From assembly GCA_040005235.1 (NCBI GenBank), contig JBDTZG010000017.1, positions 33,624 through 97,623 on the forward strand: a stretch of DNA of 64,000 nucleotides. Direction: 5' to 3'. The stretch's first letter is position 1. Every line of letters starts with the position of its first letter. Positions 1 to 64,000 of the stretch are shown here, in pieces. A model generated the notes under the pieces. The model made no database searches. It was not told the DNA's origin and saw only the letters and a list, made by a program, of their open reading frames with translations. The stretch comes from Acidobacteriota bacterium. Its GTDB lineage: Bacteria > Acidobacteriota > Thermoanaerobaculia > Multivoradales > UBA5704. A program made the translations under genes and the position numbers.

Positions 1-25
1 TCCCCACGGCGATTCCGGCCCGCCT

Positions 26-982
26 TTACGCCCGGGGATGAAACCGGTCGTAGAGGCTCTTCAGTCGGTGCTGGTGGATGTGGGTGTAGATCTGGGTGGT
101 CGCGATGTCGGCGTGGCCGAGCATCATCTGGACGGCGCGGAGGTCGGCGCCGTGCTCCAGCAGGTGGGTGGCGAAACTGTGGCGGAGGACGTGGGGTGAG
201 AGGGCGCGCAGGCCGATGCTTCGCCCGTAGGCCCCGAGGTTCTTCCAGAAGCCTTGGCGGGTCATTCCGTCGCCTTGGGAGTTGGTGAAGACGAAGGCGT
301 GGCGTTTTCCCTCGGTGAGCGCTGGCCGTACCTCGGAGAGATAGCGGCCGACCCACATCTCGGCCGCTTCGCCCACCGGCACCACGCGCTCCTTGTCGCC
401 TTTGCCGTAGGCGATCAGGAAACCGACGTCGAGCCGCAGCTGCGGCAGGTTGAGACCGACCAGCTCGGAGACTCTCAACCCTGCGGCGTAGAGCAGCTCG
501 ATCATCGCCCGGTCGCGCAGGCCGAGAGGGGTCGCGACGTCGGGCGCCGCGAGCAGCGCTTCCACCTCCGCCTCGGTGAGCACCTTCGGCAGCGAGCGGA
601 ACCGCTTCGGCTGGACCAGGTGAACGGCCGGGTTGTCGGCGCGCTCGCCGATCTCGATCAGGTGTTGGAAGAAGCTGCGGATCGCGGCGAGCCCCCGGGC
701 GATCGAGCGGGGCGAGAGCCCCTCGCGGCGCAGGTCGCGGATGTGGGCGGACAGCGCGGTCGGATCGACGATCAGCAGATCGCCGCCGCTTTTCGCCAGC
801 GCCCGGGCGGTGCGCAGCAGGTCCCGGCCGTAGCTTTCGACGCTGTTGGCGGCGAGGCCCCGTTCGAGGGCGAGGGATTCGAGATAGCGGCGGAGCGCCC
901 GATGCCAGGGCGTCGCCTTTTCTTTGGCCGCCGCAGCGGCAGCCTCCGGATCGAGCGCGCGCGAAGCCCGTTTCTTGATCAA
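26..982 (-). CDS. xerD: Site-specific tyrosine recombinase XerD
   Basis: RDRAMIELLYAAGLRVSEL, GKGDKERVVP, SPHVLRHSFATHLL and LGHADIATTQIYTH motifs give the R-K-H-R-H-Y catalytic set. N-terminal ERGLAANSVESYGRDL is XerD-like. TTG start is uncertain. Confidence 0.88.
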   Translation of the reverse strand: MIKKRASRALDPEAAAAAAKEKATPWHRALRRYLESLALERGLAANSVESYGRDLLRTARALAKSGGDLLIVDPTALSAHIRDLRREGLSPRSIARGLAAIRSFFQHLIEIGERADNPAVHLVQPKRFRSLPKVLTEAEVEALLAAPDVATPLGLRDRAMIELLYAAGLRVSELVGLNLPQLRLDVGFLIAYGKGDKERVVPVGEAAEMWVGRYLSEVRPALTEGKRHAFVFTNSQGDGMTRQGFWKNLGAYGRSIGLRALSPHVLRHSFATHLLEHGADLRAVQMMLGHADIATTQIYTHIHQHRLKSLYDRFHPRA

Positions 983-1037
983 AGGAGGAGCCCGCCCTCG
1001 GCGGCCGGACGGTAGGGGCGACGCATGCGTCGCCCGG

Positions 1038-2321
1038 CTACGCCGGCGCGCCCGACGAGGCGGGGGTGCCCGGGGTCACCCCGCGGGCCTGGCAGATGGC
1101 GCCGATCTCCCCCTCTTCGAGCACCCGGCCGGAAGCTTTCGCTCGCTCGAAGATCTCGTCGACCAGACCCGGCTCGGCGGTGTATCCGCGCTCTTCGAGC
1201 CAGAAGATGACGTTCGATTTGCCGCTCATGTTGCCCACTTCGATCACCTGGTGGCGGCCGATCAAGCTCGCGGGAATCGAGGAGTAGACCCGGTCGGCGA
1301 GCCACTCCTCGCCGCGCGCGCGGGCTTTGAGGATCGCCGCGGCGTGGACTCCGGTCGCGGTGCGGAACGCGTCGCGGCCGATCACCGGATAGTTGTCCGG
1401 ACAGGGGACGCCGGTGGTCTCGGCGACCAGGCGGCAGTAATCGACCAGCCGCGTGAGATCGCGATCGATCCAGCCGAGCAACTGCATATTGACCAGCAGC
1501 AGATCGATCGGGCAGTTGCCCACCCGCTCGCCAATGCCGAGCGCCGTGCCGTGCAGGCGGTCCGCGCCGGCCGACGCGGCGGCGAGCGCGTTGATCACCC
1601 CGAGATCGCGATCGCGGTGGCCGTGCCAATCGACCTTCACCTCTACCCCCGTCGCGTCGACCACGCCGCGGACGAAACGGATCACTGCCGCCGCTCCCGC
1701 CGGGGTGGCATGCCCTACCGTGTCCGAGACGCAGACCCGGCGCGCCCCGGCCTCGACCGCCGCGGTATAGAGGCGGCGGAGGTCTTCGGGCTGCGCTCGC
1801 GTGGTGTCCTCGGTGACGTACATGACCGGCAAGCCGTGTTTGACGCCGAACTCGACCGCGCTGGTCGTCCAGTGGAGCATCTGGTCGAGGGTCCAACCTT
1901 CGGTGTAAATGCGCACCGGCGACGAGCCGAGGAAACAGGCGACCTCGATCGGCAGCCCCACCCGCTCGGAGATGTCGACGATCGGCCGGATGTCCACTTC
2001 GAGCGTGCGCGCGGCGCAATTCGGCGCGACGCCAAGCCGCTGGTCGACGATCTCCCGCGCCAGCCGCTCGACGTCGCGCACCACGTGCGGCCCCGCGCCG
2101 GGCAGGCCGAGGTCGGCCGACTCGATGCCGAGGTCGGCGATCAGATGGAGGATCTCAAGCTTCTTCTCAATCGGCGGCGTCTTCACCGAAGGAGATTGCA
2201 GGCCGTCGCGCAACGTCTCGTCGTCGAGCTCGACCTTGCCGCGCAGGGGCTTGAGCTCCTGGCCGCTCTCCTTGTTCCAGTCGTAGATCAGCTCGCGGTC
2301 GTTCGTCGGGCTCGGCGGCAT
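1038..2321 (-). CDS. LeuA/homocitrate synthase family DRE-TIM enzyme lacking the C-terminal allosteric domain
   Basis: DETLRDGLQS, SDTVG, WHGHRDRDLG and GIGERVGN motifs. About 427 aa from ATG 2321. Confidence 0.85.
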   Translation of the reverse strand: MPPSPTNDRELIYDWNKESGQELKPLRGKVELDDETLRDGLQSPSVKTPPIEKKLEILHLIADLGIESADLGLPGAGPHVVRDVERLAREIVDQRLGVAPNCAARTLEVDIRPIVDISERVGLPIEVACFLGSSPVRIYTEGWTLDQMLHWTTSAVEFGVKHGLPVMYVTEDTTRAQPEDLRRLYTAAVEAGARRVCVSDTVGHATPAGAAAVIRFVRGVVDATGVEVKVDWHGHRDRDLGVINALAAASAGADRLHGTALGIGERVGNCPIDLLLVNMQLLGWIDRDLTRLVDYCRLVAETTGVPCPDNYPVIGRDAFRTATGVHAAAILKARARGEEWLADRVYSSIPASLIGRHQVIEVGNMSGKSNVIFWLEERGYTAEPGLVDEIFERAKASGRVLEEGEIGAICQARGVTPGTPASSGAPA

Positions 2322-2358
2322 CTGAGACTCTCCGGGGAATTGGATCGGGAACCGCGGG

Positions 2359-3465
2359 TCAGGCTTCCATCGGGGCAAGAGCGGTGCGCTCGACGCGCTT
2401 GGCGATCTCGCTGCCCACCTGGGAGGTGGTCAGCGTGCCGCCGACGTCGACGGTCGTCGAACCTTCGCGGATCGCCGCGAGGACCGCCTCGTCGAGCGCT
2501 TGGGCGGCCTGGGGGTGGCCGAGGGTTTCGAGCATCAGCGCGGCGGAGAGGATCGCGCCGATGGGATTGGCCTGGCCGGTGCCGGCATACTTCGGAGCCG
2601 AGCCGTGGACCGGCTCGAACATCGAGGTCCGGCCGGGGTGGAGGTTCGCCGAAGCGGCCATCCCCAGCCCCCCTTGGAGGGCGGCGCCGAGGTCGGTCAC
2701 GATGTCGCCGAACATGTTGTTGGTGACGATCACCTCGAAGCTCTCCGGCCGCTTCACCATCATCATGGTGAGGGCGTCGACGTAGAGATGGCTGGGCTCG
2801 ACACTCGGATAGTCGGGGGCGACCTCGGCGAATGCGCGCTGCCAGAGGTCGTGGCCGAAGCGCATGACGTTCGCCTTGTCGCTCATGCACACCTTCGTCT
2901 TGCCCTGTGCGACCGCGTACTCGAACGCCGCGCGCAGGATGCGCTCGACCCCCTTGCGGGTATGGATCTCGTCCTGGATCGCCACCTCGTCCGGGGTCCC
3001 CTTCTTGAAATTACCGCCGACGCCCACGTAGGCACCTTCGGTATTTTCGCGGAAGACGACGAAGTCGACGTCCTTCTCGGTCTTGCCCTTGAGCGGGCAA
3101 AGTCGCGGGTCATAGAGCTTGACCGGCCGGAAATTGATGTAGAGATCGAGACCGAAGCGGGTGCCGAGCAGAATGTCCGCGGCATGCTTCATGTCCGGCA
3201 CCCGGGGGTCGCCGAACGCGCCGATATAGATCGCCGCGTAGTGGTCCCGCCACTCGTCGAGCGTGCCGGGCGGCAGGCTCACGCCGGTCTCCAGGTAGTA
3301 ATCGGCGCTGTACGGAAGGTGGACGAGCTCGAGGGGCAGGCTCCAGCCCGCGGCGGCGGCTTCCAAGACTTTGACCGCCTCGGCGGTCACGTCGACGCCG
3401 ATGCCGTCGCCGGGCAGGACCGCGATCTTCTGCGGTCGACGGGATTTCGGATCTAGGGGCTCCAT
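2359..3465 (-). CDS. leuB: 3-isopropylmalate/tartrate dehydrogenase family beta-decarboxylating dehydrogenase
   Basis: PGDGIG, FRENTEG, DKANV, NMFGDIVTD and FEPVHGSAPK motifs. Confidence 0.8.
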   Translation of the reverse strand: MEPLDPKSRRPQKIAVLPGDGIGVDVTAEAVKVLEAAAAGWSLPLELVHLPYSADYYLETGVSLPPGTLDEWRDHYAAIYIGAFGDPRVPDMKHAADILLGTRFGLDLYINFRPVKLYDPRLCPLKGKTEKDVDFVVFRENTEGAYVGVGGNFKKGTPDEVAIQDEIHTRKGVERILRAAFEYAVAQGKTKVCMSDKANVMRFGHDLWQRAFAEVAPDYPSVEPSHLYVDALTMMMVKRPESFEVIVTNNMFGDIVTDLGAALQGGLGMAASANLHPGRTSMFEPVHGSAPKYAGTGQANPIGAILSAALMLETLGHPQAAQALDEAVLAAIREGSTTVDVGGTLTTSQVGSEIAKRVERTALAPMEA

Positions 3466-3511
3466 GACCCGAAATGCTACCACTCGAAGCGGACTCCGAT
3501 AAACGGAACCC

Positions 3512-6211
3512 TCAGCTCGGTCGGACCTCGAACACGTCGACCAGCCGCGGCTTGAGACGCCGACCGTCCTCCTCCACCTCGTCGACCGCGATGACGTAGC
3601 CGGTGAGCCCTTCGGCCGTCAGGCGGAAGCGGATGAACTGCTTGAACTGCTCGATCCGCGCCCCGCCGCCCGCCTCGTTGTTGTGGCCGTCGAAGCAGAT
3701 CGAGACCGCGAGATACCAGCCGAAGAACGTGCACGTGAGGATGAGTCCCAGGGCGAGAGCCACGCAATAGGACGCCCCGGTGGCGGTCTGCGGCGAGGCA
3801 TACGCGAAAGTGAGCGCGACCAGCCCCACGGTCCAGGCGATCCAGGCCAAAAGCAGGATCGCCCCCAGCCGGCCTCGATCCGCGGCATTCCAGACACCGA
3901 GCAGACGCGGCGCAAGCCGCCCCAGCGCCCAGCTGACCAGCGCGGTCGCCACCCCGGCGGCAAGCGCCACATTCCACGGCAGTGCCACGACCAAGAGGAG
4001 CGGCAACGTGAGTTGCAAAAGGGCGTGCCAGAAGCCGAGCAGGGCGAAGCCGGCTCTTCCCCAGAAACCGTAGAGCCCGCCGCCCACTTTCGCGGCGAAA
4101 ATCGGCAATCCGACGAGAATACCGAAGAGAACGACCCAGAACGCCATGTCGATCGAGACCACCGCGAGCGAGTCGACGCCGTAGCGGGTGATCCCCAGCA
4201 GTGCCGCCAGAAGCGTAAACGCCCAGAGCAGCCAGCCGTGGACCTGGTCGGAGATCGTCAAGCGCCCCTTGGCGCGGGCCGCGCGATTCATCGCCTCGTC
4301 GTATTGGCGGCTCCAGAGGAGTCCCCCGAAGCTCAGGAGAAGCATCGCCAGCACCACGAGGGTCGAAGCCAGCGGATACAGCTGGCCGTATTGCGTATCG
4401 CCATGCGGGTGCCCGAAGACCCACAACATCGACACCAGGCTGGCGGCCACCAGCAAAGTGATCGGCGAGTGGTACGACGAATTCGGAATCTGTTCCCCGG
4501 CCTTGGCTCGCTTCGCCAGGTTGACGTTGCGCCAAATACCCCAGCCCACCAGCAGCAGCAGGATGGGGATGTAGTTCAATTCCCGATTCCACCGATGCCC
4601 CGGGCCGGTTGCCTTCAAGATCGGAATTTCCGGCGACGCGCAGGCATCCTCCCGCCCGAACGCACTGGGAGCGCCCGAAAGGTTCTCGACCCCCGGCACG
4701 CCTGCCGCGGCCTGGTCTTTCTCGGAAATACCCGGCATGACACAACGCTTCACTTCAAGCGCCGTGTGGAGAGCGGCCAGGGCTTTTTGCGACACCTCGC
4801 CGCCCCAGCCCACCACGGTTCGAAACAGGCTCTGATCCGCCGCTTTGACCTTTTCTTCCGGGGTTCCGGTGTCTGGAGAAATCTTCTCTAGAGCCGGCAA
4901 TACCAGGCCGGTCCGGTCGAACAGCGGCGTCATCGCATGACGGAGGCTCGCCGACGTGGCGGCTCCCAGGAATAGAAACCCGGCGATCAAAAGCCCGATC
5001 AGCCAGACTCTCCCCCCCAGAACGATCGACCAGGGGTTGAGCACCTGCCGGAGGACTTTGGCCAGCGCCGTCCGCGGCTCGGGATAGCGGATCGCGGCGG
5101 GGACTTCCCCTCTGTCCGTGCAAGAGGGATGAAGAAACGCGCCGCCGAGCCCGGAAACCACCGAGGCGTAGTGGGCCGGCTGTGCGGCGCCCGGTTCCGC
5201 CCCCCAGTAACGGGCGTAATGGTGGACGTCTCCCGACAGATCCAGACGGCAGCCGCCCGCCGGAAGGGCCTCGGGAGGATTCTCGTCGAGAAACGGGCAC
5301 GGCAGCCCGATCGCGCGGAAGGTACTTACGATCGCCGATTCCGGGTCGGCCCGCCGGCCGAACTTCGTGATCGGCTCGGGGGTCGCGACGATCAGGCGGT
5401 CCGTCGGTTTTTCAGGGTCCTTGAGCATCGACTGAAAGTAATGCCGCTGGCGGCGATCCATGGCGCCGCCTTCGGCGTCCATCCCCCACATCCGCCACTT
5501 AAACGGCAGCTCGATCGAAACGAAGCTCGCCCACTGCTTGCGCTCGAACCCGCCCAGCACCAGCTGCGGCTGGTCCCCCTTCTTGTTCGGATTGAATTTA
5601 TGGTCTTCGCCGAACGGCCGGCGAAACTGGCGGTTGAAACCGTCCAGAAAGTCGTAGTAGTCGTGGTTGCCGGGAATCCCGAAGATCGGCCGGCGTTCCT
5701 TCCGGTCCACTTTGCCCAGGTCGGACAGATGCTGGAACGCCAGCTCGAACGGATACTGGAAACGCTCGGAGAGCGTCTCGTAGTCGGCCACGTGGTAGGC
5801 CGTGTCCCCGCCTACGAAGAGGAAGGCGCCGCGCGGCAGCCGCTCGACGGCCTCGGCGTTCGGCTCAAACGCAACCTTGTGTTCCGGCGCGGCGCCGGCC
5901 GGCACGAACAGATCTGAATAGGCGAGGTAAGCGATGCTGTAGGTCGCGCGCATCCCATCGCCCGAGTCGGACAAGTAATCGAACCAGAGCTCGTCGCCGG
6001 TAAAGTCGCGGGTGCAATCGAACTCCTTGCCCACCATCCAGATCCGCGGATCCATGCGGGTACCGAACGCGCTGAAAATCAGGATCTCGCGGAGGCTGGT
6101 GACCAGCTGGCGATCGAGCAGCCAGCCGACCGGCGGGCGCATCGGGTGCTCGCCGACGCCGAAATATTCCTTCAGACTCTGCCACAAGCCCTTAGCTTTC
6201 TTCTTTGCCAT
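3512..6211 (-). CDS. Calcineurin-like metallophosphoesterase with a multi-pass membrane C-terminal half
   Basis: DYLSDSGDG, GGDTAY, IPGNHDYYD and SGDVHHY motifs, followed by many hydrophobic helices. Start at MAKKK (ATG 6211). Confidence 0.75.
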   Translation of the reverse strand: MAKKKAKGLWQSLKEYFGVGEHPMRPPVGWLLDRQLVTSLREILIFSAFGTRMDPRIWMVGKEFDCTRDFTGDELWFDYLSDSGDGMRATYSIAYLAYSDLFVPAGAAPEHKVAFEPNAEAVERLPRGAFLFVGGDTAYHVADYETLSERFQYPFELAFQHLSDLGKVDRKERRPIFGIPGNHDYYDFLDGFNRQFRRPFGEDHKFNPNKKGDQPQLVLGGFERKQWASFVSIELPFKWRMWGMDAEGGAMDRRQRHYFQSMLKDPEKPTDRLIVATPEPITKFGRRADPESAIVSTFRAIGLPCPFLDENPPEALPAGGCRLDLSGDVHHYARYWGAEPGAAQPAHYASVVSGLGGAFLHPSCTDRGEVPAAIRYPEPRTALAKVLRQVLNPWSIVLGGRVWLIGLLIAGFLFLGAATSASLRHAMTPLFDRTGLVLPALEKISPDTGTPEEKVKAADQSLFRTVVGWGGEVSQKALAALHTALEVKRCVMPGISEKDQAAAGVPGVENLSGAPSAFGREDACASPEIPILKATGPGHRWNRELNYIPILLLLVGWGIWRNVNLAKRAKAGEQIPNSSYHSPITLLVAASLVSMLWVFGHPHGDTQYGQLYPLASTLVVLAMLLLSFGGLLWSRQYDEAMNRAARAKGRLTISDQVHGWLLWAFTLLAALLGITRYGVDSLAVVSIDMAFWVVLFGILVGLPIFAAKVGGGLYGFWGRAGFALLGFWHALLQLTLPLLLVVALPWNVALAAGVATALVSWALGRLAPRLLGVWNAADRGRLGAILLLAWIAWTVGLVALTFAYASPQTATGASYCVALALGLILTCTFFGWYLAVSICFDGHNNEAGGGARIEQFKQFIRFRLTAEGLTGYVIAVDEVEEDGRRLKPRLVDVFEVRPS

Positions 6212-6357
6212 GAGGCAGCCTCCTCGCTTAGGGACGGCCTCACCGCCCTGCCCTCCAAGAGCCGATCTTCTCGTTGTTGCGCTTGCATCGAATGTTACAC
6301 CCAACTCCGCACCGCTTGCTCCGCCGGGCACATCGTGGGATAAATCGACGCTAGGCA

Positions 6358-7197
6358 ATGATTACCGCAGTCATCAGCAGGAAAGGCGGGGTCGGCAAGA
6401 CCACGACGTCGGTCAATCTGGCGGCGGCGCTCGCCCTGTCCGGCCGGCGGGTCCTGCTGGTCGATCTCGACAGCCAGGCCTCGGCGTCGCTCTCGCTCGG
6501 GGTGCCGCGGGAGGAGCTGGCCCCCTCCTCCGCCGACGTGCTGCTCGGCGGGTTCCTGGCGAGCGAGGCGATCCGGCCGACGAAGGTCCCCGGTCTCGAC
6601 CTGATCACCGCCTCGGTCGACCTGATCCACGCCGACCTGGAGCTGGGCCGCTACCGCTCGCGCGAGAGCCGGCTCAAAGGGGCGCTCGCGTCGGTAGCAC
6701 CCCGCTACGACCTGATCTTCCTCGATTGCCCGTCGTCGCTCTCGCTCGTGCCGATCAACGCGATCGTCGCCGCCGATGCGTTCGTGGTCCCCACGATGCC
6801 GCACTTCCTCTCGCTCACCGGGGTCACCAACCTGATCGCCGCCGCCCACCGGGCAAGCAACGAAGCCGGCGGCCGGATCGTGCTTCTGGGGGTCCTCTTG
6901 ACGATGGTCGATTACCGGATCAAATCGACCCGCACCCACGTCGAATCCCTCCGCGGCGAGCTGGGCTCGAAGGTGTTCGCGATTGAGATCCGAGTCAACA
7001 ACCGCCTCGCCGAAGCGCCCGAGCACGGCCAATCGATCTTCCAATTCGATTCCAAAGCCAAAGGCGCCGCCGCCTACCGCCTGCTCGCTCAGGAGTTCGT
7101 CCTCCGCGCCACCGACGCGGGCCGAAGGATCGCCGCCGAGATTCCCCGCCCGTCGGTCGAAGAGCCGGCGACGGAGGCGGTGACGCCGGGACGGTAA
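6358..7197 (+). CDS. ParA/Soj family ATPase (orphan, no parB)
   Basis: Deviant Walker A KGGVGKTT, LVDLDSQ, FLDCPSS and LAEAP motifs. Confidence 0.9.
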   Translation: MITAVISRKGGVGKTTTSVNLAAALALSGRRVLLVDLDSQASASLSLGVPREELAPSSADVLLGGFLASEAIRPTKVPGLDLITASVDLIHADLELGRYRSRESRLKGALASVAPRYDLIFLDCPSSLSLVPINAIVAADAFVVPTMPHFLSLTGVTNLIAAAHRASNEAGGRIVLLGVLLTMVDYRIKSTRTHVESLRGELGSKVFAIEIRVNNRLAEAPEHGQSIFQFDSKAKGAAAYRLLAQEFVLRATDAGRRIAAEIPRPSVEEPATEAVTPGR

Positions 7198-7261
7198 GCG
7201 AGATCGGTCGATCGGAATTTCTCCCTCGTGGGAGCCTACTCTCCCGTTACAATCCTCGCCC

Positions 7262-8029
7262 ATGACCTTCAAAGATCATTTCTCCGGCCATGCCGGCGCG
7301 TATGCGGCGCATCGTCCGGATCGGTATCCGGAGGAGCTGTTCGACTTCCTGGCCGGGCAGGCTCCGGGTTGCGGAGTCGCTTGGGACTGCGCGACCGGCA
7401 ACGGCCAGGCCGCCATTCCGCTCGCCGAGCGGTTCGCCGTGGTGATCGCCACCGACGCCTCGGCCGAACAGGTCGCTCACTTCCGGCCTCATTCGCGGGT
7501 CGAGGTCCGCCAGACCCCCGCCGAGGCGAGCGGCTTGGCCGGCGGTTCGGTCGACCTGGTGACCGTCGCCCAGGCGATCCACTGGTTCGACTTCGAGCGC
7601 TTCTACGCCGAGGTCCGCCGGGTTCTCCGCCCGGACGGCGTGATCGCGGCGTGGAGCTACAACCTCCTGCGCTCCGATCCGGCGATCGATCGGGTGCTCG
7701 ACTACCTGGCCGAGGAGCGGGTTTTCTCCTTCTGGCCCCACGAACGGCACTGGGTGAGCGAGGAATATCGGACTCTGCCTTTTCCCTTTCCCGAGGTTGC
7801 GGCCCCGCCGTTCACCATGACCGTCGAGTGGACGCTCGACCAGTTGCTCGCCTACGTCTCCACCTGGTCGTCGATCGTCCGCTGCCGGCGCGAAACCGGC
7901 CTCGACGCCCTGGCCGAAGTCGAACCCGACCTCGAAGCCGCCTGGGGCGGAGCTTCCGAGCGCGGTCAGGTGCGGACTTTGAGCTGGCCGCTCCATTTGC
8001 GGTTGGGACGGGTGGAAGCGCGGTCTTGA
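7262..8029 (+). CDS. Class I SAM-dependent methyltransferase
   Basis: WDCATGNGQAA motif I and VAQAIHWFD. Confidence 0.9.
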   Translation: MTFKDHFSGHAGAYAAHRPDRYPEELFDFLAGQAPGCGVAWDCATGNGQAAIPLAERFAVVIATDASAEQVAHFRPHSRVEVRQTPAEASGLAGGSVDLVTVAQAIHWFDFERFYAEVRRVLRPDGVIAAWSYNLLRSDPAIDRVLDYLAEERVFSFWPHERHWVSEEYRTLPFPFPEVAAPPFTMTVEWTLDQLLAYVSTWSSIVRCRRETGLDALAEVEPDLEAAWGGASERGQVRTLSWPLHLRLGRVEARS

Positions 8030-8069
8030 GGAACTAAACCGTCAAAGTTGCCTCATCGTCCGATCTGAT

Positions 8070-8765
8070 ATGTTGTTGAGCAACCAAAGTTCGCAAATGG
8101 ATCGGGACGCCAATCTAGAAGCCGATGGCAGGCCGGAGTGGGAACTTGCCCTCCTCGGTGACGAGGGTGCGCTCGCCCGTCTGGTCCGTCGCCTCACGCC
8201 GGTGGTCCAGGCTCGCGTGGCCCGGAAGCTGTTGCTGTCCCGTGATCGCTCGGGTGGATCGCGCGACGTGCGCCAGGAGGTGGACGACCTCACCCAAGAG
8301 ATCTTCCTGATCCTGTTCGCCGACGACGGCAAGGTGCTGCGCGGTTGGGACCCCGGGCGCGGCTTGTCTCTTGCGAACTTCGTCGGTTTGGTCGCAGAGC
8401 GGCAGACGGTGTCGATCTTGAGGAGCGGCAGGCGCTCGCCCTGGCGCGACGATCCGACGTTGTCGGACGAGCTGGAACGGATCGCCTCGCCGGTCGAGAC
8501 CGAGACCGCCGCCGCCTCGCGCGAGGTACTCGGCCGGCTGTTCGACCGTTTGACCGAAGAGCTTTCTCCCCTCGGCCGCCGCCTGTTCGACCTCCTGCTG
8601 GTGCAAGAGACCCCCGTCGCGGAGGCGGTTCTCGCGACCGGACTTTCAGCCGACGCGGTCTACGCTTGGCGAAGCCGGCTGCGGCGTCTGGCGCGAAACC
8701 TATTGGCAGAATTGTCAGAACCGCCCCGGGAAGCGCGAACACCTGCTCGGGAGAGGACCCGATGA
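8070..8765 (+). CDS. ECF-type sigma-70 factor
   Basis: Region 2 (GDEGALARLV...VDDLTQEIFLILF...WDP) and region 4 HTH (VAEAVLATGLSADAVYAWRSRLRR). Start may be ATG 8097. Confidence 0.82.
   Translation: MLLSNQSSQMDRDANLEADGRPEWELALLGDEGALARLVRRLTPVVQARVARKLLLSRDRSGGSRDVRQEVDDLTQEIFLILFADDGKVLRGWDPGRGLSLANFVGLVAERQTVSILRSGRRSPWRDDPTLSDELERIASPVETETAAASREVLGRLFDRLTEELSPLGRRLFDLLLVQETPVAEAVLATGLSADAVYAWRSRLRRLARNLLAELSEPPREARTPARERTR
8714..8743 (+). promoter_or_regulatory. Putative ECF promoter, copy 1 (GTCAGAACCG-N12-CGAACACC), upstream of the anti-sigma gene
   Basis: Same bipartite motif and spacing at 12434 and 25722. Confidence 0.65.
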
Positions 8766-9673
8766 CAAGACCGATCGAGCCCGGAGCCGGAGCATCCGCT
8801 GGAGCCCCTATGCCCGGGGAGGACGACTCGCTCCTGCGCGAGCTGGGCGCTTGGGCACGCGACCGCGCCGCCGTGGAGCGCGAGCAGCTGGACGACCGCT
8901 GGGATCGCCTCGCGGCCGGCGCGCTCACCCCCGAGGAGGAGGCGGAGCTGCGCGCGGAGGCCGAGGGTTCGGCCGAAGGGGCCGCAGCGCTCGCTGCGTT
9001 TCAGCCCTTGGGACCGGAGACTGAGGCGCGGATCGTCGCCCAGATCCGGGCGCAACGGGCGGCGGAGCGGCCCGCCAAGCCGGCGATCGCCGCCGCTCGG
9101 CCGGTCGTCGCCGCGCCGTCCCCCAACGACCGGCCGAACAACGTCCTCCCCTTCCGTCGCCGCGCCGCCGTCTGGGGCGCCAGCCTGGGGCTCGCCGCGG
9201 CGGCGGTCCTGGTCGCGGTGCTGAGCCTTCCGGGACGCTCGGCGCCGCTTCCCGCGTATGTGGCGGAGCTCAAGGTCGGCGATCAAAACGACCGTAGCGG
9301 GACATCCGGCACCCAGCCGACCGGCGTCCCGACGTTTTCTCCCGGCGCGCGTTTCGAGCTGGTCCTGCGCCCGGCCGAGACCGTGAAGGGCGACGTGGCG
9401 GTGACCTGTCTATTGGTCGCGACCGGCGGCGGCCCGCCCCGGCCGTTCCCCGCTTGCGACGACGCCGAGCACTCGAACGACGGCAGCCTGCGCGTCACCG
9501 GGACGGTCGGAAGCCAGATCGAAGGCCCGCCCGGCGATTGGACGCTTTGGGCGATCCTCGGTCGGCCGGGAGATCTGCCGAAAGATCCGCCGGTCACGAG
9601 CGTCGCGGAGCCGATCGCCGAAAAAGGCTGGATCGGGATCCCGCGACGAATCCGCTTCGCGGCGGCGGCGTGA
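8762..9673 (+). CDS. Putative membrane-anchored anti-sigma factor
   Basis: ATGA overlap with the sigma stop and SD GAGAGGA. N-terminal helical domain (WDRLAAGALTPEEEAELRA), one TM helix (AVWGASLGLAAAAVLVAVLSL) and a beta-rich C-terminal domain. Confidence 0.65.
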   Translation: MTRPIEPGAGASAGAPMPGEDDSLLRELGAWARDRAAVEREQLDDRWDRLAAGALTPEEEAELRAEAEGSAEGAAALAAFQPLGPETEARIVAQIRAQRAAERPAKPAIAAARPVVAAPSPNDRPNNVLPFRRRAAVWGASLGLAAAAVLVAVLSLPGRSAPLPAYVAELKVGDQNDRSGTSGTQPTGVPTFSPGARFELVLRPAETVKGDVAVTCLLVATGGGPPRPFPACDDAEHSNDGSLRVTGTVGSQIEGPPGDWTLWAILGRPGDLPKDPPVTSVAEPIAEKGWIGIPRRIRFAAAA

Positions 9674-12414
9674 TCCGCCGGCCGATTCTCCTGGCCGCGG
9701 CGATCGCCGCGCTCGGCTGCTCCCGGCCGCCGTCGCCTTTGGCGGTCGAATACGCCGGTTGCTCCGAGGTCCTGCGCCAAGGGCCGACCTGCCTGCTCGA
9801 AGCGGGCAAAAAGGGGGCCTCCCCGCTCCTCACGATCTGGGTGCCGCTCGCGGCAGCGAATACCCCCACCGAAATCCGGATCGACGACCGGCCCGTTGCG
9901 GCGGAGGCTATGCCGGCTCGCGAGGGACACCGCTATTCGATCGAGGTCCCGCTCTCCTCACATCACCTAGAGGTCCGGCAGAAAAACCCCAAGGATACGA
10001 GCACCTGGTCGCTCGCACTCGCGCCGTTTCCGACGGAGCCGGCATGGTTCACCAACGCCCTTGAGCTCGCGCGCTCCGGAGAGCCGCAACCGACCGACCA
10101 AGCCCGGAAGATTCTTACCCGCCACCTCCCTACCATCTCCAACGCTGCGCTTCGCGCCCGCCTCTTTTGGATCCTCGCCCGCACTGCCCCCGTGCGCAAC
10201 GCAGCGGACTTCAGGCGCGAGCTGGTGGCTCGCCAAAAAGCCGGCCATCTCCTCGGTGAGGCAACGGCCACCACAGGGTTGGCCCACCAACTCGCCGAGG
10301 ACGAGCAGCTCGCCGAGGCATCCAAAGTCCTCGACGATTTGGTCCTTTCCCCCGCGCCTCCCGCCGAAGCGGCCTACTTTGTCGCCTATGAACGCGGCCT
10401 GGTGGCGCGCCTTTCGGGTGAACCGCGGCAAGCCCTGCGGATGTTCGAAGCCGCGGCGACCGAGGCCGATCGGCTGGGTCTCGCCGCCAATCACGCCTAC
10501 GTGGAGCAGCAGATGGCGTCCCTCTTTCTCGATCTCGGACGGTTCAAGGAGGCGGATGCCCGTTTCGCGGCGAACGCCGGGGCGCCCGGGGCCCCGAAGC
10601 TCGATCAGGAATGCGCCGCAGCGCAGCTGGACGCCAACCTCGGCTGGACCCGTCTGCTCGCCCGCGAGGCGGGCCTTGACGTGGGCGATCCGCTGCCTGC
10701 GCTCAAGGCAGCGCGCGATGCTTTCGACCGACTCACAGGATGCGGCGCGTCGCACCAGCGGGGCAACGCGCAGCTCAATTTCGCGCTCGCCGATCTCCAA
10801 GCCGGCAGGCTCGACGACGCGGAGGCGGCACTCAAAAAAGCCCGCGCCCTCGCGACCACCCTGATCGCCGAGGAGCGGCTTTGGCAGAGCGAGATCGAAG
10901 CGCGGCTGGCGCTCGCCCGCAAGCGGCCGCGCGAGGCGCTCAAAATCTGGCAACTCTTGGAGGCCAACGCACGGAGCTCCAACTCGCTTGAAGATCTCTG
11001 GCTCGCGCTCACCGGCCGCGCTCGGACGGAGCGCGCTCTCGACGAACCCGACTCGGCCCTGCGCACGCTCGGCGAGGCGGAGGATCTCCTGGACCGCCAG
11101 GCGGCGACCGCTCAACGGTCCAGCCGAGCGCGTTTCGTGGCGCAGCGCGAGGCGAGCGCCCGGTTGCGCATCGAGCTGCTGCTTGAGAAGGGGCGACTGG
11201 CCGAGGCGCTTTCCGCCGCCCGCCGTTCCCGCGCCCGGGTACTGCGCCAGATCGAAACCGAAGGCCGGATCGAACGGCTCGCCGGACCGGAGCGCGAGCG
11301 ATGGCAAGAGGCGGTTGGAGGCTTTCGCGCCGCGCGCCGGGACTGCGACGAGAAAGCCGCCAACGATTGGGCGGCACCGGAGGACCGCCTGAAGATGATC
11401 CGCTCGGAGCGCGAGTCGCACTGCACGCAGGCCGAAGAGGATCTCGAAGCGGCGGTCGCCCATCTGGGCTTGAGCGCCACGACCGGCGCCTCCGAGAGCT
11501 TCCGGCCGCCCATCTCGGGCGAGTTGCTGCTCGCGTTCCATCCGTTGGATGACGGCTGGGTGGCGTTCGCGGAGGAAGGGACTGAAATATCCTTCCATCG
11601 CTTCGAGCTACCCTCCAGCGCGCTCGGCAATCCCAAAGATCTCGCCGCGCGGCTCTTCACGCCGTTCGCCGACGAGATCCGGCGCGCCCGGCGGATTCGC
11701 CTGCTCCCCTACGGCTCTTTGCGCGAGGTGGATCTGCACGCCCTGCCGTTCGACGGCGCGCCGCTGCTCACGGGCCGGCCGGTGGTCTACGGTCTCGATC
11801 TGGTGAATCGGCCAGCCGTCGAAGCGTCCACGGAGACGAAACCCACCGCCCTGGTGATCGGCGACCCGCGTGGCGATCTCCCTTTGTCCCGCAAAGAAGT
11901 GGCAGGAGTGGGAAGCGCACTGGCGGACGGCGGCTGGCAGGTCGACACGGAAAGCGGTGACGACGCCACGGTCAACCGGCTTCTCGAAGCGCTGCCGCGG
12001 ATCTCGCTGCTCCATTTCGCCGGCCACGGGGTCGCGGGGAGCGCGGACGGCGGCGGCGAGCTGTTGTTGGGCGGCGAGGAGCGCCTGCTCGCGACCGAGA
12101 TTCTGAACCTCAGCCGGGTGCCCGCACAGATCGTTCTTTCCGGCTGCGAAACCGGCCGCGCCGATCCAGGCGCCGCGGTCGAGGGGCTGGGCCTCGCCCA
12201 GGCGTTTCTGCTCCGCGGCGCCTCCCAGGTGGTCGCCGCGATCCGCACCGTCCCCGACGAAGACGCCGCCGCGCTGTTCGAGGCGTTCTACCGGCCGCCG
12301 CCGCGCGGCGCCTCCGATCTCGATCTCGCGAAGCGCCTCGTCCGGGCGCAGGCCGACGCGCTGCGTAAGAACCCGAAGAGCGCCGCGGTGAGCTTCCGCG
12401 TCTTCGAGCCCTGA
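9670..12414 (+). CDS. Lipoprotein TPR-CHAT (caspase-like) protease
   Basis: GTGA overlap with the upstream stop. Lipoprotein signal MIRRPILLAAAIAALGC, TPR-like helices and an intact His-Cys dyad (LLHFAGHG, VLSGCETG). Confidence 0.88.
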   Translation: MIRRPILLAAAIAALGCSRPPSPLAVEYAGCSEVLRQGPTCLLEAGKKGASPLLTIWVPLAAANTPTEIRIDDRPVAAEAMPAREGHRYSIEVPLSSHHLEVRQKNPKDTSTWSLALAPFPTEPAWFTNALELARSGEPQPTDQARKILTRHLPTISNAALRARLFWILARTAPVRNAADFRRELVARQKAGHLLGEATATTGLAHQLAEDEQLAEASKVLDDLVLSPAPPAEAAYFVAYERGLVARLSGEPRQALRMFEAAATEADRLGLAANHAYVEQQMASLFLDLGRFKEADARFAANAGAPGAPKLDQECAAAQLDANLGWTRLLAREAGLDVGDPLPALKAARDAFDRLTGCGASHQRGNAQLNFALADLQAGRLDDAEAALKKARALATTLIAEERLWQSEIEARLALARKRPREALKIWQLLEANARSSNSLEDLWLALTGRARTERALDEPDSALRTLGEAEDLLDRQAATAQRSSRARFVAQREASARLRIELLLEKGRLAEALSAARRSRARVLRQIETEGRIERLAGPERERWQEAVGGFRAARRDCDEKAANDWAAPEDRLKMIRSERESHCTQAEEDLEAAVAHLGLSATTGASESFRPPISGELLLAFHPLDDGWVAFAEEGTEISFHRFELPSSALGNPKDLAARLFTPFADEIRRARRIRLLPYGSLREVDLHALPFDGAPLLTGRPVVYGLDLVNRPAVEASTETKPTALVIGDPRGDLPLSRKEVAGVGSALADGGWQVDTESGDDATVNRLLEALPRISLLHFAGHGVAGSADGGGELLLGGEERLLATEILNLSRVPAQIVLSGCETGRADPGAAVEGLGLAQAFLLRGASQVVAAIRTVPDEDAAALFEAFYRPPPRGASDLDLAKRLVRAQADALRKNPKSAAVSFRVFEP

Positions 12415-12433
12415 ACGGCTTTTTTCTACCCCG

Positions 12434-12463
12434 GTCAGAAACGAGCCCGGCCCGGCGAAGACC
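12434..12463 (+). promoter_or_regulatory. Putative ECF promoter, copy 2 (GTCAGAAACG-N12-CGAAGACC)
   Basis: Intergenic and upstream of subtilase 1. Matches 8714 and 25722. Confidence 0.65.
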
Positions 12464-12520
12464 TCTGCCGTGCGCCCCTCCTTAAACCCAAGCGCCTTTC
12501 TTGTTTCGGGGAGCCAGATC

Positions 12521-14527
12521 ATGTTCGGTCGGTTTCAACAGCCATTCGCGTTTCGATGCCTCGCCGCCGGCCTTGTCCTCATCCTCGCCTCGGCCTTGGC
12601 ATCGGGGGAGTTGCAGGCCGCCAAGATCTCCTTCCGCCCCTCCAACTACGGCCTCCCCCCGGGAGGTTGCTCCGACCGGTACTGGGTGGCGCTCGCCGAC
12701 GGAGCGGGTCTGCCGGCTTCGGTCTGCCCGACCGTCGAAGGTTGGAGAAAGGAATTTCTGTTCAACGCAAACCTCAGAAATCTCAACGGACCGCGCTTTT
12801 GCCGCTATTTCTGGAATCCACCGATCTCCAAGACCGAAAGAGGCGAACCGGGTATGCCGCCTCTCCTCTTGGCCGACATCGCGAGGTTGCAGGCCACGGA
12901 GCATCTCCACGGCACGGTCCGCCGCTGCGGCGTCCTCGGAGCTTCCGGCACGACGCTCGCCGAGCGCAATCAGGAAGTGATGTTTCGCGAGTTTCGGTTC
13001 CAGACGGGAGATACGGACCTGCCCTTTCTGACCGCGTCGTCCGATGTCCGGTTGGCCGTCCTCGACACCTATCCGACCGGGGATTTCCCGGCTAAGGAAA
13101 AGGACCCGGTCGTCTGCAAGACCGGCCACGGCTTCGCGATCGCCCACCTCATCGAGGAGTTGATCTGCGACGGCAGCGGGGGCGAATTCAAGGAATGCGC
13201 CGCGGCGATGACCGGCCGTCTCGCCCTACCGCTCGGCGGGCCGGGGTCCGGATCGCTCGATCAGCCCGATCCTCCGATCGGGTCGGGTTGCGGCGGATAC
13301 GGCAGCCCGCTCGATCTCGCGCTCGCAATCCGGGACGAGGTCGCGGCATGGAAGAAGTCCGGCATCCGGCATCTGGTGCTCAATCTTTCGGTCGGTTGGG
13401 ATTCAAACCTGCTGCACAAAGGCCTCGGTGCGGAAGCCGCCGATGGTCTGAACGCCGAGGAGCTGAGCGTCTACGCGGCGCTCCGAAACGCCGCGGCCCA
13501 AGGCGCTCTTTCCATCGCCGCCACCGGGAACGGCCAGGGGGTGGCGCTGTCGGAAACCGGCCCGCTGCTCCCCGCCGGCTGGTACGCCAAACCGCCGACC
13601 ATCGCGCTGCTGGCGCCGGTTCCCTTGACGACGATCGACCCGGTGGTCTGGCCGATCGGGGCGACCGATCGCAACGGCCAACCGCTGGGCAATGCGCGAC
13701 CGGGCGCCGAGCCGCCGCTGGTGGCTTACGGCGATCACGCGACGGTCAAACTACTCGGCGACGGCTGGACCGACCCGCTCACCGGCAGCTCGGTGGGAGC
13801 CGCGGTCGCTTCGTCGCTCGCCGCCCTCGCTTGGCGCTTTCAGCCGGCGCTCGAACGCCAGGAAGTCATGGAGATGCTGGCGGCCTCCGCCACCCCCCTG
13901 GTGCGAGACGCCGCCTATCACCGCAACCCGAGCCAGAGTCCGCCCAGGGTTCGGAGGCTGTCGGTCAACGCCCTCTTGAGCCGCGCCTGGAGCCCACCGA
14001 AAGTGCTCGCCACTCCTCCCACCTCAGGCCAGACGACGGTCGACTGCGCGGGCGGAAGCTGGATCCCCACGACCGCCGGGCCTAAGCTCTATAGCTGCCC
14101 GGGAACCGCCGTTCCTGCCCAAGCCTCGGCCATGCCACTGCTGACGCCGCTCGGCGCGGTGCCCTGGGTACAAACCCAACCGGGAGCCAACGCCTGCCCC
14201 AGCTGCTCGCTCGGAGGCGGCGGCGGCGGGATGCTGCGCGGAATCCAGACGCCGAAACAGATCGACCTGCGACTCGAAATCCCACCGGACTGGAACCCCC
14301 AGCTCCAGCTCACCGATCTCTGGATCGAGGCTTCGGATGCTCAAGGAGCCAAGACAACCGTCTGGATCGGCAAGCCGGCTAAGCTGCTCGCCCCGAACGA
14401 CTCGATCCAAGTCCAGAGCCTCCCCTTCCCGCGCGACCTCCGAGCGGCCGTCCTGTCCGCCCGGGTCAAAGTCGGGCCAAAGGATTACTCGCTGCGCATG
14501 CCGATCTACGTCGACCCGGGGGAATAG
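12521..14527 (+). CDS. Secreted divergent S8 (subtilase-like) peptidase, paralog 1
   Basis: Signal peptide. LAVLDT (Asp), GHGFAIA (His), VLNLSVGW, AATGN (oxyanion Asn) and TGSSVGAAVAS (Ser). SD GGGGAG before ATG 12521. Confidence 0.72.
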   Translation: MFGRFQQPFAFRCLAAGLVLILASALASGELQAAKISFRPSNYGLPPGGCSDRYWVALADGAGLPASVCPTVEGWRKEFLFNANLRNLNGPRFCRYFWNPPISKTERGEPGMPPLLLADIARLQATEHLHGTVRRCGVLGASGTTLAERNQEVMFREFRFQTGDTDLPFLTASSDVRLAVLDTYPTGDFPAKEKDPVVCKTGHGFAIAHLIEELICDGSGGEFKECAAAMTGRLALPLGGPGSGSLDQPDPPIGSGCGGYGSPLDLALAIRDEVAAWKKSGIRHLVLNLSVGWDSNLLHKGLGAEAADGLNAEELSVYAALRNAAAQGALSIAATGNGQGVALSETGPLLPAGWYAKPPTIALLAPVPLTTIDPVVWPIGATDRNGQPLGNARPGAEPPLVAYGDHATVKLLGDGWTDPLTGSSVGAAVASSLAALAWRFQPALERQEVMEMLAASATPLVRDAAYHRNPSQSPPRVRRLSVNALLSRAWSPPKVLATPPTSGQTTVDCAGGSWIPTTAGPKLYSCPGTAVPAQASAMPLLTPLGAVPWVQTQPGANACPSCSLGGGGGGMLRGIQTPKQIDLRLEIPPDWNPQLQLTDLWIEASDAQGAKTTVWIGKPAKLLAPNDSIQVQSLPFPRDLRAAVLSARVKVGPKDYSLRMPIYVDPGE

Positions 14528-14645
14528 AGGGCGCGGATGATCCCGTGGGGGCCGTCGACGACCTGGATGCCTCAGACAGGGCTCAGAACCGAGGCGGCCC
14601 AAAACATGCCCGTTTCGGGTATAGTTTCCGGAGACGACTTCGACG

Positions 14646-15020
14646 ATGAGCATCTTAAAGCGCAAGGACTTCGCCCGGTGGCAGGCAGGCGAGAAGCTTC
14701 CGGATACCTCCTTATGCAAGGCCGTCGAGGAGATGGAAAGCGGCCTGATCGACGCTGACCTGGGCGGCTACCTCTACAAGAAGCGCGTGGCTCGCCCCGG
14801 CGCAGGTAAGAGCGGTGGTTATCGGACGGTGCTCTCAGCCCGGATCGGTAACCGCTACGTGTTCCTCCACGGCTTTGCGAAGAGCGACAAGGCCAACATC
14901 ACGCCCGACGAGAAGAAGGCCCTGAAGTTCGCCGGCAAGGTGTTTCTGGATCTCCCGCCTACAGACCTGGCGAAGGCAGTAAAGGCGGGCGTATTAATGG
15001 AGGTGCATTGTGTCCAGTAA
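14646..15020 (+). CDS. Type II TA toxin, RelE/ParE (HigB-like) family
   Basis: DADLGGYLYKKRVARPGAGKSGGYRT...FLHGFAKSDKANI. Toxin-first order. Confidence 0.88.
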   Translation: MSILKRKDFARWQAGEKLPDTSLCKAVEEMESGLIDADLGGYLYKKRVARPGAGKSGGYRTVLSARIGNRYVFLHGFAKSDKANITPDEKKALKFAGKVFLDLPPTDLAKAVKAGVLMEVHCVQ

Positions 15021-15315
15021 GCTGATTGAATCTTTGCGCGGCGACCTCGCCGAGCTGCAGAAGGCGGGCGTCATCAGTAAGGTGACGATGCGGCAGTTCG
15101 ACTCGATCTGCCCGCCACCAGTACGAGAGTTCAGCGCAGACGACATCAAACGACTGCGCGAGAGACTGCAATTCAGCCAACCGGTGTTCGCACACCTTTT
15201 GCACACGACGGCATCGACGGTGCGCAAGTGGGAACAGGGCGACACGAGGCCCGCCGGGCCAGCCCTGAAGCTGCTGAACGTCATCGCTGACAAGGGCCTG
15301 GAAGCCGTCTTGTAA
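15010..15315 (+). CDS. XRE-family HTH antitoxin (HigA-like)
   Basis: IKRLRERLQFSQPVFAHLL..TVRKWEQGDTRPAGPALKLL. Overlaps the toxin gene. Confidence 0.88.
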   Translation: MSSKLIESLRGDLAELQKAGVISKVTMRQFDSICPPPVREFSADDIKRLRERLQFSQPVFAHLLHTTASTVRKWEQGDTRPAGPALKLLNVIADKGLEAVL

Positions 15316-15416
15316 ACCGCAGCCGAGCCGCGGAACTACCTGCTGATAGACAGAGAGTGGCTCTGGGGCGCGGAACTCGCCCATCCGACGAAGGTGGCCG
15401 CAAGCGGGCGCATTGA

Positions 15417-15795
15417 GCGGCTAGCGAGCGCGGGATTCGGCTAGACAATGCGAACAGCGGCTAGCGAGCGCGGGATTCGGCTATCCAAGCGCGGATTCCA
15501 GCTAGCCAGCTCCGGCTGCGGCTATCCGGCTCCTATGACGGCTATCCAAGCGCGGACTTTGGCTCCCAAACACGGATGGCGGCTATCCACTTCTGCAGCC
15601 GGCTATCCAGCTCCGATCGCAGCGATCCAGCGCCCGATAGCGGCTGGCCACCTCGAATCGTAGCGATCCAGCGGCCGAGAGCGGGTATCCGTCGCGAATC
15701 GTAGCGATCCAGCGTCCGATAGCGGCTATCCACCTCCGATGGCGGCTCGTCGGCGAGTGAGATCGGCCCGCCGACGCCGATAGCGGTATCCGGTG
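15417..15795. repeat. Degenerate tandem array with a 20-21 bp period (core CGGCTATCC/AGCGATCC)
   Basis: Core recurs near 15418, 15438, 15458, 15478, 15499, 15519, 15539, 15580, 15600, 15620, 15641, 15661, 15682, 15702 and 15723. Confidence 0.75.
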
Positions 15796-15927
15796 GATAG
15801 AGCGGCTCGCCAGCCGAGGAGGAACGCGAGCGAAGCCGTAATCACGCGATCCGCGGCGGCCGGCGAAGTGCACGCTCGCTCGGACCTTTCGCCGCTTGGG
15901 CGAGCCGCTTGCGATCGCGATTGACGC

Positions 15928-16629
15928 TTATTCTGTCCGCGCTGCGGTTACCTCCAGCCGATAGCCAATGCCCGCGGCGGAGAGCAGATAGCGCGGCTCG
16001 GCCGGTTGGGTTTCGATCTTCTGGCGCAGGCGGTGGACCAGCTGCTTGAGCGCCTGGCGGTCGCCGGAGATCCGGTCGCCCCAGACGTGGCGTAGGAGGC
16101 GTTCGAAGGGGAGGTCACTGCCGGCGTTGGCTGCCAGCAGTTGGAGCAGACGAAATTCGAGCCGGGTGAGGCGCACCGGCTCGGCACCGGCCACCTGGAC
16201 GCTTTGGCCTTCGGCGTCGATCAGCAGTTCGCCTACCGATAGCGGCTGGGGGCGTTCGGCTACCCCTGAGCGGCGCAGCAGGGCGCGGACTCGGGCGAGT
16301 AGGGTGCGCGGGCTGAAGGGTTTGGCGAGGTAGTCGTCGGCGCCGAGGTCGAGGCCGCGCACCTGGTCTTCTTCCGTGCCTCGCACGGTGAGCATGACGA
16401 TCGGGATGGCCGAGGTTGCCGGGTTCGCGCGCATTCTTCGACAGACCTCGAAGCCGTCAAGGCGCGGCAGGTTGACGTCGAGCAGAACGAGGTCCGGCCG
16501 CTCGAACTCGGCCATCAAGAGCGCAGCGGCTCCATCCTCCGACTCGATCACGAAATAGCCGTCGCGGCGCAGGGTATAGCCGATCAGATCGCGCAGATCG
16601 GGATCGTCGTCGACCACCAGGATCTTCAT
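15928..16629 (-). CDS. OmpR/PhoB-family response regulator
   Basis: ILVVDDD, LLDVNLP, GADDYLAKPF and a winged-helix C-terminus (GIGYRL). Confidence 0.93.
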   Translation of the reverse strand: MKILVVDDDPDLRDLIGYTLRRDGYFVIESEDGAAALLMAEFERPDLVLLDVNLPRLDGFEVCRRMRANPATSAIPIVMLTVRGTEEDQVRGLDLGADDYLAKPFSPRTLLARVRALLRRSGVAERPQPLSVGELLIDAEGQSVQVAGAEPVRLTRLEFRLLQLLAANAGSDLPFERLLRHVWGDRISGDRQALKQLVHRLRQKIETQPAEPRYLLSAAGIGYRLEVTAARTE

Positions 16630-18630
16630 GCCGCGGCCCCTTCCCTACCGGGAGGTATGCCCGTCGCGATCGGCAGGGTAAATGAAAAGCGCGCCCCCCG
16701 TTCCCGCGAGATCGCCGCGACCTTGCCGCCGTGGCGTTCGACGATCGAGCGGACGATCCACAGGCCGAGCCCCATGCCGGTCTCCTCCGGTTCTCCCTGC
16801 GTTTCGGGCTCCGCTCCTGCCGTCGTCTGGCCGGGAAAGCGCCCGGGGATGCGAACGAAGCGGGCGAACAGATCGTCCGGCGATCCGGGCGGCAGGCCGG
16901 AGCCTTCGTCCTCTACCCAGAGGCGAAGCCGCTCTGGCTCGGTCTCCCCGCCGATCGTGATCGTCGAGCCCTCGGGGGCGAATTTCTGGGCGTTGGCGAG
17001 CAGGTTCACCATCACTTGGGTCAGGCGCTCGGCGTCGCCCTCGATCCGTGGCAGCGGAAAGGGCAGCTCGATCGACAGCCGCTGGCGCCGCCGTTCGAAC
17101 AGAGGCGCGGTCAGCTCCGCGGCCTGCTCGACCACCTCGTCGAGGGCGACGGGGCTCCGGCGGATGCCGTCCTCCCCCGCCTCGATGCGGACGCTTTCGA
17201 GCAGGTTGTCGATCAGCCGGGTGAGCCGCAGCGCCCCCCGTTCGAGCGACGCGGCGAGCTGCCGCGCCGGCTGGTCGCCAGCTCGTCCAGGCGCTCGCCG
17301 AGCAGCTCCAGCGAGGCGAGCTGCGCCGCGAGCGGCGTTTTGAATTCGTGGGAGACGTTGGCGAGCACAGCGTCGCGCAGCCGGCGCGAGGTCTCGTCCC
17401 CGGTTTCGTCGCGGATCACCTGAAACTGTTGCTCCTCGGCCAGCTCCGAGCTGGTGATGACAATCACCCGCTTGCCCCCGTTCCGGCGCAGCGACTCGGT
17501 CGCCCGCGCGCCGCCGCGGAACCGGGCGTGGATGATCGGGCAGTGCTCTTCGCACGGCCGGACGCCGTTTTCCCCGATCGGCAGGAGCACGTCGCCGCAG
17601 AAGCGGCCGATCGCCGCTTGAGGATCAACTCCGAGCAGCGCGGCGGCCTGCGGGTTCAGGTAGCGGATGCGCCGGTCGCGATCGACCGCGAACACCCCGT
17701 CGGCGATGCCGGTCAACACCGCTTCCGCCTCCGCCTGGCGGCGGCGCAGCTCGGCGGTGAGGTGGGAGAGCCGGCGACGCATTTCTTCCATGGTCGCGGC
17801 GAGCGTGCCGACCTCGGCGGTCTCCCCCCGCGCGGCCTCGGGAATCGGACTGGAAAAGTCGCCCCGGCCGATCCGCGTCGCGGCCCGATCAAGCGCCTGG
17901 ATCGGGCGGGCGATCCTGCGGCCCAGAAGGAGGCCGGAGAGCATCGCAAGCGCCGCGACGCCGAGCGCGAGCAGCAGGAAGCGCCTTTCGAGCTGATGCA
18001 GCGAGAGGGCGACCTCGCCGCGCGGCAGTGCGGTCTCAATCGTCGCGGCATGGCCGGCGGCGGCGAAGATCTGGCGCGAAACATAGCGCTCGCCGTCACG
18101 CACGGTGCCGTTGGCATCCGCCGGCCTCGCGGAGCGAAGTACAACCGGCAGACCCACCTGCGCGGCGATCCGGTCGGAAAACTTCGAGTCCAGGGCGAGA
18201 GCGGTGGCGACCGTAGCACCCGGCACGGCGACGATCGGCGCCGAACCGATCAACCGCAAGACCGCGGAGAGAGCACCGGCCCGGCCGAGGCGAACGGCTT
18301 TCCCCCGGCGATAACCGCGCAGGCGGTGAGGCCGCTCGTCGAGCGAAAGCGCTCCAGAAATACCGCGAGACCGGCGGCGTCCCCCTCGCGCAGCAGGCGC
18401 GCGGCGGTCGGCCGTTCGGCGAGCAGGCGGGCGGAGGTGCGGATGTCCTCGGCCGAGCGTTCGACCGCCTGGCGCGCGCTGATCCCCGCGAGCGCCACCC
18501 GGGCGAGCGCCTGTTCGTCCGCCAGCCGGTCGAGCAGGCGGACGGCGGCGAGCGCGATCGCCAGGACCGCGAGCAGGACGAGGATGGCGTTTCCGCCGAC
18601 GAGGAGAGTGCTGAGGCGAATCCGGCGCAT
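16626..18630 (-). pseudogene. Sensor histidine kinase (TM-HAMP-PAS-HisKA-HATPase) split by two frameshifts
   Basis: Three ORF pieces: N-terminal TM (18250-18630), HAMP/PAS/H-box SHEFKTPL (17213-18259) and HATPase NLLANAQKF/DEGSG/GLGL (16626 to about 17275). Frame breaks near 18270 and 17278. Confidence 0.75.
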
Positions 18631-18689
18631 GGGGTTTTGAGTTTCGGGCGCGGCTAAAGTCTATCGCGCCAAGGTCGGGCTTCTTTGCC

Positions 18690-18770
18690 CCTCAGCGTTT
18701 GGCCTCAGCGTTTTGGCCTCAGCGTTTGGCCTCAGCGTTTGGCCTCAGCGTTTGGCCTCAGCGTTTGGCC
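18690..18770. repeat. Six tandem copies of the 13-bp unit CTCAGCGTTTGGC
   Basis: Directly visible. The second copy has an extra T, and the last copy contains the cysW stop codon. Confidence 0.95.
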
Positions 18771-19606
18771 GCGCGCAGGCCGGCGCGCCACTCGATCAGG
18801 CTTTTGATCACTAGGGTGATCAGGGCGAGCAGGGTAAGCAGCGAGGCGACCGCGAACGCGGCCGAGAAGGCGTATTCGTTGTAGAGGATCTCGACGTGAA
18901 GCGGCAGCGTGTTGGTGAGCCCCCGGATGTGGCCGGAGACTACCGAGACCGCGCCGAACTCCCCCATCGCCCGGGCGTTGCAGAGGATCACGCCGTAGAG
19001 CAGCCCCCAGCGGATCTTCGGCAGGCTAATGCGGGTAAAGGTCTGCCAGCCCGAAGCGCCGAGCGTGAGCGCGGCTTCTTCTTCGGCGCTCCCCTGCGAT
19101 TGGAGCAGCGGCAGCAGCTCGCGCGCGATCATCGGCGCGGTGACGAAGATCGTCGCGAGCACGATGCCGGGAAGGGCGAAGATGATCTTCCAGTCGTGGT
19201 CGAACAGCCAGGGACCGAGCCAGCCGTGCAGGCCGAACAGCAGCACGAACATCATTCCCGCGATCACCGGCGAGACCGAAAACGGCACGTCGATCAGCGT
19301 GATCAGCAGGTTCTTTCCCGAGAAGCGAAACTTGGCGATCGCCCACGCCGCAGCGAGCCCGAACAGGAGGTTGATCGGCACCGCGAACGCCGCCGCGGAA
19401 AGCGTGAGGCGCACCGCAGAGAGCGCCTCCGGCGTCTGCACCGCGGCCCAGTAGACGGCGGTCCCCTCTTCGAACGCTTTGACGAATACGAGCGCGAGCG
19501 GCACGAGCAGGAACAGGCCGAGGAAGAGCAGCGCCGCGCCGATCAACAGGCGGCGGACCCACGGGCGCTCGGTGGTCGCGGGATGAGACGGTCGTTCTGA
19601 GGACAT
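18758..19606 (-). CDS. cysW: Sulfate ABC transporter permease CysW
   Basis: IDVPFSVSPVIAG, EEEAALTLGASGWQTF and ARAMGEFGAVSVVSGHIRG motifs. Confidence 0.93.
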   Translation of the reverse strand: MSSERPSHPATTERPWVRRLLIGAALLFLGLFLLVPLALVFVKAFEEGTAVYWAAVQTPEALSAVRLTLSAAAFAVPINLLFGLAAAWAIAKFRFSGKNLLITLIDVPFSVSPVIAGMMFVLLFGLHGWLGPWLFDHDWKIIFALPGIVLATIFVTAPMIARELLPLLQSQGSAEEEAALTLGASGWQTFTRISLPKIRWGLLYGVILCNARAMGEFGAVSVVSGHIRGLTNTLPLHVEILYNEYAFSAAFAVASLLTLLALITLVIKSLIEWRAGLRAAKR

Positions 19607-19623
19607 AAGAAGAGTCCGCCCCG

Positions 19624-20520
19624 CTAGACCGCCGGCTCGGCCGGCAGCGCCCGGTTGTACCGAAGGGTGAGGAAGTTGATCGTGAGCAGCAATGCGAACG
19701 AGACCGACAGGAACACCGAGGCGATCGCGGTCGCCCCCGCGTAGTCGTACTGCTCCAGCTTGATCATGATCAGGAGCGGCGTGATCTCCGAGCGCATCGG
19801 CAGATTGCCGGCGATGAAGATCACCGAGCCGTATTCGCCGAGAGCGCGGGCGAACGCGAGAACGAAACCGGTCGCAGCGGCGGGCGCGATCTCCGGCAGC
19901 AGGACGCGGCGGAACAGCTGGCCGCGGGTTGCGCCGAGGGAGACCGCCGCCTCTTCGATCTCCGGATCGAGCCCGGCGAGCACCGGCTGCACCGTGCGGA
20001 CGACGAACGGCAAGCCGATGAAAGTGAGCGCCACCAGAATGCCGAGAGGGGTATAGGCGATCTTGATCCCAAGCGGCGCCAGATATTGGCCGATCCAGCC
20101 GTTGCCCGAGTAGATCGAGGCGAGCGCGATGCCGGCGACTGCGGTGGGCAAAGCAAACGGCAGATCGACCATCGCATCGACCAGCCGCCGCCCGGGAAAT
20201 TCGTAGCGTTCGAGCACCCAGGCCACCAGCACGCCGAACACGACGTTGACGATCGCCGCGGCGAACGCGGTCACCAGGCTCAGCCGGTAGGCCGCGATCG
20301 TCCGGGGGTCGCTGATGATTTTCCAGAAGGCATCCCAAGTCAGCGAGGCGGTTTTCAAGAAGACGGCCGAGAGGGGGATCAGGACGATCAGCGACAGATA
20401 GAGCAGCGTGAAGCCCATCGACAGTCCGAAGCCCGGCAGATTGCCGCGCTTGGGTCCGCGTCGCTTCGGTGCCGCCGCTAATGGAGCCAGGGCGCCCGTC
20501 CCGCTCTCAGGCATATACAT
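19624..20520 (-). CDS. cysT: Sulfate ABC transporter permease CysT (CysU)
   Basis: LPGFGLSMGFTLLYLSLIVLIPL, VDLPFALPTAVAG and GEYGSVIFIAGNLP motifs. Confidence 0.93.
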   Translation of the reverse strand: MYMPESGTGALAPLAAAPKRRGPKRGNLPGFGLSMGFTLLYLSLIVLIPLSAVFLKTASLTWDAFWKIISDPRTIAAYRLSLVTAFAAAIVNVVFGVLVAWVLERYEFPGRRLVDAMVDLPFALPTAVAGIALASIYSGNGWIGQYLAPLGIKIAYTPLGILVALTFIGLPFVVRTVQPVLAGLDPEIEEAAVSLGATRGQLFRRVLLPEIAPAAATGFVLAFARALGEYGSVIFIAGNLPMRSEITPLLIMIKLEQYDYAGATAIASVFLSVSFALLLTINFLTLRYNRALPAEPAV

Positions 20521-20523
20521 CGG

Positions 20524-21513
20524 CTACCGGCCCGCCTGATAGATCTGGTCGAACACCCCGCCGTCGGCGAAATGGGTTTTCTGCGCCTTGGCCCAGCCGC
20601 CGAACACCTCGTCGATCGTGAACAGATTCATCTTGGGAAACTGCGCGGCGTACTTAGCGGCGGCACCGGGGCCGCGCGGCCGGTAGTAATTGCGCGCAGC
20701 GATCTCCTGGCCCTCCGGGCTGTAGAGATATTCGAGATAGGCCTTCGCGAGCGCCTCGGTCTTGTGCTTCTTCGCCACCTTGGCGACAACCGCGACCGGC
20801 GGCTCGGCGAGGATGCTCTTGGAGGGTGCCACGATCTCGAATTTGCCCTTGCCGAGCTTCTCGACCGAATAGATCGCCTCGTTTTCCCAGGCGATCAGCA
20901 CGTCGCCGATGCCGCGCTCGACGAACGTCACGGTCGAGCCGCGGGCTCCGGTGTCGAGAATCGGCACGTTCTTGTAGATCCGCGTCACCAGGTCCTTCGC
21001 CTTCGCCTCGTTGTTGCCATACTTGCCTAGGGCATAGCCCCAGGCGGCGAGGTAGTTCCAGCGCGCTCCGCCAGAGGTCTTGGGATTCGGCGTGATCACC
21101 GAGATGCCCGGCCGAGCGAGATCCTCCCAGTCGTGGATCTTTTTGGGGTTCCCCTTCCTCACCAGGAAGACGATGGTCGAGGTGTAGGGGGTGCTGTTAT
21201 TCGGCAGCAGCTTCTGCCAGTTCGGGGGCAGCAGGCCGGAGGCCGCGATCGCGTCGATGTCGTAGGCGAGCGCCAGGGTGACGACGTCGGCTTCCAGCCC
21301 GTCGGAGACGGCGCGGGCCTGCTTGCCCGAGCCGCCGTGCGACTGCTGCACGGCAAGATCCTGGCCGGTCTTCGCCTTCCATTGCTTGGCGAACGCGGCG
21401 TTGAAATCCTGGTACAGCTCGCGGGTCGGGTCGTAAGAGACGTTTAAGAGGTTCACCGCCGCCGCGGGGAGCGCGGCGAGCAAAATCGTGAGAGCGAGCA
21501 GGGTTCTTCTCAT
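20524..21513 (-). CDS. sbp: Sulfate ABC transporter substrate-binding protein
   Basis: [23 protein letters not shown] and [12 protein letters not shown] motifs, plus a signal peptide. Confidence 0.95.
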
Positions 21514-21524
21514 GACGAAGGCTC

Positions 21525-22970
21525 CTAGAAGTTGATCTGGAAGCGGCTGAAGACGACCCTTTCATCGGGCCGGTCACCGATTCCGGAAGGCGCCGAGACC
21601 GCCCCGCCTTCGAAGCGGGTTTGGGCGAGGTCGAACATCCAGCGCACGGAGCGGTTGAGGTACCAATTGAGCCCGAGGCTCCACGCCTTGGCGGAAGAAG
21701 CCGAGGAGGTCGGACTCGCGAACAGGGGAAACGCGTCGTCATCGACGTCGAGCTCGGAAAAGCGGCCGACCAGCTCGAACGCGCCCCAGGTCTTGGCCTT
21801 GGGGTCAAAGTTCTTCTTGGGTGCCACTCCGCGATAGCTCGGCGAGCCGCCAGCGATCACCCACGACCCCGCCACCTGCCAGGCCTTGTTTTCGAGATCC
21901 GTCGCGACCGCGCCGCGCCGCACCTCTTGCGAAGACGTCGTGTATTCCGACAGCAGGCCGAACCGGCTGCCGTACCAAGTGAGCTGCGGCAAGAGGCGCT
22001 TGCGGTCGCCGTTGGCCATCACGGTTCCGGCCGCGGTACCGTCGGAACGGTAGGAGAAAAAGGTTTGCTGGGCGTCCGTGCGGTAAGAGGGCAATCCCGT
22101 CGCGGTGAGGGTCCCGTTCTGCGTGCCTTGAGATGCCGCGACGCCGAAACCGAGACCGCGAAGGCCCAAGTTGTCCGACTTGGCGAACGGGGTGAAGAAC
22201 AGTCGGGCCGCCACGTCCTTGCCGCTGTTGCTGTCAAGGTCGCCGCCGTTGGCGCCATCGACGACGCCGTTCCACACCCCGACCGCGTAAGTGGCCCGCC
22301 CCGCCGCGAGATCGCCCGAGACCTGAACCACGAGATCGCGGTTCGGCACCAGGTTGGTCGGCAGCGCGCGCTCGACGAAAAAGATGTCGGTCGCTCCTTG
22401 AAGCCGCTCGATCCCCACCGGCGGCTTGAACTTGCCCGCGCGAACCTTGAACGCGGGCGCGAAGCGGCCCTCGATATAGGCATCGAACAGTACGCTGGTC
22501 CCCTGGCCGAAGTCGGGCATGATCCGGAAGTCGAACCGATCGAACACGGTCCCTTCAAAGATCGGCCGCGCCCGGCGGAGCAGGAAGGTATCGACGTTTG
22601 GGCGCGAGCGGTCGTCACTGAAAAAGCGGCCGTCGAACTGGACGTAGCCGCGCAGCTTGAGCACGTAGGCGCCGTCGGCGGATTTGAACGAGAATCCATC
22701 CTTGCCGCTGGTCACCGAAGTTGCGGTCTTCGCCTTCTCCGAGTCGCCTTCGTCTTTGATTTCCGTCTTCCGGTCGAGCACGCGGAGCTTCTGGTCGATC
22801 TCGTCGAGCCGCTCATCGACCGATTTGGGGGCTTCGTCGGCCGGCTCTGTCTCGGCCGGCGGCTCGGCGGGTGGAGTCGGCTCCTGTGCGCGCCCCGGTC
22901 CGCCGAAAGCTACGGCGGCGAGGGTCAAGGCAGACATGAAAAGAGGGAGCGAGGCGCTTCTAACCTTCAT
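21525..22970 (-). CDS. OprO/OprP-family anion-selective porin
   Basis: Signal peptide, short coiled coil, [29 protein letters not shown] and a C-terminal Phe. Confidence 0.82.
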
Positions 22971-23006
22971 CTGAAATCTCCTGGGCTTTTTGCGGTCAAA
23001 CGGGGG

Positions 23007-24929
23007 TCAAGGCATTCCCGCGCCGGAGCGGATGATCAACAGCGGCCGGCTCGCGTTTTCGATCAGTTCCGCGACGAGCCCTTCGAGCTTGATCGCGCGC
23101 CGCGCTCGGGCGAGCGGCGCACCCAGCACGATGACCGTCTGTTCGGAAGGAGAGGCCGCGGCGAGGATCTCGGTCTGCGCGTCGCCGCGGCGGATCAAGA
23201 CGTCGGCCGCAACGCCAATGCGCCCGAGCGAGCGGACGCTCGCCGCGAGAAAGCGCTGGGCAAGCGCCGCCTCGGCCGCCATCGCCTCGGCCGGCAGAAC
23301 GGTCAGTACGGTGGCCGTGGCGCCGAGATGGCGCGCGAGCCGTCCGGCGAACAGAACGTCCTCCTTGCCCGGCTCCCCCACGGCGACGCAAATCAAGAAA
23401 TGGGTCGGCAGCTCAGGAGAAGCGGATTCCGGCACCGCCAGCAGATGGTGGCCGCCCGCGGCGAGCGCCCGCTCCGCCTGCTCGACGGCACCGCGGGCCG
23501 GCAAACCCAAGACGACCAGATCGACCGGCCGGCGCTCCACTTGATCGGCAACCGCCGTGGCCAGAAGCAAAGGCGACGCGAATGCCTCGACCGAGGCGAG
23601 GCCGCTGCCCAGCCTCTCCTTCTCTTCTTGCAGACGCTCCTCGAAACCGCCGGCCGCGCGCTTGGCCCCTCGGCCCGAGTCGGATTCGGCGGCGCTCGCG
23701 AGCACGGTGACCCTGGCGTGCGCCATCCGGGCGATCCGGCCGCCGAGATCGGTCGCCGTGCGGGCCGCGGGCGAGCCGTCGGTCGCGAGCAACAGAGAGA
23801 GCCCCGGGTGGACGAGCGCGTGGATGCGCCGCACGCCCACCCAGGCCGGATCGCCCGGACGGAGCGGATAGCGGTATGCCTGATGCTGGGAGCGGACCGC
23901 GTCGATCAGCACGTGCTCGCTGCCGAACGGCACGTCGGGCGCGATCGGCCGGACCCCGGCGAGGGGAGGAAGGCGAAGGCGCAGGCGTTCGGCGGCGCCG
24001 ACCAGGGAGGTCTGCTCGACGATGGCCTTCCCGAGCAGCGGATAGCCGAGCGCCTCTTCGGACTCTTTGACCGCCACGTCCTCGGGCCGAAACAACACCT
24101 GGACACGCCGCGGTTCGAATCCGCCATCTCCCCCCGCCGCCCGTCCGCCCTCGGTCGCGAGCGGAAACTCGACCGGCCCCAGGCGCACCCCGGCGCGCGT
24201 AGATTCGCCGACCATCAGGTTCGCGCTGCCCAAAAACGTCGCCACGAACTCGGTCTGCGGCCGCAGGTACAGCTCCTGCGGCGGCCCGGCTTCGAGCAGG
24301 CGGCCGAAGTTGAGCACCGCGAGCCGGTCGGCCAGCTCGAACGCCTCCTCCTGATCGTGGGTGACGAAGATCGTCGCGATTTGGAGCTCCCGCTGGATGC
24401 CGCGGATAGTCCGCCGCAGCTCCGTGCGGATACGTGCATCGAGCGCCCCGAACGGCTCGTCGAGCAGCAAAACCTCGGGCTCGTGCGCCAGCGCCCGGGC
24501 GAGCGCCACCCGCTGCTGCTGGCCGCCCGAAAGCTGCCGCGGCATCCGGCCGCCGAGCCCCGCCAATCCCACCAGCTCGAGCAGCTCGTCGCGCCGCCGC
24601 CGCCGATCCGCACGGCCGACCCTGCGGATCGAGAGTGCGAACTCGATATTTTCGGCCACCGACATGCCGCGAAACAGGGCGTAACTCTGGAAGACGAAAC
24701 CCACGCCGCGCTTGCTCGCCGGCAGGTGCGTGACGTCGCGGCCATGGAGCAGAATGCGCCCGGCGTCCGCTTCGGCCAGGCCGGCGATCATCCGCAGCAC
24801 CGTGCTCTTGCCGCTGCCGCTCGGGCCGAGCAAAACGAACAGCTCGCCGTCCGCTATTTCGAGCGACAGGTCGTGGACCACCGAATGGCCCTGGTAGCGC
24901 TTGGTGAGCTGTTCGAGCACGATCGACAT
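23007..24929 (-). CDS. cysA: Sulfate ABC ATP-binding protein CysA with C-terminal universal-stress-protein-like domains
   Basis: GPSGSGKS, FQSYALF, LSGGQQQR, LLDEPFGALD and VTHDQEEA motifs. A tail of about 270 aa starts LLATDGSPAARTA (USP-like). Confidence 0.82.
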   Translation of the reverse strand: MSIVLEQLTKRYQGHSVVHDLSLEIADGELFVLLGPSGSGKSTVLRMIAGLAEADAGRILLHGRDVTHLPASKRGVGFVFQSYALFRGMSVAENIEFALSIRRVGRADRRRRRDELLELVGLAGLGGRMPRQLSGGQQQRVALARALAHEPEVLLLDEPFGALDARIRTELRRTIRGIQRELQIATIFVTHDQEEAFELADRLAVLNFGRLLEAGPPQELYLRPQTEFVATFLGSANLMVGESTRAGVRLGPVEFPLATEGGRAAGGDGGFEPRRVQVLFRPEDVAVKESEEALGYPLLGKAIVEQTSLVGAAERLRLRLPPLAGVRPIAPDVPFGSEHVLIDAVRSQHQAYRYPLRPGDPAWVGVRRIHALVHPGLSLLLATDGSPAARTATDLGGRIARMAHARVTVLASAAESDSGRGAKRAAGGFEERLQEEKERLGSGLASVEAFASPLLLATAVADQVERRPVDLVVLGLPARGAVEQAERALAAGGHHLLAVPESASPELPTHFLICVAVGEPGKEDVLFAGRLARHLGATATVLTVLPAEAMAAEAALAQRFLAASVRSLGRIGVAADVLIRRGDAQTEILAAASPSEQTVIVLGAPLARARRAIKLEGLVAELIENASRPLLIIRSGAGMP

Positions 24930-25021
24930 GACGAGGCGCATCGTAGGGATCGGCGGATACGATGTCGGTCGTTGGGCGGTGACATTTCGGACCGATTTCG
25001 TCACCACCCGGGAGGACCTCC

Positions 25022-25702
25022 ATGAACCGCTTCGCCCTGCTTCTCGTTTCGATCGCCTTTGGAATTTCACCTCTGGCGGCAGAGGACAAAACCCTTCCCC
25101 CCGGCTTCGTCGATCTCAGCCAGGCCGTTCCAGGAATCGTGCTCGACATCCGCTACACGGGCCCGCACAACTTCGTCGGCGTTCCCATCGACGGCTACGT
25201 CCGGCCGCGCGCCCTGCTCACCCACCTCGCGGCGGCGGCTCTGGCGAAGGCGCAGGAGGACCTCGCGCCGTTCGGCTTCGGCCTCAAGGTGTTCGACGCA
25301 TACCGGCCGCAGCGCGCGGTCGATCACTTCGTCCGCTGGTCTCACGACGCCGCCGCCTTAACGGGCAAGGCGGAGTTCTATCCGCAGGTGGACAAGTCCA
25401 AGCTGTTCGAGCTCGGTTACATCGCCGAGAAATCGGGTCATTCGCGCGGCAGCACCGTCGATCTCACAATCGTCGTCCTGGCGGATGGCTCGGAGCTGGC
25501 AATGGGCAGCCCCTACGACCTGTTCGATCCGATCTCCTGGCCTGACAGCGCGAAAGTCTCACCCGAGGAGCGCGCGCACCGGCTGCTGCTCCGCGAGGTG
25601 ATGCTCCGCGCGGGTTTCAAGCCCTACGCCCAGGAGTGGTGGCATTTCACGCTGGAGGGCGAGCCCTTCCCGGAGACCTACTTCGACTTCCCGGTGGAGT
25701 GA
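25022..25702 (+). CDS. D-alanyl-D-alanine dipeptidase (M15D, VanX/DdpX family), exported
   Basis: FDAYRPQRAV, SGHSRGSTVDLT and EWWHF motifs, plus a signal peptide. Confidence 0.92.
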   Translation: MNRFALLLVSIAFGISPLAAEDKTLPPGFVDLSQAVPGIVLDIRYTGPHNFVGVPIDGYVRPRALLTHLAAAALAKAQEDLAPFGFGLKVFDAYRPQRAVDHFVRWSHDAAALTGKAEFYPQVDKSKLFELGYIAEKSGHSRGSTVDLTIVVLADGSELAMGSPYDLFDPISWPDSAKVSPEERAHRLLLREVMLRAGFKPYAQEWWHFTLEGEPFPETYFDFPVE

Positions 25703-25721
25703 GCCCAGGCATATCTCCCTT

Positions 25722-25751
25722 GTCAGAAACGCGCTCTCCGCAACGAAACCC
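25722..25751 (+). promoter_or_regulatory. Putative ECF promoter, copy 3 (GTCAGAAACG-N12-CGAAACCC)
   Basis: Intergenic and upstream of subtilase 2. Matches 8714 and 12434. Confidence 0.65.
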
Positions 25752-25809
25752 GAAAGGCCCGCCAACCGATGGCGAGGCAACTTCCTTCGTTGATTTCAGG
25801 AGAGATGCC

Positions 25810-27843
25810 ATGTTTACCCGCACCCGCTGGTTCACCCTTCTTGCCCTCGTCCTGACAACGGCCCCGAGCCTTGCGGACGAGATCTCGCTGGATCGTTCCC
25901 CCACAATGCGCGCCTGCTATACCTTCCGAAGCAATACCGAAGGGTACGACCTCGGCGCGCTCTTCCGCTCGAAGATCAAGGTCGGCGACGTTGCGGTGGT
26001 CGACAAATATTCCTGCTCCAACCGCCTCTGGCTCGCCCTCTCCGACGGCCCGACCTGCCCGAAGGTGGACGGCTGGAACACCGCCTCGCTGTTCGGAGCC
26101 AGCCCGGCGCGCCGTCAACCGGGCCACCCCATCCGCTCGTTCTGCCGCTACGAAAGCCCCCGGAGTCCTTCCGGTTGCGCCATTGCGGCGCTTCAGGCGG
26201 AACCCAAGCTCCACGCCCTGGTCCATCGCTGCAACGTAGTCGAGGAGATCGCCACCGCCGAACCGGCCCGGCCGTCCAAAATCAACCTGGAACCGGAAGG
26301 CGCCTCGGCCCAGCTCGATGAGCTTCAGAGCTCAGAAATGGCGAGAAATTTCCTCTACGAAGTCGGGGCAGCCGATCTGCCGCATCCGGACCGCGAAGAG
26401 TCCAACGTCCGCTTGACTGTTCTCGACACGGTCGCGACCGGCGACGGGGCACCGGACAGCCTGCCCGCCGGCTGCACCAACCATGGCTTCGGCCTCGCCC
26501 ACATCGCCCAGAAGCTGACTTGCGACGACAAAGGTTGCGCCGCGGCACTCGGGACTCAGCTCGCGCTGCCGCTGTTGGATTCCGGCGGACGGGCGGTGGA
26601 CGCCAGGTCGAATTGCGGCAACTCCGGCACTCCGGGAGACGTCGCGGTAGCGATCCGCGCCGCGGTCGACCGTTGGCTCGCGCTTCCGGGCGACCCGAAG
26701 AAGAGGCCGCACCTGATTCTCAATCTGTCGCTCGGATGGGATCCGAAAGTGCTCCACGAGCAACTCGGCGCGATCGACCCCGAAGACCATCTGAACGCCG
26801 AAGAGCTGGCGGTCTATGACGCCCTCGCCTACGCCGCCGAACAGGGAGCGCTCACGATCTCGGCGGCCGGCAATGCGTTCGGCGGACCGACTCCCGAGCT
26901 GGGCCCCACCCTCCCCGCCGGTTGGTATGCCCACCCGCCGGAGGTATCACTGCTCCCTCCCAGCGACGACACGGTGATCTGGGCGGTCGGCGGCGTGGCC
27001 CGCGGCGGCCAGCCTTTGGCCAACTCCCGGAAATTCTCCGAGCCCGGGCTGGTCACCTACGGCGATCACGCGGTGGTCAAGCTGCCGAAAGGGGGCTACA
27101 CCCAACCTCTCACCGGCACCTCAGTCTCGGCGGCGGTCGCCTCGTCGGCCGCGGCGGTCGTTTGGCATTTGCGTCCCGAACTGTCGGGACGCGAGGTGAT
27201 GGAGCTGCTTTCGAGCTCGGGGTCCGATCTCGGCCGCGGCGCCGTGCTCTACCGGAGCCACGGTACCGTCGACGCGGCCAAAGAGGCACCGCCCGGCGTC
27301 CGCCAGCTCGGCCTTTCGGCCGCGCTTCGAGCCGCGCTCGCACCGAAGGTGGCGTTGGCAAAGATCGAAGAAAATCGGATGGGCTGTCATTTGGTTCAGG
27401 TTCCGGCCGAGAAAGTTCCCGCCGTCTGCGCCAAGCGGACCTATTACACCTGCGACGGCGTGCCGCCGAGCTGCACGGCCGACGCGCTGCCGCCTAGGCC
27501 GGTGGCCGGCGGGGTGAGCACCCAGCCGGGGGCGAATCCCTGCCCCTCCTGCTCGCTCGGCGGCGGCGGCGGCACCACGGCGGCGCTGCAGATCGAAATC
27601 GACTCCGACTGGCCGAACGGCTGCCTGACCGATCCAATGCTGGAGATCGAAACGCCGGACGGAACGAAGTTCGGCATCCCGATATTGCTCGAAAAGCCGC
27701 TCTGCCCGAGCGACCAACTGATGGTCGACGATCTCGACCTTCCGACCTCGATCGCCTCGGCGCGGATCAGCTTCAAATACGCCGAGGAGAGCTACTCGGT
27801 TCAAAGCACGGTCCAGATTTTGACCCAAACGGGGACCAAGTAG
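25810..27843 (+). CDS. Secreted divergent S8 peptidase, paralog 2
   Basis: Signal peptide. LTVLDT, NHGFGLA, ILNLSLGW, SAAGN and TGTSVSAAVAS motifs. Shares CSxRxWxALxDG and TQPGANxCPSCSLGGGGG with 12521..14527. Confidence 0.75.
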   Translation: MFTRTRWFTLLALVLTTAPSLADEISLDRSPTMRACYTFRSNTEGYDLGALFRSKIKVGDVAVVDKYSCSNRLWLALSDGPTCPKVDGWNTASLFGASPARRQPGHPIRSFCRYESPRSPSGCAIAALQAEPKLHALVHRCNVVEEIATAEPARPSKINLEPEGASAQLDELQSSEMARNFLYEVGAADLPHPDREESNVRLTVLDTVATGDGAPDSLPAGCTNHGFGLAHIAQKLTCDDKGCAAALGTQLALPLLDSGGRAVDARSNCGNSGTPGDVAVAIRAAVDRWLALPGDPKKRPHLILNLSLGWDPKVLHEQLGAIDPEDHLNAEELAVYDALAYAAEQGALTISAAGNAFGGPTPELGPTLPAGWYAHPPEVSLLPPSDDTVIWAVGGVARGGQPLANSRKFSEPGLVTYGDHAVVKLPKGGYTQPLTGTSVSAAVASSAAAVVWHLRPELSGREVMELLSSSGSDLGRGAVLYRSHGTVDAAKEAPPGVRQLGLSAALRAALAPKVALAKIEENRMGCHLVQVPAEKVPAVCAKRTYYTCDGVPPSCTADALPPRPVAGGVSTQPGANPCPSCSLGGGGGTTAALQIEIDSDWPNGCLTDPMLEIETPDGTKFGIPILLEKPLCPSDQLMVDDLDLPTSIASARISFKYAEESYSVQSTVQILTQTGTK

Positions 27844-28061
27844 GCGCGGGAGGTGCCCAGGGCCGGCGGCCTCGCCACCCGAGGCCGCCGCATATCTTTT
27901 CGAATCCATCCCTTTAGGGGGTTTCACAGCCACCTCATCTGGTGTACGATCACGAGAAGCCATGACGTACGCTTCAAACGAAACGCCGGATCGAGAGTCG
28001 TTCAAGAAAACGCTTTCGGTCGCCCCATAGGTCGCAGTCGAACCAGAGGAGTTGAACCACC

Positions 28062-28637
28062 ATGAAGAACCGGAAGCTTATTGTCCCTCTGTTGGCCCTC
28101 GCGTTGGTCGCGGTTGGTGCCGCGCAGTTGTACGCCGCCATCACCGTGTCGAGCACGAACGTGCCGCTCGCGATCCCCGATCTCGGCAACGTCAACAGCA
28201 CCCTGTCGGTGGTTCCCTCCGGCACGATCACCGACGCGAACCTGACGGTCAACATCACCCACACCTGGAATGACGACCTCGAGCTGCGGCTCACCAGCCC
28301 GGCCGTGGCGGCTCAGCTGCTGTGGGCGGATTGCGGCGGCAGCGGCGACAACCTGACCAACACGGTGATCGACAACGACGCCGCCGGTCTCGCGAGCTGC
28401 ACGTTCGCCGGTCAGCCGTTCACCGGCTCGTTCCAGCCGACCGATGGCGGTCCAGTTACGCCGATCGCCGCCACCGGCACCATGAACGCGTTCGACACCA
28501 CCAACTCTGCCGGCACCTGGACGCTGAACGTGACCGACGACTCCTCGATCTGCACCGGCACGATCAACGCTTGGTCGATCACCCTCGACGGCGCACCGCC
28601 GCTGCCGGTCGAGCTGATGAACTACGACGTGGGCTAG
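28062..28637 (+). CDS. Secreted stand-alone proprotein-convertase P-domain protein with a C-terminal PLPVEL motif
   Basis: Signal peptide, AIPD, VNITHTWNDDLELRLTSP and GTWTLNVTD...GTINAWSITL. Confidence 0.82.
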   Translation: MKNRKLIVPLLALALVAVGAAQLYAAITVSSTNVPLAIPDLGNVNSTLSVVPSGTITDANLTVNITHTWNDDLELRLTSPAVAAQLLWADCGGSGDNLTNTVIDNDAAGLASCTFAGQPFTGSFQPTDGGPVTPIAATGTMNAFDTTNSAGTWTLNVTDDSSICTGTINAWSITLDGAPPLPVELMNYDVG

Positions 28638-28680
28638 GCATCACCTTCCGCGCAACCCGCGCGGACTTGTTTCGTTGCTC

Positions 28681-28713
28681 AAGGCCTCCGGCGGTCCACC
28701 GCCGGGGGCCTTT
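28681..28713 (+). terminator. Rho-independent terminator
   Basis: AAGGCCTCCGGCGG-TCCA-CCGCCGGGGGCCTTT hairpin after the P-domain gene. Confidence 0.7.
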
Positions 28714-28744
28714 CGCGTTTAGACTTAGAGCCGATCGATCCGTC

Positions 28745-30652
28745 ATGCGATTCACCCCTCAGAAGCTCCACGCTCTCCGCCCGTTTCCTCTCGTTCTAGC
28801 TCTCCTCCTCGCGGGGTGCTCCCCCACCCACCGTCCCGCCCCCACCGCTCCCAACCTCGTACTCATCTCGATCGACACGCTGCGCCCCGACCGGCTCGGC
28901 TGCTACGGCGGCCGGCAGGTCGAGACGCCGACGATCGATGCGTTCGCCGCCTCGGGCGTCCGGTTCGCCAATGCCTTCACCCCCGTGCCGCTCACCCTGC
29001 CGGCACATTGGACGATCCACACCGGAATCGATCCCTGGCATCACGGCATCGTCGACAACGGCATGACACCTACGGGCTCTCCGGGCCTCACGCTCGGGGA
29101 GCGGTTCGCCGCCGCCGGTTACGACACGGCGGCCTTCGTTTCCGCGTTCGTCCTTCATCGGACGTTCGGGCTCGACCGCGGTTTCACCCTCTACGACGAC
29201 GGTCCCTCGGCGGACGCCGCGCTCGATCAGCTGCTCCACGCCACCGGCCGCGCCGACGAACGGGTGGATCGGGCGCTCGCCTGGCTGCGCAAGCCGCGGA
29301 CTCGGCCCTTCTTCCTCTGGCTCCATCTCTACGATCCCCATGCGCCTTACGATCCGCCGGCTGATTTCCGGGCCCGCTACGCCGGCCGGCCCTACGACGG
29401 CGAGATCGCGTTCGTGGATACCCAGGTGGCGCGCCTCTCGGCCGCGCTCGAACGGTCGGGCGCGGCGAGCCATACGATCGTGGCGCTCCTTTCCGATCAC
29501 GGCGAAAGCTTGGGCGAGCACGGAGAGCAGAGCCACGGCATCTTGCTCTACGACGCGACGCTCCGCGTGCCGATGATCTTCCGCCTGCCGGGGCGCCTCC
29601 CGAAGGGGGAGGTGCGGAGCGACGAGGCCTCGCTCGCGGACGTCGCCCCCACCGTGCTTGCGCTCGCCGGCCTGGAGCCCCTTGCCGGGATCGACGGGCG
29701 CGATCTCTTCGGCGGCGAAAAGAGCGCCCGTCGCCTGGCGGCGATCTCCGAAGCACCCCTGCGGCGGTTCGGCTGGTCGCCCCTGTTCGCGATTCGCGGC
29801 GCGGGGTGGAAGTACATCGCGGCGCCGCGTCCCGAGCTTTATGACCTCACCGCCGACCCGTCCGAACGCCGGGACCAAAGCGGCCAACGGAGTGCCTTGG
29901 CGACCGACCTCGCGCGCGGCGCGCGGGGAATCGAAAAAGAGCTGAATGCGCGCCTCGCGGTCCCTCCGGCGTCCGAGCCGGATGCCGAGACCCGGGCGAA
30001 CCTCGCGGCGCTCGGCTATATGGGTAGCGGCCGGAAGCCTGCCGGATCGACGCTCCCCGATCCGAAAGACGTCATCGGCTCGATCGCCGATTTCGACCGG
30101 GCCTACCAGCTGTTCGGCGACGGGCACCTCGACCAAGCGGAGGCGCTCTTCCGTTCGCTCGCCGCCAACTCGCCGCTCGGTCCGGGCTTCGCGCTGCCGG
30201 CGCTCGGACGGATCGCCCAGATGAGGGGCCGCAACCAGGAGGCCGAAGCGCTCTTCCAGAGCGAGCTCGACCACGATCCCGAGGCGGTTTCGGCCCTCGC
30301 TCAATTGGCGCGGCTGGCTCTCCTGCGCAACGATCCGCAGACCGCCATTCTCCGCAGCCGCCGGCTGGTCGAGCTGATTCCGCGCGACTCGGCCGCAAGC
30401 CGGCTGCTCGCCGAAGCGCTGCTCGCCGCGGGCGACGCGAAAGGAGCGGAGGCCGAGTGGCGGCGCGGCCTTTCCGTCGCCCCGCGCGCGGGCTGGCTCC
30501 GGCTCGGCTACGCGCGCTTTCTGATCGCAGAACGCCGCGCCGACGAGGCGCGACGCGAGCTGAAGGTCATCGCCGAAGACCCGGACCTGCCGGCCGATCT
30601 GGTAGCCGCGGCGGAGGCGGAAGCGGAGCGGCTGCGCTCTCCTCGGAATTGA
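28745..30652 (+). CDS. Sulfatase-like (alkaline phosphatase superfamily) lipoprotein with C-terminal TPRs
   Basis: Lipobox LAGC. LISIDTLRPD, TLPAH, HLYDPHAPY, SDHGESLGEH and ELYDL motifs. Confidence 0.87.
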   Translation: MRFTPQKLHALRPFPLVLALLLAGCSPTHRPAPTAPNLVLISIDTLRPDRLGCYGGRQVETPTIDAFAASGVRFANAFTPVPLTLPAHWTIHTGIDPWHHGIVDNGMTPTGSPGLTLGERFAAAGYDTAAFVSAFVLHRTFGLDRGFTLYDDGPSADAALDQLLHATGRADERVDRALAWLRKPRTRPFFLWLHLYDPHAPYDPPADFRARYAGRPYDGEIAFVDTQVARLSAALERSGAASHTIVALLSDHGESLGEHGEQSHGILLYDATLRVPMIFRLPGRLPKGEVRSDEASLADVAPTVLALAGLEPLAGIDGRDLFGGEKSARRLAAISEAPLRRFGWSPLFAIRGAGWKYIAAPRPELYDLTADPSERRDQSGQRSALATDLARGARGIEKELNARLAVPPASEPDAETRANLAALGYMGSGRKPAGSTLPDPKDVIGSIADFDRAYQLFGDGHLDQAEALFRSLAANSPLGPGFALPALGRIAQMRGRNQEAEALFQSELDHDPEAVSALAQLARLALLRNDPQTAILRSRRLVELIPRDSAASRLLAEALLAAGDAKGAEAEWRRGLSVAPRAGWLRLGYARFLIAERRADEARRELKVIAEDPDLPADLVAAAEAEAERLRSPRN

Positions 30653-31916
30653 GCCGGGCGAGCAGCCGGGCCGCTTCCGCCGAACCGGGCCGGGCGGCGA
30701 GGGCGGCTTCGAGATGGCGGCGCGCCAAGCTCCGCTCGCCGTTCTCCAGCTCGGCCCAGCCGAGCAGCCAGAGCGCTTCGGACTGCCCTGGCCGCAGCTT
30801 GAGCGCCGCCCGCAGGGTAGGGAGCGCCGCGGCGCCGTGCCCCGCCACCAGATCGGAGGCGCCCTGGCGCAGCAAACGCTCGAAATCGCGCGCGGCAAAA
30901 GCTGCAGGCAAACGGAGCGCGGACCCGGCAACCAGCAGGGCAAGGAACAGCGCCGCGCCCTTGGCGGGGACGAGCGCGGCGGTGCGCGATCGAGGCTCCT
31001 TCCTCCGCCGCGCGGCGACGAACAGGGCGATTCCCGCCAGCGGCAGAACGGTCCATAAAAGACCGGCTTCTCCGGCCAAGATCAGCTGGGCCGCCGCCGT
31101 GCCGAGCAGGATCGCCACCGCGAACGCCGGGCGCAAGCGCAACGCTTCGGCCTTCAAGATCGGCCAGGGGCTCGCTTCGACGGTGACCGCGGCGAGGCCC
31201 GCGACCAAAGCCGGCAAGCCGACATGGACGAGGTCGAACCCGGAGAGCGGCACTGAATCGGAAAGCGGCGCCGTGAACGCGTGGCCGGCGAGATGGAGCG
31301 GAAACAGGAGCAGCCCGCCGAGCCGAAATCCCAGCGGAGCGCGGCGGCGCCAGAGCTCGAACGGCAGGAGGAAATCGATCGCCACGAACCCCCAGTCGAG
31401 GAGAGCGATGCCGGGAAACGGGATCGGACCATCCGGCGGATGGGCGAGGTTCCAGGACCACCAGCCGCCGACCACCGCTGCGCTTTCAACCGCCAAGCAG
31501 GTTGCGACGAGGACCAGGCCCGCGACGAGCGCGGTGCGGTAGGCGTCGGTCGGCTGGGCGAACCGGCGCAGCAGCCGGTCGGCGAAATAGCCGGAAAGGG
31601 CGACCGCCGCGGTCCAGCCGATCAGTTCCTGGAGAGGCACTCCGGCGACCGAGACGAGCGGCGAGCCGAGCCGGTAGGGCACGCCCGCGAGGTGCGCCTC
31701 GGAGAGGGCGCGAATCGACAGCGAACGGATCAAACCGTAGGCGACCGAGGCAGCCGCGAAGGCGACCGCGGCGCGCCCGCCGAGGTTCGCGCGCCGGTGG
31801 TCGAGCACCAGCAACAGCACCGCCGCCGAGAGCGCTGCGAGCGCCGACGGCGGGAGGGCCACCGGCGCGGCGGCAATCCATGCGACCGCCGCAGTCGCCG
31901 CGGTCGCCGCCGGCAC
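30567..31916 (-). CDS. Multi-pass membrane protein (CruF/DUF422-like) with C-terminal TPR
   Basis: Hydrophobic helices, GVPLQELIGW, GWWSW and a TPR-like tail. Family assignment is tentative. Confidence 0.55.
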   Translation of the reverse strand: MPAATAATAAVAWIAAAPVALPPSALAALSAAVLLLVLDHRRANLGGRAAVAFAAASVAYGLIRSLSIRALSEAHLAGVPYRLGSPLVSVAGVPLQELIGWTAAVALSGYFADRLLRRFAQPTDAYRTALVAGLVLVATCLAVESAAVVGGWWSWNLAHPPDGPIPFPGIALLDWGFVAIDFLLPFELWRRRAPLGFRLGGLLLFPLHLAGHAFTAPLSDSVPLSGFDLVHVGLPALVAGLAAVTVEASPWPILKAEALRLRPAFAVAILLGTAAAQLILAGEAGLLWTVLPLAGIALFVAARRRKEPRSRTAALVPAKGAALFLALLVAGSALRLPAAFAARDFERLLRQGASDLVAGHGAAALPTLRAALKLRPGQSEALWLLGWAELENGERSLARRHLEAALAARPGSAEAARLLARLNSEESAAAPLPPPPRLPDRPAGPGLRR

Positions 31917-31921
31917 GTCGG

Positions 31922-33643
31922 TTATCCCTCGGGAACCACGATCTGCAGGCCGGACGCCGCGATCAGGCGGTTCTGGATCTGCTCGATGCCGGCCGCCTCC
32001 TTATCCTTCGCGAGAGCGGTGCGAATCGAATCGCGAACCGCCGGCAGAGGGAGCGTCCCTAGCGCGCGCAGCCGGAGGAAGGCGACGCCGCGCCCATCGA
32101 GGACGCAGCTCTTCGGAACCAGCACGGTCTGAGGTCCGTCGAGGTAGATCGCCGAGGTGATCTCTCCCGCCGAGAGGCTCAACAGCGCCTTGCGCAGGCG
32201 GAGCGAGGTCTGCCCAAGCGCCGTGAGATCGACCCCGTGCGTCGCGCGGCAGAGGCGGGCTCCGGCGCGCGCGGGCGCCCGAAGGATGTCGTCGAAGGAG
32301 ACGCCATCGCGCAGTTTGTCGCCGACTTCCTCGCCCGCCGCGTAGACGTCGGCGACGCTCTCCCCGGTCTGCGGGAAGAACAGCGCGTCGATCTCGAAAT
32401 CGCGCAGGGCGAGGAGACTTTCGGCATGATCGCGGTAATAGCGGGCGATCTCCTCTTGGGTCGAGCCGGTGTCGAGCCCGGCGATCAACGCCTGGCGATA
32501 GGAATTGATCACCGCCAGGCGACGCGCATCGGCCACGTCAGCGGTCAGCTCGGCGGATATCGGCTCCGCCCGGCGCGCCGCGGCGAGCAAGCGGTTCTCG
32601 ACCAGCGTCCGCAACTCTCCCGCGAGCGGCTGGGGGGTGGGAGTCACCCAGCCGGCGACGGCGAGCAATTCGGAACCGCGCACCTCTCCCCCCCGCCAAT
32701 GCGCCATCACCTGGGAGCCCCCGCCGCCGGGCGACGCGGCAAGGCGCGCGACCTCCTCCGGCGCGGCGAATTCAGCGCCCTGGGCGTCCACCTCTTGCTG
32801 GCGACGGGCGCGTTCCGCGGCGCGTTTCGCCTCGTCGTCCAGCGATTGGCGGACGTTGCGCCGGACCGCGTCCATGTCGAGCGGCGTACCGGGCCGGATC
32901 CCGTCGAGCCGGAACAGGTGAAATCCGTCGGGGGCGGAGACGACCTGGCTCACCTCCCCTTCCTTGAGCGTGAAAATCGCCTCGGCCGCGAGTTTGTTGA
33001 GCGAACGGCGCAAGGTCCAATCGATCCGGCCGCCGCCGCGCGCGGTGACCGAATCCGACCACTTCTCCGCCAGCTTGTTGAAGCCGGTGCCGGCGTCCAT
33101 CTCTTGGCGGATCTTCGCCATCCGGTCGGCCGCGGCCTTCCGGGCCGCCGCATCGGATTCCGGCGCGCGCAAGAAGATGTGGCTGAACTTCCGCGCCTCT
33201 TCCGGATGCGACGCCGCGACCCGCCGATCGATTTCCGCGGCCACCTGAGCGTCGGAGGCCTTGGCCCCCGCCATCGCCCGGGCGAGCAGCTCTTCGGCCA
33301 GGGTCCGTTCTTCGGCCACCACCTGTCGGCTCTCGACCTCCGTCCGCTTGCCGAAGCCCTTCGCCTCGGCCTCTTCGAACAGCATCGCGGTCCGGACGCG
33401 CCGCTCGACGATCTGGCGGACGATCGCCTTGCGGACCTCCGGCGCGAGCGGCTTGGGCGCCGCGGCGAATCGCCGATCGAGCGCGTCCTGGATCGTGCCG
33501 CGACGGATCTCCCCGCCCTTGAAGCGGGCGATCACGACGTTCGGATCGGGGCGCGCCGCGGCGACGGGCGCCGAGCTGTCGCGGCATCCGGCGGCCCCGA
33601 GGGAAGCGAGCAATGCGCCCGCAAGAAGATGCTGGAATTTCAT
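31922..33643 (-). CDS. PpiC/parvulin-type peptidyl-prolyl isomerase lipoprotein
   Basis: Lipobox AAGC. FSHIFLR, FNKLAEKWSDS..ARGGG and GEVSQVV..DGFHLF motifs. Confidence 0.8.
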   Translation of the reverse strand: MKFQHLLAGALLASLGAAGCRDSSAPVAAARPDPNVVIARFKGGEIRRGTIQDALDRRFAAAPKPLAPEVRKAIVRQIVERRVRTAMLFEEAEAKGFGKRTEVESRQVVAEERTLAEELLARAMAGAKASDAQVAAEIDRRVAASHPEEARKFSHIFLRAPESDAAARKAAADRMAKIRQEMDAGTGFNKLAEKWSDSVTARGGGRIDWTLRRSLNKLAAEAIFTLKEGEVSQVVSAPDGFHLFRLDGIRPGTPLDMDAVRRNVRQSLDDEAKRAAERARRQQEVDAQGAEFAAPEEVARLAASPGGGGSQVMAHWRGGEVRGSELLAVAGWVTPTPQPLAGELRTLVENRLLAAARRAEPISAELTADVADARRLAVINSYRQALIAGLDTGSTQEEIARYYRDHAESLLALRDFEIDALFFPQTGESVADVYAAGEEVGDKLRDGVSFDDILRAPARAGARLCRATHGVDLTALGQTSLRLRKALLSLSAGEITSAIYLDGPQTVLVPKSCVLDGRGVAFLRLRALGTLPLPAVRDSIRTALAKDKEAAGIEQIQNRLIAASGLQIVVPEG

Positions 33644-33713
33644 TCGGAAGATTCTCCTGGCCGTCCCCGATCGAGAGGCGCGATCATACCGAAACCGACT
33701 TCAGAAACCGACC

Positions 33714-35465
33714 TCACCCAAGGATTCGCCGCCAGTCGGCCGCGGAGAGCCGTACGACGCCACGGGCGGCGATCCGCCGCCGGGCCTCTTTAAGAACCGG
33801 CAGGAACTCGGGCTTCCGCCCCGCCCGGACCAGCGCCTCGGCTTCGCCGAGCAGCCGGCCGGCCGCATTCGAATCGCCGTTTTCCGCGCTCGCCGCCGCG
33901 AGGGCGAAGAGCGCCGCGGGGTCCTGAAAGCTGGTGGCTCGGGCGGCCTGCCGGGCCAACTGCAGAGCCAGCTCTCCGTCGCGCAGATCGGATCTCGGGC
34001 TGGTGGCGCGCACCACCGCTTCCAAATAGGTGAGGAACAACGCGCCCGGCAGGCGCTCGCGGCCTGCGCGCAGCACGCGGAGCGCCGCCGTCTCGTCGCC
34101 CCGGAAGAGATGGGCGCGCGCCAGGGCGGCGACGGGAGCCCAGGCATCCGGCGAGGCGCGTACCGCGGCGGTAGAAAAAGTCACGTCGTCTCGCCAGAGG
34201 GAGACCTGCGCCCGGGCGACCCCGCCGAGCGCCACGACGGTGGCAAAAACAAGCACCGAGATCGCCGCAAAGCCGCGCCACGAAAGGCGCCGCGCCCACG
34301 CCGCCAGACCCGCGCCGAACAGCAGGGCGAGCGGCAGGCCGGCGAGGTAGGAATAGCGATGCGCCGCAAGCTGCGGCCCAGCTTGAAATAGACCGGAGAC
34401 CGGCAGAACGAAAGCGGCATAGACCGCGAGGGCGAGCCCTAGGGCCGGCAGGCGCCGCCGCAGGGCGACGGCAACGGCGACTAGGGCGAGAAAGGCGAAC
34501 CCGCGAACCGCCAGACCGGGGTCGGTATGAATCGTCAGCGGATGGGTGGCCGGCAGCTGGAACGGGATCGCCCACGGCAGGAAAGTCTTCTCCAGATAGA
34601 ACCAGAGTCCGAATCCGGCGGAGAGCGTTCGATGCTCGAAACCGGCGTCGCTCCGACCGGCCATCACCGGAGCGATCGCCCAGAACGTCACCCCGGCAAA
34701 GATCGCGGCGAGGAGGACGAACGGCACCTTCTCCCGCCAGACGGCTCGCGAACCGCCCTTAAGCCATTCGCGCGGATGAGGGTCCAGGCGGCGGAGCGGA
34801 CCCAGGTCGAGCGCCACGAGCGCCACCGGCAGCGCTATCGCCAGGCCTTTCGATAGGAGCGCCGCGAGGAAGGCGAGCAACGCCACGGCGAACGCGATAC
34901 CCCGGCGCCGCCCGGTCGTTCCGGCGGCCGTGACGTAGGCGTGGCAGGCGAAGAGGACGAACAACCCGCAAAGGAGGTCGCGGCGCTCGGTGATCCAGGC
35001 CACCGACTCGACCCGCAGCGGATGGAGCGCAAACAGCGCCGCGGCGCCGAAGGCCGCAAGATCGGCCACCACTGCCGAAGGCGCCCGAAGGAGCGAGGAG
35101 GCAAACGAAACCACGACCCCCGGCTCGGAACGCGCGAGGAGGCGCCGGGCGAGGAAGAAAAACAGCAGGGCGTTCGCCAGATGGAGAAGGACGTTGGTCC
35201 GATGGTAGCCGCGCGGATCCATCCCCGACAGCTCGTAATCGATCGCCAGGGTCAGCCAGGAGAGCGGAATGTAATGTCCGGCGAGTCGGGTGGTCGCCAT
35301 CCACCGCAGGTTTTCGGGCGCCAAGCCCCGATAGTGGGGGTTGGTGGTGAAGTTCAGCTCGTCGTCGAGAGGAGCCCACCCCTGTTCGAGCGTCGGGAGG
35401 AACAACGCGACCACAAGCGCGGCCAAGACAGCAGCAGCGAGAGCCGTCGGCCACCGGGCGTTCAC
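33714..35465 (-). CDS. TMTC-like GT-C membrane glycosyltransferase with TPR
   Basis: LDDELNF, HYIPLSWLT, YHRTNVLLH, HPLRVESVAWITERRD and HRYSYL motifs. GTG start overlaps the upstream stop. Confidence 0.75.
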   Translation of the reverse strand: MNARWPTALAAAVLAALVVALFLPTLEQGWAPLDDELNFTTNPHYRGLAPENLRWMATTRLAGHYIPLSWLTLAIDYELSGMDPRGYHRTNVLLHLANALLFFFLARRLLARSEPGVVVSFASSLLRAPSAVVADLAAFGAAALFALHPLRVESVAWITERRDLLCGLFVLFACHAYVTAAGTTGRRRGIAFAVALLAFLAALLSKGLAIALPVALVALDLGPLRRLDPHPREWLKGGSRAVWREKVPFVLLAAIFAGVTFWAIAPVMAGRSDAGFEHRTLSAGFGLWFYLEKTFLPWAIPFQLPATHPLTIHTDPGLAVRGFAFLALVAVAVALRRRLPALGLALAVYAAFVLPVSGLFQAGPQLAAHRYSYLAGLPLALLFGAGLAAWARRLSWRGFAAISVLVFATVVALGGVARAQVSLWRDDVTFSTAAVRASPDAWAPVAALARAHLFRGDETAALRVLRAGRERLPGALFLTYLEAVVRATSPRSDLRDGELALQLARQAARATSFQDPAALFALAAASAENGDSNAAGRLLGEAEALVRAGRKPEFLPVLKEARRRIAARGVVRLSAADWRRILG

Positions 35466-36574
35466 GGCACCAGCCCCTCCCGGCGGAGGAAGTCGACGAT
35501 TCCCCCCGCCGCGATCCGATGTTCGAGCGGCCCCCAATGCCCCACCTTCTCAAATTCGGCTCCGAGCCGGGCCTGCTCCAAAAACAATGGACGAAGGCGA
35601 AGGCAGGGGGTCCGGTCGCGTTGCGCCAGGTCCATCACGAACCGCTCGCCCGGCAGCGGCTCCGCGGAGGTGGCGCCAAGCTCTCCCCAGGCGGGGAGCA
35701 GCGCCACCGCGGGGCGCGCGCCGGCAGCCGCGGCCTCGCGAAACATCTCCGACAGGAGCGCGTCGGTCAGTTGATCGAGCTCGGCCGCCTTGCCGCCCCA
35801 CTTCCAGGCGATCCGCGAGGCAGCCATCGACAGCAGGTCGCCGAACCGCAAGCGCCAGCGCTCGCGGGCGATCAACTCGTCCGGGGAGGGAACAGGGGTC
35901 CCTTCGATCACCAGCTTGCCGTCGCGCAGGCGGAACCGGGGCTTGGCGAAATCGCGGAACCGGGTGAGGTTGCGCAGCGAGTCGTCGGTGACGTAACCGA
36001 CCAGCACCACGTCCGGCCGATAGATCGGCAGCGTTTCGCGAAGGTAGAGGAGCATCTGGTCGTGGCCGTAACCGTGGACGCCGAAGTTCATCACTTCGAC
36101 CCCGGGCAGCAGCCGCTCCATCTGCTGGGCGAAGGTCTCATCGTCGCTCACGTCCTCGCCGAAGGTGAACGAATCGCCGAACAGGGCGATCCGGGTCACC
36201 CCGGCGGGCTTCGGCACCGCGTACTCCCGCGCGCCGCGCAGGCCGCGCGAGTTGGAGGTCAACCGCTTGCCGTCGAACACTTCGAGCTGGTGCAGATTCG
36301 GTGCGAGCGTCCAGCCGCGCACGGAATCGAAGCGATCGAACGAGAATCGGTAGGGGGCCTCCCCTTCCTGGTGGCGCCGCAGCCAGCGCAGCCGCCACGA
36401 AGGCTCGTCGTAGGGCGAGCTGATCCGCCGGAGAAACGCATCGGAGCTCAACGCCAGCCGTGCCCCGCCTTCGAGGGCCAGCGCGAGCAGCGCCGCATAG
36501 GCGGCGGCGCGCACCCACCGCCGCAACCCCCGCAACGGGGGCCGGGGCAGGGACGAAGAAGGCGAAGGGGACAA
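35462..36574 (-). CDS. Membrane-anchored SGNH/GDSL hydrolase
   Basis: NSRGLRG, LFGDSFTFG, NFGVHGYG and GHW motifs. Confidence 0.82.
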   Translation of the reverse strand: MSPSPSSSLPRPPLRGLRRWVRAAAYAALLALALEGGARLALSSDAFLRRISSPYDEPSWRLRWLRRHQEGEAPYRFSFDRFDSVRGWTLAPNLHQLEVFDGKRLTSNSRGLRGAREYAVPKPAGVTRIALFGDSFTFGEDVSDDETFAQQMERLLPGVEVMNFGVHGYGHDQMLLYLRETLPIYRPDVVLVGYVTDDSLRNLTRFRDFAKPRFRLRDGKLVIEGTPVPSPDELIARERWRLRFGDLLSMAASRIAWKWGGKAAELDQLTDALLSEMFREAAAAGARPAVALLPAWGELGATSAEPLPGERFVMDLAQRDRTPCLRLRPLFLEQARLGAEFEKVGHWGPLEHRIAAGGIVDFLRREGLVP

Positions 36575-36594
36575 AGCGCGGATATTCTAGGCGC

Positions 36595-38538
36595 GTGATC
36601 GCTCGCGCAGGTAAATTTTCCGGCCGCTGGATTTTCCCGGCACTCGCCGCGCTCGTCCTCGCCTGCGCGGCGGGATTCGCCGGGCGCGGTGCCGCGACCG
36701 ACAGCGTCACGGTCGACGAGCCGAGCCATCTGATCGCGGGGTACGCCGCGCTTGCGCTCGGCGACTTTCGCCTGAGCCCCGACCATCCTCCCCTCGGGCG
36801 GCTGCTGCTCGCCCTGCCACTGCTTGCCCAGCCGGTCGTCTGGAGGGCCGAGGGGAGCGCCGCCTGGCAGGGCGGTGACTTCTTCACCCTCGGCCGCGAT
36901 TTCTTCGAGAGCTGGAACGACGGCCAGCACCTGGTGCTGGCGAGCCGGGCGGTGGCGATCGGCTTCCTGCTCGCGCTGTTGCTCACGATCGGCGCGGTCG
37001 CCCGCGCTCTGTTCGGCCCGGTGGGCGGCCTGCTCGCGATGGGTGTCGCGGCATTCGATCCGGCGCTGCTCGCCCACGGGCATCTAGCGACCCTCGACGT
37101 GCCTTTTGCGCTCTGCGCGCTGCTCACTCTCTTTGCGGCTCACCGCTGGCTCGCCGAACCTTCCGGAAGGCGGCTCGCGCACCTCGCCGCCGCGTTTTCC
37201 GCCTCGACGCTGATCAAATTCTCCTGGTTCGCCCTGGTCCCCGCGTTGATGGTCCTGGCGCTTGCGGCCCGCCGCGGCGCGGGGTGGAAGGCGGTCGCCA
37301 AAACGATCGCCGTGGCGACGGCGACCCTCGCGCTCACCGCCCTGGTTTCGATCTGGGCCGTCTACGGCTTCCGCTTCGCCGCGGCGCGCGGAGGCGACAG
37401 CGCGGCCAGCCCTGCAAACGCGACGATGCACGTGATCGGCGACTTCGGCCGGCCGCTCCCCACGACCCCAGAGTCGGCCTGGGAGAGCATTCTTCACGAT
37501 CCGGCGACCGGCGCCGACCGCCCCGACCTCACGGTCCCGCTGCTGCGCGCCGCCCACTCGATCCATCTCCTCCCCGAGGCTTACCTCTACGGGATCGCGT
37601 ACGTCCAGAAGAAAGCGGTGGGGCGCGCGTCCTACCTGCGCGGGAGCTATTCGACCACCGGCTTTCCCGGTTATTTCCTCTGGGCGTTCGCGGTGAAGAC
37701 TCCTCTGCCCACGATGCTGTTGATCGCGGGGGCTCTCGCCGTCGGTGCCGCCAGGACGTTGCGGGCAAAGCGGATCTCGCCGCTCGCGATCGGCCTTCTG
37801 ACGTTCGTGCTCGTCTACCTCGCGGCGCTCTCGACCAGCGGGCTCAACCTCGGCTACCGCCACCTGTTGCCGGCCACCGCGATCCTCACCCTAGCAATCG
37901 GTGGCCTCGCCCCGGCGCGCTTCCCCAAAAAGGTTCGCTCACCCCTGGCACTTGGCATCGGAGCCGCCCTCGCCTGGCTTGCGATCGGCACTTGGATCGC
38001 CTCGCCCCTACTGCTCGGCTATTTCAACGAGGCGGTCGGCGGCTGGCGCAATGGGCATAAATATCTCGCCGACAGCAATCTCGATTGGGGCCAAGACCTG
38101 CTCCGCCTTCGAGACCGTCTGCACGGAGCCCCCGGCGACCGGCCCGTCTGGCTCGCGCAGGCCGGTGACCCTCCGCTTCCAGCTGGAACGCCGGTCCGCT
38201 GGCTGCTCGGTGTGGGGAGCCACGAGCCCTCGACCGGATCCATCGCCGGAGGGGTCTACGTGATCAGCGCCACCGATCTTCTCGGCGTCTATCGGCCGCT
38301 CGCCCGCGTGGCCTCGTGGCGCGATCCCCGGCTCGCTCAACAATACGAGGCGCTCGCCGCGGAAAGCGACGCAGGGGGGAGTACAACGACCTCCGAACCG
38401 GTCGATTCCTTCGAGGTACTCCGCCGCCTGCGATTGATTTCACGCCTGGCGCAGCGCGAGCCCGAGGAGCGAATCGGTACCTCTCTCTTCGTGTATCACT
38501 TGAGCGACGATCAGGTCGCGGAAGCGACCGAGCCTTGA
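36595..38538 (+). CDS. GT39/ArnT-like (GT-C) membrane glycosyltransferase
   Basis: TVDEPSHLIAG, DHPPL, AHGHLATLD, LNLGYRHLLP and LADSNLDWGQDL motifs. Confidence 0.8.
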   Translation: MIARAGKFSGRWIFPALAALVLACAAGFAGRGAATDSVTVDEPSHLIAGYAALALGDFRLSPDHPPLGRLLLALPLLAQPVVWRAEGSAAWQGGDFFTLGRDFFESWNDGQHLVLASRAVAIGFLLALLLTIGAVARALFGPVGGLLAMGVAAFDPALLAHGHLATLDVPFALCALLTLFAAHRWLAEPSGRRLAHLAAAFSASTLIKFSWFALVPALMVLALAARRGAGWKAVAKTIAVATATLALTALVSIWAVYGFRFAAARGGDSAASPANATMHVIGDFGRPLPTTPESAWESILHDPATGADRPDLTVPLLRAAHSIHLLPEAYLYGIAYVQKKAVGRASYLRGSYSTTGFPGYFLWAFAVKTPLPTMLLIAGALAVGAARTLRAKRISPLAIGLLTFVLVYLAALSTSGLNLGYRHLLPATAILTLAIGGLAPARFPKKVRSPLALGIGAALAWLAIGTWIASPLLLGYFNEAVGGWRNGHKYLADSNLDWGQDLLRLRDRLHGAPGDRPVWLAQAGDPPLPAGTPVRWLLGVGSHEPSTGSIAGGVYVISATDLLGVYRPLARVASWRDPRLAQQYEALAAESDAGGSTTTSEPVDSFEVLRRLRLISRLAQREPEERIGTSLFVYHLSDDQVAEATEP

Positions 38539-40292
38539 GCACGGCGCCCGCGGTCGAAAGCCGCCGGGGAGCGTTCGTCCCCCTCGTACTGCTCGCCGCG
38601 CTGCTGCTCGGCGGCGCGGTTCTCTGGACCTACGGGCCGATCCTCGACAACGGTTTCGTCTGGGACGACGGCGGAAACCTCGGCGTCGCCCGAGCGAGCT
38701 GGGACCGGGGCCTCTCCGGACTCGCCTGGGCGTTTCGCGAACCGTTCGGCGGCCACTACCAGCCGCTCACTTGGGCTTCCTACCAGCTCGACGCCCGGAT
38801 CTCCGGCGCCACCCCGCGCGGCGTTCACGCCACCCAGTTGCTGCTCCACCTCGCGAACACCGCGGCGGTCGCCTGGCTCGCGTGGGTCCTCGCCGCATGC
38901 CCCCCGCTCCGCTCGATTCCAACCTTCTCCGACCGTCGCGGCCGGGCACTCTTCGCCGTTTTGGCCGCGGCGCTCTTCGCCCTCCATCCGATCCGGGTCG
39001 AATCGGTGGCCTGGGCGACCGAGCGCCGGGATCTTCTTTCGACACTGTTCGCGCTCTCCGCCCTGGCGCTCCACCTGCGCGCGAGCCCTTCCGATGCGTC
39101 GGCTTCATCGGCCCGCGGCCGGGTGGCGTTCCTCCATGCGCTTTCGGCGCTCTCGCGGGCGCAGATGACGCTGCCGTTCGTTCTCCTGCTGGTCGATCTC
39201 TGGCCGCTCCGCCGGCTGGCGAACGAGCCCGATCACCGCACAGGTTTCTTGAGCTTGGTGCGCGAGAAATGGCTCTCCTTCGTGATCGCCGCGGCCTCGG
39301 CGGCGGCGGCGGTCTGGGCGCAGGCGAGCCACGGCGCGCTCACCTCTGCGACCGAGCACGGCGCGCTCGATCGGTTCGTCCAGGCGGGATACGGTCTGAT
39401 CTTCTACCCGGCCGCCCTGCTGTTCGGCAGCACCTTCCTGCCGCTCTACGAACGGCCTTTCCCGTTCGATCCGACGCTCCCGCGCTACCTCGGTCCCGCG
39501 CTCGGAGCGCTGGCGGTGCTCGCCGTGATCTTCTGGCTCCGCCGCCGCTTTCCGTCGACCGCGGTCGCTTCGGGTTCCTACGCCCTGCTCGTGCTACCGG
39601 TGCTCGGAATCGCCCAATCGGGGATTCAGCTGGTCGCGGATCGCTACGCCTACCTCGCCACGGTGCCGCTCGTTCTGCTCGCTGCGGGCGCCCTGGGGCG
39701 GCTCTGGATTTCCTCCCCGCGAGCGGTCCGGCTACTGCTCGCGCTGGGCCTCGCCGCCCTGCTCGCCGGCCAGGCGCACGCCACCCACCGGCAGACGCAG
39801 ATCTGGCAGAGCGACGAGACGCTCTGGCGCCACGTGCTCGACCACTCCTCGTCCTGCCTCGCGGACAACAACCTCGGTTACATCCTCTACGGTCGAGGCG
39901 AATCCGGCCCGGCGCTCTTCCACCTCGTACGGTCCCTCGAAAGGGTACCGTCCTATGGCCGGCCCTGGAGAGGGATCGCCGCCCTGCTCGAAGCACCGGT
40001 CGCGAGCGACGGCCCGCCCCCCCTCTGGGTGGCCGAAACGCTCGAAGGCGCCGCCGCCACGCAGGCGGACTCTGTCCTGCCCCGCTACGCCGCGGCGCTC
40101 GGCTGGATGCGCGCCGGAGACGACGGCCGCGCGGAGCGTGAGCTCAGAGAGGTACTGACGGTCGAGCCGGACCACGAGGGGGCGCGCCTGGCGCTCGCCC
40201 GGATCGCGGCCCGCCGCGATCCGGCCAATCCGGTGGCCCCGACGATCACCGGGCCAGCTTTTCCAGCTGCGCCCGCACCCCCGGGTCGATAG
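38535..40292 (+). CDS. TMTC-like GT-C membrane glycosyltransferase with TPR
   Basis: FVWDD, HYQPLTWAS, HPIRVESVAWATERRD and ADRYAYL motifs. TTG start overlaps the upstream stop. Confidence 0.75.
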   Translation: MSTAPAVESRRGAFVPLVLLAALLLGGAVLWTYGPILDNGFVWDDGGNLGVARASWDRGLSGLAWAFREPFGGHYQPLTWASYQLDARISGATPRGVHATQLLLHLANTAAVAWLAWVLAACPPLRSIPTFSDRRGRALFAVLAAALFALHPIRVESVAWATERRDLLSTLFALSALALHLRASPSDASASSARGRVAFLHALSALSRAQMTLPFVLLLVDLWPLRRLANEPDHRTGFLSLVREKWLSFVIAAASAAAAVWAQASHGALTSATEHGALDRFVQAGYGLIFYPAALLFGSTFLPLYERPFPFDPTLPRYLGPALGALAVLAVIFWLRRRFPSTAVASGSYALLVLPVLGIAQSGIQLVADRYAYLATVPLVLLAAGALGRLWISSPRAVRLLLALGLAALLAGQAHATHRQTQIWQSDETLWRHVLDHSSSCLADNNLGYILYGRGESGPALFHLVRSLERVPSYGRPWRGIAALLEAPVASDGPPPLWVAETLEGAAATQADSVLPRYAAALGWMRAGDDGRAERELREVLTVEPDHEGARLALARIAARRDPANPVAPTITGPAFPAAPAPPGR

Positions 40293-42051
40293 TTCTCTGA
40301 TTCCCGAGATCGAGCGCGCGCCGGGCGGCCGAGCGCGCCTCGTCCGGTCGTCCCAGCTCGACGAGCAAGAGCGCTTCGCGGAGCCGCGGCTCTCCCTCGT
40401 CCGGTTCGAGTGCGATGGCGCGGCGAATCGAGGCGAGCGCCTCTTCACGCCGTCCCTCGTCGCGCAACAGGACGGCCGATTGGTTCCAGAGCAGGGGGTC
40501 GGTCGGAAACCGGGCGAGCGCTTGGCCAAGCGTCGCGCGCGCACCGGCGCCGTCCCCCGTCCGCAGGCGCGCGACCACCAGGTTGCGCCAGGCCGGCAGA
40601 TAGGCGGGGTTGCGCGCCACAAGATTTTCGAGCTCGGCCACTGCCGTCTCCGGGCGCCCTACCCGCAGCGCGAGAAGGGCGCGGCGCAGCCGCGGGAGCT
40701 GCGCGCGGGGATCGAGCGCGATCGCCCGCTCCAGCGCCTCGGAAGCGGCGCCGAAGTCGCCCGCCTCGGAGCGGCGGCGCGCCCATTCGGTCCAGGCCGT
40801 GGTGCTCCCCGGGTCGGAGCGGATCGCCTGCGCCCAGAACCGCTCCTCGTCGGCGAACGGCCGAGACGAGACGCACGACAGCGCGGCGCCGGTCGTGAGC
40901 AGGGCCATCCACACAGCGATGCGGAGCTTCCGGCGCCCCTCTTCGATTGGCAGCAGGAGCGCAACCGCCCAGGCGAGGCCGAGGCTCGGCAGCAGGAGAT
41001 ACCGGTCCATCACCATCCATTCCGGATTGACCGCCCAAAGCGCGAGCACCGGCGCGATCCACGCCGCGCACCAGAGCAGGGGCCGGCCGAGCGCCGGACG
41101 ACGGCGCACCCCCCAGACGATCACAGCCAGAAGGATGGCCAAGGTGACGGCCGCGCCGAGCGCCGCGGGCGAAAACACCGCGGGCGCCGGACGGGCCGGA
41201 TCGAGCAGGAAGAGATCGACCGGAAGGAGCAGGTCGCGGGCATAGGCCAGGAGGGCAATCGGCACGCTCGCAAGCGCCACCGGCAGGGAGGGGGCGGTCG
41301 GAAAGCGGTGCGCCAGGGAACCGAGCACCTCCCGGCGATAGAAAAGATAGCCGGCCGTGACGACGCACAACACGAGCAGCTCCCGAAGGGGCCGGCGCGC
41401 TACAAGGCCCTCCGGAGAGACGCCGAAGGGGAAAGCCCCGGCCGCTTCGACCGCACAAAACAGCAGCAGGCCGACCGCCGGCTCTTTGGCGAGTAGGGCG
41501 ACCGCGTAAGCGACGCCGAGCGCCAGCAGCGCCGTTCCAGCAGGCCGGGCCTTCTCCGCCGAGGTGCGGTAGGCGAGATAGGCAACGAGGCTCAAGACGC
41601 CGAACAGAAGATCCTGCAAGCCCGAAACCCAGGCCGCGCTCTGCGCGTGGGCCGGGTGGAAGCTGAACAGGAGCGAGGCGGCGAGCGCCGAACCGACGCC
41701 CAAGCCCTCCTTCCGAAGCAGAGCGAAGGCCAGGCCGCCGAGCAGGCCATGGAGGACGATCGCCGCCGCGTGCCACCCCAAAGGTACCTCGCCGAACAGC
41801 CGGAAGAGACCCGCGGCGAGCGCCAGAAACAGCGGGCGCAGGTAGTTCGTGGTCGGCGCTTCGCTGGTCCGGGCGTGGGGATCGAGATCGGTCGTAAACA
41901 GCTCGCCGATCCCCTGCGGCGCGCGGACGACCGGGTTTTCGATCAGCAGCGGCCGATCGTCGAAGACGAAGCCGAACCGGAGCGTCGGCAGGTAGAGCGC
42001 GATGGGCAACAGCACCGCGGCGAGCCAAGCGAGCCGGCGGCGATGCGCCAT
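40246..42051 (-). CDS. TMTC-like GT-C membrane glycosyltransferase with several TPRs
   Basis: FVFDDRPLLIENP, YLRPL, HPAHAQSAAWVSG, LLAKE and DRYLLLP motifs, plus a TPR tail. Confidence 0.75.
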   Translation of the reverse strand: MAHRRRLAWLAAVLLPIALYLPTLRFGFVFDDRPLLIENPVVRAPQGIGELFTTDLDPHARTSEAPTTNYLRPLFLALAAGLFRLFGEVPLGWHAAAIVLHGLLGGLAFALLRKEGLGVGSALAASLLFSFHPAHAQSAAWVSGLQDLLFGVLSLVAYLAYRTSAEKARPAGTALLALGVAYAVALLAKEPAVGLLLFCAVEAAGAFPFGVSPEGLVARRPLRELLVLCVVTAGYLFYRREVLGSLAHRFPTAPSLPVALASVPIALLAYARDLLLPVDLFLLDPARPAPAVFSPAALGAAVTLAILLAVIVWGVRRRPALGRPLLWCAAWIAPVLALWAVNPEWMVMDRYLLLPSLGLAWAVALLLPIEEGRRKLRIAVWMALLTTGAALSCVSSRPFADEERFWAQAIRSDPGSTTAWTEWARRRSEAGDFGAASEALERAIALDPRAQLPRLRRALLALRVGRPETAVAELENLVARNPAYLPAWRNLVVARLRTGDGAGARATLGQALARFPTDPLLWNQSAVLLRDEGRREEALASIRRAIALEPDEGEPRLREALLLVELGRPDEARSAARRALDLGNQRTIDPGVRAQLEKLAR

Positions 42052-42058
42052 CGCGGCC

Positions 42059-43531
42059 CTACTCGCGCTCGGAAACAGCGGGTGCCGGGCGCAGCTCCAG
42101 ATCTCCCGCCGCGACGGCGTAGATCACGCCGGTCCAGGCCGCGACCACCTGATCGAGATCTTTGGGGTCGATTTTGTCGATCGTGTCGTTGGCGCTGTGG
42201 TGGATGTCGAAATAGGTCGTGCCGTCCTGATCGAACGCGATCACCGGGACGGTGGCCGGGGCCATCGGCGAAAGGTCGGCGCCGCCGCCGGAATCGTTCG
42301 TCGGCTCGAAGGCGACGCCCAACGGCTTCGCGATCTCGGCGATCGCCCCGAACGAAGCGAGGGCGGCCGGAGCGATCCGGGTCTTGATCCGGTAGACCCG
42401 GCCGGAGCCGAAATCGGCTTCGGCGGCGGCGAAGTGGCGCGGCAACTCGGCGGCGTGCGCCGCCGCGTAGGCTTTGGCCCCTGAGAGACCGAATTCCTCG
42501 TTCGCGAACAGGACCACGCGGATCGTCCGCCGCGGCCGTTCCGCCGCGGGTAGCTGGCCGATCCGCCGCGCGGTCTCGATCACGATGCCGCAGCCCGCGC
42601 CGTCGTCGATCGCGCCGGTGCCGAGGTCCCACGAGTCGAGGTGCGCGCCGAGGAGGATGATCTCTTCTTTCGCCGTCCCCGCATCGCGGCCGGGGATCTC
42701 GCCGATCACGTTCGCCGAGGGGGCGTTGGGGAAGCGCTTGGTTTCCAGCTCCAGCCGGAAACGCACCGGCTGCCCCGAGGCCAGCTCCCCTTCCAACAGA
42801 TCGGAATCCGGCGCCGAAAGCGACGCGGCAGGCACCGTCGCCTCCCCCTCGGTGATCCGCATCGCGCCCGTGTGCGGCAGGCGGTTCGAGTCGGTGCCGA
42901 CCGAACGGATCAACAGACCTACCGCCCCCTTCTTCGCCGCCTCGGCCGCCCCCACGCCCCGCACACCCACTGCGGCGCCGTAGCCGGAGCCGTCGGGTTT
43001 GCGCTCCATGTGGTTGCTGACGAAGACGATCTTGCCCTTCGCCTGGGCGGGATCGAGCGCTTTGAGCGCCTCCAGGTTCGCCACCCCGAGCACCTCCGCC
43101 TCCACCCCTCCCGCCGGGCTCGCGGCGCTGCCGCCGAGGGCCGTGAGCGTCACCGTCTGCGGCCAGGGGGAAAGGATCGCTCCGGCGTTTCGGCCCCGCT
43201 CCCAATGCGGCACCTCGGCGGCCTCGGCTCGGACGTTCTGGAAACCGAGCTCGGTGAGTTTCTTCTTCGCCCAGAGGACCGCGCGCGGATCGCCGGCCGA
43301 GCCGGCCGAGCGCGGGCCTACCTCGAAGGTCAGTGAGCGGACGATCTCGTAGCTCTGGGTGCCGGCGAGCGCTTCATCGCGGAGCCTGGCGGCGACCGCA
43401 GCTACCGTTGGGGCAAGACTCGGAGGCGCGGTATCCGCGGCGGGCGCGGCAGGCGCGGCGTAACCGGCCGCGCCACCGAGAAACGCCAAAACCACAGCCA
43501 AAGCGCTCGGAACGGGGCGAACCTGTGCCAT
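42059..43531 (-). CDS. M28 family metallopeptidase (carboxypeptidase Q-like) with PA domain
   Basis: GAHLDSWDLGTGAIDDGAG, ANEEFG and YFDIHHSANDT motifs. Confidence 0.9.
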   Translation of the reverse strand: MAQVRPVPSALAVVLAFLGGAAGYAAPAAPAADTAPPSLAPTVAAVAARLRDEALAGTQSYEIVRSLTFEVGPRSAGSAGDPRAVLWAKKKLTELGFQNVRAEAAEVPHWERGRNAGAILSPWPQTVTLTALGGSAASPAGGVEAEVLGVANLEALKALDPAQAKGKIVFVSNHMERKPDGSGYGAAVGVRGVGAAEAAKKGAVGLLIRSVGTDSNRLPHTGAMRITEGEATVPAASLSAPDSDLLEGELASGQPVRFRLELETKRFPNAPSANVIGEIPGRDAGTAKEEIILLGAHLDSWDLGTGAIDDGAGCGIVIETARRIGQLPAAERPRRTIRVVLFANEEFGLSGAKAYAAAHAAELPRHFAAAEADFGSGRVYRIKTRIAPAALASFGAIAEIAKPLGVAFEPTNDSGGGADLSPMAPATVPVIAFDQDGTTYFDIHHSANDTIDKIDPKDLDQVVAAWTGVIYAVAAGDLELRPAPAVSERE

Positions 43532-43576
43532 CTCGGACGGCCTCCTAGGAATCGACGGTGAGGAAACGGGCGTCGC

Positions 43577-44704
43577 TCAATACGACGCGGCCGGGCCGCG
43601 CGATAGGTCGTGGAGCGCCGCCCGCCATTCGGCGAGCGCATGCTCGAATGTCACGCGCGCCGCGGCGGCGCGATGCTCCAGGTCTTCGGCCGCCGCACGG
43701 ACTTTCTGTCTTTCCCAGCGCAGCAGGTCGGTGATCGCCTGGTCGAGCTTCCCGTGCGCCTCGGCGATCCGGCGCTCCCGCTCGACGCGAACCGAGGTGA
43801 CCAGCCGGGCGATCCGCTCGCGCGCCCCTTCATACTGAACGGCGGCTTTGGCGCGCAGGATCTGCAGATCCGAGGCGCGGCGCAGCCCCTGGGCCAGGCC
43901 GAGCTTTTCCAGGCCCCAGATCAGCCATTTCGCCGGATCGACGTGCCAGGCGCGGATACCGTTGCGATAGTCGAACGGAAAGCTGTGGTGGTAGTTGTGG
44001 TACCCCTCGCCGAAAGCCAGGACCGCCATCAAGCCGCTATCCCGGGCGGAGACCTCGCGGCTGTACGGCCGGCGTCCCAACATGTGGCAGGCGCTGTTGA
44101 TCAGGAACGTCCCGTGGTGGGAGACCACGATCCGCAACACGACGCCGATGATCAGACAGCCGAGCAGCCGCCCGGTCAGTAAACCCACGAGCGCCGGAAT
44201 GCCCACCGCGACCGAGATCGCGATCGTCTTGTACCAGCGCCGTTGCCAGGCGATCAGCGGGTCGGCGATGAGGTCGCGGACGATCGTTTCGATGTGCTCT
44301 TCGGTGTCGAAGAAGACCCAGCCGATGTGCGCCCACCAGAAGCCTTTCTGGATGTTGTACGGGTCCTGCTCCTCATCGGTATGGTCGTGATGCAGCCGGT
44401 GGTCGGCCGCCCATTCGAGCACCGAGTTCTGGAACGTCGCGGCGCCGAAGATCAGGTAGAACAGCTTGACCGGCCAGACGGTCTCGTAGGTCTTGTGCGA
44501 CCAGAGCCGGTGATAGCCGCCGGTGATCGACATCCCCCCCGCGATCCATAGGCCGAAGAAGGTCAGCCATTCCGGCCAGCCGAAACCGTGGGTCGCGAGG
44601 TACCACGGAACGGCGATCGCCGCAGCGAGAAAGGTGCCAAGTAGGAAGACGAGGTTGGTCCAGTTGATCTGGCGGGTCGGGGCGGGCGTAGACACTTCCG
44701 TCAC
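43577..44704 (-). CDS. Delta-9-type fatty acid (acyl-CoA) desaturase
   Basis: His boxes HRLWSH, HRLHH and HNYHH. Confidence 0.92.
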   Translation of the reverse strand: MTEVSTPAPTRQINWTNLVFLLGTFLAAAIAVPWYLATHGFGWPEWLTFFGLWIAGGMSITGGYHRLWSHKTYETVWPVKLFYLIFGAATFQNSVLEWAADHRLHHDHTDEEQDPYNIQKGFWWAHIGWVFFDTEEHIETIVRDLIADPLIAWQRRWYKTIAISVAVGIPALVGLLTGRLLGCLIIGVVLRIVVSHHGTFLINSACHMLGRRPYSREVSARDSGLMAVLAFGEGYHNYHHSFPFDYRNGIRAWHVDPAKWLIWGLEKLGLAQGLRRASDLQILRAKAAVQYEGARERIARLVTSVRVERERRIAEAHGKLDQAITDLLRWERQKVRAAAEDLEHRAAAARVTFEHALAEWRAALHDLSRGPAASY

Positions 44705-44816
44705 GATGTTGACTCTCCGAAGGCAGTTGGGGGGCTACCGAGCTGGCGTCGCCGGAAAGAATAACAGGAAAGGGCGGTGACCCCCACCTCCCTAAAGCGA
44801 ATAGAGTTCGCGGCCG

Positions 44817-45740
44817 ATGAATTCCACCCCCAAAGCCGAACGTCCAACCGGCGCGCGCCTCGCGATCTTGACCGCCCTCGCGTTGCTCGCCTTCGCCGGC
44901 AATTCCCTCCTCTGCCGCGCCGCTCTTTCCTCCTCGGGGCTCGACGCCGGAGCGTTCACCCTGATCCGCCTGGTCTCGGGTGCCTGCGCACTCGGTCTGT
45001 TCGCCCGGCCTTGGAAGCAGCGACTCCATCCCCGCGCCGGAAGCTGGGTTGCCGCGGTCGCGCTGATCGTCTACGCCGGGGGCTTTTCCTGGGCCTATCT
45101 TCACCTTACTGCGGGAACCGGCGCGCTCCTGCTCTTCGGCGCGGTACAGGCGACGATGAACCTCGCGGCTTGGGCGTCCGGGGAGCGGCCCGGTCCCCTC
45201 GCGCTCGCCGGTCTGGCGTTGGCCTTCACCGGCCTCGCCGTCCTGGTCGCCCCAGGGCTCGCGGCCCCTCCCCTCGGAGCGGCGCTTTCGATGCTCGGCG
45301 CGGGCGTCGCCTGGGGGATCTACTCGCTCCGCGGGCGCGGCAGCCGCGACCCGCTCGGCGAGACGGCGAACCACTTCATACGGGCCGCCTTTCTCGCCGT
45401 GGTGTCGTTTTGTGTTCTTGCCTTGTTCGGGCGTCAGCCGTCGGTAGAAATCCAATTCCTGCCGCTCGCCTACGCGGTCCTTTCCGGCGCGATCACCTCA
45501 GGAATCGGCTACGCCATCTGGTACACCGCTCTCCGGGGTCTCGCCGCCACCCGCGCCGCCCTGGTGCAGCTCGCCGTCCCGCCGCTCGCCGCCCTCGGCG
45601 GCACCCTGCTGCTCGGCGAGGTTCCGACGTTGCGCCTGATCGGAGCCTCCCTCCTGATCCTCGGCGGCATCGCGATCGGAGTCACCGGACGAAGAGCCTC
45701 GGAAGTAGACTCCGGACTGCTTCGGGAGAGACGACCATGA
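44817..45740 (+). CDS. DMT/EamA family transporter
   Basis: About 10 TM helices, AFAGNSLLCRAAL and SGIGYAIWY. Confidence 0.88.
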   Translation: MNSTPKAERPTGARLAILTALALLAFAGNSLLCRAALSSSGLDAGAFTLIRLVSGACALGLFARPWKQRLHPRAGSWVAAVALIVYAGGFSWAYLHLTAGTGALLLFGAVQATMNLAAWASGERPGPLALAGLALAFTGLAVLVAPGLAAPPLGAALSMLGAGVAWGIYSLRGRGSRDPLGETANHFIRAAFLAVVSFCVLALFGRQPSVEIQFLPLAYAVLSGAITSGIGYAIWYTALRGLAATRAALVQLAVPPLAALGGTLLLGEVPTLRLIGASLLILGGIAIGVTGRRASEVDSGLLRERRP

Positions 45741-46216
45741 AGAGCGCCTCGATCTGCCTATTCGCCGCCTGGTTTGTCGGCTACGGCCTGGCCTCTGCCG
45801 CCGAGGCTCCCCCGCCCGATCCGACCACCGAGGCCCGCGCGCAGGTGGAAGCGGCCGTTCAATCGTACGCGGCGGCGATCCACACCTCGGTGGACAAGCT
45901 CGCGGATCTCTACGCCGCCGACGGCGAGCTGATCCAGCCCGGCAGAGACCCGCTCGTAGGCCCCGACGCGATCCGCGGGTTCCTCGCACCGCTGACCAAG
46001 AAGGTGAGGATCGAAGACGCGACGATGACCACCCAAGCCATCGAGCTATACGGTGACGAAGCCTACGTCTGGGGCGACTACAGCCAGCGGGTGGCGGTGG
46101 GCGAACAGCCGCTCGCCACCTTCACCGGCCGCTTCATCGCTCAATGGCACCGCGCCGAAGGGGTCTGGAAACTCCGCCGCATGATGGTCCAGCCGGCACC
46201 GACGGCCGCGGGGTAA
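45737..46216 (+). CDS. Exported SnoaL/NTF2-like (DUF4440) protein
   Basis: ATGA overlap, signal peptide and LADLYAADG...GPDAIRGF...GVWKL. Confidence 0.75.
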   Translation: MKSASICLFAAWFVGYGLASAAEAPPPDPTTEARAQVEAAVQSYAAAIHTSVDKLADLYAADGELIQPGRDPLVGPDAIRGFLAPLTKKVRIEDATMTTQAIELYGDEAYVWGDYSQRVAVGEQPLATFTGRFIAQWHRAEGVWKLRRMMVQPAPTAAG

Positions 46217-46243
46217 ATCGATATCGGGCGCTGCGCGCCTACC

Positions 46244-48499
46244 CTACCGCTGGAACGCGTACGAGACCTTGAAGAACGCCTGGCGGGAGACCGGGGCGAG
46301 GTCTCCCTGGTCGTCGAGAGTGCGGGCGTCGCCGATCCCTAGGAACAGAACGGTCTGCCAGTTCAGCTTGTAGCCGAGGAGAGCCGAGCCGGTGCGGGTT
46401 TTCTTCCTCTCCTCCCCCACTCCCGGAACGGGCCGGCGCGCGAGGTCGGTCGAAGTGCGGATCTCTTCGCCGATCAGGCGCAAGAAGGTGCGCGAGTTGA
46501 AGTTGTAGTTGGCGCGCAGGCGGGCGAGGTCGGCGGTGAGAAACCGGCCGGAATCGACGTCCAGCCAGCGCTTGGTGGCGGAGAGCTGTAGGTCCAGATG
46601 CTGCCCTGGGCGGATCACCGAGGTGAGCTTGACCGAGCCTCCCTTGCCGGGGCGCGAATTGCCGAAATCCACGTCGTCGCCGATGAACCCCATAAGGGTG
46701 ATCTGGCCGAACCGGCGCGACGGGCTGATCTCGGAGTAATACTCAAGGTAGCGCCGATCGAAAATCCGATCGCCGGAGCGGATGCGCTCGAATTTGTAGC
46801 TGAGCTCGGTGTAGCTGTTGTGCGCGCCGTCGAAGGTGAGTTTCGGCACCACGCGCGAACGGAGCAGCCGGCCGGAGGAGTCCTCCGAGTAACGCATGGC
46901 GAACCCTGGCCGGACCGAGCGGAAAGGCCCGTGTTTCGGGTAATAGAGCCGCGTGTACTGCGACAGCCCTTCGCGATAGCCGACCTGCGGCAGAAACCCG
47001 ACGTCGGCTCGGAATTCGTCGCCGATGTCGGTATAGGAAGTGAACAGCTCGTAGCCTTTGCGGGTGCGCATGTGCTCCAGGTAGGCGCCGTGCGAGCGGA
47101 GTTGCCGGCCGTCCCACTCGGCGACGCCGCTCGCCGGGTCGTTCGGTGTCCGCGTATCGTTCAGGAGGAACTGACCGGTGACCAAGTCCCCGCCGCCCGC
47201 GGTCGTCTTGCGCCATTGGAAATCGGGTCCGAACACCCGGCTGTGGCTGTCGCCGTCGCTCTCGCGCAGAGTCGCCAAAAAGCTCACGAAAGAGGTGCCG
47301 AAATCGCGGCGAACGCGGGCCAAGCCGACTTTCGACGAAAAATCCTGGTCGGCGAAGTCGGAGCCCTGCGGCCCGGGGATGATCACGCTGCCGCCCCCTC
47401 GATCGTCGGCGACCAGCGCGGTGTAGGCCGTCGAGCCGAAATGCCCGGTCGCCCGCGCTCCCCAGCGCGGCGAGGTGATGGTGCGGGTGTAGACCACCTG
47501 GAGGGGAGTGGCCAGCAGGTCGAGTCCTTCTAAGAAGAACGGCCGCTTCTCTTCGACGAACAAAGCGAAACGCTCGTTCGCGGTCACCTGCGAGGCGTCG
47601 GATTCGACCTGCGAAAAGTCCGGGTTGATCGTCGCGTCGATCGCGTGGTTGGCGTTGGGCAGCCACTTGAAATCGCCGCCGACGTTCGAATCGAAGTCGC
47701 CTTTTTCGAGCCGGCTGCCCACTTCGTCCTCGCGCGCCCAAGGCTGGTTCGCCGCCACATACGGCGCCACCACGTAATGGGCGCCGGTCGGCAGGCCGGC
47801 GAGACCGGTGAGCGCGTTTTCGTTGCAGACGAAGCAGTTCTTGCCGCGCGGCATCGGCGCGGAAAACATCTGGTAGCGAAAGTCGCGCGGATAGTTGCGG
47901 TAGAGCATCACGCCCCAGGTCTGCGGGTCCCCCTTGCCGTAGCGCAGGGAAGAGAAGGGGATGCGCATCTCGACGTTCCAACCCGTGGCGGTCGCCGTCG
48001 TCGCCGAGTCCCAGAACAGGTCGACCGACGAGCTCTCGCCCGTGACGTCGGAGTTGATTGAGTCGTATTGGATGTTGTTCGGGTTGGCCACGAACAGATA
48101 GCCGGTTTTGCCGTCGTGGCCGGAGTCGATCAGGATGCCCGCGTAGTCGGTGTCCGACGGCACCGCGTCGCGGTCGGAGAAGAACGCCCGAATGCTCTTC
48201 GGGTCGGGATCGGTCATTTCAAGCGCGACGTAGAAATAGCGATCGTCATAAGCGAGCCAGGCGACGGTCTTGGCCGGCGGCTCGCCGTTCTCGTTCCGGT
48301 TGGTCTCCCAGAAGCGGTCGATCCGCACGACGCTTTGCCAGCCGGCATCGGTCAAATCGCCGTCGATCTCGATCTTTCCCGTCGCTCGGACGACGTGCAA
48401 CTCGGGAGTCTCGATTTTTGCGGCTGGCGCCTCTTGCGCCGAATATCCAACGGACGAAATCAGGACGAAAAGGCCGAGGCCCAAAACGGCGATACGCAT
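46244..48499 (-). CDS. CBM9-like domain plus DUF5916-type outer-membrane beta-barrel protein
   Basis: IDGDLTDAGW, AYDDRYFYVA, EMRIPFSSLRY, INPDFSQVESD and EKRPFFLEG motifs. Confidence 0.8.
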   Translation of the reverse strand: MRIAVLGLGLFVLISSVGYSAQEAPAAKIETPELHVVRATGKIEIDGDLTDAGWQSVVRIDRFWETNRNENGEPPAKTVAWLAYDDRYFYVALEMTDPDPKSIRAFFSDRDAVPSDTDYAGILIDSGHDGKTGYLFVANPNNIQYDSINSDVTGESSSVDLFWDSATTATATGWNVEMRIPFSSLRYGKGDPQTWGVMLYRNYPRDFRYQMFSAPMPRGKNCFVCNENALTGLAGLPTGAHYVVAPYVAANQPWAREDEVGSRLEKGDFDSNVGGDFKWLPNANHAIDATINPDFSQVESDASQVTANERFALFVEEKRPFFLEGLDLLATPLQVVYTRTITSPRWGARATGHFGSTAYTALVADDRGGGSVIIPGPQGSDFADQDFSSKVGLARVRRDFGTSFVSFLATLRESDGDSHSRVFGPDFQWRKTTAGGGDLVTGQFLLNDTRTPNDPASGVAEWDGRQLRSHGAYLEHMRTRKGYELFTSYTDIGDEFRADVGFLPQVGYREGLSQYTRLYYPKHGPFRSVRPGFAMRYSEDSSGRLLRSRVVPKLTFDGAHNSYTELSYKFERIRSGDRIFDRRYLEYYSEISPSRRFGQITLMGFIGDDVDFGNSRPGKGGSVKLTSVIRPGQHLDLQLSATKRWLDVDSGRFLTADLARLRANYNFNSRTFLRLIGEEIRTSTDLARRPVPGVGEERKKTRTGSALLGYKLNWQTVLFLGIGDARTLDDQGDLAPVSRQAFFKVSYAFQR

Positions 48500-48589
48500 G
48501 CCGCCCTTCTACGCGGGAACCGAGGGAAGGTTGCGCGGGGGCCGGACCCTCATAGAATGCGCCCGGCTTCACCCCGGAGGATTCACCCG

Positions 48590-50356
48590 ATGCTCAGATT
48601 CAAAGCTCTCGCGCTCGTTCTGCTGTGCGCTCCGTTGGCGTCGATGGCGTCGCTGACGTCAATCGCCGCCGCCCAAGGCGCGGCCCTGGCCTCTCCGACC
48701 GCTCCGCCCGACTACGACGTGATCCTCCGCGGCGGCACGATCTACGACGGAAGCGGCGGTAAACCCTACCTGGGCGACGTGGGGCTCCGCGGCGACCGGA
48801 TCGCCAAACTGGGCGACCTCAAGAAGGCGACGGCCCAAACCGTGATCGACGCCAAGGGTCTCGCCATCGCCCCCGGCTTCGTCAACATGCTCTCCTGGGC
48901 GACCGACTCGCTGCTGGTCGACGGCCGGGCGCAGAGCGACGTGCGGCAAGGCGTGACGCTCGAAGTGTTCGGCGAAGGGTGGTCGATGGGACCGATCACC
49001 CCGCAGATGCGCAAGCAGATGCTCGACGACGAGGGGGATTTGAAGTACGACATCCCCTGGACCACGCTCGGCGAGTACCTGGAGCACCTTGAGAAGAAAG
49101 GCATCGCGGAAAACGTCGCCTCGTTCGTCGGCGCCACCACTGTGCGAATCCACGAGATCGGCTACGCCGACCGGCCGCCCACGCTGGAGGAGCTGGAACG
49201 GATGAAGACGCTGGTCCGCGAGGGGATGGAAGAAGGCGCTTTGGGCCTCGGCTCCTCTCTCATCTACGCCCCGGCGTTTTACGCCAAGACCGACGAGCTG
49301 GTCGCCCTGGCCGAGGTCGCCGGCTCCTACGGCGGCAGGTACATCTCCCACATGCGCAGCGAAGGCAACCGCCTGCTCGAAGCGGTCGACGAGTTGATGG
49401 AGATCTCGAAGCGGGGCAAGCTCCCCGCCGAGATCTACCACCTGAAGGCCGCGGGCAAAAACAACTGGCCGAAGATGGACCAGGTGATCCAGAAGGTCGA
49501 AGCGGCGCGGAAGGCGGGACAAGACATCAGCGCCGACATGTACACCTACACGGCGGGCGCCACCGGCCTCGACGCCTCGATGCCCCCGTGGGTGCAGGAG
49601 GGCGGCTATGAGGCGTGGAAGAAGCGGCTCCAAGATCCGGAAATTCGCGCCAAGGTGCTCAAAGAGATGACCACTCCCTCGGACGCCTGGGAAAACCTCT
49701 TCCTCGGCGCCGGACCGGACGGCATTCTGCTTGCGGGCTTCAAAAACGACGCCTTGAAGCCGCTCACGGGAAAGACCCTCTCTGCGGTCGCCAAAGAGCG
49801 CGGCAAGAGCCCGGAAGAGACCGCGATGGACCTGGTGATCGAAGACGGCAGCCGCGTCGGCACGATCTACTTTCTGATGTCGGAAGAGAACGTGAAGAAG
49901 CAGGTGGCCCTCCCCTGGGTCGCCTTCGGCTCGGACGCGGGCGCCCCGTCGGCCGAGGGAGTGTTTCTGAAATCGAACGACCACCCGCGGGCTTACGGCA
50001 ACGTCGCCCGGCTGCTGGGAAAGTACGTCCGCGACGAGAAGGCGTTGTCGCTCGAAGAGGCGGTTCGCAAGCTCACCTCGATGCCGGCAGAACGGTTGAA
50101 GATCCGCGACCGCGGGCGCTTGAAAGAGGGATACTTCGCCGATCTCGCGGTGTTCGATCCGGCGACCGTCGCAGACGTAGCCACCTACGACAAACCGCAC
50201 CAGTACGCGACCGGCATGAAACAGGTCTTCGTCAACGGCATTCAAGTCCTCAAAGACGGCGAGCCGACGGGAGCCGCCGCCGGACGCGTCGTCCGCGGTC
50301 CGGGCTGGACCGGTTGGAAGCCCGATTCGAAGGCCACCGAGAAAGTTAAGAAATGA
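48590..50356 (+). CDS. N-acyl-D-amino-acid deacylase (amidohydrolase), exported
   Basis: GGTIYDGSG, APGFVNM, SHMRSEG, HLKAAG, HPRAYG and ADLAVFDP motifs. Confidence 0.9.
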   Translation: MLRFKALALVLLCAPLASMASLTSIAAAQGAALASPTAPPDYDVILRGGTIYDGSGGKPYLGDVGLRGDRIAKLGDLKKATAQTVIDAKGLAIAPGFVNMLSWATDSLLVDGRAQSDVRQGVTLEVFGEGWSMGPITPQMRKQMLDDEGDLKYDIPWTTLGEYLEHLEKKGIAENVASFVGATTVRIHEIGYADRPPTLEELERMKTLVREGMEEGALGLGSSLIYAPAFYAKTDELVALAEVAGSYGGRYISHMRSEGNRLLEAVDELMEISKRGKLPAEIYHLKAAGKNNWPKMDQVIQKVEAARKAGQDISADMYTYTAGATGLDASMPPWVQEGGYEAWKKRLQDPEIRAKVLKEMTTPSDAWENLFLGAGPDGILLAGFKNDALKPLTGKTLSAVAKERGKSPEETAMDLVIEDGSRVGTIYFLMSEENVKKQVALPWVAFGSDAGAPSAEGVFLKSNDHPRAYGNVARLLGKYVRDEKALSLEEAVRKLTSMPAERLKIRDRGRLKEGYFADLAVFDPATVADVATYDKPHQYATGMKQVFVNGIQVLKDGEPTGAAAGRVVRGPGWTGWKPDSKATEKVKK

Positions 50357-51009
50357 CCGAGCTCGAATCGCTCTACAAACACCGCTTCGCCGACGCCGAC
50401 CGCGCGCGGAAGGATCAACTCTGGGCGGTCCTCTGCCGCAGGTTCCTCCAACCGAGGGTCGGCGAAGGAAAAACCGTCTTGGATCTGGCCTGCGGCTTGG
50501 GCGAGTTCTCACGCCACGTCCGCGCGGCGAAGAAGTACGCGCTCGATCTAAACCCTGGCGCCGCGGCGCACCTACCGCCCGAGGTCGAATTCCACGCCGG
50601 CTACGCCGACCAGCTGAATTTCCTCCCTGACGGCAGCGTCGACACGGTCTTTACCAGCAACTTCCTCGAGCATCTGCCGGACAAGGAGGCCGTCGATCGC
50701 GTCCTCGCCGAGATCCACCGCGTGCTGCGCCCCGGCGGCCGGTTCCTTGCGATCCAGCCCAACGTCCGCTTCGCTTACGCCGAGTATTGGGACTTCTGGG
50801 ATCACTACACCGCACTCTCCGACCGCTCGGCCAACGAAGCGCTACTCCTCGCCGGATTTACGATCGACGAGATGATCCCCCGCTTCCTGCCCTTCACCAC
50901 CAAGACCGCGCTGCCCACCCATCCCGCCCTGCTCGATCTCTATCTAAGACTCCCGTTCGCCTGGCCGCTGTTCGGCAAACAATTCTTCGTCGCGGCGCGG
51001 AAGGGCTAA
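50353..51009 (+). CDS. Class I SAM-dependent methyltransferase
   Basis: VLDLACGLGEF, SNFLEHL and LRPGG motifs. Confidence 0.88.
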   Translation: MTELESLYKHRFADADRARKDQLWAVLCRRFLQPRVGEGKTVLDLACGLGEFSRHVRAAKKYALDLNPGAAAHLPPEVEFHAGYADQLNFLPDGSVDTVFTSNFLEHLPDKEAVDRVLAEIHRVLRPGGRFLAIQPNVRFAYAEYWDFWDHYTALSDRSANEALLLAGFTIDEMIPRFLPFTTKTALPTHPALLDLYLRLPFAWPLFGKQFFVAARKG

Positions 51010-51041
51010 AGGCAGGAGATCGAGCTCGGCTCCCCAAGTTC

Positions 51042-51100
51042 GCCCTCACCCCCTCGGTCCCCCTCTCCATCCGCACTCCCGCCCAACCGGGAGAGGGGGA
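51042..51100. repeat. REP-like intergenic palindrome (CCCTCACCCCC...CCCTCTCC / GGGAGAGGGG)
   Basis: CCCCTCTCC pairs with GGAGAGGGG and resembles the CCCTCACCC REP class. Confidence 0.45.
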
Positions 51101-51170
51101 AGAACAACATTTCGGTTGGGGCGCCCTTCGGTCCGGGTTATCCTCCCCTCACTTTTTCGAGGAGTACCCC

Positions 51171-52295
51171 ATGCAGCGTTCCGCCGCCCACCGGTTCGTT
51201 TTCACGCTCGCGCTCGTTGGACTTGCCGCCGCTTCGGCAGGTTGCCGCTCGGCCCGCTTCGCCTGCCCGACCGTCGGGGCGCCTCCGCAGGTCGCCGCGA
51301 CTTCCGATTGCCCGCCGCTGCGTGAGTATCCGTGGAAGAACCTGGTGTTCGAAGGGGGCGGCATCAAGGGGCTCGCCTACGGCGGCGCGCTGGAGGTGCT
51401 CTCCGATCAGAAGATCCTCCCCCAGATCGAGAGCGTAGCGGGCACGTCCGCGGGGTCGATCACCGCGATGCTCGTCGCCCTGCGCTATTCGGCGGGCGAC
51501 ATCCGCGAGTTGCTCTTCAAGCTCGATTTCAGTCAGCTCCAGGACGGCGGCTCGACCGGCATTTTCCGGCTGTTCCGGCGCTACGGCTACTATCGCGGCG
51601 ATGCCTATCTCGACCTGATGCGCTGCCTGGTGGAAGGCAAAACCGGCCAAAAGCGCGCGACGTTTCGCACCCTGCACGACCACGGTTTTCTCGACCTGCG
51701 GGTCTTCGCGAGCGACTTGAACGTCGGCAACGTGCGCGAGCTGTCGTACCGGAAGAGCCCCGATTTCGAGGTCGCGCTCGCGGTGCGGATGTCCGGTTCG
51801 TTCCCGCTCTTCTTCGCCTCGATCGAGAGCGAAAAGAAGATCTTCGTCGATGGCGGCGTGGTCCTGAACTATCCCGTGAACGCGTTCGACAGCGAACGAG
51901 GCCTGAATCCCGAAACCCTCGGCTTCGTGCTCGTCAATACCAGCACGCCGCCCCCGGTGAGGAAGATCGACGACCTCCTAACCTACGGCAAGGGGCTGTT
52001 CGAAACGCTCCTCTCCGCCCAAGTGGTCGGACTGGAGCACAACCCGGCAAACCTCGAACGGACGGCGATCCTGAACGACCTCGGAATCTCGACCCTAGAC
52101 TTCAACCTTACGCCCAAGCAGAAGAAAGACCTGATCGACCAGGGCGCCGAATGCACCTGTCTCTACCTGCGCGACTGGGCGACCTGGACCGACGCCGGGC
52201 GGCACCCGGGTCACGAAGTCCTTCTCGGCGCGGCACCCGGCACGGCGGTTGTGCCGATCCGCGAGACAGGCCACTGCGGCTCGGCGTTCCCGTAA
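51171..52295 (+). CDS. Patatin-like phospholipase, predicted lipoprotein
   Basis: FEGGGIKG, GTSAG and DGG motifs. SD GAGGAG and signal ending ASAGC. Confidence 0.88.
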   Translation: MQRSAAHRFVFTLALVGLAAASAGCRSARFACPTVGAPPQVAATSDCPPLREYPWKNLVFEGGGIKGLAYGGALEVLSDQKILPQIESVAGTSAGSITAMLVALRYSAGDIRELLFKLDFSQLQDGGSTGIFRLFRRYGYYRGDAYLDLMRCLVEGKTGQKRATFRTLHDHGFLDLRVFASDLNVGNVRELSYRKSPDFEVALAVRMSGSFPLFFASIESEKKIFVDGGVVLNYPVNAFDSERGLNPETLGFVLVNTSTPPPVRKIDDLLTYGKGLFETLLSAQVVGLEHNPANLERTAILNDLGISTLDFNLTPKQKKDLIDQGAECTCLYLRDWATWTDAGRHPGHEVLLGAAPGTAVVPIRETGHCGSAFP

Positions 52296-52307
52296 GGCTC
52301 TAGTCTT

Positions 52308-52354
52308 CCCCTTCGGGTGTGCTCGTCCTGGGACCGCCGCCGTCTCGGCGGCGT
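52308..52354 (+). repeat. REP-like element, left copy of an inverted pair
   Basis: About 45 bp, nearly identical to the reverse complement of 58314-58359. Confidence 0.8.
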
Positions 52355-52382
52355 TTTTCGTTCGATAAGGCAACCACGCCGG

Positions 52383-52580
52383 CAGGGGCGGGACGTAGTG
52401 GCATGGCGCGGGGATCGGCGCTTCGTCTTCCAATGCAAGCGCGTCCAAGACTTCTCGGCCGCGACGGGAAAGGCGGAGATCCAGAAGCTCCGAAGCCTGC
52501 CGGGCGCGGAGCAGCCGCACGTTTGGTGTTCGTGGTGACGCGGACGGTCACGGCGGAGATAAAGACGATCCTTTGCCGCC
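52383..52580 (+). pseudogene. Fragment of an Mrr-like PD-(D/E)xK restriction endonuclease domain
   Basis: QGRDVVAWRGDRRFVFQCKRVQ (D...QxK). No credible start; a frameshift near 52522 continues as LVFVVTRTV. Confidence 0.55.
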
Positions 52581-52621
52581 AGGGCCGGCAGCATACCCTC
52601 ATTTCTGCGAAGATGCGCAGT

Positions 52622-52933
52622 ATGGAACCGCTAACAGCTGGACTCATCGCGCTCGGCCTTCTAGCTCTCGTAGCCCTCGCCTACCTGGCAGTCTTTCGCA
52701 AGAAAGCCGCGATGACGATTAAAGGCCCGGGTGACATGGGACTTTCGTTCGACGGCACCAACGAGGCTGAAAGGGCAGCAGCCGGGCAGGTCACGATTGA
52801 GCGTGCGCGCGCTAAGGGCTCGATTGAAGCCGCGAACCGAACGGGCGGCGGCGCCCGCATCGCCGATGTCGAAGCGGATCAAGACATCCGCGCGACGAGC
52901 GAACCCTGCCCAAAAGCTGGTCCCCCGGCGTAG
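52622..52933 (+). CDS. Small TM protein with beta-solenoid-like pseudo-repeats, copy 1 (0-frame product)
   Basis: MEPLTAGLIALGLLALVALAYLAVFRKK TM helix. Highly similar paralog at 55535. Alternative start at 52613. Confidence 0.82.
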   Translation: MEPLTAGLIALGLLALVALAYLAVFRKKAAMTIKGPGDMGLSFDGTNEAERAAAGQVTIERARAKGSIEAANRTGGGARIADVEADQDIRATSEPCPKAGPPA

Positions 52934-52965
52934 GTTCGGGGGTCCCGACGGCGCTCCATGCCGCG
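52909..52965 (+). other. Predicted -1 programmed ribosomal frameshift signal, copy 1
   Basis: C_CCA_AAA (52909-52915) in the small-ORF frame, a 6-nt spacer, then stem CCCCCG/CGGGGG (52922-52942). The -1 frame is open into the NB-ARC ORF. Confidence 0.72.
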
Positions 52966-55482
52966 ATTCAGGGTGCAAACGTGGGGCGCGACGCGATTTC
53001 GGTCGCGATCGGAGAGGTACACGTCCACCCATTGCCCGAGTCCCTGCCGGATAATCCGGCGCCGATCCTAGGTTTTCCCTATCCCTCCCTCGGGCCGGGG
53101 TTCTATGGGCGAGAGGAGGTTCTCCTCCACCTCCGTGAGCTTCTGGTCGCGGCGACCGCGGGGCGGACGACCGCCATTGCCTGGAAGGCAGTTCATGGGC
53201 TTGGGGGTGTGGGCAAGACCCGGCTCGCCGTCGAGTATGCCTCGCGCTTCGCAGCGGAGTACTCGGTGCGCCTGTTTGTGGGCGCCGGTTCGGAGACCAA
53301 CCTACGGCGGAACCTTGCCGGAATGGCCAAAGGGCTTGGGCTGCCGGAAAGTGCAGCTCTGGAAGAGGAGGCTCGTGCGACAGCGGTCGTTTGTTGGCTG
53401 AGCCTAAACCCGGGCTGGCTACTAGTTCTCGACAGCGTGGATGACGACACGGCGTTGCAAGCAGTCCTTGCGCTGGTGGGGAGTCTGCAAGGGGGACACG
53501 TGCTCCTGACCGGTCGCCTCGATCGCTGGGGTGCGGGTATCTGGCCGGTCGAACTCGATCTGCTAACAAGAGAGGCGGCGGTCGCGTTGCTGCTTGGGCG
53601 AACGGAGGGAAGGCGACGCGCCACGAAGGTGGACCCTGGAGATGCCCAGGAGATCGCCCGCGAGCTGGGGAATCTGCCGCTCGCGCTCGAACAGGCCGGC
53701 GCGTATGTGGCCGAGAACCGGTTGACGCTTGCAAAGTACCGGGCGGAGTGGGAGTCGCAGCGCGAGGCGGTGCTCTCCTGGTTCGATCCGATCGCCAGCC
53801 ATTATCCCGCGAGCGTTGCGGTCACCTGGCAAACCTCCGTCGACCGTCTTTCACCCGCCGCCCGCCGCCTTCTGGGCCGCCTCGCCTGGCTCGGGTCGGA
53901 GCCGATTCCGGAATCACTGCTGGATGTCGAGGTACCAGACGGCGGGGAGCCAAAAGACGGTCCGGCGCCAGGCGCCGCTCTCGTAGAATCTGCGCGGTAC
54001 TCGCTCGCGACACGTTCGGCTACTGCTCCGATGTTTACCGTCCATAGGTTAGTTCAAGACGTGACCCGCCGCGGGCCGGGAGGGGAGGGGGCGTTGCGGG
54101 AAGCCCTCGGTTGGGTGAATGAGGCGTTCGTCGGCGATCCAGACGACGTTCGCACCTGGCCGGTTCTCGAACCGCTCACCCCCCACGCTCGGGCCGTCGC
54201 GCGATTCGCGGACAAATCAGGAGTTACCCATCCGACGACGCGGCTCATGAATCAAATTGGGATGTTGCTTCTGGCGAAGGCTCTCCCCGCGGAGGCGGAG
54301 CCGCTGATGCGCCGCGCCCTCGAAATCGACGAGGCCAGCTTCGGAGCCGATCATCCCATCGTCTCGATCCGCCTCAACAACCTGGCCCAACTGCTCCAAA
54401 CCACGAACCGTCTGGGGGAGGCGGAGCCGCTGATGCGCCGCGCCCTCGAAATCGACGAGGCCTGCTCCGGGGACGAGCATTCCAATGTCGCGGTCCGCCT
54501 CAACAACCTGGCCCAGCTGCTCCAGGCCACGAATCGCCTGGTGGAGGCGGAGCCGCTAATGCGCCGCGCCCTCGAAATCGACGAAGCCAGCTTTGGAACA
54601 GAACACCCCAACGTCGCGATCCGCCTCAACAACCTGGCTACACTGCTCCAAGCTACAAACCGTCTGGTAGAGGTGGAGCCGTTGATGCGCCGCGCCCTCG
54701 AAATCGACGAAGCCAGCTTCGGAGCGGAACATCCCAACGTCGCGATCCGCCTAAACAACCTGGCCCAGCTGCTCCAGGCCACAAATCGCTTGGTGGAGGC
54801 GGAGCCACTGATGCGCCGCGCCCTTGCGATCGACGAGGCTAGCTTCGGAGCGGAACATCCCAACGTCGCAATCCTCCTCAATAATCTGGCGAACCTGCTT
54901 CAGAACACGAACCGCTTGGCAGAAGCCGAACCCCTGATGCACCGCGCCCTCGCGATCGATGAGACCAGTTTCGGAGCTACACATCCGGATGTAGCGATCG
55001 ACCTCAACAACCTGGCCCAGCTGCTCCAAGCCACGAATCGCCTGCCGGAGGCGGAGCCGCTGATGCGTCGCGCCCTTGCGATCGACGAAGCCAGCTTCGG
55101 AGACGATCACCCCAACGTCGCGATTCGCCTCAGCAACCTGGCCCAGCTGTTCCAGGCCACGAATCGCCTGGCGGAGGCGGAGCCGCTGATGCGCCGCGCC
55201 CTTGCGATCGACGAGACCAGCTTCGGTGCCGATCATCCGGAGGTCGCGCGCGACCTCAATAACTTGGCCCTGCTGCTCCAGGACACAAACTGCCTTCCAG
55301 ACGCAGAGCCCCTGATACTTCGGGCGCTGACGATCGTCTTCGAGTTCCGGCGCCGCACCGGGTTTGCTCACCCCGACGAGGAGCTTTATCTCGAAAACGC
55401 CCGCGCTCTCCTCGCCATGGCGGGTCGATCCGAGACAGAGATCGAAGAAGCGGTCGCGGCGGCTTCTCCCGGGGCCAAGTAG
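52909..55482 (+). CDS. NB-ARC + TPR (NLR-like STAND) protein, copy 1; probably reached by -1 frameshift (first in-frame GTG at 52981)
   Basis: HGLGGVGKT, WLLVLDSVDD, GNLPLALEQAGAY and VHRLVQD motifs, followed by 42-aa TPR repeats. Confidence 0.88.
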   Translation, partial: PKSWSPGVGSGVPTALHAAIQGANVGRDAISVAIGEVHVHPLPESLPDNPAPILGFPYPSLGPGFYGREEVLLHLRELLVAATAGRTTAIAWKAVHGLGGVGKTRLAVEYASRFAAEYSVRLFVGAGSETNLRRNLAGMAKGLGLPESAALEEEARATAVVCWLSLNPGWLLVLDSVDDDTALQAVLALVGSLQGGHVLLTGRLDRWGAGIWPVELDLLTREAAVALLLGRTEGRRRATKVDPGDAQEIARELGNLPLALEQAGAYVAENRLTLAKYRAEWESQREAVLSWFDPIASHYPASVAVTWQTSVDRLSPAARRLLGRLAWLGSEPIPESLLDVEVPDGGEPKDGPAPGAALVESARYSLATRSATAPMFTVHRLVQDVTRRGPGGEGALREALGWVNEAFVGDPDDVRTWPVLEPLTPHARAVARFADKSGVTHPTTRLMNQIGMLLLAKALPAEAEPLMRRALEIDEASFGADHPIVSIRLNNLAQLLQTTNRLGEAEPLMRRALEIDEACSGDEHSNVAVRLNNLAQLLQATNRLVEAEPLMRRALEIDEASFGTEHPNVAIRLNNLATLLQATNRLVEVEPLMRRALEIDEASFGAEHPNVAIRLNNLAQLLQATNRLVEAEPLMRRALAIDEASFGAEHPNVAILLNNLANLLQNTNRLAEAEPLMHRALAIDETSFGATHPDVAIDLNNLAQLLQATNRLPEAEPLMRRALAIDEASFGDDHPNVAIRLSNLAQLFQATNRLAEAEPLMRRALAIDETSFGADHPEVARDLNNLALLLQDTNCLPDAEPLILRALTIVFEFRRRTGFAHPDEELYLENARALLAMAGRSETEIEEAVAAASPGAK
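54289..55330 (+). repeat. 126-bp tandem repeats encoding 42-aa TPRs (9 AEPL-type helices)
   Basis: Recurring GAGGCGGAGCCGCTGATGCGCCGCGCCCTC every 126 bp. Confidence 0.92.
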
Positions 55483-55534
55483 TTTGACTCCGGGGAGGCG
55501 GCGCAACCTCCTCATTTCTGCGAAAATGCGCGGC

Positions 55535-55846
55535 ATGGAACCACAGACAGCTGGACTCGTTGCCCTCGGCGTTCTAGCGCTCGTGGCCCTCGCCTACCTC
55601 GCCGTCTTTCGCAAGAAAGCCAAGGTGACGATTAAAGGCCCGGGTGACATGGGGCTTTCGTTCGAGGGCACCAACGAAACGGAGAGGGCCGCCGCCGGGC
55701 TTGTCACGATTGAGCGTGCCCGTGCCAGGGGCTCGATTGAAGCCACGAACCGAACGGGCGGCGACGCCCGCATTGCCGACGCCGAAGCGGATCAAGATAT
55801 CCGCGCGACGAGCGAACCCAGCCCAAAAGCTGGCCCCCCGGCGTAG
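55535..55846 (+). CDS. Small TM protein with beta-solenoid-like pseudo-repeats, copy 2
   Basis: MEPQTAGLVALGVLALVALAYLAVFRKK...SEPSPKAGPPA, a paralog of 52622..52933. Confidence 0.82.
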   Translation: MEPQTAGLVALGVLALVALAYLAVFRKKAKVTIKGPGDMGLSFEGTNETERAAAGLVTIERARARGSIEATNRTGGDARIADAEADQDIRATSEPSPKAGPPA

Positions 55847-55878
55847 GTTCGGGGGCTCCGGTGGCGATCAGCGCCACA
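55822..55878 (+). other. Predicted -1 programmed ribosomal frameshift signal, copy 2
   Basis: C_CCA_AAA (55822-55828), a 6-nt spacer, stem CCCCCG/CGGGGG (55835-55855) and a second hairpin GTGGCG/CGCCAC. Confidence 0.72.
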
Positions 55879-58143
55879 ATCCAAGGCTCGACCGCGGGGG
55901 GACAGATCTTCGCGGCGGGCGTCGTGAACATCCTTCCGCCGGCCGCGCCTCCGGGGGAGAAGCCACCGCGCCCGATCCTGGGCTTCCCCTATCCCTCTCT
56001 CGGCCCGGGGTTCTACGGGCGAGAGGAGGTTCTCCTTCATCTCCGCGAGCTGCTGGTTGCGGCGACCATGGGCCGCGCAACCGCCATTGCGGGAAAGGCG
56101 GTCCATGGGCTTGGGGGGGTAGGCAAGACCAGGCTCGCCGTCGAGTACGCCTCGCGTTTCGCGGCGGATTACTCGGTGCGCCTGTTTGTGGAAGCCGGTT
56201 CGGAGGCCGACCTGCGGCGGAACTTCGCCGGATTAGCTGAAGGGCTTGGGCTGCCGGAGAGTGCAGCCGCGGGAGAGGAGGTCCGCGCGGGAGCGGTCGC
56301 TCGCTGGCTGAGCCTGAACCCGGGCTGGCTCCTGGTGCTCGACAATGTGGACGACGACGCGGCGTTGAAATCCGTCCTCGCGCTATTGGCGAGCCTCCAG
56401 GGGGGACATGTGCTCCTGACCGGTCGCCTCGATCGCCTGGGTGCGGGAATCGAGCCGGTCGAACTTGATCTGTTAACCGAGGGGGCTGCGGTCGCGTTTC
56501 TCCTCGGTCGGACAGGAAGGAGGCGGCGCGCCACGGAGGCGGACCCAGGGGACGCCCAGGAAATCGCCCGCGAGCTGGGGTATCTGCCGCTCGCGCTCGA
56601 ACAGGCGGGCGCCTATGTGGCCGAGAACCGGTTGACGCTCGCGGCGTATAGGAAAAAGTGGGAGTCGCAGCGTGAGGCCGTGCTTTTCTGGTTTGATCCC
56701 GTGGCCAGCAACTACCCCGTGAGCGTCGCAGTCACCTGGCAAACCTCCGTCGATCGTCTTTCCTCCTCCGCACACCGTCTTCTCGATCTCCTAGCTTGGC
56801 TCGGACCAGAGCCGATTCCGGAGTCGTTGTTGGACGTGAAGGTGCCGGAAACAGAACTGCCGGAGGGCGATCAAGCGGCAAGGTCCGCACTCGCGGAGCT
56901 TGCACGGTATTCGCTCGTCACCCGCTTGGCAACTACTCCAATGTTTACCGTCCATCGGTTAATCCAGGACATGACTCGCCGCGGGCCGGAAAGGGAGGGG
57001 GTGTTGCGGAAGGCGCTAGGTTGGGTAGATGCAGCATTCGTGGGCGAAACGCAAGATGTACGTTCGTGGCCGGACCTCGAACCGCTCACTCCCCACGCTC
57101 GGGCCGTGGTGCGGTTCGCGGACGAGGCTCGGATCGCCGAGCCGACGGCGCGGCTGATGAGCCACCTTGGTAGCTTGCTGAGCGTGAAAGCTCTCCACAA
57201 GGACGCGGAATCGCTGATGCGCCGCGCTCTTGCCCTCGACGAGGCCCGCTTCGGGGCGGATCATTCCGATGTTGCGCGTGACCTCAACAACCTGGCCCAA
57301 CTGCTCCAGGACACAAACCGCATGGTGGAGGCGGAGCCGCTGATGCGTCGCGCCCTCGCCATCGACGAGGCCAGATTCGGAGCCGATCATCCACGGGTCG
57401 CAATCCACTTTAATAACCTGGCCCTTCTGCTCAAGGCCACGAACCGCGTGGCAGAGGCGGAGCCGCTGATGCGTCGCGCCCTCGCCCTCAACGAGGCCAG
57501 ATTCGGAGTCGATCATCCCAACGTCGCGACTGACCTCAGCAACCTGGCTCAACTGCTCGAGGCCACGAACCGCCTTGCAGAGGCGGAGCCGCTGATGCGC
57601 CGCGCCCTCGCGATCGACGAGGCGAGGTTCGAAGTTGATCATCCAAGGGTCGCGATCCGCCTCAATAACCTGGCCGGTCTGCTCCAGGCCACTGGCCGTC
57701 TGTGGGAAGCGGAGCCGCTAATGCGCCGCGCCCTGGCCATAGATGAGGCCAGATTCGAAGCCGATCATCCTAACGTCGCGATCCGCCTCAACAATCTAGG
57801 CCAGCTGCTCCAAGCCACGGACCGCTTGGCGGAAGCGGAGCCGCTGATGCGCCGCGCCCTCGCGATTGCTGAGGCGAGATTCGGAGGCGACCATCCTAAC
57901 GTCGCGATCCACCTCAACAACCTGGCCGGCCTGCTCCAGGTCGCGAACCGCCCGGCGGAGGCGGAGCCGCTGATGCGCCGTCACGTGGCGATATTTCTCA
58001 CTTTCGCCCGCACCACGGGTCACCAGCATCCATATTTTCCAGCGGCCTTGAGCAACTATGCTGCCCTTCTTACCGAAATGGGCCAATCCCCGAGCGAAAT
58101 CGAAACAAGGATCGCCACTGTTAGAGCGCAGGGCGCGTCTTGA
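55822..58143 (+). CDS. NB-ARC + TPR (NLR-like STAND) protein, copy 2; probably reached by -1 frameshift (first in-frame GTG at 55861)
   Basis: HGLGGVGKT, WLLVLDNVDD, GYLPLALEQAGAY and VHRLIQD motifs, followed by TPR repeats. Confidence 0.88.
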   Translation, partial: PKSWPPGVGSGAPVAISATIQGSTAGGQIFAAGVVNILPPAAPPGEKPPRPILGFPYPSLGPGFYGREEVLLHLRELLVAATMGRATAIAGKAVHGLGGVGKTRLAVEYASRFAADYSVRLFVEAGSEADLRRNFAGLAEGLGLPESAAAGEEVRAGAVARWLSLNPGWLLVLDNVDDDAALKSVLALLASLQGGHVLLTGRLDRLGAGIEPVELDLLTEGAAVAFLLGRTGRRRRATEADPGDAQEIARELGYLPLALEQAGAYVAENRLTLAAYRKKWESQREAVLFWFDPVASNYPVSVAVTWQTSVDRLSSSAHRLLDLLAWLGPEPIPESLLDVKVPETELPEGDQAARSALAELARYSLVTRLATTPMFTVHRLIQDMTRRGPEREGVLRKALGWVDAAFVGETQDVRSWPDLEPLTPHARAVVRFADEARIAEPTARLMSHLGSLLSVKALHKDAESLMRRALALDEARFGADHSDVARDLNNLAQLLQDTNRMVEAEPLMRRALAIDEARFGADHPRVAIHFNNLALLLKATNRVAEAEPLMRRALALNEARFGVDHPNVATDLSNLAQLLEATNRLAEAEPLMRRALAIDEARFEVDHPRVAIRLNNLAGLLQATGRLWEAEPLMRRALAIDEARFEADHPNVAIRLNNLGQLLQATDRLAEAEPLMRRALAIAEARFGGDHPNVAIHLNNLAGLLQVANRPAEAEPLMRRHVAIFLTFARTTGHQHPYFPAALSNYAALLTEMGQSPSEIETRIATVRAQGAS
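57200..57985 (+). repeat. 126-bp tandem repeats encoding 42-aa TPRs (7 AEPL-type helices)
   Basis: Same repeat unit as 54289-55330, with fewer copies. Confidence 0.9.
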
Positions 58144-58313
58144 GAAATTAGCGACCCCGGGTTTCTTGCCGTAGCCGATCGAGCGATTTGCATCCGAATG
58201 AATTCAGCTGCGTTCGCGCTCCTCCCTAGAGTACTTCTACCTCGTCCGACGCCTGAGGCTCGCTTAGGTGACCGCCATCGGCTCGACGGAGATATCCGTT
58301 CGAATGCGCAACC

Positions 58314-58359
58314 ACGCCGGCGAGACGCCGGCGGTCCCAGGACGAGCACACCCAAGGGG
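58314..58359 (-). repeat. REP-like element, right copy of the inverted pair
   Basis: Reverse complement matches 52308-52354, with compensatory changes in the internal hairpin. Confidence 0.8.
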
Positions 58360-58386
58360 CATCCGCCAGAGAGATCCGCACGCCCC

Positions 58387-59337
58387 CTACCCCACCAGCC
58401 ACCCCAACACCTGATCCTCCAACCGCGCCTCCCGATCCGCCCGGAGCACCAGCTCGAACGGCTCGGGAAACCCGCAGTGGCCGGCCCTACGCAACCAGCG
58501 GACATCCAAGTTGGGATAGGTACGGGACAGCGCGGGGCGTACCGTGTCGGCCGGGACCATCGGATCGCCTTCCGCTTGAAGCAGCAGCGCCGGCACGCGC
58601 AGCTTGTCGAGATGCGGCGCGACGCTTGCCCGGGCGTAGTAGTCGGCGCCACTCGCGAAGCCGTGTCGGGGAGCGACCACCGCTTCGTCCCAGGCGCGCA
58701 GGGAGCTGATGCCGCGCACCTGCTCGAACGGGGTCAGGTCCGGGTGGCGGGATGCCACCGGCTGGTAGATCTCTTTGAGGTGGCGCACCAGGTAGGTCTT
58801 GTAGAGCGCGAGCGATGGCCGGTCGATCGCGGCGGCGGAGAGCGCGAGATCGAGCGGCGCGCAGACGGCGACCACGCCGGAGAGGCGCGGCTCGTGTTCG
58901 AACGCGGCGAAGCGGAGGGCGACGTGGCCTCCGAGCGAGTAGGCGAGCAGGTGGATGCGGGCAAAGCCGGCGATTTCGGGGCTCGCGAGCGCGGAGGCGA
59001 GGTCGGCGGTCAGGCCGCCGTGGTAGAAGTCGGTGCCGCTTCGATCCGAGCCGCGCAGGTTCAGGCGCAAGGAGGATAGCCCCGCGCGCTCCGCTGCGGC
59101 GGCGGCTCGGTGGGTGTACTGGCTGTCGCAACTGCCGCCGAGACCGTGGAGGAGGACCACCAACTCCCCTCCCGGACGCCCTTCCCTCAGGTCGCGCAGC
59201 CGTCCGGTCAACGTCACCGGCCCCATTTTCGGGTCGTCGATCGTCCGCGACCAGGCGACGCTTGCCGGGCATGCCACCGGGCGGACGGATTGCCTCACCT
59301 TGGAGGCGATCGTCCAATAATGATGGCGTAGTCCCAC
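58387..59337 (-). CDS. YheT-family alpha/beta hydrolase
   Basis: LLHGLGG, RLNLRG, YSLGG, GDPMVP and GHCGF motifs. Confidence 0.87.
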   Translation of the reverse strand: MGLRHHYWTIASKVRQSVRPVACPASVAWSRTIDDPKMGPVTLTGRLRDLREGRPGGELVVLLHGLGGSCDSQYTHRAAAAAERAGLSSLRLNLRGSDRSGTDFYHGGLTADLASALASPEIAGFARIHLLAYSLGGHVALRFAAFEHEPRLSGVVAVCAPLDLALSAAAIDRPSLALYKTYLVRHLKEIYQPVASRHPDLTPFEQVRGISSLRAWDEAVVAPRHGFASGADYYARASVAPHLDKLRVPALLLQAEGDPMVPADTVRPALSRTYPNLDVRWLRRAGHCGFPEPFELVLRADREARLEDQVLGWLVG

Positions 59338-62241
<2,904 letters not shown>

Positions 62242-62495
62242 GGCGGGCGGACTTCTCCAGAGATTTAAAATCGAATCGAAGGGGTTCGTCTCGCGAATCT
62301 TAACGCTCGCGGCAAGATTCGCATCCGCTTGCCCCACATTTCGCCCTTCGCAGCACTCTTCCCTTCTGGAAGGGCATGGCGACGCTCCAATCGGGAGGCG
62401 TTCGCCGTGATACTTTGACCCGCCTGTCGCACCGGGAAGAAGATTCCAGGCGAGCTGGAACGAGCCCCCCGGGCGGAAAAACGAGGATTCCCCCC

Positions 62496-64000
62496 ATGGA
62501 CGACCAGACCCCCGCAGAGCCGCAGGAAACCGAACGGACCGAGGCCCCCCCCGAACCCCAAGAATCCAGCGAGATTCTCCCTTCGGCCGAGCCCCAGGAG
62601 CCCGTAGCGGACCCGGCTCCCGAGCCGACGGAGAACGCCGCCGAGACGCTCGACGTAGAGAGCGCGAAAGAGACTGAGGCAGCGCCGGCGGCGGAAGAGC
62701 CCGCGGCAGCACCTGCGGCGGAAGAGCCCGCGGCAGCGCCGACGGCGGAAGAGCCCGCGGCAGCACCTACGGCGGAAGCGCCAGCGGCGGAAGAGCCCGC
62801 GGAAGCGCCGCAGGAATTCGGCGCCATCCTGGCCCAGTTCGAGCAGGCGACCGCGACCGAAAAGAAGAACGACCCGCAAGTCGGCGGCAAGGTCAGCGGA
62901 ACCGTGATCTCGATCGGCGAAGACACCACCCTGGTCGACATCGGCACCAAATCCGAAGCGGTCATCCCTACCGCCGACCTACGCGACAAGGAAGGCAACG
63001 TCACCGTCGAGGTCGGCGCGAAGCTCGAAGCGACGGTCGCAGGCCGCGATCCGGAGACCAACGCACTGCTGCTCAAGCGCAAGATCTCGAAGAACGCGGC
63101 CCAGGCCGAAGCTGCCGGAGAGATCCGGCGCGCCTTCGAGACCCAGATGACGCTCGACGGGCGGATCACCGGCTTGAACAAGGGCGGTCTCGAAGTCGAC
63201 GTCGCGGGCGTGCGCTGCTTCTGCCCGATCTCGCAGATCGAGAACCGCTTCGTCGAGGACGCGAGCGGCTACGTCGGTCAGACCCTGACCTTCCGGGTGC
63301 TCCGCTTCGAGGAGCCGACCGGCAGCAACCGCCGGCCGAACATTGTGCTGTCGCGCCGCTCGTTGCTCCAGGAAGAAGCCGACGTGCGCGCCGCCGAAGT
63401 GCGGGCCACCCTGTCGATCGGCACCGTGATCACCGGCCACGTCACTTCGCTCACGACCTACGGCGCGTTCGTCGACCTCGGCGGCGTCGAAGGGCTGCTC
63501 CACGTCTCGGAGATCGGCCATTCGCGGCTCGCACGCCCCGAAGACGCGCTCGCGGTCGGCCAAGAGGTGGAGGTGCAAATCATCCGCATCGAGCGCGCCG
63601 CGGACGACAAGCGCGGCGAACGGATCTCGCTGTCGAGGAAAGCGCTGGAGCGCGATCCCTGGCGCGACGCCCTGGGCCGTTTCCCCGAGCGTTCGATCGT
63701 CCATGGCAAGGTCGTCCGGCTGGAGACCTTTGGCGCGTTCGTCGAGTTGGAGCCGGGGCTCGACGGCCTGCTCCACATCAGCGAGATCGGCAACAGCTCG
63801 GGCCGCCGTCTGCAGCACGCACGCGAGGCGCTGTCGGTCGGCCAGGAGCTGTCGGTGCGCGTGCTCGGCGTCGACACCGCCCGCCACCGCATCTCGTTGG
63901 GATTGGGCGACGGCAGCGAAGATCACCACGACGACGATCTGCCGGAACCGCCGCGCGCGGCACCCGCCGGCACGTTCGGCAGCCTGGGCGACTTCTTTAA
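62496..64000 (+). CDS. Ribosomal protein S1-like protein (4 S1 domains), running off the window end; absent from the ORF track
   Basis: Manual translation from ATG 62496 gives VDIGTKSEAVI, NKGGLEVDVAGVRCFCPISQI, YGAFVDLGGVEGLLHVSEI and FGAFVELEPGLDGLLHISEI, ending FGSLGDFF. Confidence 0.88.
   Translation, partial: MDDQTPAEPQETERTEAPPEPQESSEILPSAEPQEPVADPAPEPTENAAETLDVESAKETEAAPAAEEPAAAPAAEEPAAAPTAEEPAAAPTAEAPAAEEPAEAPQEFGAILAQFEQATATEKKNDPQVGGKVSGTVISIGEDTTLVDIGTKSEAVIPTADLRDKEGNVTVEVGAKLEATVAGRDPETNALLLKRKISKNAAQAEAAGEIRRAFETQMTLDGRITGLNKGGLEVDVAGVRCFCPISQIENRFVEDASGYVGQTLTFRVLRFEEPTGSNRRPNIVLSRRSLLQEEADVRAAEVRATLSIGTVITGHVTSLTTYGAFVDLGGVEGLLHVSEIGHSRLARPEDALAVGQEVEVQIIRIERAADDKRGERISLSRKALERDPWRDALGRFPERSIVHGKVVRLETFGAFVELEPGLDGLLHISEIGNSSGRRLQHAREALSVGQELSVRVLGVDTARHRISLGLGDGSEDHHDDDLPEPPRAAPAGTFGSLGDFF
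62678..62810 (+). repeat. 27-bp coding tandem repeat (AAP(A/T)AEEPA)
   Basis: Units start at about 62678, 62705, 62732 and 62759, plus a partial unit. Confidence 0.88.

What the first reader, a model, noticed from the sequence alone, without database searches (positions are those of the whole stretch)
52622..58143. Duplicated small-TM-protein / NLR module apparently joined by a programmed -1 ribosomal frameshift
Seen: both copies end the 103-aa ORF with ..C CCA AAA GCT GGY CCC CCG GCG TAG. This is an in-frame X_XXY_YYZ heptamer (52909-52915; 55822-55828) with a CCCCCG/CGGGGG stem exactly 6 nt downstream. The -1 frame is stop-free into the NB-ARC-TPR ORF (PKSWSPGVGSGVPTALHAAIQG.. / PKSWPPGVGSGAPVAISATIQG..). 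The NLR ORFs share no start codon: GTG 52981 aligns with GCG in copy 2, and GTG 55861 aligns with ACG in copy 1. Established: a slippery heptamer, 5-9 nt spacer and structure is the canonical -1 PRF architecture (dnaX, IS3 family), and NB-ARC/TPR STAND proteins act as immune-type receptors. Inference: one mRNA yields an abundant short membrane protein plus a rarer TM-NLR fusion sharing the same N-terminus, which sets effector:sensor stoichiometry in a defence or cell-death system. I do not know of this being described but cannot check the literature.
Basis: partly seen in the sequence, partly recalled or inferred. Interest (0 to 1): 0.92.

Follow-up and report, generated by a model that had tools for sequence, protein, structure and literature searches.

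The report
Frameshift-joined membrane protein and NLR gene
Two neighbouring bacterial immune-receptor-like genes each seem to be read by ribosomes that slip back one base at a conserved signal, so one message would give a small membrane protein and a longer form of it fused to the receptor.

Summary
Both copies have an in-phase C_CCA_AAA heptamer, a 6-nt spacer and a CCCCCG...CGGGGG hairpin. An NB-ARC/TPR frame lies in -1 and has no shared start codon.

The same cassette is in two further paralogs at 56-60% identity. It is also in all 9 family homologues that keep the small ORF's end, and in 2 more distant loci found by protein search. A DNA pattern scan adds loci from Acidobacteriota, Chloroflexota and Planctomycetota.

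In a 1.84-billion-protein library the small ORF family has 478 clusters.
- Of the 134 short members among the best 150, 115 end with Pro-Lys plus 0-8 residues.
- None of those 115 has K/E/Q/M/W before Pro-Lys, as expected if that codon must end in C.
- In-frame relatives fused to other domains lack Pro-Lys but keep the motif that NLR loci encode after the shift site.

The first canonical -1-frame start ranges from +9 to +258 nt, sometimes inside the P-loop.

I read this as a real -1 programmed frameshift (about 0.85) that gives a short TM/beta protein and a TM-NLR fusion. The function is inferred: an abortive-infection-type system seeded by the shared, self-stacking N-terminal module. My literature searches found no description of it.

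The parts
52335..52353 (+). Terminator-like hairpin plus T-run after the upstream patatin-like gene. It marks the likely start of a separate transcription unit.
   Evidence: consensus scan only
52622..52933 (+). Copy 1 small ORF (zero frame), 103 aa. It has an N-terminal TM helix, a disordered linker and a four-strand beta region. This is the short product.
   Evidence: start position shared with homologues; AF2: helix 3-25, strands 57-93
52909..52915 (+). Copy 1 slippery heptamer C_CCA_AAA, in phase with the small ORF.
   Evidence: rare codons (CCA 3.7% of Pro, AAA 26% of Lys)
52916..52921 (+). Copy 1 6-nt spacer.
52922..52942 (+). Copy 1 stimulatory hairpin (CCCCCG / CGGGGG arms). The zero-frame stop TAG 52931-52933 lies in the loop.
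   Evidence: -13.2 kcal/mol; 7.8% of windows in its own gene fold as well
52915..55482 (+). Copy 1 -1-frame part of the long product. After the Pro-Lys of the heptamer, reading resumes at AGC 52915-52917. This gives 855 further codons and a stop at 55480-55482, for a predicted fusion of about 953 aa. Pfam NB-ARC lies at about 53182-53730 and TPR matches at about 54373-55341.
55535..55846 (+). Copy 2 small ORF (zero frame), 103 aa, 87% identical to copy 1.
55822..55828 (+). Copy 2 slippery heptamer C_CCA_AAA.
55835..55855 (+). Copy 2 hairpin (CCCCCG 55835-55840 / CGGGGG 55850-55855). The stop TAG 55844-55846 lies in the loop.
55828..58143 (+). Copy 2 -1-frame part of the long product: 771 codons after Pro-Lys, for a predicted fusion of about 869 aa. 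NB-ARC lies at about 56098-56628 and TPR matches at about 57283-58092.

Best explanation
Each module is one recoded gene. Ribosomes start at the small ORF's ATG and translate a 98-residue TM-helix plus beta-strand segment. They then reach C_CCA_AAA, which sits 6 nt ahead of a G+C-rich hairpin.

Most ribosomes stay in frame and stop 5 codons later (1 codon later in other family members). This releases a ~100-aa membrane-anchored protein. A fraction slips -1 (CCA-AAA to CCC-AAA) and reads on into the NB-ARC/TPR frame. That gives a TM-anchored NLR-like STAND protein with the same N-terminus (about 953 and 869 aa for the two copies).

Shown by sequence comparison: the signal, its phase, the frame relation, the lack of a conserved start, and the continuity of the N-terminal module across the shift site.

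Inferred, at about 0.4:
- The short form is the more abundant product.
- The shared beta region stacks head-to-tail.
- An activated, oligomerised long form seeds assembly of the short form at the membrane, in an abortive-infection or cell-death-type response.
For: 1. The cassette is present and in phase in both window copies and in two more paralogs of the same genome at 56-60% protein identity.

2. A protein-profile search of the family found matches in 13 of 92 genomes, counting the window's own. All 9 loci from other genomes that keep the small ORF's C-terminus have CCCAAAA in phase, a 6-nt spacer, a hairpin and an NB-ARC frame in -1. One of them, L015, also has an extra frame break inside the small ORF.

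3. Two more distant loci found by protein search do the same. L023 has a different stem (CCCC/CTCC...GGAG/GGGG) and L152 has CCCCC...GGGGG.

4. HMM search of 1.84 billion representatives gave 478 clusters with E<=1e-3.
- Of the 134 proteins of 150 aa or less among the best 150, 115 end in Pro-Lys plus 0-8 residues. The Pro-Lys+1 form occurs 67 times and Pro-Lys+5 occurs 29 times.
- The residue before Pro-Lys is never K/E/Q/M/W (0 of 115), the residues that have no codon ending in C.
- 8 of the other 19 end in Lys-Lys plus 0-8 residues, which is compatible with an A_AAA_AAR site.

5. CCA is 3.7% of Pro codons and AAA is 26% of Lys codons in this 65.9% G+C genome. Both tRNA-Lys(UUU) and tRNA-Lys(CUU) are present.

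6. The first ATG/GTG/TTG in the -1 frame lies at +9 to +258 nt in 24 unique loci.
- In 12 of 24 it follows the start of the conserved AGRD-like motif.
- In L102 and L152 it is the Met inside the P-loop.

7. The 16 longer hits include natural in-frame fusions of the same module to other domains. These are a family of about 290 aa and P0095, which carries HATPase_c_3. The in-frame fusions lack Pro-Lys and the Pro-Gly/Gly-Gly linker. They keep the AGG(N/D)I / AGRDI motif that NLR loci encode after the shift site.

8. In E. coli, C_CC.A_AA.G is the best heptamer measured (54% with the IS3 pseudoknot). C_CC.A_AA.A is listed among motifs with more than 0.10% shifting without a stimulator (PMC4066793, passages read).

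9. Logan contigs of two runs reproduce 52550-54318 with no difference. They may be the source sample, so they are not independent.

10. Self-association of residues 48-103 in four copies: score 0.71, best of 3 controls 0.01.
- The mark was reached by 20 of 30 proteins solved as pairs of one chain and by 1 of 23 solved as single chains.
- These counts hold only roughly, because I used my own alignment and four copies.
- The runs agree in at least 92% of contacts, and the partner's pLDDT is at least 76.
- Residues 75-95 of one copy lie on residues 54-74 of the next.
Against: - No protein, ribosome-profiling or reporter data exist, so the trans-frame product is unobserved.
- Folds of 67-75 nt around the site are no more stable than dinucleotide shuffles (z -0.62 to +0.12).
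- Each hairpin alone is only in the best 0-19% of windows of its own G+C-rich gene.
- The outer stem hardly varies, so there is almost no compensatory covariation. Part of its conservation could reflect the Pro-Gly...Gly-Gly linker it encodes.
- C_CCA_AAA is much weaker than C_CCA_AAG in E. coli.
- 22 of the 24 aligned cassettes contain the searched pattern. 9 of those (L126 plus 8 others) were found only by that pattern, so they are not independent evidence for it.
- The Lys-Lys variants could not be checked at DNA level.
- The one in-frame NB-ARC fusion (P0124) ends in what looks like out-of-frame sequence, so it may come from an error-prone contig.
- 8 of 24 loci do have a canonical start within 51 nt of the heptamer. 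Copy 2 has a GTG 5 nt after the G-run.
Confidence: 0.85

Rival explanations
1. These are two separate cistrons with translational coupling. The small ORF and the NLR are distinct proteins, as in Bell/BASS-NLR pairs. The hairpin masks an SD-like G-run. Ribosomes that terminate in or before the hairpin open it, and initiation then occurs at a nearby, possibly non-canonical, start.
For: - Copy 2 has GTG 55861 only 5 nt after GGGGG.
- 8 of 24 loci have a canonical start within 51 nt of the heptamer.
- Published Bell/NLR pairs are collinear, and 42% of them overlap. Their authors read this as polycistronic expression (bioRxiv 10.1101/2020.01.06.895854, passages read).
- There is a weak local similarity between the small ORF's C-terminus and the post-hairpin peptide (hhalign E 0.018, 11 columns).
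Against: - No start codon is conserved in position. After the G-run the aligned codon is ACG, GCG, TCG or GCC in different loci.
- In L102, L152, L065, L129 and L020 the first canonical start lies at +198 to +258, beyond the conserved HQLPxPPxDFTGR motif or inside the P-loop.
- Coupling does not explain three observations: the rare-codon heptamer kept in phase, the absence of K/E/Q/M/W before Pro-Lys (0 of 115), and the loss of Pro-Lys in in-frame relatives.
Confidence: 0.08
2. The long product is made by another recoding route. Examples are RNA polymerase slippage in the A4 or C5-6 runs, or heritable slipped-strand length changes of the C-run (phase variation). One added base in the C-run would also join the frames.
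For: One extra C in the C5/C6 run would put the small ORF in frame with the NLR (read). The single copy1/copy2 difference between the heptamer and the stem (GGT/GGC) is synonymous in the zero frame.
Against: - The runs are short (A4, C5-6). As I recall, known slippage and phase-variation tracts are longer.
- The phase constraint on the base before CCA and the fixed 6-nt spacer are ribosomal features.
- L023 has only C4 and L152 only C5 followed by A.
- The two c3/c4 differences just after the heptamer are synonymous in the -1 frame (AGT CTG versus AGC TTG).
- No length variant was seen in contigs of two runs, although contigs drop rare variants.
Confidence: 0.04
3. This is an artefact or decay: an assembly indel or pseudogenised fusion genes, with no biological two-product design.
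For: Homopolymer runs sit at the junction. L015 carries an extra frame break, and P0124 and P0001 end in out-of-frame-looking sequence.
Against: - The same frame relation holds in 4 paralogs and in loci from many independent assemblies. By their contig names these include both short-read and long-read assemblies.
- 115 of 134 short cluster representatives stop 0-8 residues after Pro-Lys.
- Both flanking frames stay open and conserved.
Confidence: 0.02

Closest known systems
IS3/IS911 OrfA-OrfAB, dnaX gamma/tau and phage tail chaperone G/GT (-1 PRF with X_XXY_YYZ heptamer, spacer and downstream structure)
   Same: - An in-phase heptamer, a 6-nt spacer and a stable stem-loop.
- The zero-frame stop follows the site closely.
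- The short and long products share an N-terminus, and their ratio is set by shift efficiency.

The heptamer rules come from PMC4066793 and PMC5009743. The G/GT and OrfAB details are recalled.
   Different: - The gene class is an NLR-like STAND NTPase, not a transposase, a polymerase subunit or a tail chaperone.
- The heptamer is C_CCA_AAA, not the commonest A_AAA_AAG.
- The stem sequence itself (C5G/CG5) is nearly invariant across phyla.
Bell/BASS-NLR amyloid-signalling gene pairs (Dyrka et al. 2020 preprint; Bab/Agp, 2024 preprint)
   Same: A small upstream gene lies collinear with, and overlapping or abutting, an NB-ARC/TPR gene. The small protein is a presumed membrane-acting executioner. 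A short motif is possibly shared between its C-terminus and the NLR N-terminus. I read passages and the abstract.
   Different: - No Pfam family matches the small protein.
- The predicted fold is one TM helix plus beta strands, not the helical Bell domain (helical nature recalled).
- The motif similarity is weak.
- The NLR here has no start of its own and appears to be made as a fusion.
Cellular two-isoform -1 PRF genes such as copA/CopA(Z) and csoS2 (recalled, not checked here)
   Same: A chromosomal, non-mobile gene yields a short and a long isoform from one mRNA by -1 slippage.
   Different: In those genes the frameshift truncates the protein. Here the frameshift extends a small ORF into a receptor of about 850 more residues.
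Antiviral STAND / bacterial NLR-like defence proteins (Avs, bNACHT)
   Same: An N-terminal effector, a central STAND NTPase and a C-terminal repeat sensor. TM effectors are listed among Avs N-termini (PMC13581612 figure legend).
   Different: PADLOC models do not match either copy. Defence activity is untested. No frameshift-built member was found in my searches.

Membership tests
-1 programmed ribosomal frameshift site (heptamer type) | X_XXY_YYZ heptamer in phase with the upstream ORF | tested here: met
   C_CCA_AAA is in phase in both copies and in all 24 unique loci. 115 of 134 short homologues end in Pro-Lys plus 0-8 residues, and none of the 115 has K/E/Q/M/W before it.
-1 programmed ribosomal frameshift site (heptamer type) | Stimulatory structure 5-9 nt downstream | tested here: met
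   The spacer is 6 nt in every locus. The hairpins are -11.4 to -19.7 kcal/mol. Caveats: longer folds are not better than shuffles, and there is almost no covariation.
-1 programmed ribosomal frameshift site (heptamer type) | Downstream ORF in -1, overlapping, without its own conserved initiation site | tested here: met
   the first canonical start is at +9 to +258 nt and is never conserved in position. Only c3 has an upstream in-frame TTG, at -351.
-1 programmed ribosomal frameshift site (heptamer type) | Trans-frame protein detected; efficiency measured | not testable with these tools
   No RNA holder was listed. No proteomic data are available.
STAND NTPase / NLR-like (NB-ARC + TPR) | NB-ARC NTPase domain with Walker A | tested here: met
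   Pfam NB-ARC scores 27.0 and 27.5 bits against a cut-off of 23.5. GLGGVGKT is seen in both translations.
STAND NTPase / NLR-like (NB-ARC + TPR) | C-terminal repeat sensor | tested here: met
   TPR_12 E 1.4e-71 and 1.4e-67; TPR_10 E 3.1e-68 and 6.6e-48.
Bell/BASS-NLR amyloid signalling pair | Upstream protein carries a Bell domain | tested here: not met
   Pfam finds 0 families above cut-off. AF2 gives one TM helix plus four strands. Foldseek against the PDB finds nothing with E<=0.001. I did not confirm that a Bell model exists in the Pfam copy.
Bell/BASS-NLR amyloid signalling pair | The same ~25-aa motif at the effector C-terminus and the NLR N-terminus | tested here: inconclusive
   hhalign of 22 C-termini against 22 post-shift N-termini gives 11 columns, E 0.018, probability 2.6%.
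Known anti-phage STAND systems (PADLOC models) | Match to a curated defence-system model | tested here: not met
   0 families for the small ORF and for both long frames.

The most novel reading that the evidence does not exclude
This is a recoding-built, self-templating immune module. One gene makes both the sensor and its executioner, with a ratio fixed by frameshift efficiency.

The two products share a TM/beta-solenoid-like N-terminal domain that stacks head-to-tail. Ligand-driven oligomerisation of a few TM-NLR fusions would then nucleate open-ended polymerisation of many short copies in the membrane and kill the cell.

This would be a bacterial counterpart of ASC/CARD or NWD2/HET-S prion-like amplification, but without a separate adaptor gene. 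A corollary is that anything that changes frameshift efficiency, such as translation stress during infection, would retune the system.
Probability: 0.3. Interest if true: 0.92.

Novelty: new variant of a known kind. Interest (0 to 1): 0.85.

Why it matters
Proven -1 frameshift genes outside phages and insertion sequences are few in bacteria. This would add a large, phylum-spanning family: 478 clusters at 50% identity.

It would also be the first case I could find in which an NLR-like immune receptor is built by recoding.

It changes annotation. About 100-aa 'hypothetical proteins' and start-less NB-ARC ORFs would be one gene with two products.

It gives a testable design principle: sensor and effector share one polymerising domain at a hard-wired ratio. 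The unusually invariant heptamer-hairpin cassette can be moved directly into reporters.

Tried and rejected
Hypotheses rejected:
- **Homopolymer error.** One more C in the C5/C6 run would fuse the frames. I rejected this because paralogs c3 and c4 and many other assemblies keep the same frame relation, and 115 of 134 cluster representatives stop just after Pro-Lys.
- **SD-masking hairpin with coupling.** I rejected this for lack of any conserved start.

Searches that found little or nothing:
- Wider genome sampling found few matches. The phylum sample gave 2 of 401 genomes including the window's own. The class sample gave 3 of 401, both others already known. The phylum of a Chloroflexia carrier gave 1 of 401, itself. 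The first-look filter scored only 12 candidates per genome, so absence is weak evidence.
- The 'longer' word-index search found 1 protein.
100 of its 118 matches were unrelated, mostly terminator-like hairpins after A-runs.
- The Lys-Lys-ending variants could not be seen as DNA. P0090 gave no locus. A relative of P0026 (L152) turned out to be a Pro-Lys type.
- Foldseek of the small-protein model against the PDB gave nothing with E<=0.001.
- The fold of an in-frame 295-aa relative was uninformative for residues 26-121 (pLDDT below 50).
- The ESM Atlas returned only unnamed clusters.
- Rfam gave no relevant match.
- The sigma-70 scan found 0 promoter-like sites.
- No RNA holder was listed.
- Copy 2 (55218-56000) had no contig cover in the two runs laid.

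Literature:
- Searches returned no paper on frameshifting in bacterial NLR/STAND genes.
- Passages of PMC3711429, PMC5009743 and bioRxiv 10.1101/2025.10.02.679949 mention no NB-ARC or TPR case.
Full report
**Observation.**
- Copy 1 has a 103-aa ORF from ATG 52622 to TAG 52931-52933.
- CCCAAAA lies at 52909-52915. The zero-frame codons are CCA 52910-12 and AAA 52913-15, so the heptamer is in phase as C_CCA_AAA.
- Six bases further on, CCCCCG (52922-27) can pair with CGGGGG (52937-42). The zero-frame stop lies in the loop.
- Copy 2 repeats this at 55535-55846, with the heptamer at 55822-28 and the arms at 55835-40 and 55850-55.
- The -1 frame is open from 52828 to 55482 and from 55741 to 58143.
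- That frame carries NB-ARC (27.0 and 27.5 bits, cut-off 23.5) and strong TPR matches.
- Its first canonical starts, GTG 52981 and GTG 55861, face GCG and ACG in the other copy.

**More copies in the same genome.** The window is contig C5 of a 6.22-Mb, 140-contig genome with 65.9% G+C.
- A six-frame search with the small ORF found two more paralogs, on C9 and C18, at 60% and 56% identity.
- Both end ...Pro-Lys-Val/Ala-stop. Both continue in -1 as PKSLTPGAP... into an NB-ARC protein.
- At DNA level all four copies read CCCAAAAG, five bases, CCCCCGG, a loop, CGGGGG.
- In c3 and c4 the stop lies in the spacer and the stem has an extra inner helix.
- Genome-wide, CCCAAAA occurs 480 times on both strands. 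Only 8 have CCCC 13 nt downstream, and 4 of those are these junctions.

**Homologues found by protein similarity.** This search is not biased toward the signal. A profile of the four small ORFs matched 13 of 92 genomes of the family, including the window's own, and 4 of 11 genera. The 13 places outside the window's genome fall into four groups:
- 8 keep the small ORF's C-terminus intact (L006, L007, L008, L009, L010, L011, L013, L014). All 8 have the heptamer in phase, a 6-nt spacer, the hairpin, a zero-frame stop at +10 or +22 nt, and an open -1 frame with an NB-ARC P-loop.
- A ninth, L015, has the cassette too, but with an additional frame break inside the small ORF.
- L019 is cut by a contig end.
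- L012, L016 and L017 match only the TM segment, which is fused in frame directly to TPR arrays.

Two more distant loci agree.
- L023 comes from another family of the phylum. It has the heptamer, a 6-nt spacer and a different stem, CCCC-AAA-CTCC ... GGAG-GC-GGGG.
- L152 comes from a metagenome. It has the heptamer and a CCCCC...GGGGG stem.

So 14 of 14 protein-found loci with the relevant region carry the full architecture.

**Pattern scan.** This search is biased by construction. I scanned one genome per species for the cassette pattern.
- 13 matches had a zero-frame ORF of at least 60 codons ending within 10 codons, plus a -1 frame open for at least 150 codons.
- 5 more were the same thing cut by locus ends.
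- The other 100 were unrelated.
- Record titles place the true hits in Thermoanaerobaculia, Terriglobia and other Acidobacteriota, in Chloroflexia, Anaerolineales and Anaerolineaceae, and in Tepidisphaeraceae.
- Several of these contigs are the same ones the family search found, which puts the window's organism among the Thermoanaerobaculia.
- In L072 the -1 frame encodes a different P-loop NTPase, so the cassette travels with the N-terminal module.
- Sampling of the class and phylum found few further carriers. The module is therefore sporadic.

**The family at protein level.** An HMM search of 1.84 billion cluster representatives found 478 proteins with E<=1e-3 and 234 with E<=1e-10. The best 150 split as follows:
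- 134 are 150 aa or shorter. Of these, 115 end in Pro-Lys followed by 0-8 residues. One residue follows in 67 and five follow in 29, typically x-Pro-Pro-Ala.
- The residue before Pro-Lys is D, P, G, S, H, N, A, R, T, F, L, I, C or V. It is never K, E, Q, M or W (0 of 115), the only residues without a codon ending in C. That is what a C_CCA_AAA requirement predicts, and a protein-level requirement does not.
- 88 of the 115 have A, D, V, G or E after Pro-Lys, which implies G at the eighth base.
- 8 of the remaining 19 end in Lys-Lys plus 0-8 residues. This would fit A_AAA_AAR at the same place, but I could not obtain their DNA.

In this genome CCA makes up 3.7% of Pro codons and AAA 26% of Lys codons. 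This is a crude count from 260 long ORFs. The genome has both tRNA-Lys(UUU) and tRNA-Lys(CUU). From recalled work on dnaX, a second tRNA-Lys makes A_AAG less slippery, which may explain the choice of A_AAA.

**In-frame relatives.** The 16 longer hits include natural in-frame fusions of the same TM/beta module to other C-terminal domains.
- About ten cluster representatives form a family of roughly 290 aa with a helical C-domain.
- P0095 (866 aa) carries HATPase_c_3.
- P0097 and P0112 are further examples.
- None of these has Pro-Lys at the linker.
- All keep a conserved A-G-G-(N/D)-I-T-I-Q or A-G-R-D-I motif after the linker. NLR loci encode this same motif 19-24 codons after the heptamer in the -1 frame.
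- The sequences on both sides of the shift site therefore belong to one module, and Pro-Lys is needed only where the frame must change.
- P0124 is an in-frame fusion to NB-ARC with ...RPKSLNPGG... at the junction. Its C-terminus looks out of frame, so I give it little weight.

**No independent start.** Across 24 unique loci the first ATG/GTG/TTG in the -1 frame lies between +9 and +258 nt from the heptamer and is never conserved in position.
- In 12 of 24 it follows the start of the AGRD-like motif.
- In c3, L129, L065, L102 and L152 it lies at +198 to +258, beyond the conserved HQLPxPPxDFTGR motif or on the Met inside the P-loop.
- Only c3 has an upstream in-frame TTG, at -351.

**The structure.** The local hairpins have -11.4 to -19.7 kcal/mol. 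Only 0-19% of 34-nt windows in the following 1.2 kb of the same gene are equally stable, and 0-15% for the 14 protein-found loci.

Points against:
- Folds of 67-75 nt are no better than shuffles.
- The outer stem is almost invariant, so covariation is nearly absent.
- The structural variation consists of G-U versus G-C at the seventh pair, variable inner helices, and the different stem of L023.

The in-frame relatives lack the Pro-Gly...Gly-Gly linker that the stem encodes. This argues that the constraint is on the RNA. Rfam has no matching family.

**Rivals.**
- Translational coupling through an SD-like G-run fits copy 2, which has a GTG 5 nt after GGGGG. It fails elsewhere for lack of a start, and it leaves the heptamer statistics unexplained.
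- Slippage or phase variation in A4 or C5-6 runs is unlikely for such short runs. It does not predict the phase constraint or the fixed spacer.
- Assembly error or decay is excluded by the number of independent assemblies and clusters.
- Contigs of two runs reproduce 52550-54318 exactly, but these may be the source sample.

**What it does.** AlphaFold2, given 119 aligned homologues, predicts the following for the small protein (mean pLDDT 73.4):
- a confident TM helix at residues 3-25, followed by basic residues;
- a disordered stretch at about residues 30-50;
- four short strands at residues 57-93.

No solved structure matches the model.

Four copies of residues 48-103 were predicted to associate.
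- The score was 0.71 and the best of 3 controls was 0.01.
- The mark was reached by 20 of 30 proteins solved as pairs of one chain and by 1 of 23 solved as single chains.
- These counts hold only roughly here, because I used my own alignment and four copies.
- The runs agree in at least 92% of contacts, and the partner's pLDDT is at least 76.
- Residues 75-95 of one copy lie on residues 54-74 of the next. This head-to-tail geometry would allow open-ended stacking.

My model combines four things: the NB-ARC/TPR sensor, the module's in-frame use on other conflict-type domains, the patatin-like gene next door, and the two tandem copies with differing TPR arrays. A few TM-NLR fusions sense a ligand, oligomerise and seed assembly of many short copies at the membrane. 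This is inference, at about 0.4. A decoy or inhibitor role for the short form is equally untested.

**Known and new.** The mechanism is that of IS3/dnaX/G-GT-type -1 frameshifting.
- C_CC.A_AA.G is the best E. coli heptamer.
- C_CC.A_AA.A is among the motifs that shift without a stimulator (PMC4066793, passages read).

The closest biological relative is the Bell/BASS-NLR gene pair. In that family 42% of ORF pairs overlap, and this was read as polycistronic expression (bioRxiv 10.1101/2020.01.06.895854, passages read). The related Bab/Agp system is described in bioRxiv 10.1101/2024.11.07.622273 (abstract read). The small protein here is not recognisably a Bell domain, and the shared-motif test is weak.

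Five literature searches and term look-ups in three frameshift surveys gave no report of frameshifting in a bacterial NLR.

**Limits.** All evidence is comparative and predictive. No trans-frame protein, shift efficiency or phenotype has been measured.

Noticed in passing
window 50787-52295 (+), terminator-like site 52335-52353: A patatin-like phospholipase gene (Pfam Patatin E 1.6e-31) lies directly upstream of copy 1. A terminator-like hairpin with a T-run follows it. Patatin-like lipases are frequent defence effectors (recalled), so this may be a small defence island.
   Followed up: partly
window 52597-52624 and 55510-55537: A conserved 5' element (CTCATTTCTGCGAA-R-ATGCGC) precedes both small ORFs and includes a second in-frame ATG 9 nt upstream (52613, 55526). 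Similar TTTCTG-GAAAAT/GATAAT sequences precede c3 and c4. No obvious Shine-Dalgarno sequence is present in this genus, whereas homologues in other genera have AAAGGAG. It could be a promoter -10 element or a short-leader arrangement.
   Followed up: no
L012 (1422-3171), L016 (1422-3132), L017 (1395-3078): In three genomes of the same genus the TM helix, with the same upstream AAKMRGM/AKIGGM reading, is fused in frame directly to TPR arrays. There is no beta region, no cassette and no NB-ARC. These look like deletion derivatives.
   Followed up: no
L015 = L126 (around 1000-1400 of the reverse-complemented L015): One family homologue has an extra frame break inside the small ORF. The TM part lies in the same frame as the NLR and the beta part in another. 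The heptamer-hairpin cassette is intact. This is either a decaying copy or an assembly error.
   Followed up: partly
window 54290-55217: The TPR array consists of near-identical 42-residue units. Logan contigs break into pieces of 31-511 nt exactly there. Copy 1 and copy 2 differ in length (833 versus 760 aa from their first GTG). This fits repeat-number variation in the sensor.
   Followed up: no
P0095, and the ~290-aa family P0022/40/43/53/58/73/82/92/116/130: The same TM/beta module occurs in frame on an HD-CE-like plus HATPase_c_3 protein. It also occurs on a confident all-helical domain of about 160 residues with no Pfam match. It therefore looks like a portable N-terminal module of conflict systems.
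   Followed up: partly
P0026, P0050, P0051, P0089, P0090, P0101, P0128, P0146: Eight short homologues end in Lys-Lys (plus 0-8 residues) instead of Pro-Lys. They may use an A_AAA_AAR heptamer. Their DNA could not be obtained.
   Followed up: partly
L032, L033, L045, L047, L060, L105, L117, L122 (Desulfovibrio and one unnamed record): A nearly identical element, CCCAAAAGGCGCGCCCCCGGCC-loop-GGCCGGGGG, recurs in several Desulfovibrio genomes. It has no associated -1 ORF architecture. It is probably a repeated terminator or REP-like hairpin, unrelated to this finding.
   Followed up: no
window 59338-62766 (-) and 62376-63998 (+): A large secreted-type protein with PD40, PA, Peptidase_M28 and PDZ domains lies on the minus strand. 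A ribosomal protein S1-like gene runs off the window end. These look like ordinary neighbours.
   Followed up: no
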